A stretch of DNA of 64,000 nucleotides from a virus (taxonomy: Duplodnaviria; Caudoviricetes): positions 14,065 to 78,064 of the IMG/VR virus record IMGVR_UViG_2700989080_000001; one strand, 5' to 3'. Below are positions 1-64,000 of this stretch, one piece after another. A model generated the notes under the pieces. That model worked only from the letters and a program-made list of their open reading frames with translations, was not told the DNA's origin and ran no database searches. A program made the translations under genes and the position numbers. Positions within the stretch are counted from its first letter, which is position 1. Every line of letters starts with the position of its first letter.

Positions 1-2
1 AA

Positions 3-50
3 GAGCTTGAATGGCGACTTAACGTGGTCGTGGAAGGAGACCGAGTATGA
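3..50 (+). CDS. 3' end of a gene truncated by the window (…ELEWRLNVVVEGDRV*), possibly a head-tail adaptor
   Basis: Open frame whose TGA overlaps the next ATG; the function is a guess from context. Confidence 0.4.
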   Translation, partial: ELEWRLNVVVEGDRV

Positions 51-1663
51 GTGACAAGCAGACGTGGTGCATCGTAGCTCTTCCCGAAGAAGAAAGCACT
101 GTGTGGCGGGAATCCAGCGAAAAGGTTCCGCACATGACGCTTCTCTTCTTGGGTGAACAGGATGACCCCAAGAAGGCTGAGGAGATTGCCACTTTCCTTC
201 AGCATGCAGTAAACACCAGCCTGACCAAGTTCTCGATGAGCGTCAAGGAGCGGGGTGTTCTCGGAGAAGAGGATGCCGATGTTCTATTCTTCGACCAGAA
301 GTCTTTGCCGAAGCAGCTTGTGGAATTCCGCAACTTCCTTCTGAAGGATGCGACAATTCGGTCGTGCTATGATTCGGCTTTCCAGTACCCGTCATGGACG
401 CCCCATCTCACTATGGGATATCCGAAGACGCCGGCGAAGAAGACCGACGATCATTACCCGGTTCGAACCGTGTACTTCGATCGAATCGCTTTGTGGGTCA
501 TGGATTACGATGGACCAACTTTCGATCTCGATTGGGAGCACGGAGACTACTACTCCGACCCCGAAATGGCTTCAGGAGAAATGGCAATGAGCGGTATGCC
601 GGCCCCGAGCAACTTCCGTCATCTTGGCGTGGGCGGTAAGCACACTCCTTCTCGCGATCCGCTTCAGACAGCGCTGGTTCCTGCAGCAAAGCGGGCTGAG
701 CGTTCCGCAATCGATATTGCGAATAGCGGAAGCTACATTCAGCACTATGCTTCTGGTAAGCGGTTCGACGATCCGTCCGACCCGGTTTCGCAGCGCTATA
801 TTCGAGCGAACCAGCACGCATTCCTTGAGCATCTGAACAAGGTTGCTGGCGGCACGAAGTTCGAGCAGGAGAATCGACGGTATGACATCAGCACCACGCC
901 TGACGGCGATTGGGTCTTGTCGACCATTGATCTTCTGACACATTCGGGCCTCGTCGAGACTCGTATTCGTCCCGTCACTGACGACCGCGGTCGCATTTAC
1001 AAGTACGACCTGGTTTCCGATGGCCTCGGTCAGGATGACGTTCACGGCGCCATGATGCACTACGGCATCAAGGGAATGAAGTGGGGCGTTCGTCGTAAGA
1101 GCGGTTCCGATGGAACTGTTGGCGGAAGCTCTGGCGGAACTCCTTCCAAGAGGCAGCTCAAGAAGCAGTTTCGGGAGGAAGCCAAGGCCGAAGTCGCCAA
1201 GTCCAAGCAGGACTCGAAGATTGCAAAGCTCAAGACCGACGCCCTCACCAAGGAGCAGGATCGCCGAGAGAGTTTCACTCGACCGGTCACTCCAGACGCT
1301 AGGGTTGCGGCTTCGGGTCGAAAGCGGTCTGAGAAGCACGGTACCGACGCGCTCAGCAACAAGGAGCTCAAGGACCTCGTCGAGCGAATGAATCTCGAGC
1401 AGCAGTACGCAAATCTTCAGGCTAACGGTAAGTCGAAGACTGCTCGACAGGCTGGGCGAGAGTACGTTGGCGACATCATCAAGGATGTCGGGCGAGAGCT
1501 GGCGATGGATGCGCTCAAGTTCGCCGCAACAGAAGGTGTCAAGTACGCCTTCAATCAGGGTCGAACGTCTGCTAGTACTGCTCGAGATCGTCGTCGAGCT
1601 AGCGCTAACGCTCAGCGTCTTCCGCAGCTTCAGCTCGAAGGCCGACGTCAGCTAGGTAGATAG
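47..1663 (+). CDS. 2H phosphoesterase (LigT/Acb1-like) fused to an internal HYG-tagged basic domain
   Basis: Two HxT motifs (PHMTLLF, PHLTMGY); MHYGIKGMKWG at nt 1055-1087. Confidence 0.75.
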   Translation: MSDKQTWCIVALPEEESTVWRESSEKVPHMTLLFLGEQDDPKKAEEIATFLQHAVNTSLTKFSMSVKERGVLGEEDADVLFFDQKSLPKQLVEFRNFLLKDATIRSCYDSAFQYPSWTPHLTMGYPKTPAKKTDDHYPVRTVYFDRIALWVMDYDGPTFDLDWEHGDYYSDPEMASGEMAMSGMPAPSNFRHLGVGGKHTPSRDPLQTALVPAAKRAERSAIDIANSGSYIQHYASGKRFDDPSDPVSQRYIRANQHAFLEHLNKVAGGTKFEQENRRYDISTTPDGDWVLSTIDLLTHSGLVETRIRPVTDDRGRIYKYDLVSDGLGQDDVHGAMMHYGIKGMKWGVRRKSGSDGTVGGSSGGTPSKRQLKKQFREEAKAEVAKSKQDSKIAKLKTDALTKEQDRRESFTRPVTPDARVAASGRKRSEKHGTDALSNKELKDLVERMNLEQQYANLQANGKSKTARQAGREYVGDIIKDVGRELAMDALKFAATEGVKYAFNQGRTSASTARDRRRASANAQRLPQLQLEGRRQLGR

Positions 1664-1679
1664 GGAAAGGTAATTTGCG

Positions 1680-3425
1680 ATGGGGTTGTCGAACACCGCA
1701 GTTCCGATTTACTACGGAAAGTTCCGTGAAGCGGTGCTCAATGGAGAGATTCCGGTAAACCGAGAGATCTCTATGGAGATGAATCGCATCGACGACCTCA
1801 TCGCAAATGACAACATCTATTACGATGACCAGGCCGTCGAAGGATTCATTCGCTATTGCGAAAACGAGATGACCCTGACTGATGGTTCAGATCTTCATCT
1901 TTTGGATTCGTTCAAACTTTGGGCCGAACAGATCTTCGGTTGGTACTACTTCGTCGAACGAAGTGTCTACGAACCTTTCGAAGACAATCACGGTGGGCGG
2001 TATGTCAACAAGGTTGTGAAGAAGCGACTGATCACGAAGCAGTACCTGATCGTTGCCCGAGGCGCAGCCAAGTCACTCTACGAGTCTCTTCTCCAGAGTT
2101 ACTTCCTCAACGTCGACACGCAGACCACTCACCAGATCACTACCTCCCCGACCATGAAACAGTCCGAGGAAGTGATGGCTCCATTCCGAACTGCGATCAC
2201 TCGTGCAAGAGGACCGCTGTTCGAGTTCCTTACCGAGGGTTCTATGCAGAACACCACGGGTAATAGGTTCAATAGGCAAAAACTGGCGTCAACCAAGAAG
2301 GGTATCGAGAACTTCTTGACTGGCTCCATTCTAGAAGTTCGCCCGATGTCCATCAACAAGCTTCAGGGTCTTCGACCCAAGGTCTCCACGGTGGACGAGT
2401 GGCTGTCCGGCGACATCCGCGAGGACGTCATCGGTGCTATCGAGCAGGGTGCATCCAAGCTTGACGACTACTTGATTGTGGCTGTCAGTTCAGAGGGCAC
2501 TGTTCGAAACGGCTCGGGCGACACTATCAAAATGGAACTTGCAGACATCCTTAAGGGTGAGTATTCTGCACCCCACGTCTCCATCTGGCATTACAAGTTG
2601 GACAATCTCGAAGAGGTTGCTCGACCTGAGATGTGGTTGAAGGCAAACCCCAACCTCGGTAAGACCGTAACTTACGAAACTTACCAGTTGGATGTAGAAC
2701 GAGCTGAGAAAGCACCTGCATCTCGAAACGATATCTTGGCTAAGCGATTCGGAATCCCTATGGAGGGTTACACCTACTTCTTCACTTACGAAGAGACGAT
2801 TCCTCATCGTCGTCAAAGCTTCTGGCGCCAGCCTTGTGCTCTAGGCGCTGACCTTTCGCAGGGTGACGACTTCTGTGCGTTCACTTTCTTCTTCCCGCTT
2901 CGTAACGGGAAGTTCGGAGTCAAGACTCGCAGCTACATCACCGAACTTACGTTGATGAAGTTGCCTGGCGCTCTCCGACACAAGTACGACGAGTTCGTTG
3001 CTGAAGGCAGCTTGCACGTCATGCCCGGCACTATCTTGGAGATGATGGACGTCTATGACGACCTCGACAATCATATCCAAGACTGCGAGTACGATGTCCG
3101 AGCTTTGGGCTTCGACCCGTACAACGCAAAAGAGTTCGTTGCCCGCTGGGAAGCTGAGAACGGACCATTCGGCATCGAGAAGGTTATCCAGGGTTCCAAG
3201 ACCGAATCGGTTCCTCTGGGTGAGCTCAAGATTCTGAGTGAAGAGCGTTGTCTGATCTTCGACGAGAGCCTGATGTCTTTCACGATGGGTAACGCCATCA
3301 CTCTGGAAGACACGAATGGTAACCGAAAGCTTCTCAAGAAGCGACAGGAAGAGAAGATCGATAACGTCGCAGCCATGATGGATGCTTACATCGCCTACAA
3401 GGCGAACAAGGACGCATTCAACTAA
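1680..3425 (+). CDS. terL: Terminase large subunit
   Basis: Walker A-like VARGAAKS, Walker B TVDE, nuclease motifs GADLS..D and KIDNVAA. Confidence 0.93.
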   Translation: MGLSNTAVPIYYGKFREAVLNGEIPVNREISMEMNRIDDLIANDNIYYDDQAVEGFIRYCENEMTLTDGSDLHLLDSFKLWAEQIFGWYYFVERSVYEPFEDNHGGRYVNKVVKKRLITKQYLIVARGAAKSLYESLLQSYFLNVDTQTTHQITTSPTMKQSEEVMAPFRTAITRARGPLFEFLTEGSMQNTTGNRFNRQKLASTKKGIENFLTGSILEVRPMSINKLQGLRPKVSTVDEWLSGDIREDVIGAIEQGASKLDDYLIVAVSSEGTVRNGSGDTIKMELADILKGEYSAPHVSIWHYKLDNLEEVARPEMWLKANPNLGKTVTYETYQLDVERAEKAPASRNDILAKRFGIPMEGYTYFFTYEETIPHRRQSFWRQPCALGADLSQGDDFCAFTFFFPLRNGKFGVKTRSYITELTLMKLPGALRHKYDEFVAEGSLHVMPGTILEMMDVYDDLDNHIQDCEYDVRALGFDPYNAKEFVARWEAENGPFGIEKVIQGSKTESVPLGELKILSEERCLIFDESLMSFTMGNAITLEDTNGNRKLLKKRQEEKIDNVAAMMDAYIAYKANKDAFN

Positions 3426-3443
3426 TCGAGAAAGGTGTCTCCA

Positions 3444-3584
3444 ATGTCTGATTTGGGATACTCCGCAATCAAGAGAAGCCCTGAAAAGCATCTCTTTGCT
3501 TTCGCTCTTTCGAGCCTACCCAACCCCGACGACGTTGTAATTGACGGCGACAGCAGTGAAGGAGAGATCGATGGAAACGCTTGA
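3444..3584 (+). CDS. Small hypothetical protein (46 aa)
   Basis: RBS GAAAGG before ATG; fills the gap; below ORF-track cutoff. Confidence 0.45.
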   Translation: MSDLGYSAIKRSPEKHLFAFALSSLPNPDDVVIDGDSSEGEIDGNA

Positions 3585-3942
3585 TGCTGAGGACTTCCTT
3601 GCTCACTACGGTGTTAAGGGGATGAAGTGGGGCCAGACTCGCTCCAAGAGTGATCTGGTCAAGGCTCGCGCTGCTGGTCGTCGCGAGTTCGGTTCAAATC
3701 TCAAGGATCGCTACACCAAGACCGGCAAGTATGGTCAAACGAAGATCAAGAAGACCAAGGCTGTCGGAACTGTCGCCGATATTATGCTTACCGGCGGCAT
3801 GTACACCGGAGTTCAGATTGCACGATCTGGCGGCTTTACTCGAGGACAGTCTGCAGTCATCGGCATGATCACTGGTCCTGTCGGCGCCACGGTTGCAAGC
3901 GAGATTCGAGTTCGTACTGTCACCAGCCGGGATGCTCGCTAA
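3571..3942 (+). CDS. HYG-tag protein 1 (putative internal head protein)
   Basis: AAGGAG RBS; EDFLAHYGVKGMKWG; two hydrophobic segments. Confidence 0.8.
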   Translation: METLDAEDFLAHYGVKGMKWGQTRSKSDLVKARAAGRREFGSNLKDRYTKTGKYGQTKIKKTKAVGTVADIMLTGGMYTGVQIARSGGFTRGQSAVIGMITGPVGATVASEIRVRTVTSRDAR

Positions 3943-3963
3943 GCTTTCGAGGGAGTCATTCCA

Positions 3964-4800
3964 ATGAGTAACGAAGTGGACAACTTCCTTGCTCACTACG
4001 GTGTCAAGGGAATGAAGTGGGGTGTCACAAAAGATCAACATCGCGAGTACAAAGAAGTTGCTTCTCGTGACACCACTAACATGGTCAAGCGTGCTGGTTC
4101 GACAGTGCAGATGACTCGCTATTTCTCTCAGGGCGGCACTCTGAAGAAGCAGCAGAAGTACACGAAGGATTGGTACGACAAACTCGAAGGCGGCAAGGAA
4201 TTCATCGAAAAGGGTGCTTCTCTGAATCGCGTTGTTCGAGGTGTCGATGACAGAGCCCTCGCCGGGCGCTTGTATGTCTCAAGTCTGAAGAGTGACAACG
4301 AGATGTACAAGGCTGTCATTCCTGCCGTTCAAAAGAAGTTCGCTTTTGGTCAGAAGCAGTACCACTCGGTTTACCAGGTGGAGCTCGAAACCAAGAAGCG
4401 ATTGGCGATGCCGTCTCAGAAGGAGCGTGTCGACGCCTTCATCGAAACCATTCAAACGCCTACTGGCCGAGACTGGATGAAGAAGAACGGCTACAAGCGC
4501 GAGATCGATGAGCTTAACGCCAAGGAGATGGGGCTTAAGGCATACAAGAAGTTCAACAAGTATGCCGGAGACCAGGGCTCTAAGATGAACGACGCTTACT
4601 TCAACAAACTCAAGTCTCGCGGCTATGATGCTCTCATCGATGACAACGATGCGGGCATTTGGAGTAAGAAGCCGATGATCCTGCTGTCGCCGAGTAGTAC
4701 GGTCAAAGTCAAGAGTGTTCGTCAGCTTACCGCCGACGAGATCAATCAGGCTCAGCGAAACGTTCTCAAGGACCGTGACTTCAAAGAGAGGAGGTCGTGA
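3964..4800 (+). CDS. HYG-tag protein 2, possible ADP-ribosyltransferase-fold domain
   Basis: DNFLAHYGVKGMKWG; RLYVS...GYDALIDDND domain shared with 5785..6858. Confidence 0.75.
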   Translation: MSNEVDNFLAHYGVKGMKWGVTKDQHREYKEVASRDTTNMVKRAGSTVQMTRYFSQGGTLKKQQKYTKDWYDKLEGGKEFIEKGASLNRVVRGVDDRALAGRLYVSSLKSDNEMYKAVIPAVQKKFAFGQKQYHSVYQVELETKKRLAMPSQKERVDAFIETIQTPTGRDWMKKNGYKREIDELNAKEMGLKAYKKFNKYAGDQGSKMNDAYFNKLKSRGYDALIDDNDAGIWSKKPMILLSPSSTVKVKSVRQLTADEINQAQRNVLKDRDFKERRS

Positions 4801-5783
4801 TGAGCAATAGCGCAGATGACTTCCTCGCCCACTATGGTGTCAAGGGAATGAAGTGGGGCGTAAAGCGCTCACAGGCTCAACTAGATCGAGCTGCTGGCGG
4901 TCGTCAAAATGGGAGTGGCGGAGCATCTGATTCTGCACCCAAGCAGGGGATGAGTCGTAAGAAGAAGATCGCTATCGGTGCTGGAGTTGTTGGTGGTGTA
5001 GCCCTGGTTGCTCTAGGCGCCTATGCCGTCAACAAGCAGATCGATACGAACAAACTTCGAACTCTTGGCGAGATGCGAAAGCAGGCCGAAGCAAATTTGG
5101 CCGGCAAGAAGGCTGCTCAAGCGCAGATCCAAGCGTTTGGTAAGAAGTCGAAGTGGGAGCTTGCGTCGGAACTTCCGGCAAAACCCAAAAAGTCGCCCAT
5201 GACTCAGGCCGAGTACAAAGCTCAGGCGCAGGCCAAGGTTCAGGCTCGGACAAACGAACTGATCGCCAAGTCGGGATCGAAGCCGATGGGTAAGGCGGCG
5301 CGTAGAAAGGCTGCCGAACAGCAAGCTATTCAGGAACACTTCAACAAGTTCGCCAAGAAGTCGTTCTTGGATCTCGCCACCGAACTTCCTTCCGCCCCGA
5401 AGCAGCCTAAGCTGTCTCGAAAGGAAGCGAATCGTCGCACCAACGAGGCGGTTCGAAAGGCAACTGAAACCCAGCAGATCAACAACAGGTTGAATGCTGT
5501 TCGAGGAATCCTTGACAAGTCGGGGTCGACTCCGGCACGAAAGGCGAGTTCCTCGTACACCAATCGGGACCGAAAGAGCGACACCAAGCTCTATGGTAAC
5601 GAAGGTGCTGCGAGAATTCAGAAGCGGGTTGCCAAGGGGACGCTCCTTTCCGAAGCTCGACGCAAGGAAGCCACTCGACAGTACGGCGTTAAAGCTGCAC
5701 GAGTTGGGTTGAACATCAACTCGGCAGGGCGTCGTGAGTCGAAGGACTACGAGCGTCTTCGGAAGCAAGCCGGAAGGGGTTAG
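4797..5783 (+). CDS. HYG-tag protein 3, very basic, one hydrophobic helix
   Basis: DDFLAHYGVKGMKWG; GAGGAGG RBS; internal repeat KKS..ELA.ELP..PK. Confidence 0.8.
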   Translation: MMSNSADDFLAHYGVKGMKWGVKRSQAQLDRAAGGRQNGSGGASDSAPKQGMSRKKKIAIGAGVVGGVALVALGAYAVNKQIDTNKLRTLGEMRKQAEANLAGKKAAQAQIQAFGKKSKWELASELPAKPKKSPMTQAEYKAQAQAKVQARTNELIAKSGSKPMGKAARRKAAEQQAIQEHFNKFAKKSFLDLATELPSAPKQPKLSRKEANRRTNEAVRKATETQQINNRLNAVRGILDKSGSTPARKASSSYTNRDRKSDTKLYGNEGAARIQKRVAKGTLLSEARRKEATRQYGVKAARVGLNINSAGRRESKDYERLRKQAGRG

Positions 5784-5784
5784 G

Positions 5785-6858
5785 GTGACTGTCGTTGAAG
5801 TTGACAACTTCCTAGCCCACTACGGTGTCAAAGGAATGAAGTGGGGCGTTATTCGCGACAGAGATCGTGGATCTAGCTCTAGTTCTTCCGAGCCAAAGCC
5901 TGCTGGTCGTCGACAAGTTGCTCTAGAAGCAAAGTACGTTCAGAAGGGACATTCGCTGGAAGACGCTCAGCAGAAAGCTGCCAGGCGAGCGAAGGTTCAA
6001 AAAGTTCTCTTGGTTGCTGGAGCAGTAACTCTTGCCGGCACTGCCGCTTACGTCGGACACAAAGAGTATGGAAAGCGTTTCACCGAGATCAGTCTTAAAG
6101 CCGGTACCGAACTCAAGTACATCAATGCAACAGGCCCAAACACTGATCTCAATCGACGTCTTTACACGACATTCAACGAAGCTGATACTAAAAAGTATCG
6201 AGGTATGTTGGCTAAACAGCTTCAGAAGAATAAAAGTGGGACGACGATCTACGAAACCGTTCTGACCGCCAAACAGGACATCAAAGCTCCTTCGCATAAA
6301 CAGGCTGAGCAGGTTTTCAAAGACCTCGTTAAGTCTGGAGCTATGGACGTAAAGTTCTTTGGTAGGAACCAAACGTACAAGGAATTCAACGGAGATCTTG
6401 TGCGAGGTAATACTCCAGAAGCGAAAACCTTCTACGATGCTCTCAAGAAAAAGGGTTTCAACGCTGTCTTGGATTCAAACGATCAGTTTGTTTCTGGTTA
6501 TAACACGAAACATCCGTTGATCCTCTTTAACGCTGCTTCGAGCACTGTCAAGACTGGTGAGTCAGTGGTGAACCAGAAGACTATCGATGGTTTGTATAAT
6601 CGCCAAGTGGCTGGGGTCATGGCTAGACAGTTCGCCCCTACGGTAGCTATGGGTGCGGCAGCTGTTGGTGCTCATCGATACATCGAGTCCAAGAGCAAGT
6701 ATGCGACCGTTAACAAGTACATGGCCGAACATCCGAACACGAAGCGATCGCCTGCTGAGATCTACGCGAGTCTTCAGGTGCAACCGAACGGTCTATACGA
6801 GGTTCCTGACCTTACCGCTGTAAGCAAGCCTCCGAAGAAAGGCGGTTCCAAGAAGTGA
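5785..6858 (+). CDS. HYG-tag protein 4, paralog of 3964..4800
   Basis: DNFLAHYGVKGMKWG; RLYTT...GFNAVLDSND; GTG start chosen after upstream stop. Confidence 0.75.
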   Translation: MTVVEVDNFLAHYGVKGMKWGVIRDRDRGSSSSSSEPKPAGRRQVALEAKYVQKGHSLEDAQQKAARRAKVQKVLLVAGAVTLAGTAAYVGHKEYGKRFTEISLKAGTELKYINATGPNTDLNRRLYTTFNEADTKKYRGMLAKQLQKNKSGTTIYETVLTAKQDIKAPSHKQAEQVFKDLVKSGAMDVKFFGRNQTYKEFNGDLVRGNTPEAKTFYDALKKKGFNAVLDSNDQFVSGYNTKHPLILFNAASSTVKTGESVVNQKTIDGLYNRQVAGVMARQFAPTVAMGAAAVGAHRYIESKSKYATVNKYMAEHPNTKRSPAEIYASLQVQPNGLYEVPDLTAVSKPPKKGGSKK

Positions 6859-6977
6859 AGCTCCTACTCAAGATTCTTGATGTTCTGATCGGTAACCGCC
6901 TAGATCGTCCCGAAGTTCGAGATCTCTATCTGAGGGATCATCCGGAAGAGCGTCAAAATGGGAGTAGCAATGGATGA
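6855..6977 (+). CDS. Small hypothetical protein (40 aa)
   Basis: GTGA overlap with upstream stop; fills the gap. Confidence 0.35.
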   Translation: MKLLLKILDVLIGNRLDRPEVRDLYLRDHPEERQNGSSNG

Positions 6978-7347
6978 TTCTATTGACAACTTCCTAGCTC
7001 ACTATGGCGTCAAGGGCATGAAGTGGGGTCAACGCAAGAAGCACAAGGAGTCCAAGAAAGAATACAAGGCGAGAACCAAGAAGGAACTCGCCGAGTACAA
7101 TGAGAAAAAGGCCTTCTCTATTGCTTCTCGCGCCGCGGTTGGTAAAGAGAACGTGATCGTGAAGACAAAGTTCGGCGGCGACACACACGGCAGCATTGTA
7201 ACTGGAGAACAGTTCTATCAGCAGCTTGCTAGAGGTCGCGCTTTCGATATTCGAATCACTGAGATTTACGCTACTCGTAAAGCCGAAGGCGAACAGTTCA
7301 CTCGCGCAGCTCTCTATCCTGCATACCAGAAGTCCGAACGGAGGTGA
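6970..7347 (+). CDS. HYG-tag protein 5
   Basis: GGGAG RBS; DNFLAHYGVKGMKWG. Confidence 0.8.
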   Translation: MDDSIDNFLAHYGVKGMKWGQRKKHKESKKEYKARTKKELAEYNEKKAFSIASRAAVGKENVIVKTKFGGDTHGSIVTGEQFYQQLARGRAFDIRITEIYATRKAEGEQFTRAALYPAYQKSERR

Positions 7348-7893
7348 ATGATGGACGAAGATGTTGAGGATTTTCTAGCTCACTATGGTGTCAAAGGAAT
7401 GAAGTGGGGTCAACGTAAGAACAACCTCGCCGGAGTTTCAGTCAAGACGAACCGTGATGCTCGTAAGGATGCACAGGAGTTCGCAAGAGCAAAGATGTTC
7501 TACGGAACCGGTGCTGGTAATCGACGAAAGCTCATCAAGACTACTGTCGAATCCAAGTCAAAGGATCCGAGTTACAAGGCAGCTTTCGATCATCATCTCG
7601 CCAACCAGGACATGGGGAAGCACGCTTCGAAGGCTAAGACTGAGCGGCGTCGCAAGGATGTCAGCAGCAAGACGACCAAGACGGCTCGTGGCGTTCATCG
7701 TCAGCTGACCGGAGGTTTCGGTAGCGTTTCTATGGCTTCGGCTCTTATCGCCGGCGCCTACATCGGTGCTCGAAAGACCGGTATCGATCAGGTCATCATT
7801 AACTCTGCGAAACAGAAGATGAACGACTTGTCGAGCAAGCAAAACGATAAGAAGAACGTCAACGACTGGATGAAGAAGAACGGGTTCCTCTGA
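7348..7893 (+). CDS. HYG-tag protein 6
   Basis: GGAGG RBS; EDFLAHYGVKGMKWG. Confidence 0.8.
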   Translation: MMDEDVEDFLAHYGVKGMKWGQRKNNLAGVSVKTNRDARKDAQEFARAKMFYGTGAGNRRKLIKTTVESKSKDPSYKAAFDHHLANQDMGKHASKAKTERRRKDVSSKTTKTARGVHRQLTGGFGSVSMASALIAGAYIGARKTGIDQVIINSAKQKMNDLSSKQNDKKNVNDWMKKNGFL

Positions 7894-7934
7894 TCCCCAA
7901 CGTCGACACACCAAATGGAGAAAGGAGGTGACTT

Positions 7935-9275
7935 ATGGCTAGCGTCTCTAAAAAGCTGATGCATGCTTACAACGTTTTTACCGCAGTGGATCATCGTGAA
8001 ACCTCGTCAAGCGAGTTTTACGGAATGTCTACTTACGGTAGTCGTCCAGACCGTGTGAGAACACCGAACGTGATGGCTGCACGATCGATTATCTCATCGA
8101 TCTATACTCGACTCGGAATCGATATTGCTTCTGTTCAGCTTCGACATGTTAAGTTGGACGATCAGGGTCGATTCTTGGAAGACATCAACAGCGGATTGAA
8201 CAACTGTCTCACGGTCGAGGCCAATCTCGATCAGGGTTCTCGAGACTTTCGTCAGGACATCGCTATGACACTCTGCTCCAAGGGTTATTTGGCGATCGTT
8301 CCTATCGAGACTTCGCTCAATCCGAAGATCTCCGGCTCGTATGACATTCAAACCATGCGAGTTGGCGAAATCACGGCTTGGTATCCGAAGCACGTTCGTG
8401 TCAGTCTCTATAACGAGGCTGTTGGTCGGCGCGACGAGATCGTGGTCGAAAAGAAGCACGTTGCTGTCGTAACGAACCCTCTATATTCGATCATGAATGA
8501 GCCGAACTCGACTCTTCAACGTCTCGTCAGGAAACTGAGCCTCCTTGATTCGGTGGATGAAGCGTCTGCGTCGGGGAAACTTGACATGATCATTCAGCTT
8601 CCGTATGTCGTCAAGTCCGATGCTCGAAAGAAGCAGGCGGAACAGCGACGGTCCGACCTTGAGCAGCAGCTCACGGGAAGCAAGTACGGAATCGCTTACA
8701 CGGACGGTACCGAGAAGATCACGCAGCTCAACCGTCCTGTCGAGAACAATCTCATGGGTCAGATCACATATCTCACCGGAGAGCTGTACGCGCAGCTTGG
8801 TTTGACGGCTGAGGTTATGAACGGTACTGCCGATGAGAAGACGATGCTGAACTATTGGAATCGAACCATCGAACCAATGGTCGCCTCCATCACCGAAGAG
8901 ATGCATCGCACGTTCTTGACTAAGACCGCTCGAACTCAGAGGCAAGCGGTTCGATATTTCCGAGACCCTTTCCGTCTGGTTCCCATCGAGAACATCGCTG
9001 AGATCGCGGACAAGTTCACTCGAAATGAGATCCTTACCTCTAACGAGATTCGTCAGGTGGTCGGCTTCAGGCCGGCCGGCGATCCCAAGGCTGACCAGCT
9101 AGTCAATAGCAACATGCCTCAGGCAATCACGGGTGCTTCTGGTGAAACTCCTGCTCCGTCTCAGACTCCGTCGGCCGACCCCAACGAAGAGAAGACTTCG
9201 ACGTTGGTGAATAGCGGACTGGATGCTCTGAACTCCCAGCTTGACGGTATATTTGACGACCTGGGAGGAGAATGA
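7935..9275 (+). CDS. Portal protein
   Basis: 446 aa between terminase and capsid; HK97-like C-terminus LTSNEIRQVVG; AAAGGAGG RBS. Confidence 0.88.
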   Translation: MASVSKKLMHAYNVFTAVDHRETSSSEFYGMSTYGSRPDRVRTPNVMAARSIISSIYTRLGIDIASVQLRHVKLDDQGRFLEDINSGLNNCLTVEANLDQGSRDFRQDIAMTLCSKGYLAIVPIETSLNPKISGSYDIQTMRVGEITAWYPKHVRVSLYNEAVGRRDEIVVEKKHVAVVTNPLYSIMNEPNSTLQRLVRKLSLLDSVDEASASGKLDMIIQLPYVVKSDARKKQAEQRRSDLEQQLTGSKYGIAYTDGTEKITQLNRPVENNLMGQITYLTGELYAQLGLTAEVMNGTADEKTMLNYWNRTIEPMVASITEEMHRTFLTKTARTQRQAVRYFRDPFRLVPIENIAEIADKFTRNEILTSNEIRQVVGFRPAGDPKADQLVNSNMPQAITGASGETPAPSQTPSADPNEEKTSTLVNSGLDALNSQLDGIFDDLGGE

Positions 9276-9276
9276 G

Positions 9277-9927
9277 TTGGCGTCTCGATCCGAGCTCTTC
9301 CTTGAGGCGGTGTTTCAAGATCGTCGCACTCTGATCCACGAATACGACCCCGTCAAGGCCCGCGAGTATTATTTGCGTACTCGAGAGCTCAAGGGTCGTC
9401 AGCCAGCCCAGGCCGAAGAGCCTGAGTCGGTTCGTAACGCTCGGCAAGCAGCTGCTGCGGCTGAAGAAGCTAAGCAGAAAGTTGAAGCTGAGCGTAAGTC
9501 TCGTCGACAAGAACTGAAAGCTAAACTTGCTGATTTGGAGGCTCGACTCAAAAAGTTGAACGCCGCCATCAAACAAGCTAAGGCTGCAGCGATGCGTCGA
9601 GCAGGGGTCTCTGAAGAAACCCTGAACCGAATGATCACCCAAGAGGTGAAGAGTCCCGGTAGTTCCAAAGGCATGAAAGACGAAGCCAAGGACTCGAAGG
9701 ATTCGAAAGACTCGTCCGACTCTTCTGATGACAAACCGAAAACTGCCGCGCAAAAACGAAAAGATGCCAAGGCGGCAAAAGAGCGGTATGAAGAAGAGAA
9801 AGATAAGAATCCCGAAGCTAATGACGGCGATGCTGAGCTTCAAGAACTACAGGACAAAGTCGATTCGACTGCTGAGCGAATCGAGAAACTTCAAAAGAGA
9901 GTTCAAGCCATCGCCAGGATTGGCTGA
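9277..9927 (+). CDS. Coiled-coil head-module protein (LIH|EYDPVKAREYY N-terminus)
   Basis: GGAGGAG RBS before TTG; charged coiled coil. Confidence 0.65.
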   Translation: MASRSELFLEAVFQDRRTLIHEYDPVKAREYYLRTRELKGRQPAQAEEPESVRNARQAAAAAEEAKQKVEAERKSRRQELKAKLADLEARLKKLNAAIKQAKAAAMRRAGVSEETLNRMITQEVKSPGSSKGMKDEAKDSKDSKDSSDSSDDKPKTAAQKRKDAKAAKERYEEEKDKNPEANDGDAELQELQDKVDSTAERIEKLQKRVQAIARIG

Positions 9928-9935
9928 AAGGAAAC

Positions 9936-10055
9936 ATGATGGTTCACGTATTTCAGTTTGATCCTATCAAGCTCGACTTCGTTGCCACTGATGGAAGTCG
10001 ATTCGACAGCGAACAGGAAGCGAGCCGACATGTCTACAAACTCAACGGCTCTTAG
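9936..10055 (+). CDS. Small hypothetical protein (39 aa)
   Basis: AAAGGA RBS, ATG..TAG. Confidence 0.4.
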   Translation: MMVHVFQFDPIKLDFVATDGSRFDSEQEASRHVYKLNGS

Positions 10056-10078
10056 TAAACGATACGTAAGAAAGGGGG

Positions 10079-12226
10079 ATGACCCACATGCAACCTGATT
10101 TCAGCGGGTACGCGACCAAGGCGAATCTCAGGTGCTCCGATGGTCGGACCATCCTGCCTGATGCTTTCAAGCACATGGACGGCATGCAGGTTCCTCTCGT
10201 CTGGCAGCACGCCCACAACGAACCGACCAATGTGCTCGGTCATGCCCTCCTAGAGGCCCGTGACGGAAGCATGTACTGCTACGGGTTCTTCAACGACACC
10301 GATGCCGGCAAGCAGGCAAAGGGTCTAGTCGCTCACGGCGACATCAACGCACTTTCGATTTACGCCAATAAGTTGGAAGAGCACAACAAGGCGGTCAAGC
10401 ACGGTCAGATCCGCGAAGTAAGTCTCGTGTTGGCCGGAGCAAATCCCGGAGCTTTGATCGACAACGTCAACATTGCTCATGGCGATGGGTCGATCACCAC
10501 TCTGGATGGTGAAGCCCTTATTTACACCGACGAACTGCTCGAGCTCACACACTCAGAAGAGGACAACATGACTATCGCACATGCTGAAGACGAGGATCTC
10601 ACCGTTCAGGACGTCTTCGAGACGATGAATGAGCAGCAGCAGGAAGTTGTTCATTTCCTGGTCGGAGAGGCCCTCGCTGGAGCTTCCGCAAGTCACGCCG
10701 CCGGCGATGATGAGGAAGACGACGGCAAGGACAAGACCGTTCAGGACATCTTCGAGAGCATGACCGAAGAGCAGAAGAACGTCGTCTTCTTCATGGTCGG
10801 ACAGGCCCTCGAAGAAGCCGGTAAGGGCTCCGATAAGCCTGCGGACAACAAGTCCGATGACAAGTCCGACGACAAGACCGCCAAGCACGCAGATACCTCC
10901 TCGGAAGGAAACACCATCATGAGCCACAACGTCTTCGAGCGCGCTGCCCTTTCGGCCGATGACACCAGCAAGACCCTCAGCCACTCGGAGCTCGTTGAGG
11001 CCACGTCGAGCATCTTCTCGGCCGCTGCCCGCACCGGTTCCGTCAAGGAGGCCGCTGAGGAGTACGCCCTCAAGCACGGCATCGAGGACATCGACGTCCT
11101 GTTCCCGGATGCCAAGGCTGTCACCACCACGCCTGAGTTCATCAAGCGTCGCACCGAGTGGGTTTCCGAGGTCATGAGCGCCTCGCGCCACACCCCGTTC
11201 TCGCGGATCAAGAGCCTGACGGCCAACCTGACCTTCGACGACGCCCGTGCCAAGGGCTACGTCAAGGGCAACATGAAGAAGGAAGAGTTCTTCCGGGTCG
11301 CCAAGCGAGTCACCACCCCGCAGACCGTCTACAAGAAGCAGAAGCTGGATCGGGACGATGTCCTGGACATCACCGACTTCGATGTGGTCGCGTGGCTCAA
11401 GGGTGAGATGCGCCTCATGCTCGACGAGGAGATCGCTCGCGCGGTTCTGATCGGCGACGGTCGCTCGGCTGAGGACGAGGACAAGATCTCGGAGGAGCAC
11501 ATCCGTCCGATCGCCAACGACAGCGACCTCTTCGTCACCTACGTCAACGTCGACCTGAGCGGTGGCGCTGCCGACAAGATCGTCGACGCCCTGACCCTGC
11601 AGCGTCGTCACTACCGTGGATCGGGCAACCCGACCTTCTTCACCAGCGAGACCGTTCTCGCTCAGATGCTGCTGCACAAGGATTCGCTGGGTCGTCGCAT
11701 CTACGCGACCGTCGCGGATCTCGCTGCTGCTCTGCGTGTTTCGAAGATCACCACGGTCGAGATCATGGATCAGCCGTCGGTGGACGTCGTTGGCATCATG
11801 GTCAACATGCAGGACTACACCATCGGTGCGGACAAGGGCGGCGACGTCTCGCTGTTCGACGACTTCGACATCGACTACAACCAGCACAAGTACCTCATCG
11901 AGTCCCGTCTGTCGGGCGCCCTCACGCGTCCCAAGTCGGCTCTCGTGGTCAAGGCTGTTGCCAAGTCCTCCACGCTGGTCACCCCCGAGGCTCCGGAGTG
12001 GGATGACGAGGCCAAGACCGTGACGGTTCCGACCGTTACCGGTGTCGTCTACAAGAACAAGAAGACGAACGCCACCCTGACCACGGCTTCGCCCGTCACC
12101 CTGAACGCGGGTGAAGAGCTGCACGTGATCGCCCTGCCGGCCTCGACGAGCTACTACCTGGCCTCGACCGCTGAGGACGAGTTCCTCTTCGATTACGAGG
12201 ATGGCATGCTCGGCGGCGCATTCTGA
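10079..12226 (+). CDS. Prohead protease + scaffold + major capsid protein fusion with C-terminal Ig-like domain
   Basis: HK97-type protease motifs (PLVWQH, LSI, EVSLV..GANP), acidic scaffold, capsid region with strongly biased codons. Confidence 0.9.
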   Translation: MTHMQPDFSGYATKANLRCSDGRTILPDAFKHMDGMQVPLVWQHAHNEPTNVLGHALLEARDGSMYCYGFFNDTDAGKQAKGLVAHGDINALSIYANKLEEHNKAVKHGQIREVSLVLAGANPGALIDNVNIAHGDGSITTLDGEALIYTDELLELTHSEEDNMTIAHAEDEDLTVQDVFETMNEQQQEVVHFLVGEALAGASASHAAGDDEEDDGKDKTVQDIFESMTEEQKNVVFFMVGQALEEAGKGSDKPADNKSDDKSDDKTAKHADTSSEGNTIMSHNVFERAALSADDTSKTLSHSELVEATSSIFSAAARTGSVKEAAEEYALKHGIEDIDVLFPDAKAVTTTPEFIKRRTEWVSEVMSASRHTPFSRIKSLTANLTFDDARAKGYVKGNMKKEEFFRVAKRVTTPQTVYKKQKLDRDDVLDITDFDVVAWLKGEMRLMLDEEIARAVLIGDGRSAEDEDKISEEHIRPIANDSDLFVTYVNVDLSGGAADKIVDALTLQRRHYRGSGNPTFFTSETVLAQMLLHKDSLGRRIYATVADLAAALRVSKITTVEIMDQPSVDVVGIMVNMQDYTIGADKGGDVSLFDDFDIDYNQHKYLIESRLSGALTRPKSALVVKAVAKSSTLVTPEAPEWDDEAKTVTVPTVTGVVYKNKKTNATLTTASPVTLNAGEELHVIALPASTSYYLASTAEDEFLFDYEDGMLGGAF

Positions 12227-12237
12227 TCTGAGTCAGA

Positions 12238-12591
12238 ATGGCTAAATTCTGCGGTGTAGTTGGTTACGGCAACTCCGTGGAATCTCCTCCGGGATCGGGC
12301 GTCTGGATTAACCAAGTTGTAGAACGAAAGTACTACGGCGACGTTGTCCGGACTGCCCGATCCCTGAGGGAGGGAGAGAATCTCCACGACGATATTACTG
12401 TCAGCAACTCGATTTCCATCGTGGCTGATGCGTATGCGCGCAATAATTTCGTCAACATGCTATATGTTCAGTGGTCGGGGGCACGTTGGGTCGTCTCAAA
12501 TGTCGATGCGACGTCGCCCCCGAGGTTGGTCTTGCAGTTGGGAGGGATCTACAATGGCGAAACCCCGGAGCCAGCTCCAGGCAATCCTTAG
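12238..12591 (+). CDS. Head-tail joining (stopper-like) protein
   Basis: Size, position after capsid, beta-rich. Confidence 0.6.
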   Translation: MAKFCGVVGYGNSVESPPGSGVWINQVVERKYYGDVVRTARSLREGENLHDDITVSNSISIVADAYARNNFVNMLYVQWSGARWVVSNVDATSPPRLVLQLGGIYNGETPEPAPGNP

Positions 12592-12856
12592 TCAGATCGC
12601 CCCCAACGTATATTTCCAGCCGCCGAACAACTTGCAGATGAAGTACCCGTGCATCGTCTACAACCGTGAGGCTACGGATACTGAGTTCGCGGACAATAGT
12701 CCGTATCGACATACCAAGCGATATTCAGTCACCGTCATCGACAAGAATCCGGACAGTCCGATACCGGACAAGGTCGCTCAACTCCCTATGTGCGTACACA
12801 ACCGGTTCTTTGTCAATGATGGATTGAATCACGACGCTTTTTCATTGTACTTCTAA
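12554..12856 (+). CDS. Tail terminator-like protein
   Basis: VYFQPP..MKYPCIVY pattern; precedes major tail gene; GGAGG RBS. Confidence 0.65.
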   Translation: MAKPRSQLQAILSQIAPNVYFQPPNNLQMKYPCIVYNREATDTEFADNSPYRHTKRYSVTVIDKNPDSPIPDKVAQLPMCVHNRFFVNDGLNHDAFSLYF

Positions 12857-12871
12857 CAAGGAGCCATAAAC

Positions 12872-13759
12872 ATGGTTGCAATTCAGTGGGACAAGTCCGG
12901 CGAGCGGCTCTACGAGACCGGCGTCGATCACGGTGTCCTCTACATCCCCGATGCACAGGGCAAGTACGAGACCGGCTATGCCTGGAACGGTCTGACCTCG
13001 ATCTCCGAGGCCCCCTCGGGTGCTGAGTCCAATCCGCAGTACGCGGACAACATCAAGTACCTGGACCTCATTTCGGCGGAGGAGTTCGGCGCCACCATCG
13101 AGGCCTTCACCTACCCCGAGGCGTTTGCTCAGTGCGACGGTACCGCTCTCATCGGCGGCATCCAGATCGCTCAGCAGGTTCGTCGTAAGTTCGGTCTTTC
13201 CTACCGGACCCTCGTCGGCAACGACCTTGTCGGTACGGACTACGGCTACAAGCTTCATCTGATCTACGGTTGCCAGGCGGCTCCGTCGGAGAAGTCGCGG
13301 TCGACGGTCAACGATTCGCCCGAGGCTGCCACGTTCAGCTGGGAGATCACGACCAGCCCGGTCGAGGTTCCCGGAATCAACCCGGTGACCAACAAGCCCT
13401 TCCGCCCCACCGCTCACCTGGTGATCGATTCGACCAAGGTGACGTCTGCGAAGCTGCAGGCGCTCGAGGAGATCCTCTACGGTACCGCCGGCGTCGATCC
13501 TCGGATGCCTTACCCGGCAGAGGTTCTGTCGATGTTCGAAGGTGACGTCATCGAGGTCAACCCGACGGCACCGACCTACAGCTCCGCGACCAAGACGATC
13601 ACCATCCCGACGACCCCCGGTGTCGTGTACAAGATCGACGGCAACCCGGTCTCGGGCAGCGTCGTCATCACCGAGGACACCGTCGTCGTTGCCGAGCCGG
13701 CTCCGGGCTACAAGTTCCCGTCGGTCACGGATGACGACTGGCTGTTCGACTACGCGTAA
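12872..13759 (+). CDS. Major tail protein with C-terminal Ig-like domain
   Basis: AWNGL, YADNIKY, EAFTYP motifs; high-expression codon bias. Confidence 0.88.
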   Translation: MVAIQWDKSGERLYETGVDHGVLYIPDAQGKYETGYAWNGLTSISEAPSGAESNPQYADNIKYLDLISAEEFGATIEAFTYPEAFAQCDGTALIGGIQIAQQVRRKFGLSYRTLVGNDLVGTDYGYKLHLIYGCQAAPSEKSRSTVNDSPEAATFSWEITTSPVEVPGINPVTNKPFRPTAHLVIDSTKVTSAKLQALEEILYGTAGVDPRMPYPAEVLSMFEGDVIEVNPTAPTYSSATKTITIPTTPGVVYKIDGNPVSGSVVITEDTVVVAEPAPGYKFPSVTDDDWLFDYA

Positions 13760-13790
13760 GGTCTCTTCATTCGAGAGTGAAGGTTAAGGT

Positions 13791-14345
13791 ATGCTCCAGC
13801 TCGACGTCGTTATGAAAGAGGACTTCAATGACGACACTCAAGAGTTCATCATCACTACATGGCCGTTGCGGCTGGAGCACTCCTTAGTTTCATTGTCAAA
13901 ATGGGAGTCTAAGTACGAGAAACCATTCATCTCTACTGACAAGTCTGAGGAAGAGATTCTGGATTATGTGCTGATGATGGACTTGAGTGACGATACTCCC
14001 CCGGAGGTTTATCACAACATCAGCAATGAGCAGTTTCTCCAGATCAATGAACACATCAACGCCAAGAAGACGGCCACCTGGTTCAGTGACAACAAGAAGA
14101 ACAAGAAATCTCGTCAGATCGTCACCAGTGAGCTGATTTATTACTGGATGACATCGTATGAAATCCCTTGGGTTGCTGAGACTTGGCATCTGAATCGGTT
14201 GTTCACATTGATCGAAGTCTTCAATGCTGAAAGAAGTAGCGAACAGAAGACAAACAAACCAACTCGTTCCGAGGCAGAACGTCTTGCGGCTGAGCGAAGG
14301 GCTCTGAATGAGCAGCGAAGGAAAGAGTTGGGGACCAGTGGCTAA
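13791..14345 (+). CDS. Tail assembly chaperone-like protein
   Basis: Position after major tail; LSKWES and WHLNRL motifs. Confidence 0.55.
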   Translation: MLQLDVVMKEDFNDDTQEFIITTWPLRLEHSLVSLSKWESKYEKPFISTDKSEEEILDYVLMMDLSDDTPPEVYHNISNEQFLQINEHINAKKTATWFSDNKKNKKSRQIVTSELIYYWMTSYEIPWVAETWHLNRLFTLIEVFNAERSSEQKTNKPTRSEAERLAAERRALNEQRRKELGTSG

Positions 14346-14363
14346 CATTCGAGAGGAGGTCGG

Positions 14364-15167
14364 ATGACCAAGATCGACTGGAACAATGTCGGACAGCGAC
14401 GCTATGAAGTTGGTATTGACCGAGGCGTCCTTTACCTTCCGAGCGAAAACGTGGCTGTTCCGTGGAACGGATTGATTTCCGTCGACGAGGTTTCCGACAC
14501 CACCATTGAGCCACTCTATTTGAATGGCGTCAAGTATTTCGACTACGTCTCTCGGGGCGACTACAAAGGTACGTTGAAAGCTTACACGTATCCTGAAGAG
14601 TTCGAACTTTACGATGGCGTTCGTGAATCCCCAGGTAACGGCATTTTTGTCACCGGACAGATTCCGACAGGAACATTCCATCTGTCTTACCGAACGCTGG
14701 TCGGAAACGATGTCGAAGGAATCAACGGCGGTTACAAGATCCACATCTTGTACAACTTGACCGCCAAGCCCTCGAACAAGTCGTACACAACTCTGGCCAA
14801 CAACCCTAGCGGGTATGCGTTCAGTTGGGAATTGTCTTCGGTTCCCGTGGAAGCATTCAATCTTCGACCGACCTCACATATTATCTTCGATACGACCAAG
14901 ATGCATGAGAGTGCGATCTACGAGATCGAACGTGTTATTTACGGGACGGCGACTACTGAGCCTAGAATTCTGTCTCCTGACGAGTTTGAGCTCCTGACGA
15001 ACACCGCACCGGAGATCACCATCGTTGACAATGGCGATGGTACCTGGAGTGCTACGGGCTCCGACTACTACATCAAGGCTAACCGAGCCTTTGGTGAGTT
15101 CACCATTCTCAAGGCTAATGCCGAATACATTGACGAAGTTACCTACGATATTTCGTCGAACGAATAG
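14364..15167 (+). CDS. Second tail-tube protein (paralog of 12872..13759)
   Basis: YEVGIDRGVLY, PWNGL, AYTYPEEF, LSYRTLVGND, YKIHILY align with the major tail protein. Confidence 0.8.
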   Translation: MTKIDWNNVGQRRYEVGIDRGVLYLPSENVAVPWNGLISVDEVSDTTIEPLYLNGVKYFDYVSRGDYKGTLKAYTYPEEFELYDGVRESPGNGIFVTGQIPTGTFHLSYRTLVGNDVEGINGGYKIHILYNLTAKPSNKSYTTLANNPSGYAFSWELSSVPVEAFNLRPTSHIIFDTTKMHESAIYEIERVIYGTATTEPRILSPDEFELLTNTAPEITIVDNGDGTWSATGSDYYIKANRAFGEFTILKANAEYIDEVTYDISSNE

Positions 15168-15180
15168 TTAGGAGACAGTC

Positions 15181-15690
15181 ATGGCGCAAGTAACCGTCAG
15201 GTCGCTGACCGCAGAGCGAATGATCGAGATTGAGCAGTCGGCCATCGTCTCCGGCGTCGTTCAGGGCGATATTCTCATCCTCGTCACTAAGGCTGGCGCC
15301 AACATCACCGCTGGTAACGTTCGTGGCCCCAAGGGTGACAAGGGCGTCAAGGGCGACACTGGAGCTCCCGGTGGTGTTCAGATCGGTGGCAACATCGGCG
15401 GAACGCTTTCGGTCCCAAAGGTCACTGGTGTTCTGGATAACACGGTTAACGTCACCAGCACATTTGCGAAGGGTATGTACGATGACGGCCGCGGTGGCGG
15501 TCCCGTTGAGATCTCCATGTCGATGGCGGATATTCTCACCACGCTTCTCAACTTGAACGCTGAGTCCGTCGGCGCTGTGAAAGCATCGGGTAAGACTAAA
15601 GAACTTTGGACCGGCACTCAGGCTGAATGGAATGCTCTTCCAACGGCAACAAGGAATGCCCCAGGCTTCGTGGCGGTGATCGTGGGATGA
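15181..15690 (+). CDS. Minor tail protein with short collagen-like repeat
   Basis: GPKGDKGVKGDTGAPG; WTGTQAEW C-terminal motif. Confidence 0.7.
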   Translation: MAQVTVRSLTAERMIEIEQSAIVSGVVQGDILILVTKAGANITAGNVRGPKGDKGVKGDTGAPGGVQIGGNIGGTLSVPKVTGVLDNTVNVTSTFAKGMYDDGRGGGPVEISMSMADILTTLLNLNAESVGAVKASGKTKELWTGTQAEWNALPTATRNAPGFVAVIVG

Positions 15691-16754
15691 GCATAGTCAA
15701 TAGCGGTACGAATCCGTCGGCCGTTTACGTTGGTGGGAATGCTGACGTCTTGATTTTGGCTGGTAGCGGAAGCAACGTTCAGGAAGAATTTCCATTCGTT
15801 TACAACCTGTCGCTAAGCTACGACTTCGCCAATCCTCTTGAGGAGAAATGGTTCCCCATTTCCGGATTTGACGGTAGAACGAGCAATGCGTCCACGTTTA
15901 TGCCGGGTATTGTCATCGGTGGAACTTATCGATCTCAGGTAAACGCGGATCACACTCATCATATTCGATTGCTCAATCGTCAGATGAATGGGAATGTTTT
16001 CAACGTCGAGACTACGATTGCGAATCCGCTATTTTCTCTGGCGCTTCCATCATACCTGGTTCTTGCCAGCAACCCTTACGGAAACGTGGCTCTTGTTGCA
16101 GAGTTCGGTAACAACGGCGTTCGAGTCTTTCCGATCAGTGGCGCTAGTGTTCAGGCGACATATCGCCATGAAGTCTTCACTACGATTGCTGTCGGAGATA
16201 AGCTTCGCATTTCCTGGATCAAGGACTGGGTTACGGTCTATGTAAACGACGTGAAGATTGAAAGTTTCTACGAACCATATTACCGAGCGAACTTTCGCAA
16301 TAGGCCTGGGTTTATGTATCCGGGAATTGGGATCTATTCCGGACCCAATAGCGTTTGGTCTACCCCGATTGGGAAAGTAACTTTTTCTGGATCGGGATCA
16401 TCTTCTGGAACTGCTTTGGAAAACGTCGCTCAGGTTTACATGTCTCACATCGAGATTCCGGTAAACACCTGGGTCGAGGTTGGGCGCGTCAACACAAATC
16501 TCGCTGGCGGGTCAACTACGGTGCAATTGGTTGGTGCTCTTTGGAATACAAACATCTCGACAAGCACCAGGAACTTCAGAGTTTTGGTTAATGGCACGGT
16601 TATTGGTACTGTGACCGACCGTAACGGAGGAAGTCTGAATCTGACTAACGTATCCGTTCCTAGTAATTCGACCGTAACAGTCGAGGCTTACGCCAACTCC
16701 GCTACCAACACAAACCGCGTTATTGGTAATGGACTCGTTCGAGTAGGATTGTAA
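15687..16754 (+). CDS. Minor tail / putative receptor-binding protein
   Basis: Beta-rich, N/T/S-rich, lower GC, in tail module. Confidence 0.55.
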   Translation: MSIVNSGTNPSAVYVGGNADVLILAGSGSNVQEEFPFVYNLSLSYDFANPLEEKWFPISGFDGRTSNASTFMPGIVIGGTYRSQVNADHTHHIRLLNRQMNGNVFNVETTIANPLFSLALPSYLVLASNPYGNVALVAEFGNNGVRVFPISGASVQATYRHEVFTTIAVGDKLRISWIKDWVTVYVNDVKIESFYEPYYRANFRNRPGFMYPGIGIYSGPNSVWSTPIGKVTFSGSGSSSGTALENVAQVYMSHIEIPVNTWVEVGRVNTNLAGGSTTVQLVGALWNTNISTSTRNFRVLVNGTVIGTVTDRNGGSLNLTNVSVPSNSTVTVEAYANSATNTNRVIGNGLVRVGL

Positions 16755-16781
16755 CTTCAAAAGGATAGGGCGGGGATTCAC

Positions 16782-17573
16782 ATGCACATCATCTACGCAG
16801 ACGGTATCGGGAGTAGCGCTCCTGGGCTCACAACCAGTCAGTCTATTCTGCATAAGGTTGTCGAGCGTCTCATCGAGCATAACCCGATTCATACGGAGTC
16901 TCGAGTCAACTGGCCGGCCTCTATGGCCTCGGTTGGCGGATCTTTCTCTTGGCCGGAAGCGTCGAAGATTGGTGTGGCTGATGTCAACCGCATCATAGAC
17001 GAACACAGCAATCCCGGAAAGCAGTTCATTCTTCTCGCTTATTCTGGTGGAAACCGAGTAATCCACGAGTGGATGGAACAGAATCCCGAGAAGCTACACA
17101 AGATTGCTGCTGTCGGTCTCATGTCCGATCCTTGGCGACCTCGCACTCGTCAGCAACATGGACTCCCGCCGACTGTTGGTTGGGGTATCTGTGGCGAGAA
17201 GCTTGGACCCATCATCTCTCACACCTTCTGGGTGAGTGCCCCCGGTGATGCAATCTCCGATGCTCTCCCGGACGCCATCATTCGAACGGCGGCGGATGTC
17301 TCCGATGTCATGCCGGGACAGTTCCTCGGAGATCTCGGAAACCACATCAAGAAGAACGATCTTCAGTTGGCATGGAAGATCGGCGAGATCAAGAAGAATC
17401 CACTCGGGTGGTTCATGGGTCTTGGTCCTCGGCTCCACCAGGCACGAATCGACATCGAGGGTTACCTGGGTGGAAATCACACCACGGCGTACGTAACGCC
17501 TTGGAACGGTGGACTTTCGTTGGCGCATCGACTGGCCGACACCATCAATTGGCACATCACGCACCCCAACTGA
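16782..17573 (+). CDS. Cutinase/lysin B-like serine hydrolase
   Basis: Nucleophile elbow LAYSGG, LMSDP, GD and C-terminal His (NHTTAY). Confidence 0.7.
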   Translation: MHIIYADGIGSSAPGLTTSQSILHKVVERLIEHNPIHTESRVNWPASMASVGGSFSWPEASKIGVADVNRIIDEHSNPGKQFILLAYSGGNRVIHEWMEQNPEKLHKIAAVGLMSDPWRPRTRQQHGLPPTVGWGICGEKLGPIISHTFWVSAPGDAISDALPDAIIRTAADVSDVMPGQFLGDLGNHIKKNDLQLAWKIGEIKKNPLGWFMGLGPRLHQARIDIEGYLGGNHTTAYVTPWNGGLSLAHRLADTINWHITHPN

Positions 17574-17594
17574 TCTTCAAAGGAGGAAGTTACC

Positions 17595-17975
17595 ATGTCA
17601 ATCTCATTCCAAACCTCTGGTAGCTTCCAGAACACCGAGCGGCGTCTTAAGCTCATGTCCAAGCCGGAGATCGGCAGGATCTTGAACACTTATGGCGCCC
17701 TCGGTGTTGCCGCCTTGAAGGCTTACACACCGGTTGACTCGTCTGCGACCGCCAATGCGTGGTACCACAAAGTGACCAACAAAGGTGGCTCTTGGGAGCT
17801 GTCTTGGCACAATCAAAATGGGAGTGCTGACACTCCAATCGCCATCATGCTTCAGTACGGCCACGGCACCGGTACTGGCGGATACGTTGCGGGGCGTGAC
17901 TATATCAACCCCGCAATTCGACCCATCTTCGACGCGATTAAATCCGCTGTGTGGAAAGAGGTGACACGTAGATGA
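17595..17975 (+). CDS. HK97 gp10-like tail completion protein
   Basis: TPVDS..TA..W, LQYGHGT, YINPA motifs. Confidence 0.7.
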   Translation: MSISFQTSGSFQNTERRLKLMSKPEIGRILNTYGALGVAALKAYTPVDSSATANAWYHKVTNKGGSWELSWHNQNGSADTPIAIMLQYGHGTGTGGYVAGRDYINPAIRPIFDAIKSAVWKEVTRR

Positions 17976-20900
17976 GCCTCATCGAGGACCTCATTGTCGG
18001 AATGAAGTTCGACAATAAGCAGTTCGAAGCTGGCGCCAGAATCACTATGGCGACTTTGGCCCAGCTCAAGGGCAGCATGAACTTCACCGGTGCGAGCAAG
18101 GGCATCGACGATGTTCAAGCTTCGGTCAACCGCTTTTCGATGGACAGCGCCGGAGCGGGCGTTGACACCTTCAGCGCTAAGTTCGTTGCTTTGTCGACTG
18201 TCGCTATCACAGCGTTGTCGAACATTACTAACCGGGCTATTGATGCCGGAATCAACATCGCCAAGGCTCTTACTGTCACACCCATCAAGGATGGTTTTGA
18301 TGAGTACGAGCTGAAGATGGGTTCTATTCAGACCATCATGGCCAATACGGCGAAAGAGTATGGGGATGACAAGGCTGCTGGTCTGCGGAATGTTACCGCC
18401 AGCCTTGACGAGCTGAATACTTACGCCGACAAGACCATTTACAACTTCGGCGACATGACCAAGAACATCGGTCTGTTCACCAACGCTGGCATCGGCGTCA
18501 AAGACGCTACCACGATGATTAAAGGCTTCTCTAACGAAGCCGCCGCATCAGGCACCAGCGCTCAGGGTGCTGCTGGCGCTGCTTACCAGCTCTCCCAGGC
18601 TCTTTCTGCTGGTCAGATTACCCTCATGGACTGGCGCTCACTGACTAACGTCGGTATGGGTAACAAGAACATGCAGGAAGGCATTGTCGATATTGCTCAG
18701 GCTATGGGCGAGCTCGACAAGGCTGGTGTCACCTCGAAGTCCGTTCTCGAGGACTTCAACGGCTCACTTGAGAAGAAGTGGCTCAAGGCCGACGTTATGC
18801 AGAACTACCTGAAGATTCAGGCGGGCGAGCTTAACGCTGAGCAGATGAAGACCCTTGGTCTTACCGACGAACAGATCAGCAAATTCCAAAGGCAATCAGA
18901 AACGGCCTTTGAGGCTGCAACAAAGGTTCGAACCTGGACCCAGCTTGTCGGAACGATCAAGGAAGGCGTCGGGTCTTCCTGGTCAGAGACCGCCGACCTC
19001 ATCATTGGCGACTTCGATCAGGCCACCGAGCTCTTCACCGGCATCATGGACAAGATCGAACCCATTATCGGTGGCATGGGCGATGCTCGTAACAAGCTGC
19101 TCGAGGGTTGGGCTAAGGATGGCGGTCGAGACGCTTTCGTCGCCAGCATATTCAATGTTATCGACGCTCTTACGTCGGTCATTAAGCCGATCAAGGAAGC
19201 GTTCCAAAACATCTTCCCGCCGGCCACATCGGCGACTCTTATTTCCATGACCGTCGCGATCAAGAACTTCACAGAGAAGCTCAAGATCGGTGGCGAAACG
19301 GCTGACAAGCTGAAGCGAACCTTCTCTGGCGTATTCGCCATTTTGGGTATCGGTTGGGAGATCGTCAAGGGTGTCGCCAGCGTATTCGGTAAGCTCTTCG
19401 GTGCTGTCGGTTCTGGTAGCGGCGGCTTCTTGTCGCTCACAGCCAAGATCGGTGATTTCCTCACCAAGATTCATGCGGGCATCAAGAGTGGTGGACTCTT
19501 CACAAAGATATTCGAAGTTCTCGGTACGGTTCTCGCCGTTCCGATTAAGATCTTCGGAAACCTGACTGAGGCCGTCGCAAACTTCTTTGGCGCTCTAGGT
19601 AATCTCGGTGGAGCCATTGGTCAGGTCTACGGCATTCTCGCCAAGGGTGACTTCAAGGGTGGTCCTTTCTCCGAGGACTCGAAGATTGTCGATATTCTCT
19701 TCAGGATTCGAGAAGCATTCGAGGTTGTTGGTTCTGCAGTAAGTCAGTTCTGGAACATCCTTGCCAAGGGTGACTTCGTCAGTGGTGTGTTTGGCGAAGA
19801 CTCGGCGATCGTTGACGGACTCTTCAAGTTCCGCGACATGATCAAAGATTTCTTCTCCCCGGGCAACCTGACCAAGATGCTCGGTATTGGTGCTGGCGGC
19901 GGTCTTGCTGTTGCCATTGGCATGCTCCTGAAGAAGGGCATCAAGTTCGGCGTCGACGATTCCGAAGGTGGAATGTTCGACACGATCAAGGGTATGTTTG
20001 CGGGAATCAAGGGCACGTTCGAAAGTGTTTCGGGCGTTCTTGACAGCTTGACCGGTTCTCTTACGGCCATGCAGAACAACATCAAGGCGACAGTTCTCCT
20101 CAAGATTGCTGCTGCCGTTGGTCTGTTGGCACTTTCTGTCAAGCTGCTCTCGACGATTGATGCCGGTGATCTTGCCAAGTCGATGGCTGCTATTGCCACT
20201 GGTTTTGGTATGCTGCTCGGCGCCATGACGGTCATGTCGAAGATTTCCGGTGCCGGTGGCTTGGCTACATTCCCTGCCATCGCAGCGGGAATGATGCTCA
20301 TGTCCGGCGCAATCCTTATTCTCGCCGCAGCCGCCAAGGTTTTTGCGTCAATGGAGTGGGACGAGATTCTAAGAGGTCTCGTTGGCGTCGGTGTCACGAT
20401 GGGTCTGCTTGTCGGTGCGGCATACGGTCTCGGTAAAGCCGAGGGTCCGATGCTTCGTGCTGGTCTTGCTATGATTCCGTTGGCTATCGGCATTCGAATC
20501 TTGGCTACGGCAATCAAGGCTATGGGTGATATTCAGTGGCCTGAGCTCATCAGAGGTCTGACTGGACTCACCGTGTCGTTGGCTGCGATCACTCTGGCGT
20601 TGCGCTACATGCCGGAGAACATGCCTGCGATCGGTTTGGGTCTCACCCTTGTCGGCGCCGGCTTGTTGGTTATTGCTACGGCAGTCAAGCAGATGGGCAA
20701 TACCGACACCGATGTCCTGGTCAAGGGACTCATCGGTATATCTGCAGCGCTCGCGGCTATTACGTTGGCGCTAAGGTTCATGCCGAAGAACATGCCGTCC
20801 ATCGGCTTCGGTCTCATCATGGTTGCTGGTGCTCTCCAGCTTATTACTGGTGCGATCAAGACGATGGGCGGCATGGAGTGGGAAGAGCTGATTAGAGGGC

Positions 20901-23827
20901 TTGTTGGTCTTGGTGGTGCAATGGCCATCATGACTATCGCTCTATCGCTCATGAGCGGAACTCTCGCCGGTTCGGCAGCCCTCATGGTTGCTTCGCTGGC
21001 GTTGGCCATGCTTATTCCTCCGTTGATGTTGCTTTCGGCAATGTCTTGGCAGGACCTGCTCACAGGTCTTGGTGGACTGGCCGGCATATTCACGGTCATC
21101 GGTCTAGCTGGTTTGCTGTTGACTCCGGTTCTCCCAGCCATCCTCGGTTTGGGTGCAGCAATGGCTATGATCGGTGTGGGTATGGTTGCCGTCGGTGCCG
21201 GAGCATTGCTCTTCTCGATGGCGTTGACTGCGGTCGTCAATGTTCTTGCTCTTGGTAAGACGGCCCTAGTCAATCTGGCAGATACCTTCCCGCTATTGGC
21301 AACAAGATTCGGTGAGGCCATGACGGCTTTTATCGTTTCTCTCGGCGCCAATGCTGGTAAGATCGTCGGTGCATTCAAGGACCTCTTGGTCAAGATGCTC
21401 GACGCAGTCATCGAGATCGCCCCGAAGATCGGGCAAACGGTAAGTACGCTTCTCCAAACCTTCTTGCAGCTGATCATCGACAATGCGCCGATGATTGGTG
21501 CGGCGTTCTCGACTCTTATTCAGACGCTTCTCAACATCGTTACTGAGAATGCGCCTAAAATTTGGGATGCGGGCTTCAATCTGATCACGGGATTCCTTGG
21601 AACCATTCGCGATCGAGTCCCAGAGATTGTCACAATCGCAACCGATATTATTGTCAACTTCATCAACGCGATTTCAAACAATCTCCCCCGAATTGTTCAG
21701 GCTGGCTTCGATCTCGTCATCAACTTCCTGAATAGTCTCGCTAACTCGATTCGAGCAAACAGCGGGTTGGTTACCGACGCTGCATTGAATGTTGCTGACG
21801 CAATCATCGATGGTATGGTTCAGGGCATTTCTCGAGGCATCGGTCGTGTGGTTGACGCCGCAAAGAACATGGCATCGAACGCTCTTAACGCAGCCAAGAA
21901 TTTCCTCGGTATCAATTCACCGTCGAAGGAATTCCGCTATATTGGTGAGTGGGTTGGCGAAGGTTTCGTTCAGGGTATGGAGCGAAGCGAACCCCACGTC
22001 AAAATGGGAGCCATTTCCCTGGCCAAGACGGCTCTCAATGCTACGCAGCATGAGCTTCGTGGTATTTCGAGCATGTTCCAAGAAGCCATGAGCATTCTGT
22101 TCGATGGCGACTTCAAGGGTATTGGTCCTTGGCAGGAAGACGATCCGATCGTCAACACCCTCTTCAATATTCGTGAGGGTCTCGCTGGAATCGGTGGGGC
22201 TGCTCAGGAAGTCTGGAGCATTCTCGGAAGTGGCGATTTCCAGGGAGTCGGTCCTTGGGAGGAAGACGACCCGATCGTCGATACGCTGTTCAATATTCGT
22301 GCGGGTCTCTCCGGCATTGGTGCTGTAGCAACAAGCGTCTTTAGCATTCTCGGTAAGGGCAAGTTTGTCAGCACCGGCGGAATTCTGGAAGAAGATTCTC
22401 CGATTGTCGATACGCTGTTCAATATTCGTGAAGGCTTCGAAGCTATCCAAGGCTCTGCCAAGGAAGCTTGGAGTATCTTGACGGAGAACGACTTCAAGGG
22501 TATCGGTCCTTGGGATGAAGACTCCCCGATTGTTGATACGCTCTTCAACATTCGTAAGGGGTTCGAAGACTTCCAGGATGTTGGTCAGGACGCCATCCAG
22601 GGTCTGATCAACGGTCTTCAGGACGGCGCCAACAACGTCGCGAAGGCTGCACACGATATTGCGACGGGTGCTCTGGACTCGGCAAAGACGGCACTCGGCA
22701 TTCGTTCTCCCTCGCGGGAGTTCAAGAAGGTCGGTGACGACTCGGTCCAGGGTCTCGTCAATGGCGTCAACGACGGTCTGGACAAGGTCGAGAAGTCCGG
22801 CGAGAACATGGCGACGAAGCTCTTCGGCGGCTTCACCAAGAGTATTGGTACGGGCATGCCCGATGTCGTCGAATCAATCGTCAAGGTTCTCAAGAGTGGT
22901 GAGGGCGACCTCAACATTGGTGGTCCGAATGCTCCACTCACGTGGCAGCTGAAGGGCTTGAACCAGGCACTCAAGCAGACCGATCTGCAGCTGGCTATAT
23001 TCTTCGGCGCTGTCGATGCGGCAGACCCGAAGGCTCTCGAAGAGTATGTCGAGAAGGCCGCAAACAACCTCACGTTCCTTGCAGGTATCCTGGACGGTTT
23101 GGCTAGCTCTGCTAATCAGGCGTTCGCGAAGCTCAAGGAAGGCGAGACGCTCGACAAGGTTATCGGTAATGAGGACTTCCTCAGCGGGATTCTCAATGCC
23201 GTCTTGTCTCTCGTCCCTGGCGTTGAGGGTGCAGCTATTCGACTGGGCGTTACCCTTGTGAATGGTCTGTTTGGAGCTATATTCGGAGAGACCCTTCTCG
23301 GGATGCTTGGTAACTTTGTTCAGAAGGCAATCCAAACGGTTGCCGGCTGGTTCGGTATCAAGTTCCCCGTGAAGGAAGAGATCAAGGAAGGCGAGAAGGC
23401 GCTCGACGACTTCATCGTCAAGGTCGAAGGTGGCGTTGGCAGGTTCAATAAGCTGACCGAAGAGGGAGTGAAGGCTCTGACCAACACTCTCGTCGGTGTC
23501 AACGCCGCGGTCGACGAGATCAACACCCAGCCGAAGATCACGCCTGTCCTTGAACTGAAGCAATTCAACAGGGACAGCGCTAGTATGCTCGATGGCCTCA
23601 ACTCTGCGTCTATATCTTTGGATACATCTGCAGGGAAGGCTGACACGCTCTTCAACAAGCAGCGTGAGTTCGCTGAGAACCAATCTATCGTCGAGCCGGT
23701 TCAGCCGAACATCAACATCGAGTACAACCAGACGAACAATTCACCGAAGCCCATTAGTCATGTCGAGGTCTTCCGACAGACTAAGAGCCAACTATCACTG
23801 ACTAAGGAGGCGTTGAAGGTATCATGA
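17972..23827 (+). CDS. Tape measure protein
   Basis: 1951 aa, Ala/Gly-rich helical, tape-measure N-domain, two LGI.SPS.EF motifs. Confidence 0.93.
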   Translation: MSLIEDLIVGMKFDNKQFEAGARITMATLAQLKGSMNFTGASKGIDDVQASVNRFSMDSAGAGVDTFSAKFVALSTVAITALSNITNRAIDAGINIAKALTVTPIKDGFDEYELKMGSIQTIMANTAKEYGDDKAAGLRNVTASLDELNTYADKTIYNFGDMTKNIGLFTNAGIGVKDATTMIKGFSNEAAASGTSAQGAAGAAYQLSQALSAGQITLMDWRSLTNVGMGNKNMQEGIVDIAQAMGELDKAGVTSKSVLEDFNGSLEKKWLKADVMQNYLKIQAGELNAEQMKTLGLTDEQISKFQRQSETAFEAATKVRTWTQLVGTIKEGVGSSWSETADLIIGDFDQATELFTGIMDKIEPIIGGMGDARNKLLEGWAKDGGRDAFVASIFNVIDALTSVIKPIKEAFQNIFPPATSATLISMTVAIKNFTEKLKIGGETADKLKRTFSGVFAILGIGWEIVKGVASVFGKLFGAVGSGSGGFLSLTAKIGDFLTKIHAGIKSGGLFTKIFEVLGTVLAVPIKIFGNLTEAVANFFGALGNLGGAIGQVYGILAKGDFKGGPFSEDSKIVDILFRIREAFEVVGSAVSQFWNILAKGDFVSGVFGEDSAIVDGLFKFRDMIKDFFSPGNLTKMLGIGAGGGLAVAIGMLLKKGIKFGVDDSEGGMFDTIKGMFAGIKGTFESVSGVLDSLTGSLTAMQNNIKATVLLKIAAAVGLLALSVKLLSTIDAGDLAKSMAAIATGFGMLLGAMTVMSKISGAGGLATFPAIAAGMMLMSGAILILAAAAKVFASMEWDEILRGLVGVGVTMGLLVGAAYGLGKAEGPMLRAGLAMIPLAIGIRILATAIKAMGDIQWPELIRGLTGLTVSLAAITLALRYMPENMPAIGLGLTLVGAGLLVIATAVKQMGNTDTDVLVKGLIGISAALAAITLALRFMPKNMPSIGFGLIMVAGALQLITGAIKTMGGMEWEELIRGLVGLGGAMAIMTIALSLMSGTLAGSAALMVASLALAMLIPPLMLLSAMSWQDLLTGLGGLAGIFTVIGLAGLLLTPVLPAILGLGAAMAMIGVGMVAVGAGALLFSMALTAVVNVLALGKTALVNLADTFPLLATRFGEAMTAFIVSLGANAGKIVGAFKDLLVKMLDAVIEIAPKIGQTVSTLLQTFLQLIIDNAPMIGAAFSTLIQTLLNIVTENAPKIWDAGFNLITGFLGTIRDRVPEIVTIATDIIVNFINAISNNLPRIVQAGFDLVINFLNSLANSIRANSGLVTDAALNVADAIIDGMVQGISRGIGRVVDAAKNMASNALNAAKNFLGINSPSKEFRYIGEWVGEGFVQGMERSEPHVKMGAISLAKTALNATQHELRGISSMFQEAMSILFDGDFKGIGPWQEDDPIVNTLFNIREGLAGIGGAAQEVWSILGSGDFQGVGPWEEDDPIVDTLFNIRAGLSGIGAVATSVFSILGKGKFVSTGGILEEDSPIVDTLFNIREGFEAIQGSAKEAWSILTENDFKGIGPWDEDSPIVDTLFNIRKGFEDFQDVGQDAIQGLINGLQDGANNVAKAAHDIATGALDSAKTALGIRSPSREFKKVGDDSVQGLVNGVNDGLDKVEKSGENMATKLFGGFTKSIGTGMPDVVESIVKVLKSGEGDLNIGGPNAPLTWQLKGLNQALKQTDLQLAIFFGAVDAADPKALEEYVEKAANNLTFLAGILDGLASSANQAFAKLKEGETLDKVIGNEDFLSGILNAVLSLVPGVEGAAIRLGVTLVNGLFGAIFGETLLGMLGNFVQKAIQTVAGWFGIKFPVKEEIKEGEKALDDFIVKVEGGVGRFNKLTEEGVKALTNTLVGVNAAVDEINTQPKITPVLELKQFNRDSASMLDGLNSASISLDTSAGKADTLFNKQREFAENQSIVEPVQPNINIEYNQTNNSPKPISHVEVFRQTKSQLSLTKEALKVS

Positions 23828-24651
23828 AGTTTGACAAAGTTATATTGGCCGGCGCAACGCCTATCACTCTGTTCGATCACAAGAACCCACGTTCTACGCC
23901 ATACACAACGAGGACGATTGATGGTCTGGGTCCAACAGAGGTTAACGTCGCTCTTGCACAGAACCTCGAAGGTGGGGGTCTGTATATTGGGCGACGTCCT
24001 CAGCTCCGTGAGATCACTGTAAATGCTTCTCTGAACCCGGACTACACTATTGGACAAACGCCGGAGAAACTGAGAGAAGATATTTACCGGCTGGTTCCGG
24101 TGAACAGAGATCGATCGCTGGACTTCTGTCTATTGCTGAACGGCGAGGAACTTGCAATCACGCCTGTGTACGTCAAGCGTGTGGATGTCTCGCCGTTCAG
24201 CAAGGACACGTTGTTCCAGATCGTTCTTGCTTCGACGTCGGAGTACTTTGCCAAGAGGGTTCCGATCCTTAACGAGGCTCCGGACTTCAACCTTCTGAAC
24301 CCGAACTTTGTCAACGTTGGGTCTGCCCCCAGCGGTTTCCGAGTTCGGGTTCGGTTCACCGGGGCGGCAACGCAGTTTGGATTCTATCGATTCAATCTGC
24401 CTGACCGCATGCTCGTCACGTACAACTTCCAAGCGAACGATATTCTGGAGATCAACACAAACCAAGGCAGTCGTGGTGTGTGGTTGACGCGTGGTGGCGT
24501 CGTATCCAGTCTTATCGGATCGCTCAGTACGGATTCGACCTGGCTCACTATGGAGTCCGGCGACAATCCACTCGTGACGTACGTCGGTATCGGAACACCA
24601 CAGTTCACTTGGCAGCAATTCGAGTATCGCCCTAAGTATCTGGGAGTGTGA
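23824..24651 (+). CDS. Distal tail protein (Dit-like)
   Basis: Directly after tape measure; W..L..G.N C-terminal pattern. Confidence 0.7.
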   Translation: MKFDKVILAGATPITLFDHKNPRSTPYTTRTIDGLGPTEVNVALAQNLEGGGLYIGRRPQLREITVNASLNPDYTIGQTPEKLREDIYRLVPVNRDRSLDFCLLLNGEELAITPVYVKRVDVSPFSKDTLFQIVLASTSEYFAKRVPILNEAPDFNLLNPNFVNVGSAPSGFRVRVRFTGAATQFGFYRFNLPDRMLVTYNFQANDILEINTNQGSRGVWLTRGGVVSSLIGSLSTDSTWLTMESGDNPLVTYVGIGTPQFTWQQFEYRPKYLGV

Positions 24652-24654
24652 TTC

Positions 24655-26049
24655 ATGGATCTCGTAACTCTCAAAGATTGGGTGTATCCGACGATACCCA
24701 CCCATCCGTGGTACGTTCCGGACGATGCTGTCGGTCGCCACAGTGATCCGCTATATTCGACACCGTCTCCGAAGCAGCCCGGAGTCTACACGCCTCTGAA
24801 TCTCGTCGAGGGTTATACGTCGCTCATTTGGAAAGAGAGCTTCGCCGGCACCAACGGTACTTTCGAGCTCAAAACCTACGACATCCAAAAGACCCTCGAT
24901 GCGCTTCCGAAGTGGACTCTGGTCAGTCTTCTCGACACGGACGAAGTCTACATCGTCACGACTCGCCATATTGGTACGGACGAAGGCGGCGTGGACACGC
25001 TTACGGTCTCTGGCGTGAGCATCCTGAAGTTTCTTCTCGAAAACCGAATCACTTGGGCGTATGATCCGTCAGTTCCGACGGCTATTCGCGCGACCAACGT
25101 GAATCTGAACTTCAGGATTCCAGACCACATGGCGTTTATATTGTGGGCGGGGCTTGTGTTCCCTTTTCGCGAAGGTGGCGTCAATGGCGGAAAGCCCTTC
25201 GAGCTGCCGTACGACATAACGGTTCCTCACTCGGCAATCTCACAAAGTTTGTATGATCCCACAAAGGGCGATCTATATACGACTGAGTGGCCTCCGCCGA
25301 TCGAGTCTCGAATCACTTCGGTAAACGATCTCATGGCGTTGACACAGCGGTTCGGCGTCAGAACCATCCGCCCAAGAGGTGCGACGGCGCTGATCTACAA
25401 ACCTTCGTTGACGTCAAAGTTCGGTGAGTACGACCCTCCGGTGTTGCAAACGAACATCGACAAGATGTTGTTCGACGTATACGAGGGTCTCGACCGAACC
25501 AAAGCCGATGTGAATCGAATTGTGTTCCGCTACGACGCAGGCGATATTCTCAACTCCGAGTTCTTGGACTCAATCGAGACGTTCAAGAATGCGGTCAACT
25601 CGCATGCCGAAGTGGATCCGGCCAAAACCGCGTTCCAAGGCATGTTCCCGCCGCATATTTCCAAGGTCCATTACGCAACGGGATTGCCGGGAAGTACTCT
25701 GGAAGACACGGTGAAGCCGGGAACTCGTTTCTTGATGGGTGAGGTTGCTTCAACGGCCGACTTGAAGAACTACAACCTCAATGCGGCTACGTCAGCACGC
25801 ATGTCTGCCGATGCATACAAGTATCTGAAAGACAACAAGCGTATCGACATGCTGACTGCCGATATTTCGCCTGACACGCAGTACAAGTACAAAGTGCACT
25901 ACAACCTCGGCGACATTGTCTACGTGCAAGGGAAGTACGGCGGACTGCAGAAGATGGTTGTCTCCGAATACACCCGCACATCCGAGAACATCGGTGAGAG
26001 CGGATACCCAACCCTTGTACGATGGGAGGATCCAAGTGGCAGCACCTAA
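24655..26049 (+). CDS. Minor tail / baseplate hub protein
   Basis: YTSLIW.E....G.FEL N-terminus; YNLGDIV C-terminus. Confidence 0.7.
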   Translation: MDLVTLKDWVYPTIPTHPWYVPDDAVGRHSDPLYSTPSPKQPGVYTPLNLVEGYTSLIWKESFAGTNGTFELKTYDIQKTLDALPKWTLVSLLDTDEVYIVTTRHIGTDEGGVDTLTVSGVSILKFLLENRITWAYDPSVPTAIRATNVNLNFRIPDHMAFILWAGLVFPFREGGVNGGKPFELPYDITVPHSAISQSLYDPTKGDLYTTEWPPPIESRITSVNDLMALTQRFGVRTIRPRGATALIYKPSLTSKFGEYDPPVLQTNIDKMLFDVYEGLDRTKADVNRIVFRYDAGDILNSEFLDSIETFKNAVNSHAEVDPAKTAFQGMFPPHISKVHYATGLPGSTLEDTVKPGTRFLMGEVASTADLKNYNLNAATSARMSADAYKYLKDNKRIDMLTADISPDTQYKYKVHYNLGDIVYVQGKYGGLQKMVVSEYTRTSENIGESGYPTLVRWEDPSGST

Positions 26050-26077
26050 TTCTTGTCAGTGGGAAGGAGGTGAACTT

Positions 26078-26662
26078 GTGGAGGAAACAAAACCAAGGTG
26101 GAATGCCGTTAAGCCCTGGAATCGTCATGGCTTAATTCTTACCGTCGTTGGTATTGCGTACATCCTCATCGGAGTCACTTATATTCTTGCCGAACCAAGT
26201 GAAGCCCGACAGGAAGCACTGAGTTTCGCTCTCAGCATCATGCCGTATGATTGGTGGGGTGTTGGGTTCGTTGTGGTGGGTATCATCTCCACCATGTCGT
26301 CTCGTTGGCCGTCGCTGCCTAGAACGTTGGGTTATTCAACGTTGACTGGTTGGTCGTCGGCTTGGGCCGGGTTTCATATCGTAGGCGGCCTATCGCAGCA
26401 CGCTACACATCTATCCTATGCGGCAGGTGGTTTGGCATGGGGGTTGATGGGGTTTCTTTGGTGGGCGATTAGCGGCTTAATTTGTCCACCGAAGGAAAGG
26501 GGGGTATGTGGACGCCCTGCCCCATTTCGTGAGCCTCGCTGTCGCTTTGATTGCGGCATTGTCCGCGTTAGCGACACAGCAGGCGTCATCGAAAGCAAGT
26601 CGGAAAGAGAAACAGGAAGCTTCCCGAGCCAGCATGGAGACGGAAGCGTACGAAAGAGCTAG
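26078..26662 (+). CDS. Multi-pass membrane protein (holin candidate)
   Basis: AAGGAGG RBS before GTG; about four hydrophobic helices; end of late module. Confidence 0.55.
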   Translation: MEETKPRWNAVKPWNRHGLILTVVGIAYILIGVTYILAEPSEARQEALSFALSIMPYDWWGVGFVVVGIISTMSSRWPSLPRTLGYSTLTGWSSAWAGFHIVGGLSQHATHLSYAAGGLAWGLMGFLWWAISGLICPPKERGVCGRPAPFREPRCRFDCGIVRVSDTAGVIESKSERETGSFPSQHGDGSVRKS

Positions 26663-26849
26663 GGCTTTCGATATTGCGACGATCGATCGTCAGAACGAGC
26701 AGATCGCGGCTCTTCTGGAAAAGGTCGCCAAGCAGGACGCAGAGATGACTCAGCTTCAAGAGAAATTGAAGATGACGAACGAGCGTCTTGAGAGTATCGA
26801 AAGCCATACCTGTGGCCCGGATGCGGGTTTGGAGACAGCTAGTGGTTGA
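26508..26849 (+). CDS. Membrane-anchored coiled-coil protein (lysis accessory candidate)
   Basis: N-terminal hydrophobic helix then coiled coil. Confidence 0.55.
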   Translation: MDALPHFVSLAVALIAALSALATQQASSKASRKEKQEASRASMETEAYERARAFDIATIDRQNEQIAALLEKVAKQDAEMTQLQEKLKMTNERLESIESHTCGPDAGLETASG

Positions 26850-26858
26850 ACAGACTAT

Positions 26859-26901
26859 TCGCAAAAATTACACAGCCTATAATGAGACCCCTATGAAAGG
26901 A
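26859..26901 (+). promoter_or_regulatory. Phage promoter + leader + RBS, copy 1
   Basis: TCGCA-N14-TATAAT-GAGACCCCTATGAAAGGA. Confidence 0.85.
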
Positions 26902-26907
26902 ACTGTT

Positions 26908-27207
26908 ATGTTCAACTCCAAGCCCTCTGACTCCAAGGTTGGACTCGAGAACGCCATCAATTCTCTGCTCGAAGAGATGTCACATTTGAATGGTGATTCC
27001 GAAGAATACGCTAAGATGACGGAACAGCTGGACGTGCTCTACAAGCTCAAGGAAGTCGACCACAAGGTCGAAGCCGGAAAGCGAGTGAGCGCTGACACGC
27101 TGGCCATCATCGCAGGCAACGTTCTCGGAATCGCCATGATCGTGGGACACGAACGAGTGAGCATTCTGACGTCGAAGGCCCTACCCTTGCTGATGAAGCT
27201 GAAGTAA
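26908..27207 (+). CDS. Hypothetical protein with C-terminal hydrophobic segment
   Basis: ATG after GAAAGGA. Confidence 0.75.
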   Translation: MFNSKPSDSKVGLENAINSLLEEMSHLNGDSEEYAKMTEQLDVLYKLKEVDHKVEAGKRVSADTLAIIAGNVLGIAMIVGHERVSILTSKALPLLMKLK

Positions 27208-27231
27208 CAAACACCCCCACAGGTGCCCCCG

Positions 27232-27285
27232 ACTGAGGAGGCTTGTAAGGACGAGATCCATATCCTTGCAAGCCTTCTCAGTTTT
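27232..27285 (+). terminator. Intrinsic terminator
   Basis: ACTGAGGAGGCTTGTAAGGA/TCCTTGCAAGCCTTCTCAGT stem + TTT. Confidence 0.75.
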
Positions 27286-27352
27286 CGTCGCATCTAAAAC
27301 ACGGCTTCTCAATTTTTCCCGGGGAGGAATTTTGGGATTAAGTCTTCAAGAA

Positions 27353-27395
27353 TCGCATATTTTACACACCCTATAATGAGACCCCTATGAAAGGA
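27353..27395 (+). promoter_or_regulatory. Phage promoter copy 2
   Basis: TCGCA-N14-TATAAT-GAGACCCCTATGAAAGGA. Confidence 0.85.
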
Positions 27396-27404
27396 AAGAT
27401 CACT

Positions 27405-27677
27405 ATGGAAACCCGTGCCTACTACTATGGTGACGGAACTGACAACGTCGTACAGTTGACAGAAGCTCAGGCTAACGCCAGTAACAAGGCCATGTTCTAC
27501 CCCGTGGAAGAAGAGAAGGACTCGACAGGAGAAACACAAATCCTGGTCAAGACCAATCTGACCCGCGAGGAGATCGTCCATTACAACGAAGCCGCAGACA
27601 TTCTGAACGTGTACCTCGAAACTCACACCGTCACATACAACGACATGGAGCAACCAATGCTTCGCCCAGTCAAGTAA
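27405..27677 (+). CDS. Hypothetical acidic protein
   Basis: Promoter/RBS upstream, hairpin downstream. Confidence 0.75.
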   Translation: METRAYYYGDGTDNVVQLTEAQANASNKAMFYPVEEEKDSTGETQILVKTNLTREEIVHYNEAADILNVYLETHTVTYNDMEQPMLRPVK

Positions 27678-27735
27678 GTCTCCGCCGCACTGAGATGCCA
27701 CCCAGGCATTTCAGTTTTCCTACAGAGGAGTTAAC

Positions 27736-27951
27736 GTGGTTGACAAGATATTCGCTGCTACGAACGTTATGTCGTCCTTCGCCGACCCAGAGTACTTGTT
27801 CGGAGTTTCTGTTGGCGTCGCCGCACTTCACCTATATTACAGAACGAAGTACAAAGCGATGCTGACCGCTCATGATCTGGATCGACTTCGTAAGGGTCTC
27901 CCAGTCAAGATCGATACTTCCCGCGGACCCATCTATATTCGTGAGGTTTAG
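27736..27951 (+). CDS. Small membrane protein
   Basis: GAGGAG RBS; one hydrophobic helix. Confidence 0.65.
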   Translation: MVDKIFAATNVMSSFADPEYLFGVSVGVAALHLYYRTKYKAMLTAHDLDRLRKGLPVKIDTSRGPIYIREV

Positions 27952-27954
27952 ACG

Positions 27955-27998
27955 TCGCACAGAATACACGCCCTATAATGAAACCCTCGACGAAAGGA
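27955..27998 (+). promoter_or_regulatory. Phage promoter copy 3
   Basis: TCGCA-N14-TATAAT-GAAACCCTCGACGAAAGGA. Confidence 0.85.
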
Positions 27999-28004
27999 CC
28001 AATC

Positions 28005-28178
28005 ATGAACGACAAGATTGCTGCCGTCAAGAATCACGTCAAGAAGCACCGCGCGAAGTATGCGGTTGCAGGAACGCTAGTCGTCTGCACCGTCATCCAT
28101 ATTCGCATCGTGAGCAACTTGAACAGGTTCCTCGACGACCACGATCTGATGGACATGTACTACACCAACGGAGAGTAA
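28005..28178 (+). CDS. Small membrane protein
   Basis: Cassette gene; one hydrophobic helix. Confidence 0.7.
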   Translation: MNDKIAAVKNHVKKHRAKYAVAGTLVVCTVIHIRIVSNLNRFLDDHDLMDMYYTNGE

Positions 28179-28226
28179 CAACGAACTGGAATGCCAATCT
28201 ACACACGGCATTTCAGTTTTTGCCTT

Positions 28227-28269
28227 TCGCAAGAATTACACGCCTTATAATGAGACCCCTACGAAAGGA
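28227..28269 (+). promoter_or_regulatory. Phage promoter copy 4
   Basis: TCGCA-N14-TATAAT-GAGACCCCTACGAAAGGA. Confidence 0.85.
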
Positions 28270-28277
28270 CGCCCATC

Positions 28278-28556
28278 ATGAACAACAAGATCGCTATCGC
28301 TGCCCTTGCTGTTGGAGCACTTGCCGTCGCTGGGATCGCCACAATCAACTGCTTGCAGATTACTCGCGAAGAGGAAGCCAAGCGTGCCGAGTTCAAACGA
28401 AATGAAGAACTCAACGTCCACGCCGTCACCCTTGCCGCGATGCGAATCAGCGAACGTTTGGAAGCTGGCGATCACTTCGCGTCGGTGAATGACCTGACAG
28501 ACAACTTCAACGAAGAGATCAAGTTCCAGAAGATTGCTGTCCGATTCGATAGCTGA
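28278..28556 (+). CDS. Small protein with N-terminal membrane anchor
   Basis: Cassette gene. Confidence 0.7.
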   Translation: MNNKIAIAALAVGALAVAGIATINCLQITREEEAKRAEFKRNEELNVHAVTLAAMRISERLEAGDHFASVNDLTDNFNEEIKFQKIAVRFDS

Positions 28557-28603
28557 ATCGAAAGCCTAAACCCACATGCTACACGGGTTTTAGGTTTTAC
28601 CAA

Positions 28604-28628
28604 TCGCAGAAAAAACACGCACTATAAT
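28604..28628 (+). promoter_or_regulatory. Phage promoter copy 5 (drives tRNA-like RNA)
   Basis: TCGCA-N14-TATAAT then AGAAGG. Confidence 0.85.
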
Positions 28629-28630
28629 AG

Positions 28631-28718
28631 AAGGAGAGACTCGTAGCTCAGTTGGAATGAGCGTCGTCAGCAATGACGAAGGTCGCAGGTTCGAGTCCTG
28701 CCGAGCTCTTCTTTTTTT
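28631..28718 (+). ncRNA. tRNA-like RNA lacking an anticodon loop
   Basis: D arm GCTC/GAGC, T arm GCAGG-TTCGAGT-CCTGC, anticodon arm TCGTCA-GCAA-TGACGA, extended acceptor-like stem, T-run, no CCA. Confidence 0.75.
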
Positions 28719-28722
28719 GCCT

Positions 28723-28765
28723 TCGCAGAAAAAACACGCACTATAATGAGACCCCTACGAAAGGA
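28723..28765 (+). promoter_or_regulatory. Phage promoter copy 6
   Basis: TCGCA-N14-TATAAT-GAGACCCCTACGAAAGGA. Confidence 0.85.
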
Positions 28766-28773
28766 AAAAGAAC

Positions 28774-28986
28774 ATGACGAACCAGAATGGTAACGAACTC
28801 TTCCTTAGCGAGAGCCTTCGAGAGAAGCTGCGCAATCTCAAAGACACCTCCGTTCCGCCGCAGATGGTAATCAATCCCGTCTACGTCAACGAAGCTGTCA
28901 GTGAGATCAACAAAGCCATTTCCGAGCTCCCCGCCAAAGAGAAGCGTCGTCCCTTCGGATTCATCACCGATCGATTCCGTAAGTAA
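28774..28986 (+). CDS. Hypothetical protein
   Basis: Cassette gene. Confidence 0.7.
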   Translation: MTNQNGNELFLSESLREKLRNLKDTSVPPQMVINPVYVNEAVSEINKAISELPAKEKRRPFGFITDRFRK

Positions 28987-29033
28987 AATCCAAAACCACA
29001 AGTCCAAGCTACACGGGCTTTTGGTTTTATCGA

Positions 29034-29058
29034 TCGCAGAAAAAACACGCACTATAAT
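29034..29058 (+). promoter_or_regulatory. Phage promoter copy 7 (drives structured RNA)
   Basis: TCGCA-N14-TATAAT. Confidence 0.85.
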
Positions 29059-29189
29059 GAGAAGGAAACTTCTTCTATAAGAGAAAGGCGAGACGCGAAT
29101 GCGTAGGTACGACACCTACCCGCCTGGCGCAAAGAACAGTAATCACGAGTTTTCAGCGGACCGTGAGCCCATGTTCTCTTATAGTTTTT
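29059..29189 (+). ncRNA. Putative multi-branched structured RNA
   Basis: No RBS/ORF; 11-bp closing stem CTATAAGAGAA/TTCTCTTATAG followed by T5; internal helices. Confidence 0.6.
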
Positions 29190-29288
29190 GCCTATATTTA
29201 CCTGAATTCGTCAGAGTGACGTTTTAGCCCATACCCCGGGTAGGGTCAAAACGTGGTTCTGTCCACTTCATGTATTTTTACGTAGGAA

Positions 29289-29331
29289 TCGCATTAAAAA
29301 CACACCATATAATGAGACCCCTACGAAAGGA
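29289..29331 (+). promoter_or_regulatory. Phage promoter copy 8
   Basis: TCGCA-N14-TATAAT-GAGACCCCTACGAAAGGA. Confidence 0.85.
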
Positions 29332-29336
29332 TTACC

Positions 29337-29588
29337 ATGATCAACGAGCTTAACACCATCAAGCAGATCGTTGTCAACAACCCCAACGTTGTCAAAGCCA
29401 CCGTTGCTGCCGGACTGTTCGTCGGAGCCGCTGTTGTACTCAAGCGTAAGAAGGATAAAGAAGTCCTTCTCGCCGGAGGTGCGCAGTGGATGACCGTCGA
29501 ACAGTACGAGAAGCATGTGGCCGACAAGGAAGGTGTTGACCGCAACGACCTCCTTGAGGACGAGTACGTCGTCATCGACCCCAAGTAA
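29337..29588 (+). CDS. Small membrane protein
   Basis: Cassette gene; one hydrophobic helix. Confidence 0.7.
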   Translation: MINELNTIKQIVVNNPNVVKATVAAGLFVGAAVVLKRKKDKEVLLAGGAQWMTVEQYEKHVADKEGVDRNDLLEDEYVVIDPK

Positions 29589-29653
29589 GATCCAGAACTG
29601 AACTCCCTAACACGGAGTTTCAGTTTTATTCTTTCACGGACAAAGGTCTCCAA

Positions 29654-29696
29654 CCGCATAAATTACACACCCTATAATGAGACCCCTATGAAAGGA
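29654..29696 (+). promoter_or_regulatory. Phage promoter copy 9
   Basis: CCGCA-N14-TATAAT-GAGACCCCTATGAAAGGA. Confidence 0.85.
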
Positions 29697-29702
29697 ACTA
29701 TC

Positions 29703-29966
29703 ATGGAAATCAAGACTGAGATCAACGCAAAGATCGATTCCACCAAGAAGTTCGTAAACGACCACAAAGTCGCTTTCGCCTATGGCGCAGGCCTTGTTGT
29801 CGGAGTCACCGGAATGGCCATTGGCATTAAGCAAATGAACGCTCTGGTGTTGACCCACAACAACCTCAACCACTTGCAGAACGGCGGCGTGATCGCTTAC
29901 GAAACGAAGTTGGGAACGATCCTCGCGTGGGTCAAACCCGATTCTATCGACATCCCCATCACGTAA
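29703..29966 (+). CDS. Small membrane protein
   Basis: Cassette gene; one hydrophobic helix. Confidence 0.7.
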   Translation: MEIKTEINAKIDSTKKFVNDHKVAFAYGAGLVVGVTGMAIGIKQMNALVLTHNNLNHLQNGGVIAYETKLGTILAWVKPDSIDIPIT

Positions 29967-30032
29967 GTCCACAAGCTTGAAGCTCCCTAACACGGAGTTT
30001 CAGCTTTGCCATATTCTCGACAAGGAGTTCTA

Positions 30033-30269
30033 GTGTCCAAGGTCCAATTGCTAAGACTGATCGGATCGCTGTTCATCATCGAGACCGCAATCCTCTTCAA
30101 GATCGCTTCGGATCTTCACGATCGGAATCGGGACTTCGAAACTTCGGATGCGCTTTTGAATTACTGTCTCGACAAGGTGAACGAAGGCGAGGGATTCAAC
30201 GATTTCGATCTTGTTGCGTTGAACACGCTTCTCGAGACGAATGGTGCTATATTTCACAAAGGCCTCTAA
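30033..30269 (+). CDS. Small membrane protein
   Basis: AAGGAG RBS before GTG. Confidence 0.6.
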   Translation: MSKVQLLRLIGSLFIIETAILFKIASDLHDRNRDFETSDALLNYCLDKVNEGEGFNDFDLVALNTLLETNGAIFHKGL

Positions 30270-30280
30270 CGCCACATAAA

Positions 30281-30323
30281 TCGCAGAAAAAACACACCCT
30301 ATAATGAGACCCCTATGAGAGGA
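30281..30323 (+). promoter_or_regulatory. Phage promoter copy 10
   Basis: TCGCA-N14-TATAAT-GAGACCCCTATGAGAGGA. Confidence 0.85.
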
Positions 30324-30329
30324 TATGCC

Positions 30330-30422
30330 ATGACCGCTATCGTTGCCCCCGTGCTCATCACCGCCTTCCTGGTGGCGCTGTACATGATCGCACCGAAGCT
30401 TGCTGGTTACATCACCAAGTAG
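30330..30422 (+). CDS. 30-aa hydrophobic peptide MTAIVAPVLITAFLVALYMIAPKLAGYITK
   Basis: Own promoter, RBS and terminator. Confidence 0.7.
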   Translation: MTAIVAPVLITAFLVALYMIAPKLAGYITK

Positions 30423-30505
30423 ATCGAAAAGCTTGAAGCTCCCTAACACGGAGTTTCAGCTTTCTGTTTTTCCTCTCACCCACACCTATCCGAAAGGCCA
30501 TATCT

Positions 30506-30766
30506 ATGCGAACCCTCGTCTCGAACCTCATCATCTCTCTCATCGACCGCCTCATCAATCTTATTGAGAAGACGGAGCGAAAGATCGATGATGTGGACAA
30601 AAAGCTCGCGGACCCTGTTCAGTCACGAGAGATGATCATGAACTCGTTCCTGTTCAAGGTTACCGTGCGCATCTTCAATGTCATCGACAGGATCAGTCCT
30701 AAGACAGGCCGATATTTGGTTCGAGTCATGGAGAAGTTCGTCGCGAAGCGCAAAGCAGCCAAGTAG
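30506..30766 (+). CDS. Hypothetical protein
   Basis: GAAAGG RBS. Confidence 0.65.
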   Translation: MRTLVSNLIISLIDRLINLIEKTERKIDDVDKKLADPVQSREMIMNSFLFKVTVRIFNVIDRISPKTGRYLVRVMEKFVAKRKAAK

Positions 30767-30805
30767 CACACACCCCGCCACACCTATATTTGAAGGACTA
30801 TCACC

Positions 30806-30985
30806 ATGCAGAAGGCAGCACTCATTTTGTCCGCTCTCAGCCTCGCCACGTCCGTCACGACGCTTGCCGTTATTCTCGGTGGCGTCAAGAAGCTGAACGA
30901 CGACATCCAGGACATCCGCAAGAAGACCAACGACGCCATCGGCAAGATGAAGGCTGCTCTCGTCAGTCTCGACTTCCGAATCTAA
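30806..30985 (+). CDS. Small membrane-anchored protein (59 aa)
   Basis: GAAGGA RBS; phage-like codon use; preferred over track ORF 30790..31173. Confidence 0.65.
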   Translation: MQKAALILSALSLATSVTTLAVILGGVKKLNDDIQDIRKKTNDAIGKMKAALVSLDFRI

Positions 30986-31016
30986 TTCTCAAACCAACAA
31001 CAAAAGGAGTATCGAC

Positions 31017-31301
31017 ATGTCCGCATTCAACGAATTCCTCCGTAACAGCCCGGAGTGGATTTTCTACATCAGCTTCGCCGGCCCTCTGCTCGTCCTGTCC
31101 ATCCTGGTTCCGATATTCGATCGTCGTCGGAAGAAGGTCAAGGCGATTCGTCAGGCGCACAAGACCGGCCTGATCCAGAAGCGCTCCGAGCGTCACCCTA
31201 ACCTCGATCGCTCCGGCATCATGGTCACGAAGGTGTCGACTTGTAAGGACGTCCCGTCCGACTACTTCGATCGCGTCAGCGAATTCCGCGCAAGCCTCTA
31301 A
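31017..31301 (+). CDS. Small membrane protein
   Basis: AAAGGAG RBS; one hydrophobic helix. Confidence 0.65.
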   Translation: MSAFNEFLRNSPEWIFYISFAGPLLVLSILVPIFDRRRKKVKAIRQAHKTGLIQKRSERHPNLDRSGIMVTKVSTCKDVPSDYFDRVSEFRASL

Positions 31302-31319
31302 GAAAGGTTCTCCTCTGCA

Positions 31320-31544
31320 ATGCTTTCAACCATCATCGACGTTCTGTGGGGCGTACTCATCGTCCTCTTGCTGATCGTCGGTCTCATCGTCGTGGTAGGA
31401 CTCATCACTGGTTGGATGGCTGTCGTGTGGACCTACGTCACGCGATTTGTCAATGCCTACCGAACGGCTTCTCGTGAGCTGGAAGCTGCCGAGGAACGCG
31501 AAAGACTGAACGAAAGCGACGATCCTTACGGCAAGCTCGACTGA
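31320..31544 (+). CDS. Small membrane protein
   Basis: Long hydrophobic N-terminus. Confidence 0.65.
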   Translation: MLSTIIDVLWGVLIVLLLIVGLIVVVGLITGWMAVVWTYVTRFVNAYRTASRELEAAEERERLNESDDPYGKLD

Positions 31545-31582
31545 CCCGATCTATCATCCATATCTGAACAACCTGGAGCATC

Positions 31583-32389
31583 ATGAACTTCTCTGTCCTG
31601 GCGAAGAACCTCGAACGATTCGCGGTCGCCAATTCCCCCGCAATCCTGACCGGTATCGCTGTCACCGGCACCGTCGCAACTGCTGTTCTCGCCGGTAAGG
31701 CGTCATTCAAGGCCGCGAAGATCATCGCCGGCGAAGAAGAGAAGCTCAAGGACCGCATGGTCGAGGTCTCTGACGAAGAGGAGGGCGACTCAGATTCTGA
31801 GTCGACTCTCGACACCAAGCAGAAGACCCTTCTGGTCTGGAAGCTCTATATTCCGGCAGCCAGCACCTGCGTCACGACCGTCATGGCCATGATCGCTGCC
31901 AATCAGATCGGTACCCGACGCACCGCTGCGATGGCGGCTGCATATTCTCTCTCGGAGAAGGCGTTCGGCGAGTACCGTGAGAAGATCGTCGAGAAGATGG
32001 GTCCGAAGAAGGAAGAGGCGGCTCGTACCGAGATCGCTCAGGAGCGTGTCGCACGCACTCCGGTTCCCTCGAACCAGGTTGTCATCTCCGGCAACGACGT
32101 TCTCTGCTTCGATCAGCACAGTGGTCGTTATTTCCACAGCACTATGGAAGAGCTGAAGAAGTCTCAGAACGACACGAACTACCGGATCATCAACGACGGC
32201 TACCAGAGCCTGAACGACTTCTATGAGCGAATCGGTCTCGACATGGTCCCGACCGGCGAAGAGCTCGGCTGGAACACAGACACGAAGTTCGAGCTATATT
32301 TCTCGACCGTGCTGTCTCCCGACCAGCGACCCTGCATCGCCATCGAATTCGTCAAGGGTCCCATCACCAACTACTACAAGGTCCACTGA
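31583..32389 (+). CDS. Conserved phage protein (DUF6353-like), paralog of 37450..38343
   Basis: NSP.IL.G...GTV.T.VLA; AAAY....AF.EYR; GY..LND.Y..GW. Confidence 0.7.
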   Translation: MNFSVLAKNLERFAVANSPAILTGIAVTGTVATAVLAGKASFKAAKIIAGEEEKLKDRMVEVSDEEEGDSDSESTLDTKQKTLLVWKLYIPAASTCVTTVMAMIAANQIGTRRTAAMAAAYSLSEKAFGEYREKIVEKMGPKKEEAARTEIAQERVARTPVPSNQVVISGNDVLCFDQHSGRYFHSTMEELKKSQNDTNYRIINDGYQSLNDFYERIGLDMVPTGEELGWNTDTKFELYFSTVLSPDQRPCIAIEFVKGPITNYYKVH

Positions 32390-32425
32390 CCACCATCATA
32401 TTTACAAGTTAGGGGAGGATCTACC

Positions 32426-32680
32426 ATGCACCACAAAGAAGATCGTGAATTCACCTATGAGATGGGCGTGGATGAGCCTATCAACCCCGACCCGGATATT
32501 GCCGGTCGCATGGTGGAGAAGGCGGTCAGCAAGTGTCAGTACGGCTGCAAGCTCTACGAGCACCCGAGCGCACATGTCATCGTGCTCTCGCACAACTCGT
32601 CCTACGGTTGCAAACGCACCAAGGACGATATTCTGAGTGACTTCACCAAGAACCGTCACAAGGAGCCCTCCGATGCCTGA
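32426..32680 (+). CDS. Cys/His-containing hypothetical protein
   Basis: GGAGG RBS; CQYGC..HNSSYGC. Confidence 0.65.
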   Translation: MHHKEDREFTYEMGVDEPINPDPDIAGRMVEKAVSKCQYGCKLYEHPSAHVIVLSHNSSYGCKRTKDDILSDFTKNRHKEPSDA

Positions 32681-32873
32681 GCGCGAGTATTGGATGGTTC
32701 CGCTCAGTGAGATCGTTCCGAAGGACACCTGGAGTCGACTTCTCGTCACGGTCTCGGGGTTCTTCACTGATCTTCTGTTGGTCGACGGTAGCTACGAGAA
32801 GATCTATGTCATCACTGAAGAAGTACTTCCGACTCAGGACGATATTCTGACCAAGGCGTTGGTCGATGCCTGA
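32673..32873 (+). CDS. Hypothetical protein, tandem family member 1
   Basis: AAGGAG RBS; MPEREYWMVP. Confidence 0.6.
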   Translation: MPEREYWMVPLSEIVPKDTWSRLLVTVSGFFTDLLLVDGSYEKIYVITEEVLPTQDDILTKALVDA

Positions 32874-33105
32874 CCAGATGACCGTCACCCTCAAAGAGCT
32901 CTTCCCCGAATCTGTGTGGGAGGAGCTCTTTCGTAGGGCGGCTAAACACAAAGCCGCTTACGCCTCGCATATTGTCGTCACCTCGTCCGGAGAAGTCAAG
33001 GAGTTGATCACCACTCCGGATTGGACCTGGTACGGTTCTCCGATTTGGGTCAACGCGAATGCCAACCAACTTTCTATAGGTATCGAAGGAGTTTCTGATG
33101 TGTAA
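32866..33105 (+). CDS. Hypothetical protein, tandem family member 2
   Basis: Translationally coupled. Confidence 0.6.
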   Translation: MPDQMTVTLKELFPESVWEELFRRAAKHKAAYASHIVVTSSGEVKELITTPDWTWYGSPIWVNANANQLSIGIEGVSDV

Positions 33106-33484
33106 TTATCCCGGCCCGATGATGGTTTCCATCGGAGACAGCGTTCCCGAAGAGACCTGGAATCGGATCAAGCTCCAGTGCGCGCTCAACTTGTACGGAC
33201 GGATGATCCCCGTCGTTCAGGAAGGTGTGCGAGGCGTCGGTAACGCATTTTCCGCGATGGCGAAGGCTGTCCGGAGCGTCGACTTCGGGCCCGTTGCGAA
33301 GAAGCTGGAATCTTTGAAGATTCCGTACAACGTAGACGAATCTCTCCACATGCGGGGTTTCGACATCAACAGCGACATGATCGAGTACGACGGTATTCCG
33401 CCGATCGACATGGATGACTATATCTTCGACGAGGGCTACAGCTACAGCGACATCGATGGAATCCGAGGAGACACCCATGCCTGA
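33098..33484 (+). CDS. Hypothetical protein, tandem family member 3
   Basis: AAGGAG RBS. Confidence 0.6.
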   Translation: MCNYPGPMMVSIGDSVPEETWNRIKLQCALNLYGRMIPVVQEGVRGVGNAFSAMAKAVRSVDFGPVAKKLESLKIPYNVDESLHMRGFDINSDMIEYDGIPPIDMDDYIFDEGYSYSDIDGIRGDTHA

Positions 33485-33590
33485 GCGTGAGTACTGGATG
33501 ATCCCCATTGGTGATCGCATCTCCAAGGATGTTAAGGACGTCATCGGAATGCGGGCGCTGAAGAACTTCGTATATTCCGAGGGGTCGTGA
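33477..33590 (+). CDS. Short protein, tandem family member 4 (MPEREYWMIP)
   Basis: GAGGAG RBS; N-terminus nearly identical to 32673. Confidence 0.55.
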   Translation: MPEREYWMIPIGDRISKDVKDVIGMRALKNFVYSEGS

Positions 33591-34006
33591 TGTGTGATAC
33601 AGGAGAATGCCGGCCCTGCCGACTGGAAGATCGTCTGACCGATCGTGCGATGGGGACTACCCGAGAGTATATTGCCTTCGTGAAGCTTCCGACCGTCGAG
33701 CAGAACATGGCGAACAGAAAGATCCACGGTCTGTCCCTTATTTCCTCGACCAACTCAAAGGTCAAGCGACAGACGCCTCCTCCCGGAAGTCTCTCTTCCA
33801 AAGAGAACATCGCAGCTCGTAAGAAACGAGAGTCTGCCAACCGTAAAGCAAACCGAGAGCTTCGTGATGGTCGTCTATATTCTCTAGGGTGTCCAGAGCA
33901 CGGTACGCCTTCCGGCTACAAGCATTGGTACTGTCGGTGTATCCCTTGTACGAACGCGCACACCAAGGACCACAACGCTTCCTACCACAGGTCTAAGCTG
34001 GCGTGA
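33587..34006 (+). CDS. Zn-finger protein (HGTPSGY..W.CRCIPC)
   Basis: His/Cys motif shared with 34181..34435. Confidence 0.65.
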   Translation: MMCDTGECRPCRLEDRLTDRAMGTTREYIAFVKLPTVEQNMANRKIHGLSLISSTNSKVKRQTPPPGSLSSKENIAARKKRESANRKANRELRDGRLYSLGCPEHGTPSGYKHWYCRCIPCTNAHTKDHNASYHRSKLA

Positions 34007-34188
34007 AGCGAATCATATCCTGGTGGCGTGAGTCTCGAAAGTGGAGACACTGCCCACACCGACGTTTGCGTGGCGTCTACGGAGACTGGGTCTATCAGAT
34101 GCCGAACCAAAGGCGTCTTATTTGTCTAGATTGCGGAAACTCTCTGGACGGACCAGTTTCCCTTGCTGAGGAGCAAAACGATGACTGA
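34003..34188 (+). CDS. Small Zn-binding protein
   Basis: CPH...CLDC; GTGA overlap. Confidence 0.55.
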   Translation: MKRIISWWRESRKWRHCPHRRLRGVYGDWVYQMPNQRRLICLDCGNSLDGPVSLAEEQNDD

Positions 34189-34435
34189 TGCGGAACCCCC
34201 AATCGTCGGAACGGCAGTTACACTCGAAGACAAAGAGCGCTGGCGCAAAAACCACAAGAACAAGCTCGCGATTCGCAAGATGAATCGGAAGATGATCAAC
34301 GGTAGACTCACGTCGACTCTTCTTCAAGAGCATGGTACACCTTCCGGATACAACAACTGGTTCTGTCGATGCATCCCATGCACCCAGGCATACAACGGCC
34401 GCAAGCGTGACAACCGCAAAAAGCGCCGTCGATAG
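34181..34435 (+). CDS. Basic Zn-finger protein
   Basis: HGTPSGYNNWFCRCIPC; GAGGAG RBS. Confidence 0.65.
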   Translation: MTDAEPPIVGTAVTLEDKERWRKNHKNKLAIRKMNRKMINGRLTSTLLQEHGTPSGYNNWFCRCIPCTQAYNGRKRDNRKKRRR

Positions 34436-34469
34436 CCTCAAAGACTTATCTTCCCCAGAGACGTCTGCA

Positions 34470-34512
34470 TCGCAGAAAAAACACGACCTATAATGAGACC
34501 CCTATGAAAGGA
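34470..34512 (+). promoter_or_regulatory. Phage promoter copy 11
   Basis: TCGCA-N14-TATAAT-GAGACCCCTATGAAAGGA. Confidence 0.85.
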
Positions 34513-34518
34513 ACAACA

Positions 34519-34755
34519 ATGTCTGACCAGAACGAGAACATCGTCATCGAAGAAGACGCAACCCCCGTTCGTTTCCGTCGCCTCAAGAAGGTCCTGAGCA
34601 AGATCGAAGAAAACTCAGCCATCATCGCCATCGCAACTGCGACCGCGGTGAGTGCTGCTGGAATCATCGCGCTCAATCGACTCGACAAGAAGACGACGGA
34701 GACGATCGAGGTTGCCGAACCCAAGGTGATCGAGACCGCTCCCACGGAAGACTGA
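34519..34755 (+). CDS. Small membrane protein
   Basis: Cassette gene followed by terminator at ~34775-34821. Confidence 0.7.
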   Translation: MSDQNENIVIEEDATPVRFRRLKKVLSKIEENSAIIAIATATAVSAAGIIALNRLDKKTTETIEVAEPKVIETAPTED

Positions 34756-34853
34756 TATTCCCCCACAGAGATCGAAAAAGAGAAAGGCTTAGTAAAGAAA
34801 TTTACTAGGTCTTTCCTTTTTGCTTTCACGGACAAAGAGGATTGACGCCACAA

Positions 34854-35375
34854 ATGGATCATCAAACATTCAACGTATATTTGGAAGAGAAGTTCGATCA
34901 CATCCGATCGGTTCTCGGAACCAAGGCTGCCGAGTACGTTCCGAACGAAGGCGGCTCTCGTTTCCACAACTTCGATGTTGCGGCGGCATTCAACAACGAG
35001 TCTCCCGAAAAGGCTCTCTGGGGAATGCTGACCAAGCACCTCGTGAGCATCGCAGACATGGTGAAAGACGACCCGACCGACCACTCTATGGCTGTGTGGG
35101 ACGAGAAGATCGGCGACGCTCTCAACTATCTTCTGCTGCTCAACGGCATGGTGAAGGATCACCACGAAACGAAGAATCTGGTGCAGTTCCACTCCGGTCT
35201 CGTGAATGCCGTTCTTCCTCCCGGCACGAACGTGATCGACACCCACCTGAGGCTGGAGAAGGACGGAAGCGTCACGAAGCTGGCCGGACACCTGTCGGGT
35301 TTGGCGAGTGGTGGAATGGAACAGCCTCGTACGGACGGACCCGAGCGCGTCAAGTTCTGCCGCAACAACCACTGA
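34854..35375 (+). CDS. All-alpha NTP-pyrophosphatase-like (MazG/DUF1599-type) protein
   Basis: K..EY...HNF...KH...EKIGDALNY pattern. Confidence 0.55.
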   Translation: MDHQTFNVYLEEKFDHIRSVLGTKAAEYVPNEGGSRFHNFDVAAAFNNESPEKALWGMLTKHLVSIADMVKDDPTDHSMAVWDEKIGDALNYLLLLNGMVKDHHETKNLVQFHSGLVNAVLPPGTNVIDTHLRLEKDGSVTKLAGHLSGLASGGMEQPRTDGPERVKFCRNNH

Positions 35376-35428
35376 CTCGGTCATATTTCTGACCATCGTA
35401 AGCAACACCACACAAGGAGCACAAAGTA

Positions 35429-36061
35429 ATGCTGAAGCAGACCGTTGAGTACACCGACTTCGACGACAACCGTTGTGCAGAGACTCTGTACTTCAACCTC
35501 ACCAAGACCGAGCTCGCCGAGAACGCTCACCTCACGGACCGGCTGGAAAAGATGCAGAAGATGTTCGGTGGTGAGAAGCGTCAGCTCGAGACGTCGGAGA
35601 TCCAGCAGCTTCTCGATCTGGTCAAGACGATCATGCGCATTTCCTACGGTGTTCGCAGCGCCGACGGAAAGCGATTCATCAAGACGGAGGAGCAGTGGGT
35701 CGAATTCACCCAGACTGCAGTCTACGACGAGTTCCTCATTTCCATGTTCACGGATCCGGACAAGATGTTTGCATTCATGTACGGCATCATGCCGGCGGAC
35801 ATGCGTGAGCAGGCGAAGGTAGAGGCAGAGCGACTCATGTCGGAGCGGACGAACCAGTCCACCGATATTCCGACGCCTCCTCCTGCTGCATCCGCTACAC
35901 CTGTGGACATGCCGATCACGCAGGCCAACCCTTCGGTCCAGATCACGATGGATCCGAATCAGTCGGCAGGGCCTCAGCCTACCCAGGAGCAGATGGCCGC
36001 ATACATGCGTGACCAGCAGGCTCGCGGCTTGATGACGCAGCCGAACTACCTGCAGGGCTGA
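35429..36061 (+). CDS. Conserved hypothetical protein with Pro/Gln-rich tail
   Basis: AAGGAG RBS; strong codon bias. Confidence 0.75.
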   Translation: MLKQTVEYTDFDDNRCAETLYFNLTKTELAENAHLTDRLEKMQKMFGGEKRQLETSEIQQLLDLVKTIMRISYGVRSADGKRFIKTEEQWVEFTQTAVYDEFLISMFTDPDKMFAFMYGIMPADMREQAKVEAERLMSERTNQSTDIPTPPPAASATPVDMPITQANPSVQITMDPNQSAGPQPTQEQMAAYMRDQQARGLMTQPNYLQG

Positions 36062-36068
36062 TCTATAT

Positions 36069-36187
36069 TTGAGCGAGAGGGGTTTGGCAAGGGTCCTTTG
36101 TAGGGGTCTCGCCCTAGTCCGGATGCCAAACTTAAACGACAGCCGTAGCGCTGTGGGGAAGCAGCAAACATGCGCCCTCGATCTCAA
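36069..36187 (+). ncRNA. Putative structured RNA displaying the antisense of the promoter leader/RBS
   Basis: GTTTGGCA/TGCCAAAC stem enclosing GGTCCTTTGTAGGGGTCTC. Confidence 0.5.
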
Positions 36188-36206
36188 TCATATTCTCGTG
36201 CCTGAT

Positions 36207-36249
36207 TCGCACGAAAAACACACCCTATAATGAGACCCCTACGAAAGGA
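36207..36249 (+). promoter_or_regulatory. Phage promoter copy 12
   Basis: TCGCA-N14-TATAAT-GAGACCCCTACGAAAGGA. Confidence 0.85.
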
Positions 36250-36256
36250 CCTGGTA

Positions 36257-36502
36257 ATGACCAAGCTGGAAATGCTGAAGCTCGCCGTTTCTTCGATCGT
36301 TGGTGTCGGTACCTCCAAGATCGTTCGATCCATCATTGCCAACAATGTCGAAATCGATTCTCCGGTAGACCAAGTTACGGTCACCGCGGGATCGTTCGTC
36401 GTTGGCGCGATGGTTGCGGACGCATCGAAGGACTACACCGATGCCAAGATCGACGAGATTGTCGAGATCTTCAAGACCATCAAAGAAACCACCAAGAACT
36501 GA
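36257..36502 (+). CDS. Hypothetical protein
   Basis: Cassette gene; terminator at ~36513-36550. Confidence 0.7.
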   Translation: MTKLEMLKLAVSSIVGVGTSKIVRSIIANNVEIDSPVDQVTVTAGSFVVGAMVADASKDYTDAKIDEIVEIFKTIKETTKN

Positions 36503-36577
36503 CAGACAGCTCAAAACTGAAAAGCCCGTAACACTAGGCTTTTTAGTTTTCATCTTCGACATATGAGGACCTATATT

Positions 36578-37255
36578 ATGGAAGACTACCCCAGCAACAG
36601 CCAGAAGCCGAAGGCCGCAAAGAAGCCGGTCGCGGGACAAGAAGGTAAGGACGAGCAGAAGAAGGTCGTAAAGCAGATCACCGTTGGCGAAGTCACTCGT
36701 CGTAAGAAGCCGCTCGGCCGACGAGTCATGGAGACGTTCGGTGGCAGTGACGCGCAGAGCGTAGGTGCGTATATTGTGCAGGACGTTCTTCTTCCCGCAG
36801 CCAAGGACATGGTTGCTGACGCAGTCTCGCAAGGCATCGAGAAGATGCTCTTCGGAGAGGCTCGGGGTAGGCGTGGTCGATCGTCCGCACCAAGTCGTCC
36901 GGCTGGTTCGGGTTACACGAGCTACAACAGCTACAGCCCAAACAATCGTTATTCTGTGAACCCGGGACATCGACCGGAGCCTCGTCGAGAGATGAGCCAC
37001 CGTGGCCGAGCCCTGCACCACTTCGACGAGATCGTTCTCGATTCTCGAGCCGAGGCAATGGAGGTTCTTGAGAACCTGGACGCCATGACTCAGGAGTACG
37101 GTACTGCCAGCGTTTCCGATCTGTACAACATGGTCGGTATCACGCCAAGCTTTACGGACGAGAAGTGGGGCTGGGTCGACATGCGAGCGGCTACAGTGCG
37201 TCACATCAGCGGTGGATATTTGCTCGATCTTCCGCGTCCGGAGAACATCGGTTAA
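36578..37255 (+). CDS. Conserved hypothetical protein
   Basis: GAGGA RBS; YG..SV.DLY...G......D.KWGW motif. Confidence 0.75.
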   Translation: MEDYPSNSQKPKAAKKPVAGQEGKDEQKKVVKQITVGEVTRRKKPLGRRVMETFGGSDAQSVGAYIVQDVLLPAAKDMVADAVSQGIEKMLFGEARGRRGRSSAPSRPAGSGYTSYNSYSPNNRYSVNPGHRPEPRREMSHRGRALHHFDEIVLDSRAEAMEVLENLDAMTQEYGTASVSDLYNMVGITPSFTDEKWGWVDMRAATVRHISGGYLLDLPRPENIG

Positions 37256-37294
37256 ATCGATGTAAGTATGGCGCGCCAAAAGGGAGGTGGCGTG

Positions 37295-37438
37295 ATGTCT
37301 AGCGATATTCTCTTGAAAGCCAACGCACTCAAGGGAGCGTACCCAGGAAGTCCAACCTGGAAATCCAAAGTGGACAAGATGAGCGACAATCAAATCGTGG
37401 CCGTATATTTGCGGCTCAAGCGAGAGAACAAGGTTTAG
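37295..37438 (+). CDS. Small hypothetical protein (47 aa)
   Basis: GGGAGG RBS. Confidence 0.6.
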   Translation: MSSDILLKANALKGAYPGSPTWKSKVDKMSDNQIVAVYLRLKRENKV

Positions 37439-37449
37439 GAGACCAACAC

Positions 37450-38343
37450 ATGTCGATCAAGAACACTATCATGTCTGCCGGTGGCAAGAACATGGCCATG
37501 ACCATGCTCAAGCTCCAGAAGAACAGCCCGACCATTCTGTTCGGCGCCGGCGTTGTCGGTGTTGTCGGTACGGTCGTTCTGGCTTCGCGAGCAACTCTGA
37601 AGGTCAGCGATATCGTCGACGAAGCGTCCAAGAACCTGGAAACGATCAACGCGAACGCAGGCAGCGAGGAGTACTCGGCTGAGGATGCGGTCAAGGACAA
37701 GGGCGTCGTCTACGTCAAGACGGCCCTCGATGTCACGAAGCTCTACGGTCCCGCGTTCATCCTGGGTGTCGCCTCGATCGGTTGCCTTGCAGGCTCGCAC
37801 AACATCCTGACCCGTCGCAACGCGGCTCTGGGTGCTGCCTACGCCGGCGTCGAGAAGGCCTTCCGTGAGTACCGCGGTCGTGTCATCGACGAGATCGGCG
37901 AGGAGAAGGAAGCTCGGATCTACCAGCCCGTCGAGGAGGTCGACGCTGTCGATGCCGAGGGCAAGAAGACCAAGGTCTCCGTTCCGACTGCTGTCGGTGG
38001 CTCGCCCTACAAGCGAATCTTCGATGAGAGCAACAAGAACTGGAACAAGCAGACCGAGTTCAACCAGATGTTCATCCGCACTCAGCAGAACTACGCGAAC
38101 GACATGCTGCGTGCTCGTGGATACCTCTTCCTGAACGACGTTTACGAGATGCTCGGCATCGAGCGCTCCAAGGAAGGCCAGATCGTCGGCTGGGCTCTGC
38201 CCGAGAACGGCAGCATGGGCGATGGCTACGTCGACTTCGGCGTCTTCAGCAATGTCCACCAGGGCATGAAGTTCGTCATGGGCGACGAGCGCTCGATCTG
38301 GCTCGACTTCAACGTGGATGGCAACATCCTCGAATTCGTCTGA
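37450..38343 (+). CDS. Conserved phage protein (DUF6353-like)
   Basis: Aligns with 31583..32389; C-terminal LDFNVDG. Confidence 0.75.
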   Translation: MSIKNTIMSAGGKNMAMTMLKLQKNSPTILFGAGVVGVVGTVVLASRATLKVSDIVDEASKNLETINANAGSEEYSAEDAVKDKGVVYVKTALDVTKLYGPAFILGVASIGCLAGSHNILTRRNAALGAAYAGVEKAFREYRGRVIDEIGEEKEARIYQPVEEVDAVDAEGKKTKVSVPTAVGGSPYKRIFDESNKNWNKQTEFNQMFIRTQQNYANDMLRARGYLFLNDVYEMLGIERSKEGQIVGWALPENGSMGDGYVDFGVFSNVHQGMKFVMGDERSIWLDFNVDGNILEFV

Positions 38344-38354
38344 GGTGTGAGGCC

Positions 38355-39239
38355 ATGAATTCCAACACCGGAATCATCGTGGCTTCTTCGTTGGCGTCCT
38401 GTGCCGTTGGTGCAGGCGCCGCTTATTTTCTCACGAAGAAGCACGTCACGAATCAGTACGAAGTCTTGATGGAGGAAGAGGTCGAGAAGGCAAAGCTATA
38501 TTACAGCCAGCTCCACAAGACGGGGGACTTCTCCGATCCCGTGAAGTTGGCTGAGGAGCGTCTCGGTTCGGATGATATTTCCGACGAGGACGATTCCGAA
38601 GAGGAGTCAGATGGTACGGACGACTCGGAAGTAGTTGTGACAGAACGAGTAGAGATCACTCGTGAAGAGCGTGTCAACTACAACAACATTCAGCAGCAGT
38701 ACGTCGGGGACGACTCCGTACCGGAACGCCATATTCCGAAGCGCGATTTTCCCCGACCCGTCTCCCATCCCGAAGATGGCGAGAGCATGGAAAGCTTCGA
38801 ACGGCGCTTGATCAAGCAAGCCTCTGACGAAGTACGTGAGAAGGCAGAACTATCTGGAGAGGAGGACATCGTGCGACGCAACATATTCGACACCCACGGA
38901 CGCCTGCCAAGCGAAGAAGAATTGGACACCAGCATGCGAGGGAATGGCGAGCCTTATATCCTGACGCGTCAAGAGTTCGAGGACTGTGACCTCGACTACG
39001 ATCAGAACACTCTCACCTATTTCGAGGGTGACAACATCCTCGTCGATGAGCGTAACGACCCGATCAACAACGGTGTCGAGACCATCATCGGTGGTGAGCA
39101 CAACTTGAGGTTCGGACACTGGTCGGAAGATGCGAACGTGCTTTATATTCGCAACGACCGCCTGTCCATCGACTTCGAGATCGTTCGCTCCTCAGGCACC
39201 TATGCTGAGGAAGTCCTCGGATACACACCGGGGGAATGA
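38355..39239 (+). CDS. Acidic protein with N-terminal membrane anchor
   Basis: GAGG RBS; long ORF. Confidence 0.75.
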   Translation: MNSNTGIIVASSLASCAVGAGAAYFLTKKHVTNQYEVLMEEEVEKAKLYYSQLHKTGDFSDPVKLAEERLGSDDISDEDDSEEESDGTDDSEVVVTERVEITREERVNYNNIQQQYVGDDSVPERHIPKRDFPRPVSHPEDGESMESFERRLIKQASDEVREKAELSGEEDIVRRNIFDTHGRLPSEEELDTSMRGNGEPYILTRQEFEDCDLDYDQNTLTYFEGDNILVDERNDPINNGVETIIGGEHNLRFGHWSEDANVLYIRNDRLSIDFEIVRSSGTYAEEVLGYTPGE

Positions 39240-39787
39240 TGGACGAGCCACTTGATGAGCGATATTTCAAATGGCTCTACGGTCAGGTGGCATCCGTCAA
39301 GTTGAGGAACCCTGGGCGGACCTACTGGTCTTTGCTCAAGGTTCTTCACACCACAGAGTTCGTGTGGCTGGTTCCAAACGACGACAATCGTGTGGAAGAC
39401 GGACGCGACCTGAGAATGGAATTCGTCAACGAAACAGGCGCCGATATTCCCGACTCCGATTGGATGGCTTTCGGATGCTCCGTACTGGAGATGTTGATCG
39501 GGTTGTCTCGGCGCCTGGCGTTTGAGGCTGATGGTACCGCGGGTCCGAGCGATTGGTTCTGGCATTTGCTCGACAACCTCAACCTCGGCGGATTCAACGA
39601 CACATATTTCCGAACCGGAAGGCATGAGGAGTATGTAAAACACGTACTGGATACCGTCGTTTGGCGAAACTATAAAAGCGACGGGCACGGCGGTCTATTC
39701 CCACTGCGACGTCCACAAGAAGATCAACGTAAGGTAGAGCTCTGGTATCAACTCTCGTGCTACCTTTCGGAGGGACACGCGGCATGA
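39236..39787 (+). CDS. Conserved hypothetical protein
   Basis: ATGA overlap; CSVLEML, GGLFPL. Confidence 0.75.
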   Translation: MMDEPLDERYFKWLYGQVASVKLRNPGRTYWSLLKVLHTTEFVWLVPNDDNRVEDGRDLRMEFVNETGADIPDSDWMAFGCSVLEMLIGLSRRLAFEADGTAGPSDWFWHLLDNLNLGGFNDTYFRTGRHEEYVKHVLDTVVWRNYKSDGHGGLFPLRRPQEDQRKVELWYQLSCYLSEGHAA

Positions 39788-39817
39788 TGGCGAACTAGGC
39801 ATGAATTAAAAAGAGGG

Positions 39818-42800
39818 TTGGTGGACTTCTACACTATCGGGGTGCGAACAATTGAGAAAGGCCCCCGGAAAGGTATGACGGAGCTATTTCCTGACCTTCG
39901 GGTCGGGCGCTCCAAAGATCTGATGGTCCGCGGCCGCTCATTCTACGCCATCTGGGATGAGACGGCCGGTCTATGGTCTACGGACGAGTACGATGTTCAG
40001 AGACTGATGGACGCGGAGCTTGAGGCGGAGGCCGACAGGATTGAGAAGAAGGGTGACCCGCGCCCCTCGATCAAGACCATGTCGTCCTTCGGCTCAAACT
40101 CCTGGAGTCAATTCCGTAAGTATCTACAGAACATCAGCGACAACAGTCATCAACTCGACGAGAAGATGGCTTGGGCTGACACCGAAGTCAAGAAGACCGA
40201 CTATGTGAGCAAGCGTCTCCCATATTGTCTCGCACCCGGCGACTACAGCGCATGGGACGAGCTCGTAGGGACGCTCTATAATGTGGAAGAAAGAGCGAAG
40301 ATCGAATGGGCGATTGGTGCAATTGTATCCGGGGATGCGAAGCGAATTCAGAAATTCCTGGTTCTCTACGGGCCTGCTGGGACAGGCAAATCGACGGTCT
40401 TGAACGTCATCCAGCAAATGTTCGAAGGCTACACGACGACATTCGAAGCCAAGGCTTTGGGTATGTCGAGCGGAGCGTTTGCAACGGAGGTCTTCAAGAA
40501 CAACCCGCTCGTAGCGATTCAGCACGACGGCGACCTCTCACGTATCGAGGACAACACTCGACTGAACTCGATCATCTCACACGAAGAGATGACGATGAAC
40601 GAGAAGTACAAGCCCAGCTACACTGCGCGGGTTAATGCTTTTCTGTTCATGGGTACCAACAACCCAGTCAAGATCTCTGACGCCAAGTCGGGCATTATTC
40701 GACGACTGATCGATGTGCATCCGACGGGCATCAAGATTCCGCCCAATCGATACAACACTCTTATTCAGAAGGTTGATTTCGAACTGGGTGCGATCGCTCA
40801 CCACTGCCTGGAAGTCTACAGGTCGATGGGAAAGAACTACTACAACTCCTACCGACCGCTCGAGATGATGTTGCAGACCGATGTCTTCTTCAACTACATC
40901 GAGGCGCACTTCGATATTTTCAAGGAGCAAGACTCGGTCTCCTTGAAGCAGGCCTATGCGCTGTACAAGGAATTCTGTGACGACACCGGAATCGACAAGG
41001 TTCTTCCTCAGTACAAGTTCCGTGAGGAGCTTCGGAACTACTTTGACGAATTCAAGGAGCGCGGCGTGGTGAATGGGCAGACAGTGCGAAGCATATATTC
41101 TGGCTTCAACGCGAACAAGTTCAAGACGCCACTGGGTGAAGACAAGCAAGTCTTCAAGTTGGTCCTCGATGAGTCGGTGTCGCTTCTCGACGATATTCTC
41201 AAGGATCAGCCTGCCCAGATGGGTCGGATCGGTCCTGATGGCGGAGAGATCCCCGAGAAGTACTGGACTGACGACGAGCGTTTGATCAACGGCGAGATGA
41301 AGAAGCCCAAGCCGTCTCAGGTCTGCTCGACGACGCTGAAGGATCTGGACACCTCGAAGGTCCACTTCGTCAAGGTGCCAGCGAATCATATTGTCATCGA
41401 CTTCGACCTCAAGGACGACAAGGGTGAGAAGTCTCTGGAGCGAAGCTTGGAGGCTGCGTCCAACTGGCCGGCCACCTATGCCGAGCTCAGCAAGAGTGGT
41501 AACGGCGTCCATCTCCACTACGACTACACCGGAGAAGACGTCACTCAGCTCAGTCCCATATATTCCGAGGACATCGAAGTCAAGGTCTACACGGGCAACG
41601 GGTCTCTACGACGAAGAGTCATCAGATGTAACAACGTCCCTGTTGCCCCCATATCTAGCGGACTGCCGCTGAAGGAGAAGAAGGTGCACTCAGCCCAAAC
41701 GATTCAGAGCGAGCGCAGCCTGCGCGATCTCGTCGAACGGAATCTTCGTAAGGAGATCCACCCCGGCACCAAGCCGTCGATCGATTTCATCCACAAGATC
41801 CTCGCCGATGCACACAAGGACGGGATGACGTATGACCTCACGGACATGCGCCCTCGTATTCTCGCATTCGCCAACAACTCTTCGAACCAGGCTATGGCTT
41901 GCTTGAAGACTGTGCAGTCGATGAAGTGGAAGAGCGACGACTCCCCTGAGCGGGCTATCGGTCCTCAGGACGATATTCGTCAGCCGGCTACGACTCAGGC
42001 AGCTTCCCCCGCTGTCTCAGATCGTAAGGACGAGCGGATTGCCTTCTTCGACATCGAGGTCTACCCCAACCTCTTCCTGGTTTGCTGGAAGTTCGAGGGT
42101 GACGCCACGATGGTCAAGATGATCAACCCGAAGCCGGCAGACATCGAGCAGCTGTTCAAGCTCAAGCTTGTGGGCTACAACAACCGACGCTACGACAATC
42201 ATATTCTGTACGCGGCGTTCATGGGATTCACCACCGAGGCGATCTACCAGCAGTCTCAGAAGCTCATCAACAACGAGCGGAGTGCGCTGTTCGGTGAGGC
42301 GTACAACATCAGTTACGCCGATATTTACGACTTCAGCTCGAAGAAGCAGAGCCTGAAGAAGTTCATGATCGAGCTCGGCATCACCCACCAGGAGATGGAT
42401 ATTCCGTGGGATCAGCCGGTTCCGGACGAGCTGGTCGAGAAGGTCATCGAGTACTGCTGCAATGACGTCAACGCGACTGAGGCAGTGTTCGAGGCTCGTA
42501 AGCAGGACTTCGTCGCACGACAGGTCTTGGCTGAACTGAGTGGTCTTCCGGTCAACAACACGACCCAGGCGCACACAGCCAAGATCATTTTCGGGAACGA
42601 TCGTCAGGCTCAGAAGAAGTTCGTCTACACGGACCTGAGCGAGGAATTTCCGGGCTACAAGTTCGACATGGGTAAGTCCGAGTATCGGGGTGAAGACCCC
42701 AGCGAAGGTGGTTATGTCTATGCAGAGCCGGGGCTCTATCACAATGTGGCTGTTCTGGATGTTGCTTCGATGCATCCGAGCAGTATCATCGCGCTCAACC

Positions 42801-43705
42801 TCTTCGGAGACGAGTACACACCGAAGTTCAAGGACCTTCTCGACGCGCGCATCGCGATCAAGCACCGGGACTACGACCGGGCCAAGTCGATGCTCGATGG
42901 CAAGCTCGCTCCGTACCTCGGCAACGTTGACGACGCAGTTGCACTCTCATATGCACTGAAGATTGTCATCAACATCGTCTACGGTCTGACGAGCGCAAAG
43001 TTCGACAACCCGTTCCGCGATGTTCGGAACAAGGACAACATCGTCGCCAAGCGTGGCGCACTCTTCATGATCGACCTGAAGCACTTCGTTCAGGAGAAGG
43101 GTTTCGATGTTGCTCACATCAAGACCGACTCGATCAAGATTCCGGACGCAACTCCCGAGATCATCGAGCAGGTCACGGAATTCGGCAAGAAGTATGGATA
43201 CGACTTCGAACACGAGGCTACGTACGACAGCTTCTGCTTGGTGAACGATGCAGTCTATATTGCGCGTAAGGGCGATAAGTGGGATGCAGTCGGGGCACAG
43301 TTCCAACATCCGTACGTCTACAAGACGCTCTTCACTCAGGAAGAGATCACGTTCGACGACCTGTGCGAGACGAAGCAGGTCAGCCAGGGGTCCATCCACT
43401 TGGACCTCGATCACGGACGTGCGGCTGGTTTGACCAACATCGAGGATCTCCAGTTCATCGGTCGCATCGGACGGTTCGTCCCTGTGAACGCGGATGTTCA
43501 GGGTTCTGCCGTTCTCTACCGAGTCAAGGACGGCAAGCAGTACGCAGTCACTGGCACCAAGGGATATTTCTGGGTCGACGCTCGAATGGCCGAGGGTCTG
43601 ACCAAGGACGAGATCGACTACACCTACTTCGACACTCTTGTCGAGAAGGCTCGTGACACCATTGAGTTCTACGGTCCGTTCGTGGACCTGTTCCCGAAGA
43701 ACTGA
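39818..43705 (+). CDS. SF3 helicase + AEP-like primase + 3'-5' exonuclease + family B DNA polymerase fusion
   Basis: GPAGTGKS; VIDFD and SKSGNGVHLHY; FFDIE, YNNRRYD, YCCND; DVASMHPS, KIVINIVYG, KTDS. Confidence 0.85.
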   Translation: MVDFYTIGVRTIEKGPRKGMTELFPDLRVGRSKDLMVRGRSFYAIWDETAGLWSTDEYDVQRLMDAELEAEADRIEKKGDPRPSIKTMSSFGSNSWSQFRKYLQNISDNSHQLDEKMAWADTEVKKTDYVSKRLPYCLAPGDYSAWDELVGTLYNVEERAKIEWAIGAIVSGDAKRIQKFLVLYGPAGTGKSTVLNVIQQMFEGYTTTFEAKALGMSSGAFATEVFKNNPLVAIQHDGDLSRIEDNTRLNSIISHEEMTMNEKYKPSYTARVNAFLFMGTNNPVKISDAKSGIIRRLIDVHPTGIKIPPNRYNTLIQKVDFELGAIAHHCLEVYRSMGKNYYNSYRPLEMMLQTDVFFNYIEAHFDIFKEQDSVSLKQAYALYKEFCDDTGIDKVLPQYKFREELRNYFDEFKERGVVNGQTVRSIYSGFNANKFKTPLGEDKQVFKLVLDESVSLLDDILKDQPAQMGRIGPDGGEIPEKYWTDDERLINGEMKKPKPSQVCSTTLKDLDTSKVHFVKVPANHIVIDFDLKDDKGEKSLERSLEAASNWPATYAELSKSGNGVHLHYDYTGEDVTQLSPIYSEDIEVKVYTGNGSLRRRVIRCNNVPVAPISSGLPLKEKKVHSAQTIQSERSLRDLVERNLRKEIHPGTKPSIDFIHKILADAHKDGMTYDLTDMRPRILAFANNSSNQAMACLKTVQSMKWKSDDSPERAIGPQDDIRQPATTQAASPAVSDRKDERIAFFDIEVYPNLFLVCWKFEGDATMVKMINPKPADIEQLFKLKLVGYNNRRYDNHILYAAFMGFTTEAIYQQSQKLINNERSALFGEAYNISYADIYDFSSKKQSLKKFMIELGITHQEMDIPWDQPVPDELVEKVIEYCCNDVNATEAVFEARKQDFVARQVLAELSGLPVNNTTQAHTAKIIFGNDRQAQKKFVYTDLSEEFPGYKFDMGKSEYRGEDPSEGGYVYAEPGLYHNVAVLDVASMHPSSIIALNLFGDEYTPKFKDLLDARIAIKHRDYDRAKSMLDGKLAPYLGNVDDAVALSYALKIVINIVYGLTSAKFDNPFRDVRNKDNIVAKRGALFMIDLKHFVQEKGFDVAHIKTDSIKIPDATPEIIEQVTEFGKKYGYDFEHEATYDSFCLVNDAVYIARKGDKWDAVGAQFQHPYVYKTLFTQEEITFDDLCETKQVSQGSIHLDLDHGRAAGLTNIEDLQFIGRIGRFVPVNADVQGSAVLYRVKDGKQYAVTGTKGYFWVDARMAEGLTKDEIDYTYFDTLVEKARDTIEFYGPFVDLFPKN

Positions 43706-43712
43706 GGCACAG

Positions 43713-44093
43713 ATGACTGAGACACAGAACGAGGCAACGCCGAAGCCGATGACGACAGATGTGCTCATGGCATATTTGTACAACGTCGTCGATCAGCATC
43801 CGGTCGATGAACAGTTTGTCATGGTTGGGGATGACGACTTGATCGTCTCGATGAACCTCAAGAACCGAAAGGTGACTCTCCTGAGTGACAAGTTGCTCAT
43901 GGAGGGCGAGGTGGCCAAGGCACCTGTGACGACCACCATGCTCATGCGATATTTGGAGCTGGCTACCGGTGGGCTGTTTCATCAGGTCTTGAACGAACCG
44001 GTCATGATCGGTACGGACGAGCTCGTTCATGCGGATATTGTCGACAACCGAGTCGTGCTTCAGACGGCTCACGACTATCTCGCAGCGCAGTGA
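43713..44093 (+). CDS. Repeat-module protein (2 modules)
   Basis: Modules shared with 44286..45020. Confidence 0.7.
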   Translation: MTETQNEATPKPMTTDVLMAYLYNVVDQHPVDEQFVMVGDDDLIVSMNLKNRKVTLLSDKLLMEGEVAKAPVTTTMLMRYLELATGGLFHQVLNEPVMIGTDELVHADIVDNRVVLQTAHDYLAAQ

Positions 44094-44098
44094 GGCTC

Positions 44099-44248
44099 AT
44101 GAAGGTGGACGAACTCAAGTCATTTCTGGGGACGGCCATCGACACCAACGAGAACGACGACCTGTCAATCCGAGTTAACGGGAAAGCTGTCACCAGTGCA
44201 TACGACATGGGTGATGGTAAGACCGTTCTCGTGATGGACAGTGTCTAA
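44099..44248 (+). CDS. Single-module small protein
   Basis: GAGG RBS; MKVDELKSFL...IRVNG resembles the neighbouring modules. Confidence 0.5.
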   Translation: MKVDELKSFLGTAIDTNENDDLSIRVNGKAVTSAYDMGDGKTVLVMDSV

Positions 44249-44285
44249 ATTATTCTGTCAACACAGACAAATGTGAGGTATAGGT

Positions 44286-45020
44286 ATGACTGAGATGAAG
44301 AACGACACACCCGCCATGACGGCCGATGTTCTCCACGCATATTTGCGGGACATCGCGGATCGTCACGAGATCGAAGACAAGCCGATTCTGGTCAACGGAC
44401 GCAAGGTCGTCGAGGTTGGTCTCCACACCGAAACGGTTCGAGGCGACTTCGGACACTCCGATCGTAAGTACGTCGAGGTTATCACCAACGAGAAGCGGAA
44501 TCCTATCGATGCTTCGATGGTGGATGAGTTCCTCGAAACGTTCAACGACGAGATCGCCGATCTTCCGGTAATTGTCGACGGCTTTCCGCTCTACAAGACC
44601 GCTGTCGAAGACGGGTGTGTCGTTCTTCATCAACTGCCTCACCCTCCCAAGCCGATGACGGCCGAGATCCTCAAGGGATATTTGGACTCGATCATCAAAC
44701 AGGATCCTGCTGTCGAGACAGAGTTGGTTCTGATCGGCAGCCCTTCGCACATCAACGACGCTCGACCCATAAACGACTACGGACTTCGCAACGGAATCAT
44801 CTATCTGGGACACTCGGAGACGCCCACACGAGAGACCCTTCGAACCATAGATCTTCGGCAATATTTGTCGATGACGAGCGGTGGGCTCTTCCGCCCAGTC
44901 TATGAGCGCCCTGTGATGATCGGTGATCAGGAAGTCGTCAACGTCACCGTGGTCGACAACCGAGTCATACTCATGACCTTCAACGACATGCTCAAGTCCG
45001 AAGACTTCTTCCGACGGTAG
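44286..45020 (+). CDS. Repeat-module protein (about 4 modules)
   Basis: MTADVLHAYL / PMTAEILKGYL repeats. Confidence 0.7.
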   Translation: MTEMKNDTPAMTADVLHAYLRDIADRHEIEDKPILVNGRKVVEVGLHTETVRGDFGHSDRKYVEVITNEKRNPIDASMVDEFLETFNDEIADLPVIVDGFPLYKTAVEDGCVVLHQLPHPPKPMTAEILKGYLDSIIKQDPAVETELVLIGSPSHINDARPINDYGLRNGIIYLGHSETPTRETLRTIDLRQYLSMTSGGLFRPVYERPVMIGDQEVVNVTVVDNRVILMTFNDMLKSEDFFRR

Positions 45021-45145
45021 AAAGTGAACTACATGCCTATATTCTATGCGCCATTCGCGCACATGGCCCTTCCCTCAGCCGATCCGACTGCTAAGTACGA
45101 GCGGGTTCGTCAGCTGATGGCATATTTGATGAACTGGGGTAACGC

Positions 45146-45733
45146 ATGACCGACGGACGTCCGAGCTGGGACGAGTACGGCATGAAGTTGGCTGTACATG
45201 CGGCGGAACGAGCAGACTGCACGAGACGACAGGTCGGCGCCGTTCTCATGGCAGCCGATCGCTCGATCATATCCTCTGGTTACAACGGAGGCCCGTCAAA
45301 GGGTAAGTCCTGCCTCAAGGGCGAGTGTCCTCGTGGCCGGCTGACTCACGCAGAGCTTCCTGCCGACAGCGCTTACGACACGGGCGGCGGCACTTGTGTT
45401 GCGCTCCATGCTGAGTGGAACGTATTGCTACGGACGGCTTGGCATCAGTTCGAGGGTTCGACACTCTACATCACCGAAGAGCCGTGCCATATTTGCAAGG
45501 TCATGATCTCCGGCACTGCAATCCATCGAGTGGTGGCGCCTGGCTATGAGTGGGTTCGTGACTACAACGGTCGAACCAAGACCGAACGCAAGTGGGTGGT
45601 CAAGAAAGAGGATCTTGAGTACGAGCCCGATTCTTTGGGTCTCGTGAGCGATATTCAGCGCGCCCAACATCAGGCCCTCTTCAATGGAACCTTTCCCGAC
45701 AACGAAATCGATCGCTATCCCAACCGTCGCTGA
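45146..45733 (+). CDS. dCMP deaminase family protein
   Basis: RQVGAV, GYNG, HAE, PCHIC. Confidence 0.88.
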   Translation: MTDGRPSWDEYGMKLAVHAAERADCTRRQVGAVLMAADRSIISSGYNGGPSKGKSCLKGECPRGRLTHAELPADSAYDTGGGTCVALHAEWNVLLRTAWHQFEGSTLYITEEPCHICKVMISGTAIHRVVAPGYEWVRDYNGRTKTERKWVVKKEDLEYEPDSLGLVSDIQRAQHQALFNGTFPDNEIDRYPNRR

Positions 45734-45772
45734 CCACCAACTATATTCACAGAACAAAGGGTAACAAAGAAC

Positions 45773-46354
45773 ATGGCTATCGAAAACGGACAGCTTCTCG
45801 TCGAGAACGCTCAGATCATCTTCCGCAACTTCGCCGGCAAGGAAGGCATGTACAACGCAGAGGGTGATCGAAACTTCTGCCTCCTTCTCGAGCCGGAGCT
45901 CGCGGAAGCACTCATGCGGGATGGTTGGAACGTCAAGCATCTCAAGGCCCGGGAAGAGGGCGACGAGCCGCAGGCTTATATTCAGGTCTCGATCAAGTAC
46001 CGCGGTCGCAACGGCAATGCTGTTCGTCCGCCGTCGATCGTGATGATCACCTCCAAGGGCCGTAGCAATCTCGACGAAGACATGTGCGAGATGATCGACT
46101 GGGTGGACATCGCTAATGTCGACCTGATCGTTCGCCCGTTCGAGTGGTCGGTGAACGGGAAGTCCGGCATCAAGGCATATTTGAAGGCCATCTACGTCAC
46201 CATCCAGGAAGACGCGCTGGCTCTCAAGTACCAGGATCTCCCCGAGATCGGAGCCAATGGTGCGCTGGCGATCGAATCCGGCGAGCAGAACGACTACATC
46301 GAGGGTGAGGTTGTAGACATCCACGATGACGACACATTGGCAATCGAGGGGTGA
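45773..46354 (+). CDS. Putative ssDNA-binding protein
   Basis: OB-fold-like beta pattern, acidic C-terminal tail, replication context. Confidence 0.6.
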   Translation: MAIENGQLLVENAQIIFRNFAGKEGMYNAEGDRNFCLLLEPELAEALMRDGWNVKHLKAREEGDEPQAYIQVSIKYRGRNGNAVRPPSIVMITSKGRSNLDEDMCEMIDWVDIANVDLIVRPFEWSVNGKSGIKAYLKAIYVTIQEDALALKYQDLPEIGANGALAIESGEQNDYIEGEVVDIHDDDTLAIEG

Positions 46355-46674
46355 CCTTCGACAAGGTGATTGATCCGGCCATATTCTCAGGGCGTCGCAA
46401 CCCTGGGAATGTGGTGCCGGCCATCCCCGACGGGTTGGTTCTGGCGACGGAGCTTCCACGAGGATTCAAGCCGCCGCGACTTCGACTGGAGTTCGACAGC
46501 GGTAAGAGTCGCTATGGAATCGCGCTATATTTGAGCGATGAACAACAGCGAAACCTAGCGTATCTCAATCTGGACAGCATGGCTTTGCGTTATGCCGTTG
46601 GTCAGATGGCTAACTACGTAGGGACGCCCGAGCTCATCGACTTCCATCGCGACGTGTGTTTCTGGACACCCTGA
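46351..46674 (+). CDS. Hypothetical protein
   Basis: GTGA overlap. Confidence 0.55.
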   Translation: MTFDKVIDPAIFSGRRNPGNVVPAIPDGLVLATELPRGFKPPRLRLEFDSGKSRYGIALYLSDEQQRNLAYLNLDSMALRYAVGQMANYVGTPELIDFHRDVCFWTP

Positions 46675-46701
46675 TCTATCAAAAGACTGTGAGACTGCAT
46701 T

Positions 46702-46989
46702 ATGAGTGACAAGAATCAGCAGCGACCGAACAAGCTATATTTCGAGACTGTCAAGGAAGGGGTTTCTGAGGGTCAGTACTACTGGGTCCTCAAGTCGCCC
46801 AACGGCAAGATCATCGGTTCGTCCCACTACAACTACAAGACGTTGGATTCCGCGATCAACAACTGCATTGCGATTCTCAACATCGCCCTTGTGGCTTCGG
46901 ACCGCATCTCGATCGAGACCGATCAGGAAACTCGAGAGAAGATCGTCAAGCAGTGCCGAGACAAGTTCGACATCGAATGGGCTGCCTGA
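46702..46989 (+). CDS. YegP/DUF1508-like protein 1
   Basis: LYF...YWVLKSPNGKIIGSS..Y....AI.N. Confidence 0.65.
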   Translation: MSDKNQQRPNKLYFETVKEGVSEGQYYWVLKSPNGKIIGSSHYNYKTLDSAINNCIAILNIALVASDRISIETDQETREKIVKQCRDKFDIEWAA

Positions 46990-47016
46990 GCAGCTCACGA
47001 CTATTAAGGAAGACGC

Positions 47017-47310
47017 ATGCCTGCAGCAAAGACCACTCGTCTGAACAAGCTATATTTCGAACCCATCGCCATCCATTCAGAAGAGATCAAGAATCTGAAG
47101 CCTGGCGTCAACAAGATTCGATGGGAATGGAATCTCCGAGGAACCAACGGCCATGTCATCGGAGCCTCGCACATCAGCTTCGCCACCAAGCTCGCAGCCG
47201 TGAAGAACTGTCTCTCGGTCATGGGCACGGAAGCATTCTCTGAGGGACGTGTGAATGTCGTGAGTCCAGAGATGCACACAATGATCCTGGACGAGATCGC
47301 CAAGCTGTAA
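47017..47310 (+). CDS. YegP/DUF1508-like protein 2
   Basis: LYF...WNLRGTNGHVIGAS. Confidence 0.65.
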   Translation: MPAAKTTRLNKLYFEPIAIHSEEIKNLKPGVNKIRWEWNLRGTNGHVIGASHISFATKLAAVKNCLSVMGTEAFSEGRVNVVSPEMHTMILDEIAKL

Positions 47311-47405
47311 CACCGTCTCACTCCGTGTGGCCATCGGAGCATTTGGGCTATATTCTCAAGCGCTTCGGTGGCCACACTGCTGTCTCAACCAAACCTAACG
47401 AAGGA

Positions 47406-47621
47406 ATGACCGTGAGCGATGGAGCCATTGTGGTTCTCCTGATTGTTGTGTACTACCACTTGATGGCTCTGTCTCTCATCTATAGCGACCGACTGATCAA
47501 ACTGCTTCCTCGCAAGTTGGAAGAGTTCTTGACGAAGTGGTTCCTCAAACTCGCCGCTATATTCAACAAACTATTCACACGGATTGAAGGGGTTAAACTA
47601 AAGTGGAAGAGCAGACTATGA
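47406..47621 (+). CDS. Small membrane protein
   Basis: AAGGA RBS; hydrophobic helix. Confidence 0.5.
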   Translation: MTVSDGAIVVLLIVVYYHLMALSLIYSDRLIKLLPRKLEEFLTKWFLKLAAIFNKLFTRIEGVKLKWKSRL

Positions 47622-48391
47622 TCTCCGATCCTTGCCGACCCGAGCAGCCGAACGAGCTATATTTCGTTACGGACCGCTTCCCTCGCCAGCATCGCTACTA
47701 CTGGATCCTCCAGACGCACGAAGGTTCAGTTATCGGCACGTCCAACGAGACGTACGTCGACAAGGCTTCCGCAATGCGTAATGCGATCACACTCTTCGGC
47801 AAGGAGATCTTGGCCGGCTACCACCATATTGTGGATGACGGCGAGCGCGAGCAGCTTCAGGAAGAGATGTGGAAGGCAGAGAAGCACAACCATATTTCAC
47901 GTGAGGTGAAGTTGGATGGAACCTGCCCCTCTTGTCTGTACGTCATTGCGACGTCGAACGAAGACGAGAAGCGGAGCTACCTCATCGCCAACGCTCGCCC
48001 GAAGCGTCTGATCTTCAACCACGTACCCAAGCATTCCGGTGTCGAATATTTCTGGCGCCTCAACAACTACGACGGCGACTACTTGGATTCGTCTCGGATG
48101 CCCTTCACTTCGTTGAGTTCCGCGATCAACAACAGCATCTCGCGCTTCGGAGCTGACCTTCTGAACGAGCTCAAGATCATCATCGATGCAGAGCCCGATA
48201 TTTGCAAGGAAGTCCTCAACGGAGCTCGTTGCATGTTCCCGAACGCCGGACGGGAGCTTTCTGAGTTGACGTTGGAGCAGGCCCAGCAGGTCTACAACCA
48301 AGAGCGCGCTTTCAACAAGATTCTGACAGGTGAAGTCTCTGTTACAGCAAACACCGGCCCCGATCGCTCTTCTGTCACGTCGGAGGACTAA
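47618..48391 (+). CDS. YegP/DUF1508-like protein 3 (two domains)
   Basis: YWILQTHEGSVIGTS and FWRLNNYDGDYLDSS. Confidence 0.65.
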   Translation: MISDPCRPEQPNELYFVTDRFPRQHRYYWILQTHEGSVIGTSNETYVDKASAMRNAITLFGKEILAGYHHIVDDGEREQLQEEMWKAEKHNHISREVKLDGTCPSCLYVIATSNEDEKRSYLIANARPKRLIFNHVPKHSGVEYFWRLNNYDGDYLDSSRMPFTSLSSAINNSISRFGADLLNELKIIIDAEPDICKEVLNGARCMFPNAGRELSELTLEQAQQVYNQERAFNKILTGEVSVTANTGPDRSSVTSED

Positions 48392-48394
48392 TCA

Positions 48395-48655
48395 GTGACC
48401 AACACCCTATATTTCGACAGTATCAAGTTCCCCCGCCTGGAAGAGATGCACTTCTGGGTACTCAAGAATCCCGCCGGAACAGTCATCGCTTCCGAACACA
48501 ATAGCACTTCGACTCGTGAAGAGACGATCGTGAATTGCGTGGAAGTCTTCGGCAGTCAGCTTCTCAATCCGAAGTTCGTCAAGATCTTCGACCCTAGCGT
48601 TCGAGACGAGCTCATCAAGGAGTACCGTCGCATCTTCAACAAGGAGCAGTCGTGA
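48395..48655 (+). CDS. YegP/DUF1508-like protein 4
   Basis: LYF...FWVLKNPAGTVIAS. Confidence 0.65.
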   Translation: MTNTLYFDSIKFPRLEEMHFWVLKNPAGTVIASEHNSTSTREETIVNCVEVFGSQLLNPKFVKIFDPSVRDELIKEYRRIFNKEQS

Positions 48656-48951
48656 CTGACACGCTATATCTCAAAGAGGTCTTCGTCGGCGATACCCATC
48701 AGTTCGCATGGCTCTACGCAACCAATACGATGAATGCCGAATCGACACCGTTCCCGACCGAAGACGAGATGATCACCCATGTCGTCGGAGTCTTTCGCGA
48801 CGAACTCTTCGATGAGAACAAACTCGTTGTCGAAGCGACCGAGGAGCAGCGAGAGAAGCTTGCAGTCGAGTACCAGAAGCAGTTCGGAGTCGTCGATATT
48901 CCCGTCGATCCTCCAGTAGAGGATGAAGTCCCCACTGTCGAACCAACCTAA
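48652..48951 (+). CDS. Diverged YegP/DUF1508-like protein 5
   Basis: TLYL...FAW...STPF. Confidence 0.55.
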   Translation: MTDTLYLKEVFVGDTHQFAWLYATNTMNAESTPFPTEDEMITHVVGVFRDELFDENKLVVEATEEQREKLAVEYQKQFGVVDIPVDPPVEDEVPTVEPT

Positions 48952-48963
48952 GGAGATCGTTGC

Positions 48964-49248
48964 ATGATGGCTATCAGACCGCGTCACCCGGACAAGCTAT
49001 ATTTCGAGTCGATGTCGGTAGAAGACATCATGCACTATCGCTGGGTTCTCAAGTCGACCCACAACGAGGACGAGCTCCCGCTTGTCACTACACCGTTCGC
49101 CTACACCTCCAAAGAATCCGCCATCCACAATGGTGTTGTTCTTTTCGGATGCCTGATCGACAAGGGCATCATCGACGTAGCAGACGACCATATTCGAGAA
49201 GAACTACTTGAGGTCTGTCGTCTCAATCCCGAACTAACGAAAGGTTGA
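48964..49248 (+). CDS. YegP/DUF1508-like protein 6
   Basis: KLYF...YRWVLKS...AIHN. Confidence 0.65.
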   Translation: MMAIRPRHPDKLYFESMSVEDIMHYRWVLKSTHNEDELPLVTTPFAYTSKESAIHNGVVLFGCLIDKGIIDVADDHIREELLEVCRLNPELTKG

Positions 49249-49252
49249 CCCT

Positions 49253-49813
49253 ATGTGGTGGTCTGTGATCCTGGCCGTGATTGGTGTGGCCGGTCTATAT
49301 TTGACAACGCAGAAGAACGTGCTCGGATTCGCAATCGGCTTCAGTGTACAGATCCTCTGGATCATCTACGCTGTGGTAACTGGTCAGTACGGATTCATCC
49401 TCAGCGCTGTGGCATACGCGGTAGTCAATGTCATCGGTCTGCGTAAGTGGACCAAGGATTCCGAAATCGAGAAGGCTAAGGACGACGGTCCGAACTTCCT
49501 ATATTTCACGGGAATCAACCCAGAGTACCCTCCGCACTACTGGGAGCTCAAGACCTCATACGGGCTCGTTGTTCAGCGTAGCATGAGCTATCGGGACGAG
49601 ATGAGTGCGATTCGGAATGCAGTTCAGTACTTCGGCGAAACTCTGTTCAACCCCAACGTGATCGTCATCGACACGAGCCCGGATATTCTCGCCAAGGTGA
49701 GGCGTGAGTTGGCGAACAAGCTGGCGTCAGAGCGAAAGGCGTGCCCCTTCGAGGAACTACCGGGTCGTCGAATCCACCAATACCGACCGGCCAACTGGGT
49801 CACGGGAGACTAA
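49253..49813 (+). CDS. Three-TM domain fused to YegP-like domain
   Basis: Hydrophobic N-terminus; LYF...YWELKTSYG. Confidence 0.65.
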   Translation: MWWSVILAVIGVAGLYLTTQKNVLGFAIGFSVQILWIIYAVVTGQYGFILSAVAYAVVNVIGLRKWTKDSEIEKAKDDGPNFLYFTGINPEYPPHYWELKTSYGLVVQRSMSYRDEMSAIRNAVQYFGETLFNPNVIVIDTSPDILAKVRRELANKLASERKACPFEELPGRRIHQYRPANWVTGD

Positions 49814-49819
49814 CAAACA

Positions 49820-50293
49820 ATGATCCTCATCGACATTCTGTTACTGACGTTATGGTTGTACGGCTTATATTTAGCCAGCCAGAAGCTGAAGTTCGGGTAT
49901 GTGTTGACCGTCCTCGTGCCGATTGCGTGGAGCGTCTACGAGATCTCGGAGGATAGGTACGAGCTCGTCGGGATAGTCGTAGCGTTCGGTAGCGCATATT
50001 TCACTGGTCTGGCTATCTGGGTTTGCAGGAAGCGGAAGAAGGAGCCGAAGCTTCCGAACGAGCTATATTTCATCGGAACCACAAAGACGCCTGTCTATTG
50101 GGAACTTCGATCTCCTGAGGGAAAGCAACTTACCTCCTCCAAAGAGTTCTATCAACCAAAGATCGCTGTGTTGGATGCAAATCTGATGATCATGGAAGGC
50201 TACATCGTTGGCGAGGACTCACTCCTCATCAAGGGTGATCCCGACCTGCTACAGATGTTTTACGAACAGCGTATGCGTCTACAAGGCTACTGA
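49820..50293 (+). CDS. Three-TM domain fused to YegP-like domain
   Basis: PNELYF...YWELRSPEG. Confidence 0.65.
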   Translation: MILIDILLLTLWLYGLYLASQKLKFGYVLTVLVPIAWSVYEISEDRYELVGIVVAFGSAYFTGLAIWVCRKRKKEPKLPNELYFIGTTKTPVYWELRSPEGKQLTSSKEFYQPKIAVLDANLMIMEGYIVGEDSLLIKGDPDLLQMFYEQRMRLQGY

Positions 50294-50305
50294 CAAGGAA
50301 CCCCT

Positions 50306-50542
50306 ATGACCCACTGGGACTATATTCTGCTCGGGGTCTTGACCCTCGGCGTTGTTCTGATGAAGTTCAAGAAGACAAAAGCGTTGGGGACAGCGATCGG
50401 TCTCATCATGCCCGTCTTCATCTTCTTCTACTTCATCATCGAAGGTCGATTCGAAGTCGTCTTCTATGTGCTCATATTCCTGGGCGTCTACACTCTCATC
50501 CCCTATGCGGTGGTAAAGAATCAGAAAGAAGAATCTAAGTGA
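50306..50542 (+). CDS. Three-TM membrane protein
   Basis: AAGGA RBS; hydrophobic. Confidence 0.65.
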   Translation: MTHWDYILLGVLTLGVVLMKFKKTKALGTAIGLIMPVFIFFYFIIEGRFEVVFYVLIFLGVYTLIPYAVVKNQKEESK

Positions 50543-51252
50543 TCAACAACAGCAACATCACTCTTATCAGCGGTTTCGAATTCGACCTCATTCAGGAAGT
50601 CGGCTCCGACCAGATCATCTGTCAGGCAGCTCGAGTCTCGACCAAGGGCGCTGACGCTTTCGGCACCGATGAGTCGGCCGGCCTGATGAACTTCTTGATG
50701 GCGGGACGACACGGCTCTCCCTTCGAGCACGGGCTGATGAGCTTCCGGATCACCGCACCCATATTTGTGTGGCGTGAGTTCATGCGCCATCGAATCGGAT
50801 TCTCGTACAACGAGCAGTCCGGTCGATACATGGAGCTGTTGCCGGTCTTCTATATTCCGCCGACCGATCGTCCTCTGGTTCAGATCGGCAAGGCTGGACA
50901 CTACACGCTCATCGGTGGCACGCAGGCTCAGCACGAGTTCTGTGTCGAGTCTTCGACGACGGCATATTTGGCTGCTTGGAAGAGCTACAAGGAGCAGCTT
51001 GGTCGCGGCATCGCCAAGGAGGTGGCACGTGAGGTGCTGCCTGTGGCGACATATTCTTCGGCCTATGTGACTTGCAATCCCCGTTCGATGATGAGCTTCC
51101 TCTCTCTTCGCACCAAGGACGAGGACTCGATGTTCCCGTCATATCCTCAGTGGGAGATCGAGCAGGTTGCTCTCAAGATGGAAGCAGTATTCAAGGAACT
51201 TTACCCACTGGCCTACGAGGCGTTCAACGCCAACGGCCGAGTCTCTCCCTAA
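50539..51252 (+). CDS. thyX: Flavin-dependent thymidylate synthase
   Basis: HGSPFEH, RHRIGFSYNEQSGRY, EVAR.VLP, QWEI. Confidence 0.93.
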   Translation: MINNSNITLISGFEFDLIQEVGSDQIICQAARVSTKGADAFGTDESAGLMNFLMAGRHGSPFEHGLMSFRITAPIFVWREFMRHRIGFSYNEQSGRYMELLPVFYIPPTDRPLVQIGKAGHYTLIGGTQAQHEFCVESSTTAYLAAWKSYKEQLGRGIAKEVAREVLPVATYSSAYVTCNPRSMMSFLSLRTKDEDSMFPSYPQWEIEQVALKMEAVFKELYPLAYEAFNANGRVSP

Positions 51253-51263
51253 GGAGATGCACC

Positions 51264-51479
51264 ATGAAGCTGAAGGTGAACACGCTTGTCGCGACGGCCC
51301 CTACGCCGAAGATATTCTTCTGTCCTCGGTGTGACCGACCGTTTCCTCAAGGCACGAAGTCTCTGCAGACGCTCTCGAGTGATCTGCTGAAGCACGTACA
51401 CGAAGCACATCCGGATTACGACTCCGAGTGGTACGACACATATCCTGAAGAGGCACATCCTCTCCCAGAAGCAGTGTGA
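51264..51479 (+). CDS. C2H2-type Zn finger protein
   Basis: CPRC...LLKHVHEAH; AAGGAG RBS. Confidence 0.6.
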   Translation: MKLKVNTLVATAPTPKIFFCPRCDRPFPQGTKSLQTLSSDLLKHVHEAHPDYDSEWYDTYPEEAHPLPEAV

Positions 51480-51528
51480 TTGCTCAAAACCTCTGCCCTA
51501 CCGTATCAAACTGAAAGCGAACAATCTC

Positions 51529-52053
51529 ATGGCTTACACGACGCATGGTCATCATATTCCGAAGTCGACCACTAACGGACCTTTCGTGGGTTCCGTTCAC
51601 CGTTGCGGTGGTCCTACCATGTGCGACAAGTGCGCGCGAGAGGTGGTGCACTTCATCAGCAACGGCGGGAAGATCTCTGACGATTTCCCCACGCCTCGAA
51701 ACGACATCGAGGGCCTGAAGGTGGAGCGGTACCAGCGTAAGACGTTCGACGTCGACGCCGTACAGGTTACCGAACACAACCTCGACCTGGTTGCCGCCTG
51801 GTGTGGCGGTTCCATCGTCACGGAGCAGGTTGCCAACGAAGAGAACGCTCTTCTGCCGGCTCCGCCCAAGCGTTACGTTCTGGTTCCGGTTGCCAAGCCT
51901 CTCAGCAAGCGTCAGACCGAGGCCTACATCGGAGACTGGGTTCTCTGGGCCGATCGTGGATTCAAGGTCTACGGTCAGAAGCCCTTCCTCAGGAGCTTCA
52001 TCAAGCCCAAGGATATTCCGGTCGAGCTGCTCACCACGACGGAGACTGTCTGA
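51529..52053 (+). CDS. Hypothetical protein
   Basis: HGH..CGG..C..C N-terminus; DAVQ...W..G...GDW domain. Confidence 0.7.
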   Translation: MAYTTHGHHIPKSTTNGPFVGSVHRCGGPTMCDKCAREVVHFISNGGKISDDFPTPRNDIEGLKVERYQRKTFDVDAVQVTEHNLDLVAAWCGGSIVTEQVANEENALLPAPPKRYVLVPVAKPLSKRQTEAYIGDWVLWADRGFKVYGQKPFLRSFIKPKDIPVELLTTTETV

Positions 52054-52292
52054 TGCCTAAGCATGCGAAGAAGCCGGCTTCTGTCATCGACACGATCAAG
52101 CAGGCAAACGCCAACGAAGACAAGCCGTTCATCATCAGCCTCGGTGTCGGTAGTCCGCCAAGAGCCAAGTGCACTTGTGGGTGGGACGTTCCTCCGAATG
52201 AGGATCTGTATGTGCTCGGAGTGGCAGCATTCCAGCACAGGGACGATACCGGTCATCAGCTTCGTCAGCCGGAAGAGCCCGAGTTCTTCTGA
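52053..52292 (+). CDS. Small Zn-binding protein
   Basis: CTCGW...HRDDTGH. Confidence 0.55.
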   Translation: MPKHAKKPASVIDTIKQANANEDKPFIISLGVGSPPRAKCTCGWDVPPNEDLYVLGVAAFQHRDDTGHQLRQPEEPEFF

Positions 52293-52387
52293 CCATATTC
52301 CTAGGAGGGGTGGGTACTCATCTCGAGTGCTCGCCCCTCTTAGGCGCATCTAAAAATTCAGACTTAATACCCTATTTGGAGGAAGCC

Positions 52388-52531
52388 GTGTTCGAGGGGA
52401 TCAAACAAGACAAGAAGATGCACGGTCCCGATTGTCGGTGCCTGTTCTGTTTCAAGTTCGACAAGGACTCGGCAGCTCTCCATATTCGGTTCAAGAAGGA
52501 ACGATCCGCAGACACAACTATCAAACACTGA
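52388..52531 (+). CDS. Small Cys-rich protein
   Basis: GGAGG RBS; H..DC.C..C. Confidence 0.5.
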   Translation: MFEGIKQDKKMHGPDCRCLFCFKFDKDSAALHIRFKKERSADTTIKH

Positions 52532-52560
52532 ACCCAACCAACACCGAAGCAGGGGGATCC

Positions 52561-52692
52561 ATGATCGACGATGAGGAGCAGTATCAGAGTCAAAGTATCC
52601 ACCAGTTCATGCTCGAAGTAGTGACCACCTATATTCTCACCTTCCTCACAGGCGGGCTCTGGCTCGTGTGGATGCTGGTGAGAAAGAAGTAA
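52561..52692 (+). CDS. Membrane micropeptide (TGGLW family)
   Basis: GGGGGA RBS; paralogous to the next two. Confidence 0.6.
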   Translation: MIDDEEQYQSQSIHQFMLEVVTTYILTFLTGGLWLVWMLVRKK

Positions 52693-52742
52693 CGACGCTC
52701 CACCAACACTGCCACATCACACCATATTCTAAGGAGATCGCC

Positions 52743-52874
52743 ATGTCTGCTCGCACTACCACCAAGCGTAAGTACGGCCTCATCAACTTCGCCTTCGACG
52801 TCATCTTGACTCTCATCACATCGGGGTTCTGGCTCATCTGGGTCTTCGTCCGGGAGATGCGCAACCGTCGCTGA
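52743..52874 (+). CDS. Membrane micropeptide (TSGFW)
   Basis: AAGGAG RBS. Confidence 0.65.
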   Translation: MSARTTTKRKYGLINFAFDVILTLITSGFWLIWVFVREMRNRR

Positions 52875-52919
52875 TGTCCAACTTGTCTTGACACACACCT
52901 ATATTTGAGGAGACCTATC

Positions 52920-53024
52920 ATGGGTAAGTACGGTTTGCTAAGACTCTTCTGGGACCTTGTCCTGATCCGAATCACCGGAGGACTCTGGGGGACTTGGGTT
53001 GCTGTAAGGTCGGTTCGATTCTGA
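52920..53024 (+). CDS. Membrane micropeptide (TGGLW)
   Basis: GAGGAG RBS; MGKYGLLRLFWDLVLIRITGGLWGTW. Confidence 0.6.
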   Translation: MGKYGLLRLFWDLVLIRITGGLWGTWVAVRSVRF

Positions 53025-53311
53025 TGTCAAATGATTCTACCAAAAACCCGCCGGAGCCATATCCTCGTCGGTCACATGCGGCGCACATGCCGTACAAGGT
53101 TCTTGTCATTGACGACGATGAGAACCGACCGATTATCGAAGATGCTTTGGTGAATAGCGCTGGTCTGGCCGCGCTTCTCGTTTGGCTTTTGGATCTCAAC
53201 ATCAACGCCATCACGCTATTCCTGAACAATCTGGAACTCAAAGGTTGTAGCGAACACATCAGCCAACCTGGCGATGAGCGCCGGTTCACCATATCTGCAG
53301 TGAGGAGGTAG
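53024..53311 (+). CDS. Hypothetical protein
   Basis: TGATG coupling. Confidence 0.5.
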   Translation: MSNDSTKNPPEPYPRRSHAAHMPYKVLVIDDDENRPIIEDALVNSAGLAALLVWLLDLNINAITLFLNNLELKGCSEHISQPGDERRFTISAVRR

Positions 53312-53313
53312 AG

Positions 53314-53874
53314 ATGGCAACCAAGATCGAATGGTCCACAATCACACGAGAGTGGGAGCGATACTGGAGAGCGAATGCGAACGGTAACGTTCAGGAAGCC
53401 TTCAACAAGTTCTGGACCGAACGTGGCGGTAGAGATCGATATTTCTACCAGAGTCAATCCGGAATCGAGATGCCGCGGTCTCACTACCCGCCAGGCGACG
53501 ATGGCGTAGAGATGCTCCACAACGTCGACATTTCGATCAAGGGTCAACCGTCGTTGGAACCGATCAAACCGGCACCCACCCAACAAGTTCGTCAATTCCC
53601 TCTACCCCTAGCGGACGGAGAGATATTCTTCCAGTTCGGATCGAACGTGAAGATTCTCCATTGCGCAGAGGATCGCTACAACGAACCAAGTCTCGACATG
53701 TGGGTGCAGGATGACGACACCTCACCCAGACAGAGGAACTTCTTCCGAATCATCGAAACTGGTCAGGACGTACCCGAGGGCTACACGTATATTTCCACTG
53801 TCGTGATGAGCAACAGATTGTTCGTCTGGCACGTCTACCGAATGGTAGAGCAGAACGCAAGCAGCCATATTTAA
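53314..53874 (+). CDS. Hypothetical protein
   Basis: GAGGAGG RBS; C-terminal TG..VP....YI.T.....VWHVY. Confidence 0.7.
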   Translation: MATKIEWSTITREWERYWRANANGNVQEAFNKFWTERGGRDRYFYQSQSGIEMPRSHYPPGDDGVEMLHNVDISIKGQPSLEPIKPAPTQQVRQFPLPLADGEIFFQFGSNVKILHCAEDRYNEPSLDMWVQDDDTSPRQRNFFRIIETGQDVPEGYTYISTVVMSNRLFVWHVYRMVEQNASSHI

Positions 53875-53913
53875 GGCGACCGTCTCAAACACACACCTAT
53901 CAAGGAGATCTAG

Positions 53914-56142
53914 ATGGACAGCATGAACTTCGTAAGCGCCGAGCTGGGACGAACCCTGGACCACGTACGAGCAACGCTTCTTCACGAGCTGCACGGAGCT
54001 GCAGGAACCGACAAGCCGTGGGCAGACGAGCCGGCAACGGTTATTCTGGAGAAGTACATCAGCTTCCGTAACGCCGAAAAGGAAGTTCTCGACGACAAGA
54101 TCGAGAAGTTGACCGACGAGAAGGTCGGCACTCTCAAGTCGAGTAATCTGCTTCGAGACGATGTTAACGAAGCGTTGCTCGAGATGCTCGATATTCTCGG
54201 AGTGGACCTCAACGACGTCGAGAACTCTGTTCGCGGAAAGCTTTCTGCGGTTCTCGAGAAGCTTCGGCAGGAGAAGTCCACGGAGACCAAGGTGGATGCT
54301 ACGTTGGATCACCTCCTCGATATTCTGGGGATAAGTTCAGGCGTAGTTTCAGTCGATGCTGCCGTTTCGACAAAGAGTCGAGCGATCGTCAAGGCAATCG
54401 ACAAGATGAAGGAGAACGCTTCTCATCCCGGAGTTCCATTCGTCGATGTCCACCAGTACCTGAACAGCTTCCTCGATATTCTGAAGCTCGATGGCGCAAT
54501 CTCCAGCGACCTTCCCGGAAAGGCCGATGCGGTTCGAGCAGGAATCGCTGAGCTGAAGACAGAACTCTCGGAAGCGTCCAACAAAGACTTCAGGACGTTC
54601 TCCCACATCACGCATTCACAGCTGAACGACATCCTCGATGTTCTGGAAATCAAGGTCACGCCCAGTTCAGTCGAGGGCAAGGCCGAGGCAATCCGAGAAG
54701 CCATCGAAGCTCTCCAGAGCGACAAAGTTGTAGACGACAATGTGGATGCCGTAGATCGTGAGGTCGACGAAGAGCTCGCACACTACGCAAGCAACCTCTA
54801 TATTCATGCATTCGGTTCGGCAGGTGAAGACACGGACCTCACGCCAATCGAGAAGTTGTCGTCCATCTACAAGGCACTCGCTGAGCGTGTTCTCACCTTC
54901 TCCGAGCCGGCCACGCTGAACAGTGTCCGAAATGATCTGAACGTGATCATCAACTACGAGGGAGAGGTTATTCTTCTCAATGAGGATCTGGCTGTACTGG
55001 CGAATCGCGCGAAAGATCTGGTCATCCGGGAAAGCAATGAGGAGAAGTCGGAAGGCGAAGTGACTCCTGTGCCGAGCAACACGGACGATATTCGCGAGGT
55101 CATGGATCTGACCAACGGTATGTTGAACAACTTCCTCGCACTCGCCGGCGTCGAATTCGATTCTACCCTGGCGATCGAAGACAAGGGTGTGATGCTGATG
55201 AACGCCATCAAGGCCATGCGAGCGAACGAGGCTGCGATGCGGGAAGAGCTGTTCGAGCTCAATCGGATTACGGCCTTGGACGACCTGCACGAGTACTTCG
55301 ACGACCTCATCCAGGCGCTTCAGATCGAGGGCGATATTTACCCGTCGATCGAAAAGAAGAAGGAAGCGATCACCAAGCGCATCTTCGATCAGCTCAGTGC
55401 GTTGAACGCTCATAAGAGCTACGTGGACGATCTTATCGTCTTGATCTACGGTCAGGAGAACGATATTTCGGAGCAGTTCACGACCGGGGAGAAGCTGCAC
55501 GTCCTGAAGAGTGCGTTCCGGGACGGTTCGAAGAAGGCGATCAGCGCTGACGACATCCGCAAGGTCAGCAACTCTCTGGTAGCCATCCTCAAGCGTGCGG
55601 GTGGCGATATTTCGGACAGTCGCGGGAATCTGGTCGAGGTCGCCGAGTACACCGAGCGGTTCGTCCACAACGCGCTAGACGTGCGAGACTCAGGCGTCTT
55701 GGAAGACTCGGGAGATCGTAAGAACGTTTTCCCGATCGAGGTAATGCGGACGATCCACAACAACCTTGAGGAGATCATTCGAATCCACGGTGAGGACACG
55801 CATCCGGACGAGACGACTGCGCATATTGCTGAGCGTGCTCTAACTCTCGTTAAGGACTTCGCCGACTCGGACATGGTCGATATTCGTCGCTACGTGACGA
55901 GAATCATCGAGAAGTGTGGCGGTGAGGTGGATCCTGAGGAGTCGACCCCCAACCTCGTGCAGAGTGCCGATATTCTCGTTCACAGGTCAAAGCGCATCAG
56001 CAACAACGACTGGGATTCTATTCGCAACAGCGTGTCGGGAATCATTCGAACTGTCGGCAAGAAAGCCAATCCCGACGAGCCTCTGGTCGACTTGGCTGAT
56101 CGTGCTCAGCGATACGTGTTCGAGAAGCTGATCAACGAGTAA
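53914..56142 (+). CDS. Acidic helical-repeat protein (742 aa)
   Basis: AAGGAG RBS; repeated L..LLDILG...K...I units. Confidence 0.8.
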   Translation: MDSMNFVSAELGRTLDHVRATLLHELHGAAGTDKPWADEPATVILEKYISFRNAEKEVLDDKIEKLTDEKVGTLKSSNLLRDDVNEALLEMLDILGVDLNDVENSVRGKLSAVLEKLRQEKSTETKVDATLDHLLDILGISSGVVSVDAAVSTKSRAIVKAIDKMKENASHPGVPFVDVHQYLNSFLDILKLDGAISSDLPGKADAVRAGIAELKTELSEASNKDFRTFSHITHSQLNDILDVLEIKVTPSSVEGKAEAIREAIEALQSDKVVDDNVDAVDREVDEELAHYASNLYIHAFGSAGEDTDLTPIEKLSSIYKALAERVLTFSEPATLNSVRNDLNVIINYEGEVILLNEDLAVLANRAKDLVIRESNEEKSEGEVTPVPSNTDDIREVMDLTNGMLNNFLALAGVEFDSTLAIEDKGVMLMNAIKAMRANEAAMREELFELNRITALDDLHEYFDDLIQALQIEGDIYPSIEKKKEAITKRIFDQLSALNAHKSYVDDLIVLIYGQENDISEQFTTGEKLHVLKSAFRDGSKKAISADDIRKVSNSLVAILKRAGGDISDSRGNLVEVAEYTERFVHNALDVRDSGVLEDSGDRKNVFPIEVMRTIHNNLEEIIRIHGEDTHPDETTAHIAERALTLVKDFADSDMVDIRRYVTRIIEKCGGEVDPEESTPNLVQSADILVHRSKRISNNDWDSIRNSVSGIIRTVGKKANPDEPLVDLADRAQRYVFEKLINE

Positions 56143-56183
56143 GACCAACCATATCTGCTAGACCAACCTATACGGAGGAATCT

Positions 56184-56957
56184 ATGAGCACGGACATCAT
56201 CAACGCCGAGCTGGGACGAGTTCTGAACGAGATTCGGACCACGCTGTTGGGTGAATTCACGAAGATGGCAGCACCCGAGGGAACGTTCGACGAGAGGTCG
56301 ACTCATTCGATGCTGGTGGAGTACATCGATATTTGTCGGAAGTATCGTGACGAGGCGAAACCGAAGCAGTACTTCACGAACGATGAGGTCAAGGTCAGAG
56401 TCTCCGACATGCACGAGTTCATGGACTCATATTTGAGGAGTCTTGGTGTTGACTACCCTACCACGGGAATCTTCATGAAGGCCGAAAGGGTTAAGGAGGT
56501 TCTCGAAGAGCACGTCAGTCAGGCAGAAAATCGTGCTCGTGAGGAAGCCATCTGTCTGGACTCTACGCTCAGGACGCTCGGTGTCGACGATATTCCGGAG
56601 AGTGTTCCGGACAAGTGGCAAAAGGTCAGCCACGTCACCAGACAGATCATGGCCGATGTCAACGGAGATCTTCCGAAGACGAAGCCATATCTGAACGACC
56701 TCGAACACTTCTTGGGAATCCACAAGATCTCGGTCACCACCGAAGGTCGCAAGGACGACATCGTTCAAGCAACAAGAGAACTCGTGATGGCCACCATGTC
56801 TCCCACCAACTCTCAGCGAGTCGTCGAGCTAAAGGATATTTTGAATCGAGTCCTTGTGGTCGTTGGTGGAGTTCCCGATCCCAACGAGACGGTAAGAGAT
56901 CTCGGAAAGCGGACGCTCGACATGGTCAAGAAGACGTTGGGGGTCGACGCTACGTAA
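56184..56957 (+). CDS. Shorter paralog of 53914..56142
   Basis: AELGR.L...R.TLL.E N-terminus shared. Confidence 0.75.
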   Translation: MSTDIINAELGRVLNEIRTTLLGEFTKMAAPEGTFDERSTHSMLVEYIDICRKYRDEAKPKQYFTNDEVKVRVSDMHEFMDSYLRSLGVDYPTTGIFMKAERVKEVLEEHVSQAENRAREEAICLDSTLRTLGVDDIPESVPDKWQKVSHVTRQIMADVNGDLPKTKPYLNDLEHFLGIHKISVTTEGRKDDIVQATRELVMATMSPTNSQRVVELKDILNRVLVVVGGVPDPNETVRDLGKRTLDMVKKTLGVDAT

Positions 56958-57074
56958 AACAGCCATATTTACGGGTCCGTAGAGGGTTCTAGATTGCCTT
57001 CTACGGGCCTGTAATGTGGAGAGTGCACAATCCTGTGAAGTAGGGGTCTCAGCCCTTCACAGAGGCACTCAGCG

Positions 57075-57099
57075 TCGCACGGAAAACACGCCATATGAT
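57075..57099 (+). promoter_or_regulatory. Phage promoter copy 13 (TATGAT variant)
   Basis: TCGCA-N14-TATGAT with ACAC core. Confidence 0.7.
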
Positions 57100-57166
57100 G
57101 AGAACCCACTAGCGAAACCAGACTCAGGCCCTCAACTGAGATCCAGGTCGTTGGTGGGTTTTCATC
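57097..57166 (+). ncRNA. Putative hairpin sRNA
   Basis: 19-bp stem GATGAGAACCCACTAGCGA/TCGTTGGTGGGTTTTCATC with apical CTCAG/CTGAG hairpin. Confidence 0.5.
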
Positions 57167-57195
57167 TTACTGGCCCTATATTTTTACGAGAGGGT

Positions 57196-57354
57196 ATGGA
57201 ACTGCAAATGTTGTGCAGAGACATCAAGAAGCTGAGGCGCAAACGCAACCGCACGCTCATCGAGATATTCCTGCTCTACTACTTCGGCACCATCGCCGGA
57301 TTCCTGGTAGTGGCATTCGTTCTCCGCATGAGTGGAATGTACGCAGGCCAATAG
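57196..57354 (+). CDS. Small membrane protein
   Basis: GAGAGGG RBS; basic stretch then hydrophobic helix. Confidence 0.5.
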   Translation: MELQMLCRDIKKLRRKRNRTLIEIFLLYYFGTIAGFLVVAFVLRMSGMYAGQ

Positions 57355-57368
57355 GGGGTTGATACAAG

Positions 57369-58994
57369 ATGCTCTTCGGATCACATGACTTCCAACTCAC
57401 AGACGATCAGAGCTGTGGCGATCGCATCCAACATCTCCGTATACGGATCCTGGTCCACTCATATTTGTACTACGAGATGGATCAGAACATCCTGACAGAT
57501 CGGGAGTTCGATGCTCTCGCCTACGAGCTGGTCGATCTGCAGAAGCGATATCCTGAGGTCTCGGAAGCCGTGTGGTACGAGCGTGACGCTTTCAGAGACT
57601 TCGACGGCTCCACGGGATTCCATCTCCCGTACAAGCAGAACGAGGTAGTCCACCAGATCGCCCAGATCCTCATCGATACGGTCGGTACCGAGACGCCGGC
57701 AGAGGGTGATGACGAATTCTACTACCTACAGCAACTCACACAACCCATAGAGAAGAAGGAAGGAGGTAAGCCAATGGGAGCAGTACAGCTATATCCTCAT
57801 CAGCAGGAAGCTGTCGAGAAGATGTCGAACGGCAAGGTTCTGGTCGGAGGTGTAGGGACGGGCAAGACGATCACATCGCTCGTATATTTCTACACCAAGG
57901 TCATGGGTGGCACACTGGGTGATCCGGGATCCGTCAAGACACCTAAGGACATCTACGTCTTCACCACGGCTCGTAAGCGTGACGAGCTGGACTGGCAGAA
58001 GGATGCAGCCAAGCTGATGATCGGTCGAGAGCGTGAGGCCTCGGTCGGTGGCATCCAACTCACGGTCGACTCCTACAACAACATCAAACGCTACGCCAAC
58101 GTCAAGGGCGCGTTCATCATCCTCGACGAACAGCGCATGGTCGGATCGGGTGCCTGGACTCGGGCGTTCATCAGTATGGCCAAGCACAACGAGTGGATCA
58201 TGCTCAGTGCCACGCCGGGCGACAAGTGGGAGGACTATATTCCACTGTTCATCGCCAACGGGTTCGTCAAGAACCGTACCGAGTTCAAGCGCAACCACAT
58301 CGTCTACGCCTCCTACTCCAAGTTCCCCAAAGTGGAGCGATATTTGGAGGTCGGCAAGCTCGTCCGATGGCGCAACCAGATTCTGGTGAAGATGCCGTAC
58401 GCCAGACACACCACACGCAATCTCCATGACGTGACAGTTCCGCACGACAAGGAGAAGATGGATCTGGTCATGAAGAAGCGGTGGAACCCGTACGAGAACC
58501 GCCCGCTTCAGGACGTCGCCGAGATGTTCGCCTGCATGAGGAGGGTGGCATATTCTCACCAGTCGCGTCGAGAGGCTGTGATCCAGCTACTCAAGCACAA
58601 CCACCCCCGACTTATCGTGTTCTACAACTTCAACTACGAGTTGGAGATTCTACGGACGATCGCCAAGGACGTGCCGGGTTTGCAGGTTGCCGAGTGGAAC
58701 GGTCATAAGCACGAACCTGTGCCGACTGGGGAGCACTGGCTATATCTTGTGCAGTACGTGGCTGGAGCTGAGGCGTGGAACTGCGTTGCTACGGACGCGA
58801 TCTGCTTCTACTCCCAGACATACTCGTACAAGAACTTCGAACAAGCGCAGGGCCGGATCGACAGGCTCAACACCCCCTTCAGTCAGCTCCACTACTATAT
58901 TCTGAAGAGCACGAGCCCAATTGATCTTGCCGTTTCTCGGTCACTTTCGCAAAAGAGGTCTTTCAACGAGTCCGAAATGTCCGACTTTTGGTGA
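57369..58994 (+). CDS. SF2 (SNF2-like) helicase with N-terminal LigA subdomain-Ia-like module; internal start at 57774
   Basis: LYPHQ, GVGTGKT, ILDE, SAT, QAQGRIDR; YLYYEMD...TDREFD.L..EL. Confidence 0.8.
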   Translation: MLFGSHDFQLTDDQSCGDRIQHLRIRILVHSYLYYEMDQNILTDREFDALAYELVDLQKRYPEVSEAVWYERDAFRDFDGSTGFHLPYKQNEVVHQIAQILIDTVGTETPAEGDDEFYYLQQLTQPIEKKEGGKPMGAVQLYPHQQEAVEKMSNGKVLVGGVGTGKTITSLVYFYTKVMGGTLGDPGSVKTPKDIYVFTTARKRDELDWQKDAAKLMIGREREASVGGIQLTVDSYNNIKRYANVKGAFIILDEQRMVGSGAWTRAFISMAKHNEWIMLSATPGDKWEDYIPLFIANGFVKNRTEFKRNHIVYASYSKFPKVERYLEVGKLVRWRNQILVKMPYARHTTRNLHDVTVPHDKEKMDLVMKKRWNPYENRPLQDVAEMFACMRRVAYSHQSRREAVIQLLKHNHPRLIVFYNFNYELEILRTIAKDVPGLQVAEWNGHKHEPVPTGEHWLYLVQYVAGAEAWNCVATDAICFYSQTYSYKNFEQAQGRIDRLNTPFSQLHYYILKSTSPIDLAVSRSLSQKRSFNESEMSDFW

Positions 58995-59005
58995 AAATCT
59001 GAAAA

Positions 59006-59220
59006 CTTAATACCCTATAAAAAGGCCAAAATATAGGGTATTAAGATTCGGGATTTTGGGGTGTTTTGGGGTGTTTTTGAGGTAGGTTTCAGGATTTGGC
59101 AGTGAACCTTGGTTGACGACCTGGGGAAACGACGAAATTCTGCCAAAAACTAACCCTAAACCTTTCCCTAGAAAGAACAACTTAATACCCTATAATAGTG
59201 GGTATATAGGGTATTAAGTT
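59006..59220. repeat. Two palindromes built from the same 14-bp arm in an AT-rich gap (candidate origin)
   Basis: CTTAATACCCTATA/TATAGGGTATTAAG at 59006-59045 and 59181-59218. Confidence 0.75.
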
Positions 59221-59288
59221 AGATCTACAAAAGTTTTTTTCCGGACAAATCTTGGCAAAAGTGACAACCACACAGGAACGAGACAAAC

Positions 59289-59780
59289 ATGTCTGAAATC
59301 TGGATGCCTATCCCTGAATTCAACAAGTATCTGATCAGTCCAGAGGGTGATATTAAGAACAAGCTGAGGGACAGCCTCGTTAAGACCTCCCAGAACGCAC
59401 AGGGAGTCGTTATGGTGAAGCTTATGGGTCCTGATGGCCGACACACCCGTTCAGTCGCTCTGCTTGTCGCTCAGGCCTATCTACCGCCACCTCGCAATCC
59501 GTCCTACAACTCGATCATATTCTTGGATGGTGATCGTACCAACTGCTCTGCGCTGAACCTGGCGTGGCGCCCTCGTTGGTATGCAGTTCGCTATCACAAG
59601 ATGTTCGATCGTGAGCCCATGAACATATCTGTGATGATCGAGGACACAGGCGAGGTGTTCGGCACTCTTCGTGAGGCCTGCATGAAGTATGGGCTCGAGG
59701 AACAGTACACGTACATCGACATGCTCAACGGAGATCCCTGCTTTCACTACGGATACCGGTTTCGTCACCTTAGTGAGTAA
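59289..59780 (+). CDS. NUMOD4 + degenerate HNH protein
   Basis: EIW.PIP.F..Y.IS..G; LVA.A.L; FLDGDRTN....NL.W. Confidence 0.75.
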   Translation: MSEIWMPIPEFNKYLISPEGDIKNKLRDSLVKTSQNAQGVVMVKLMGPDGRHTRSVALLVAQAYLPPPRNPSYNSIIFLDGDRTNCSALNLAWRPRWYAVRYHKMFDREPMNISVMIEDTGEVFGTLREACMKYGLEEQYTYIDMLNGDPCFHYGYRFRHLSE

Positions 59781-59793
59781 AGTGGGTATTTTA

Positions 59794-59818
59794 CCGCACA
59801 CAAAACATGGTATATAAT
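59794..59818 (+). promoter_or_regulatory. Phage promoter copy 14
   Basis: CCGCA-N14-TATAAT then AGAAGG, as in copy 5. Confidence 0.75.
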
Positions 59819-59881
59819 AGAAGGGATAGAATACCTCTGCCACGAATTCGTGGTTTTAACTTTTGATCAGGAGGCTCTGCT

Positions 59882-60211
59882 ATGCCTAGAGAAAGCGTCT
59901 ACCAGGCGAATCTCATCAAAAAGCTTCGCAAGCTGTACCCGGGCGCTATCGTTCTGAAGAATGATTCTGGCTACATGCAGGGCATTCCTGATCTCACCAT
60001 CCTGTATCGAGACAAGTGGGCTGCGCTGGAAGTCAAGGCTAAAGAACCTAACGGTTCCGATATTTTTCAGCCTAATCAAGAGTGGTTCATCGAGAAGATG
60101 AATGACATGTCGTTCGCAGCCTGCATCTATCCCGAAAACGAGAAGGAAGTACTTCGTGGACTTCAACAAGCACTGGCACCTCGAGGGCAAGCACGCGTTT
60201 CTGTCCGCTAG
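59882..60211 (+). CDS. VRR-NUC / resolvase-like PD-(D/E)xK nuclease
   Basis: E...Q, GIPDL, LEVK, Q. Confidence 0.8.
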   Translation: MPRESVYQANLIKKLRKLYPGAIVLKNDSGYMQGIPDLTILYRDKWAALEVKAKEPNGSDIFQPNQEWFIEKMNDMSFAACIYPENEKEVLRGLQQALAPRGQARVSVR

Positions 60212-60710
60212 CACATACCACTGGATCCGGTATGACGAGGAGAAGCTGGCCAACACCTTCCTCAACATGAAGGCCAAGCAGCGTGGTACCGAGCTCCACC
60301 AGCTCGCTTACGACTGCATTCGGTTGGGTGTCAACCTTCCGAAGACCAAGCAGACGTTGAATCGGTATGTCAACGATGCGATCGGTTTCCGCATGGTCCC
60401 CGAACAGTTGTTGGTATATTCTGACAACGCTTTCGGAACTGCCGATGCGATCTCTTTCCGGAAGAACAAACTTCGCGTTCACGATCTGAAGACCGGTGAG
60501 CATCCGGCCAATGGTGAACAGCTTGAGGTTTACAACGCGTTCTTCTGTTTGGAGTACATGCTCAAACCCTTCGAGATCGAGATCGAGAATCGGATCTATC
60601 AGAATGATGATTGCATTGTGTTCGAGCCCGACCCCGCAAAGATCACACACATCATGGACCGGATCGTCACCTTCGACAAGATCATCGACAAGATCAAGTC
60701 TGAAGTCTAA
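60156..60710 (+). CDS. PD-(D/E)xK (Cas4/RecB-like) exonuclease
   Basis: LSAS, GTELH, GTADAI, DLKTG, QL.VY. Confidence 0.75.
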   Translation: MDFNKHWHLEGKHAFLSASTYHWIRYDEEKLANTFLNMKAKQRGTELHQLAYDCIRLGVNLPKTKQTLNRYVNDAIGFRMVPEQLLVYSDNAFGTADAISFRKNKLRVHDLKTGEHPANGEQLEVYNAFFCLEYMLKPFEIEIENRIYQNDDCIVFEPDPAKITHIMDRIVTFDKIIDKIKSEV

Positions 60711-60740
60711 CCCAACCATATTTGAACGGAGGAATGCAGA

Positions 60741-63461
60741 GTGCTGATCAACGAAGATGACTACTTGGCACACTACGGTATTCTGCGTCGTTCGGGCAGG
60801 TATCCTTGGGGATCTGGTGGAACTCCCGAACAGAACCATCGCTCGTTCATGGGCATGGTAGGAGCTTTGAAGGCTGAAGGAATGTCTGATGCCGACATCG
60901 CTAAGGGTTTCGGTATCTCCACTCGAGACTATCTCGCTCTCAAGTCGATCGCTGTCAACGAGATCAAGGCAGCCAACCGCTCTCGTGCGGAACTTCTTCG
61001 TGCTACCGGCATGTCTCACAAAGCAATCGCTGAGGAGATGGGCCTTGCTGGTGAGTCTTCGGTTCGGGCTTTGTTGGCTCCCGGTGCTGCCATGCGAGCT
61101 AATCAGAATCAAGCCGTTGCCGATCTTCTCAAGGATCAGATCAAAGATGGCGGGTATCTCGACATTGGGGCCGGCAACGAGCTCTATGTTGGCATGTCTC
61201 GCACTCAGTTCGACACCGTGGTAGCAGGTCTTCGTAACGAAGGCTATGTGGTTCATCCGGTTCAGGTCGATCAGGTTGGAACCAACACCAAGACTCTGAT
61301 CAAGGTTCTGGCTCCTGAAGGAACCGAGTACAAGGACATCGTCACTAATCCGGAAGCGATCAAGTCTATCGCAGTCAAGCTGAAGGATGGCGAGATCGAA
61401 CACGTCCGTCCTCCTGAGATGCTGGATTCTAAGCGAGTCAAGGTCGTCTACGATGAGGATGGAGGTTCTCAGGCTGATGGTACGATGTACATTCGTCCGG
61501 GAGTCAGTGATCTCGATCTTGGTGGTGCACAGTATGCTCAGGTACGAATTGCTGTCGATGGCACGCACTACCTCAAGGGAATGGCTGTCTACAAGAATGA
61601 CCTTCCTCCTGGTGTAGATGTTGTCTTCAACACCAACAAGACCAACACCGGCAACAAGCTCGATGCTTTGAAGAAGATGAACCGTCTTCCCGAGCTCGAT
61701 GCAGATGGCAAGCCTGTCAAGGATGCTAAGGGTGATGTCGTCTTCTCTGACAAGATCGACATGTCGAATCCTTTCGGTGCAACCATCAAGCCTGGTGGTC
61801 AGCGTGGGGTTCTGAATGTTGTGAATGAGGAAGGCGACTGGAGTAAGTGGTCTAAGAACCTTCCTTCGCAGATGCTTTCCAAGCAGCAGCCTACGATTGC
61901 CAAGGAACAGCTGGACCGACTCTTCAACGACAAGAACTCCGAGCTCAATGAGATCATGGCTCTGACCAACCCTGCGGTCAAGAAGAAGTTGCTTCAGTCC
62001 TATGCCGATGGTGTGGATGCTGATGCTGTACATCTTCAGGCAGCACACATGCCTCGACAGGCTACACAGGTAATCCTTCCGATTCCTGTGGACAAGATGC
62101 GAGACACAGAGATCTATGCGCCCAACTTCCGTGATGGAGAACGGGTTGCTCTGGTTCGCTTCCCTCATGGTGGAACCTTCGAGATCCCTGAGCTCACAGT
62201 CAACAACCGCAATCCTGAAGCTAGGAAACTTCTAGGGACCAATGCTAAGGATGCCGTCGGCATCAATGCCCGTGTTGCTGAGCGTCTGTCTGGTGCGGAC
62301 TTCGATGGCGATACTGTCCTTGTGATTCCCAATGATCGTGGGAAGATCAAGAGCTCGCCTGCTCTCGAGGGTCTTAAGGACTTCAATCCTCAGAAGAGGT
62401 ACCCTGCTTACGAGGGTATGAAGCCTATGACTGCTAAGCAGAAGCAGCAGGAGATGGGTAGTGTCTCCAACCTCATCGCCGACATGACGATCAAGGGAGC
62501 CACCAACTCTGAGCTCGCCGCTGCTGTCCGTCACTCTATGGTTGTGATTGATGCTGAGAAACATAAGCTCAATTACAAACAGTCTGCGATTGACAACAAC
62601 ATCGTGGGTCTCAAGAAGAAGTACCAGGCTCGACCTGATGGTTCTCCTGGTGGTGCTGCAACGCTGATCTCTCGGAGTACTTCTGAGGTTCGTGTCAACG
62701 AGCGCAAGATCGGGTACAAGATCAACCCCGATACTGGTGAGAAGATCTTCACCGAGACAGGTAAGGGCTACACCAAGACTAAGGTCAACCCTAAGACTGG
62801 TGTGGTTACGGAGAAGTTCATCCCCCGTACTCAGAAGTCTACGAAGGGTGCTGAAGCTAAGGATGCCCATGAGCTTTCTTCGGGTACTCGAATGGAACAG
62901 ATCTATGCTGATCATTCGAATCGTCTGAAGGCTTTGGGTAACTCTGCTCGGAAGACTTTGATGGCTACGAAGTCGACGCCCTATTCCGACTCTGCTCGTA
63001 AGGTGTACGCCTCTGAAGTAAAGGCACTGGATGCGAAGCTTAACATCGCACTCAAGAATGCACCCCGAGAAAGACAAGCCCAGCTCATAGCCAATGCCAC
63101 CATCAAACAGAAGCGTGATGCTAATCCAGGGATGGAGCATGACGAACTGAAGAAGGTGAAAGCTAAAGCATTGGTTACTGCTCGTGCTCGAACAGGCGCA
63201 AGCAAAGAGCTGATCAACATCACTGACAGTGAGTGGGAGGCCATCCAAGCTGGTGCAGTGAGCACATCCAAGCTCACTAAGATCCTTGACAACACCAACC
63301 TTGATCGAGTCAAGGAGCTGGCCACACCTCGCAAGAACACAGTGATGACTGACCTCAAACAGCAGCGTGCTCGTCAGCTTCTCGCAAGCGGGCGCACTCA
63401 GTCTGAGGTTGCCGACATCCTTGGCGTTCCCCTATCCACCCTCTCGTCTAGCTTGCAGTAA
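60741..63461 (+). CDS. Putative single-chain double-psi-beta-barrel RNA polymerase with HYG tag and HTH domains
   Basis: YLAHYG; QVR....YLKGM; LVRFP; LSGADFDGD; HSMVVIDAEK; two N-terminal and one C-terminal HTH. Confidence 0.75.
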   Translation: MLINEDDYLAHYGILRRSGRYPWGSGGTPEQNHRSFMGMVGALKAEGMSDADIAKGFGISTRDYLALKSIAVNEIKAANRSRAELLRATGMSHKAIAEEMGLAGESSVRALLAPGAAMRANQNQAVADLLKDQIKDGGYLDIGAGNELYVGMSRTQFDTVVAGLRNEGYVVHPVQVDQVGTNTKTLIKVLAPEGTEYKDIVTNPEAIKSIAVKLKDGEIEHVRPPEMLDSKRVKVVYDEDGGSQADGTMYIRPGVSDLDLGGAQYAQVRIAVDGTHYLKGMAVYKNDLPPGVDVVFNTNKTNTGNKLDALKKMNRLPELDADGKPVKDAKGDVVFSDKIDMSNPFGATIKPGGQRGVLNVVNEEGDWSKWSKNLPSQMLSKQQPTIAKEQLDRLFNDKNSELNEIMALTNPAVKKKLLQSYADGVDADAVHLQAAHMPRQATQVILPIPVDKMRDTEIYAPNFRDGERVALVRFPHGGTFEIPELTVNNRNPEARKLLGTNAKDAVGINARVAERLSGADFDGDTVLVIPNDRGKIKSSPALEGLKDFNPQKRYPAYEGMKPMTAKQKQQEMGSVSNLIADMTIKGATNSELAAAVRHSMVVIDAEKHKLNYKQSAIDNNIVGLKKKYQARPDGSPGGAATLISRSTSEVRVNERKIGYKINPDTGEKIFTETGKGYTKTKVNPKTGVVTEKFIPRTQKSTKGAEAKDAHELSSGTRMEQIYADHSNRLKALGNSARKTLMATKSTPYSDSARKVYASEVKALDAKLNIALKNAPRERQAQLIANATIKQKRDANPGMEHDELKKVKAKALVTARARTGASKELINITDSEWEAIQAGAVSTSKLTKILDNTNLDRVKELATPRKNTVMTDLKQQRARQLLASGRTQSEVADILGVPLSTLSSSLQ

Positions 63462-63470
63462 GGAGTAGAC

Positions 63471-63713
63471 ATGGATGACTACATGCTCTCGACATCTGAC
63501 AATCCATTCAATCCTTACACACAGTGGGAACAGTGGTATGCCTTTGATGCAGCGGCCGGGTACCACACCCCTGCCTACCTGGCACGGATCGTTGTGACTT
63601 CTCACGAGCTGAGCGAGGCTGACCAATTGCTTGCTATTAAAGAAGGAATTGATGAGATCCTCGCAATGAACTTGACTGGTAATTACATCAAGGTCATGAA
63701 CCCCGCAGCCTGA
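63471..63713 (+). CDS. Small acidic hypothetical protein
   Basis: AAGGAG RBS; DNPFNP...W. Confidence 0.7.
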   Translation: MDDYMLSTSDNPFNPYTQWEQWYAFDAAAGYHTPAYLARIVVTSHELSEADQLLAIKEGIDEILAMNLTGNYIKVMNPAA

Positions 63714-63727
63714 GAAACCCATACCCC

Positions 63728-63781
63728 ATGCCGAGCCCCATCAGTCCTTGACAAGTTTCAGGGATTGGTGGGGTTCGGTGT
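63728..63781 (+). terminator. Long hairpin after last gene
   Basis: ATGCCGAGCCCCATCAGTCCTTGA/TCAGGGATTGGTGGGGTTCGGTGT; no clear U-tract. Confidence 0.55.
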
Positions 63782-63991
63782 GCTGCATCTAGAACACAGG
63801 TTCTTAAAATTTGCCCATATTCCCCACATACGGGTTCGCAATATTTACATTGCCACCCACTGTGTGTAGAAAAATTCGGATCTGCTACACGGCTTCTCAA
63901 AATTTGCGGAGTTTTGTTAGGTTTCCGACATTTGTGATTAATGTTCGAAGGTAGGGGGGAGGGGTCTCGCAACTGCCACCCCCCTCTGCAT

Positions 63992-64000
63992 CGCCGCCCT
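63992..64000 (+). other. Probable cohesive genome end (CGCCGCCCT)
   Basis: Window ends in non-coding DNA on a 9-mer resembling the 3' overhangs I recall for Rhodococcus Pepy6/Poco6-like phages (unverified recall). Confidence 0.55.

Follow-up and report, generated by a model that had tools for sequence, protein, structure and literature searches.

Why should a phage genome that repeats one leader sequence in a single orientation also carry a solitary inverted copy of it, at the tip of a hairpin, in a gap between two genes? The question arises in the window (the whole stretch of DNA analysed here, 64,000 nt, corresponding to bases 14065-78064 of a 78,064-bp virus record). Its DNA shows about 80-93% identity to Rhodococcus phage ReqiPepy6, and Gordonia DJ-cluster phages (Deejayvirinae) and Streptomyces Scapunavirus phages are remoter kin of the window phage. 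Structural genes occupy 1-26 kb of the window, a block of small genes follows at 26.8-36.2 kb, and replication genes are found from 36.5 kb onward. The gap of interest is flanked on its 5' side by a + strand gene at 35429..36061 (Pfam PF23803, Phage_TAC_17; phrog_4282) and on its 3' side by a small + strand gene of 81 aa at 36257..36502 (phrog_7539), which is served by a leader starting at 36232. Small genes like this one come after the locus in most relatives.

The inverted copy was first noticed in a preliminary description of this DNA, and its central observation holds: GGTCCTTTGTAGGGGTCTC (36092..36110, + strand) is the reverse complement of the leader GAGACCCCTACGAAAGGACC (36232-36251) less one base, the sole difference being one extra C in the full reverse complement, which corresponds to a bulged G of the leader. 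This 19-mer, which we call the anti-leader, occurs once in the window against an expectation of 0.00. As had been pointed out, it does not look like a reversed promoter, the minus strand 5' of the inverted copy reading GGACTAGGGC, without TATAAT. The gap itself (36062-36256), described as free of ORFs, contains mechanical ORFs only, and in relatives it varies by 1-nt indels and paired substitutions, which fits a non-coding RNA.

Anatomy, covariation and distribution of the folded RNA

One part of the earlier picture needs revision. GTTTGGCA (36082..36089) and TGCCAAAC (36124-36131), the strands of the stem originally proposed, do flank the anti-leader and form a helix (P2), but the anti-leader is not borne directly on it. 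A further helix, P2a, in which AGGG (36090..36093) pairs with CCCT (36112-36115), sits above P2, so that the anti-leader falls mostly within an 18-nt apical loop (36094-36111), its conserved core GGGGTCTC occupying 36103-36110. The hairpin (P2-P2a) turns out to be the long arm of a ~115-nt folded RNA on the + strand (36071..36185; covariance-model match 36068-36191) with helices P1, P2, P2a and P3. P1 closes the structure by pairing GAGGG (36077..36081) with CCCTC (36175-36179) and, in its outer part, GAG (36071-36073) with CTC (36183-36185). On the 3' side of P2 lies an internal-loop motif, CCGGA (36119..36123), of which CCGG is invariant in alignments of 26 and of 44 sequences, followed by the nearly invariant junction TTAAACGACAGCCG (36132..36145) and by P3 (36150..36165), a hairpin made of GCTG, the loop TGGGGAAG and CAGC. 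P3 keeps its position but not its sequence, with GCTGC-CAAC-GCGGC, GCTTC-CAAC-GAGGC or GCTGT-CCAC-ACGGC in Gordonia versions and a C-run in the P3 loop of many uncultured versions.

Read from 5' to 3', the consensus thus consists of P1 (a variable outer part plus GGG/CCC), P2 of 8 bp, P2a of 4-9 bp, an apical loop of ~11-25 nt, the 3' internal loop with CCGGA, the junction (C)TTAAACGAC(A/C)(G/A)CCG, the variable hairpin P3 and AAAnnTG(C/T)GCCC. The closing helix P1, the invariant junction CUUAAACGAC..CCG..UGYGCCC and P3 make up the scaffold. We defined the family by P1, P2 and P2a together with GCA, CCGGATGC, TTAAACGAC, CCG and TGYGCCC in this order, all of which the window sequence contains. 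Three other ways of reading the structure were set aside. An inner hairpin TAGGG/CCCTA was demoted to an alternative pairing, since P2a (AGGG/CCCT) is what covaries; both pairings are nested in members L021 and L028. A T-loop or tRNA-like apex is incompatible with a loop that varies in length and sequence across lineages. Finally, a pseudoknot between the loop GGGG and C-runs in P3 is not general: P3 has GGGG here and CAAC in Gordonia.

Covariation establishes that the fold is real. In the alignment of 44 sequences, which was fitted to the covariance model and hence leans towards it (the seed alignment comprises 26 sequences), 97.3% of cells are paired, compared with 82.9% after shuffling and 34-57% with slid partners, and both sides have changed in 10 of the 15 pairs. 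The eight pairs of P2 are 98.6% paired in these sequences, with double-sided changes in six of them, while its 23 distinct variants provide 184 pairs, of which 172 are Watson-Crick, nine G-U, two A-C and one other; the excess of G-U over A-C (9 vs 2) favours an RNA read from the + strand. In P2a, three modelled pairs are 95.5% paired, all three with double changes, and its variants include AGGC/GCCT, AGGTG/CACCT, AGGATC/GGTCCT, GGGTTT/AAACCC, AAGTCTCG/CGAGACTT and AGAACCTTC/GAAGGTTCT. The GGG/CCC pairs of P1 are invariant and its outer part is not (GATGCG/CGCATC, GGTATGG/CCATACC, GAGGTG/CACCTC). Comparisons that do not depend on an alignment agree: cognate P1 outer duplexes average -6.4 against -3.8 kcal/mol for non-cognate ones (42 distinct flank pairs, 18 of which beat 90% of non-cognates), and cognate P2a duplexes -8.6 against -5.6 kcal/mol, with 15 of 37 pairs beating 90%. 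Even the junction takes part, in that changes of the A in its GACA go together with changes of the T in TGCG at 36171; read off the alignment, sequences with GACCG (5/5) have GG(C/T)GCCC on the 3' side and those with GACA have TG(C/T)GCCC. The evidence supports the view that the antisense is not a chance inverted repeat and that it is displayed in the loop of a covarying, conserved RNA.

The element is widespread among related phages. Homologous intergenic DNA is present, without annotation of the element, in 69 phage records (50 Gordonia, 16 Streptomyces, 2 Rhodococcus and one that is likely spurious); the 12 of these that were compared show paired substitutions both in P2 and in the closing helix outside it. 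A pattern scan added 18 IMG/VR loci and 121 metagenome loci, and the covariance model, R1, confirmed 29 of the latter as full-length (47-109 bits; none of them in the seed) and found members in three further uncultured genomes. Altogether, the element is known from Rhodococcus, Gordonia and Streptomyces phages and ~40 uncultured relatives. On the window R1 scores 102.6 bits (E 2e-28; 36068-36191; 124/124 model positions), a match that is partly by construction as the window sequence belongs to the seed alignment. It is the sole match both in the window and in the whole 78-kb record, making this a single-copy element. A strict-pattern scan of 185,579 prokaryote genomes returned one partial 20-bit match and no full element, and under that pattern the element looks phage-only. 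In Rfam 15, nothing matched 35800-36500 even at E up to 10, the whole window gave only tRNA matches at gathering score, and the element of members L005, L009 and L221 gave nothing at E up to 1. Smaller paralogues occur in genomes G001 and G002; they share a core (GGGG, a hairpin, CTTAAACGAC, GCGCCC) and have other loops, for which no convincing target was found in the DNA searched.

The element always lies just 3' of the PF23803 gene, in one copy per genome (the PF23803 gene was checked to be directly 5' of it in the window, Annihilus and Gill). A -10-like hexamer, TATATT (36064..36069, + strand), stands 2 nt 5' of P1 and may be the element's own promoter. (T/C)ATATT is present in Rhodococcus, most Gordonia and several uncultured versions; in some members CATATT falls within P1 or within a small upstream hairpin. 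It is absent from Streptomyces-type versions, where the element begins 3-10 nt past the stop codon. A put/nut-type cis antiterminator RNA would lie directly behind its promoter as a transcript begins and act on the polymerase transcribing it; the hexamer may provide such a setting in the Rhodococcus and Gordonia versions, and the Streptomyces-type versions offer none.

Might the element then simply belong to the PF23803 mRNA, as a module with a role in structure, in processing or at the 3' end (a stabiliser, a site for a nuclease or other protein, a non-canonical terminator, or an insulator between gene blocks)? Its loop would then be conserved for a protein or a tertiary contact, and its likeness to the leader would be a relic of an inverted promoter copy. 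Such a model accounts well for the Streptomyces-type elements, where a promoter has no room, and for the unchanging gene boundary. It is also in keeping with junction nucleotides that are more strictly invariant than the loop, with the small paralogues of G001 and G002 that share the core and differ in loops, and with the C-runs of many P3 loops, which could pair with the loop GGGG. However, an intrinsic terminator would end in a T-run, whereas P2 is followed by TTAAACGAC and P1 by AATCATATTC, and a terminator scan listed no + strand terminator-like site at 36071-36195. Moreover, the junction remains unchanged where the loop changes. Together with observations on the loop that we turn to below, this leads us to regard an mRNA module as an unlikely account, albeit one to be kept in mind.

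The leader class and its complement in the loop

The leader that the loop mirrors is part of a recurrent promoter-leader unit. Next to the element, the unit (36207..36256, + strand) comprises TCGCA (36207-36211), a 14-nt spacer, TATAAT (36226-36231) and the leader (36232-36251), which includes GAAAGGA (36243-36249) and is followed by an ATG at 36257. Eight aligned units show the same architecture, TCGCA, 14 nt, TATAAT, GAGACCCCTAYGAAAGGA, 5-8 nt, ATG, as do units in relatives. Further copies of the leader are found on the + strand at 26884..26903, 27378-27397, 28252-28271, 28748-28767, 29314-29333, 29679-29698, 30306-30325 and 34495-34514; at up to 3 mismatches the 20-mer has 8 + strand copies, where 0.01 are expected. 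Its initial 11-mer, GAGACCCCTAY, has nine exact + strand copies in the window, starting at the first position of each of these eight stretches and at 36232. With up to 1 mismatch allowed, Pepy6, Gill, Secretariat, Annihilus and Kenosha each contain 9-12 forward copies of this 11-mer (7-10 exact), which is also frequent in uncultured relatives. The most conserved portion of the units is GAGACCCC, which directly follows TATAAT in 9/9 leader units of the window and in 7-12 units per relative examined.

A sigma-70 scan (16-18 nt spacing) misses these promoters because the spacer between TCGCA and TATAAT measures 14 nt. Given this spacer, the exact TATAAT|G boundary and the replacement of TATAAT by TATAAC in Streptomyces phages, we infer that the leader promoters are probably read by the phage polymerase, with transcription starting at or near the G after TATAAT. 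A candidate reader of TCGCA..TATAAT|GAGACCCC promoters is encoded at 60741..63461 (+ strand), where we find a YonO/RdRP-like RNA polymerase of 906 aa with HTH ends (phrog_4291, 1332 bits); its matches to RdRP and to Sigma70_r4-like HTH domains are weak and mostly under Pfam cut-offs. A YonO-like polymerase has been reported across the entire supercluster, promoters going unmentioned in the accessible part of that report (bioRxiv 10.1101/842583).

The loop carries the complement of this most conserved stretch. Its core, GGGGUCUC, is the complement of GAGACCCC and is extended to GGUCCUUUGUAGGGGUCUC in the window phage. Among 44 distinct members, the core reads GGGGTCTC in 27, GGGGTC in 12, GGGTCTC in one, GGTCTC in two and otherwise in two, so that GGGGTCTC or GGGGTC is present in 39/44; GTAGGGGTC is found in 25/44. 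The core forms the 3' end of the apical loop, the rest of which varies in length and sequence. Duplexes predicted between the loop and 9/9 leaders of the window have energies of -26.9 to -28.8 kcal/mol (background, -10.8 +/- 3.0), and the top 15 predicted targets among 9137 sampled + strand windows all overlap leaders, in line with the original proposal that the hairpin addresses the leader class.

How closely does the loop follow the leader across the family? In 21/44 members, a pattern search identifies a leader promoter within 140 nt downstream of the element. Uninterrupted Watson-Crick pairing of the loop with the leader of the same member spans 5-11 nt in this subset (4.0-5.1 for shuffled loops), and 20/21 have at least 7 contiguous pairs when G-U is included. 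The Watson-Crick match begins exactly at leader position 1 in 14/21, or 16 with G-U counted. The paired positions slide (1-8 or 1-11 in most members, 3-12 in Gordonia, 4-14 in G001), yet they always cover ACCCC. Changes on one side are in a few cases mirrored on the other. In G001, a complete genome, five C are found in 5/5 exact ATGAGACCCC leaders and five G in the loop, CTGTAGGGGGT, which forms 11 bp with the adjacent leader and matches 7 leader units over at least 9 nt (19 kb searched). L060 has an insertion at one and the same place in both loop and leader, and in L116, where the leader has changed to GAGAUC, G-U pairing is kept (5 Watson-Crick pairs). There are also counter-examples: L089 retains ~4 bp, G004 has a central C-C mismatch, L033 sets five C opposite four G, and L037 likewise does not conform. 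Because loop and leader are both nearly invariant, co-variation between them is limited, resting on few lineages. Pairing does not extend equally far everywhere either. The preliminary description had the antisense reach the Shine-Dalgarno sequence; complementarity to GAAAGGA does exist here and in ReqiPepy6, but most relatives pair leader positions 1-11 only.

A match that so often begins at the putative start site could point to the polymerase rather than to the message. In this scenario the RNA would be a 6S-like decoy or template mimic for the YonO-like polymerase, the loop titrating the enzyme off promoters or templating a short RNA. Indeed, the loop is identical in sequence to the template strand of GAGACCCCTAC (phage promoter positions +1 to +11), and complementarity starts exactly at TATAAT|G in the 14 (or 16) members just mentioned. 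In addition, the 14-nt spacer and the TATAAC of Streptomyces phages suit host sigma-A poorly, and the phage's own polymerase is related to RdRPs, with sigma-r4-like HTHs at its ends. However, nothing in the RNA corresponds to the TCGCA box or the TATAAT duplex that recognition would require, and the molecule folds as a three-way junction with a hairpin loop, not as a duplex with an open bubble. The sliding of the match to leader positions 3-12 or 4-14 also suits RNA pairing better than a template with a fixed +1. We consider a decoy of this kind a long shot.

Cis partners, a second scaffold and the proposed pairing

If the loop pairs with leaders, the nearest candidate is that of the very next gene. 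Imagine that the sole role of the element were to hide the ribosome site of this gene (36257) on read-through RNA. The minimum free energy fold of 36060-36260 indeed pairs the apex (36091-36111) with 36232-36252 at -64.7 kcal/mol, the spacing between loop and +1 is constant (119-124 nt) wherever the promoter is present, and Gordonia and Streptomyces relatives possess local cis hairpins. Two observations argue against this model. First, ReqiPepy6 and Tanis-type Gordonia phages keep the loop unchanged though their next gene has no such leader. Second, the pattern search finds no leader promoter within 140 nt downstream in 23/44 members (a count that includes L060, whose variant leader the search missed), and the loop motif is kept. 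Because ReqiPepy6, Tanis-type Gordonia phages and many uncultured relatives retain the loop without a leader neighbour, cis action is not its general function, and a purely local switch strikes us as improbable. The preliminary description had offered either a trans-acting RNA or a cis switch: the loop complementarity on which both rely is conserved and pairing in cis is physically plausible, but cis action as the only role is improbable.

Local pairing partners are found elsewhere, although they are the exception. Gill, Kenosha and Annihilus each have one local anti-leader, 22-30 nt 5' of one leader, such that the leader would become part of a stem in read-through RNA; in Gill this stem includes the Shine-Dalgarno sequence. 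Across 42 promoters from 5 sources, a complement of at least 8 nt within 170 nt upstream was found for three, all of them behind the conserved element.

The window phage displays part of the anti-leader a second time, on another scaffold. At 57040-57050 (+ strand) the 11-mer GTAGGGGTCTC recurs, again within a loop, here of 14 nt; the hairpin concerned (57021..57070, + strand) is unrelated to the element and reads GAGTGC / CTGTGAAG / loop TAGGGGTCTCAGCC / CTTCACAG / GCACTC. A variant promoter, TCGCA..TATGAT|GAGAACCCAC (57076-57109, + strand), lies 3' of it, and an ORF-less cassette with this promoter type runs from promoter to terminator at 57076-57165. The surrounding gene-free region (56960-57200) folds at -114.2 kcal/mol (z -8.7). 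ReqiPepy6, the only phage in which homologues of the region were found, keeps it, annotated there as a CDS.

These data bear on the idea, raised above, that the likeness between loop and leader is a relic of an inverted promoter copy. Divergence has rewritten P1, P2, P2a and P3, and a relic would neither outlast it as an 8-mer, nor turn up again in another scaffold (57021-57070), nor track the five-C leader variant of G001.

A different possibility is that what is conserved is DNA, with the inverted GAGACCCC core binding a promoter-recognising protein (the polymerase or a regulator) and acting as a roadblock or insulator before the next block. The motif is, after all, the most conserved part of the promoter units, and inverted copies lie just 5' of leader promoters at block boundaries. 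Cluster K mycobacteriophages, moreover, carry one reversed copy of a start-associated motif for which the accessible text of the source gives no explanation by its authors (PMC3203893). If binding to duplex DNA were all that mattered, however, no flanking helices would be needed, yet P1, P2 and P2a all show covariation, in which G-U is preferred on the + strand, and the motif is unpaired in the loop of every scaffold. We therefore hold a DNA-level site to be very improbable.

As the conserved loop complement recurs in two scaffolds and follows the leader variant, pairing between RNAs provides the simplest account. We give about an even chance to the proposal, founded on sequence comparison, that the element is an antisense RNA directed at the 5' leader common to the class, whether it pairs in cis, in trans or in both ways. 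Under this proposal, the G of GAGACCCC would lie at or near the transcription start, and each transcript of the leader-promoter class would open with the same 5' tag. The apical loop would then pair with the opening 8-11 nt of all these transcripts and, in the window phage, would cover the Shine-Dalgarno sequence as well. Pairing in cis would involve read-through RNA reaching the next unit (36232) and pairing in trans the remaining leaders, the outcome being lower translation or stability of the whole leader class. What the comparison establishes is the sequence, the fold, its conservation, single copy and synteny, and the complementarity with partial co-variation; accumulation of the RNA, the start site, pairing in vivo and any effect are inferred. 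The choice of start site matters here: since the usual sigma-A start would be expected within or after GAGACCCC, loop types without GUA would in that case have almost no target in promoter-initiated mRNA. Two further points count against the proposal. One RNA gene facing 9 consensus promoters poses a stoichiometry problem for a trans repressor, and the loop GGGG could instead pair with C-runs in the P3 loop.

More tentatively, and with greater doubt, one may think of a system of tags and anti-tags, in which transcripts (probably those of the phage polymerase) start with GAGACCCC and both the scaffolded RNA and extra hairpins such as that at 57021-57070 carry the anti-tag. Were this true, a single RNA could act on an entire temporal class of messages at once, by recognising, silencing, sorting or sensing them. 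It might even feed back on the polymerase by mimicking its template, and the smaller paralogues on the same scaffold would belong to a family of scaffolded guide RNAs.

Relation to known systems

The timing of phage gene expression is usually explained by proteins; here we encounter a conserved RNA that appears built to recognise a common 5' end, in a group that includes well over a hundred cultured SEA-PHAGES isolates (Gordonia, Streptomyces, Rhodococcus). If the pairing is real, it would amount to a one-RNA switch for a gene class. It would also provide a handle on the start sites of the leader promoters and a compact, orthogonal set of promoter, leader and anti-leader for actinobacterial genetics. 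Literature searches retrieved no description of the promoter, leader or RNA of ReqiPepy6, Streptomyces BI or Gordonia DJ phages, and searches for YonO together with actinobacteriophage, or for the motif strings, no description of a promoter or RNA.

With 6S RNA the element shares the notion of an RNA that imitates promoter DNA, the loop corresponding to the template strand from +1 to +11. It lacks, however, the long duplex with a central bubble and any Rfam match, and the polymerase concerned would here be a YonO-like single-subunit enzyme.

The start-associated sequences (SAS/ESAS) of Cluster K mycobacteriophages present another parallel. As described in the accessible text of PMC3203893, these are short asymmetric motifs at gene starts in the non-structural half of the genome, in one orientation and with the Shine-Dalgarno core included; the SAS itself is defined as a 13-bp motif, GGGATAGGAGCCC, 3-7 bp before start codons. 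Like the leader, then, it is a one-orientation motif repeated at actinophage gene starts. However, the motifs differ (GGGATAGGAGCCC versus GAGACCCCTAYGAAAGGA), so that the leader is not an SAS, and going by the same text the SAS is not tied to a TATAAT box, to which the leader here is fixed. Four Cluster K phages contain a single SAS copy in opposite orientation, and the authors left open whether the partner of the SAS is a phage RNA or protein (PMC3203893). That reversed copy is not placed in a folded RNA in the accessible text, unlike the anti-leader. If the pairing that we propose is real, it may offer an explanation for this single reversed copy.

Closest in working principle are two phage antisense RNAs, P4 CI RNA and c4, neither of which is homologous to the element (for P4, as judged by the Rfam scan). 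The CI RNA of P4, a satellite phage, is a small processed RNA with a loop complementary to repeats in the transcripts it controls, and it acts by premature termination in an enterobacterial immunity circuit. The c4-type RNA is a stable small RNA processed from a longer transcript by RNase P. It differs in fold from the element, and no sequence or model likeness emerged at E up to 10 in Rfam, which presumably holds the C4 family. The resemblance lies elsewhere. According to the accessible account in PMC8201110, which cites Citron & Schuster 1990, phages P1 and P7 encode c4 as a small, structured antisense RNA; exposed stretches of it pair with the ribosome-site region of a target message that shares its transcription unit, c4 being made from the same strand and 5' of that target. 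At the level of complementarity, the element likewise has an exposed loop matching a ribosome-site region (-26.9 to -28.8 kcal/mol). In that account, c4 serves lysogenic immunity through one target, whereas the element belongs to a lytic phage with 9 identical candidate targets and, unlike c4, faces the very 5' end of a promoter class. We accordingly rate it a new RNA family, uncatalogued in Rfam, and a variant of the phage antisense-RNA theme.

A scaffold shared with smaller paralogues

Three smaller paralogues of the element, the conserved folded RNA whose apical loop complements the leader (the anti-leader), lie in uncultured relatives: two in sequence L221, which belongs to the complete genome G001 (12955-13032 and 13731-13815), and one in L222 (290-397). 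What they have in common with the element is the scaffold core only, namely GGGG, one hairpin, CTTAAACGAC, a short linker and GCGCCC; their loop sequences differ from that of the element. They suggest a broader scaffold family in which loops are exchangeable. One of the three is immediately preceded by a leader-type promoter, and a ribosome site follows two of them at a distance of ~20-25 nt.

Two genes and a recurring motif

The gene preceding the element (35429-36061) matches Pfam Phage_TAC_17, a tail assembly chaperone family (E 4e-56). Despite this match, it is located 9 kb beyond the tail genes, amid early-looking small genes. At the window's left end, a 538-aa protein (47-1663) carries an N-terminal domain with weak similarity to 2'-5' RNA ligase/LigT-like proteins (Pfam E 1e-6), and could be relevant to this phage's RNA end chemistry. 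A recurring motif, (G/C/T)ATATT, is found directly after stop codons and just 5' of hairpins or folded RNAs (34753-34825, 36059-36069 and 56964-56970); it could serve a second class of promoters as their -10 element, or belong to a 3' end signal.

How leader cassettes end

Several leader cassettes end in conserved terminator-like hairpins, as at 29600-29630 and 30433-30470, where CTCCCTAACACGGAG is followed by TTTCAG and a T-run, so that the small genes resemble units of promoter, gene and terminator. Two leader cassettes flank a tRNA-Ala gene (anticodon AGC, 28636-28711), whose 3' end continues into the T-run that precedes the promoter at 28721-28747. In G001, one leader promoter (L221 15909-15950) is followed only by GAGACCCCCUACAUGGGGGUACAGUUUU. 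Here a terminator-like hairpin is built from the C-run of the leader itself, and the predicted transcript would end after ~28 nt.

A strongly folded, gene-free stretch

The gene-free stretch at 56958-57368 is very strongly folded (z -8.7). It contains hairpin A (56971-57007), whose own 5' arm is anti-leader-like, hairpin B (57021-57070, plus strand), whose loop carries the anti-leader, and an ORF-less cassette. The cassette's promoter (TCGCA..TATGAT) leads into a putative transcript starting GAGAACCCAC, for which a 19-bp hairpin with UUUUCAUCUU at its end is predicted. In the closely related Rhodococcus phage ReqiPepy6, the counterpart of this stretch is annotated as a CDS (gp100).
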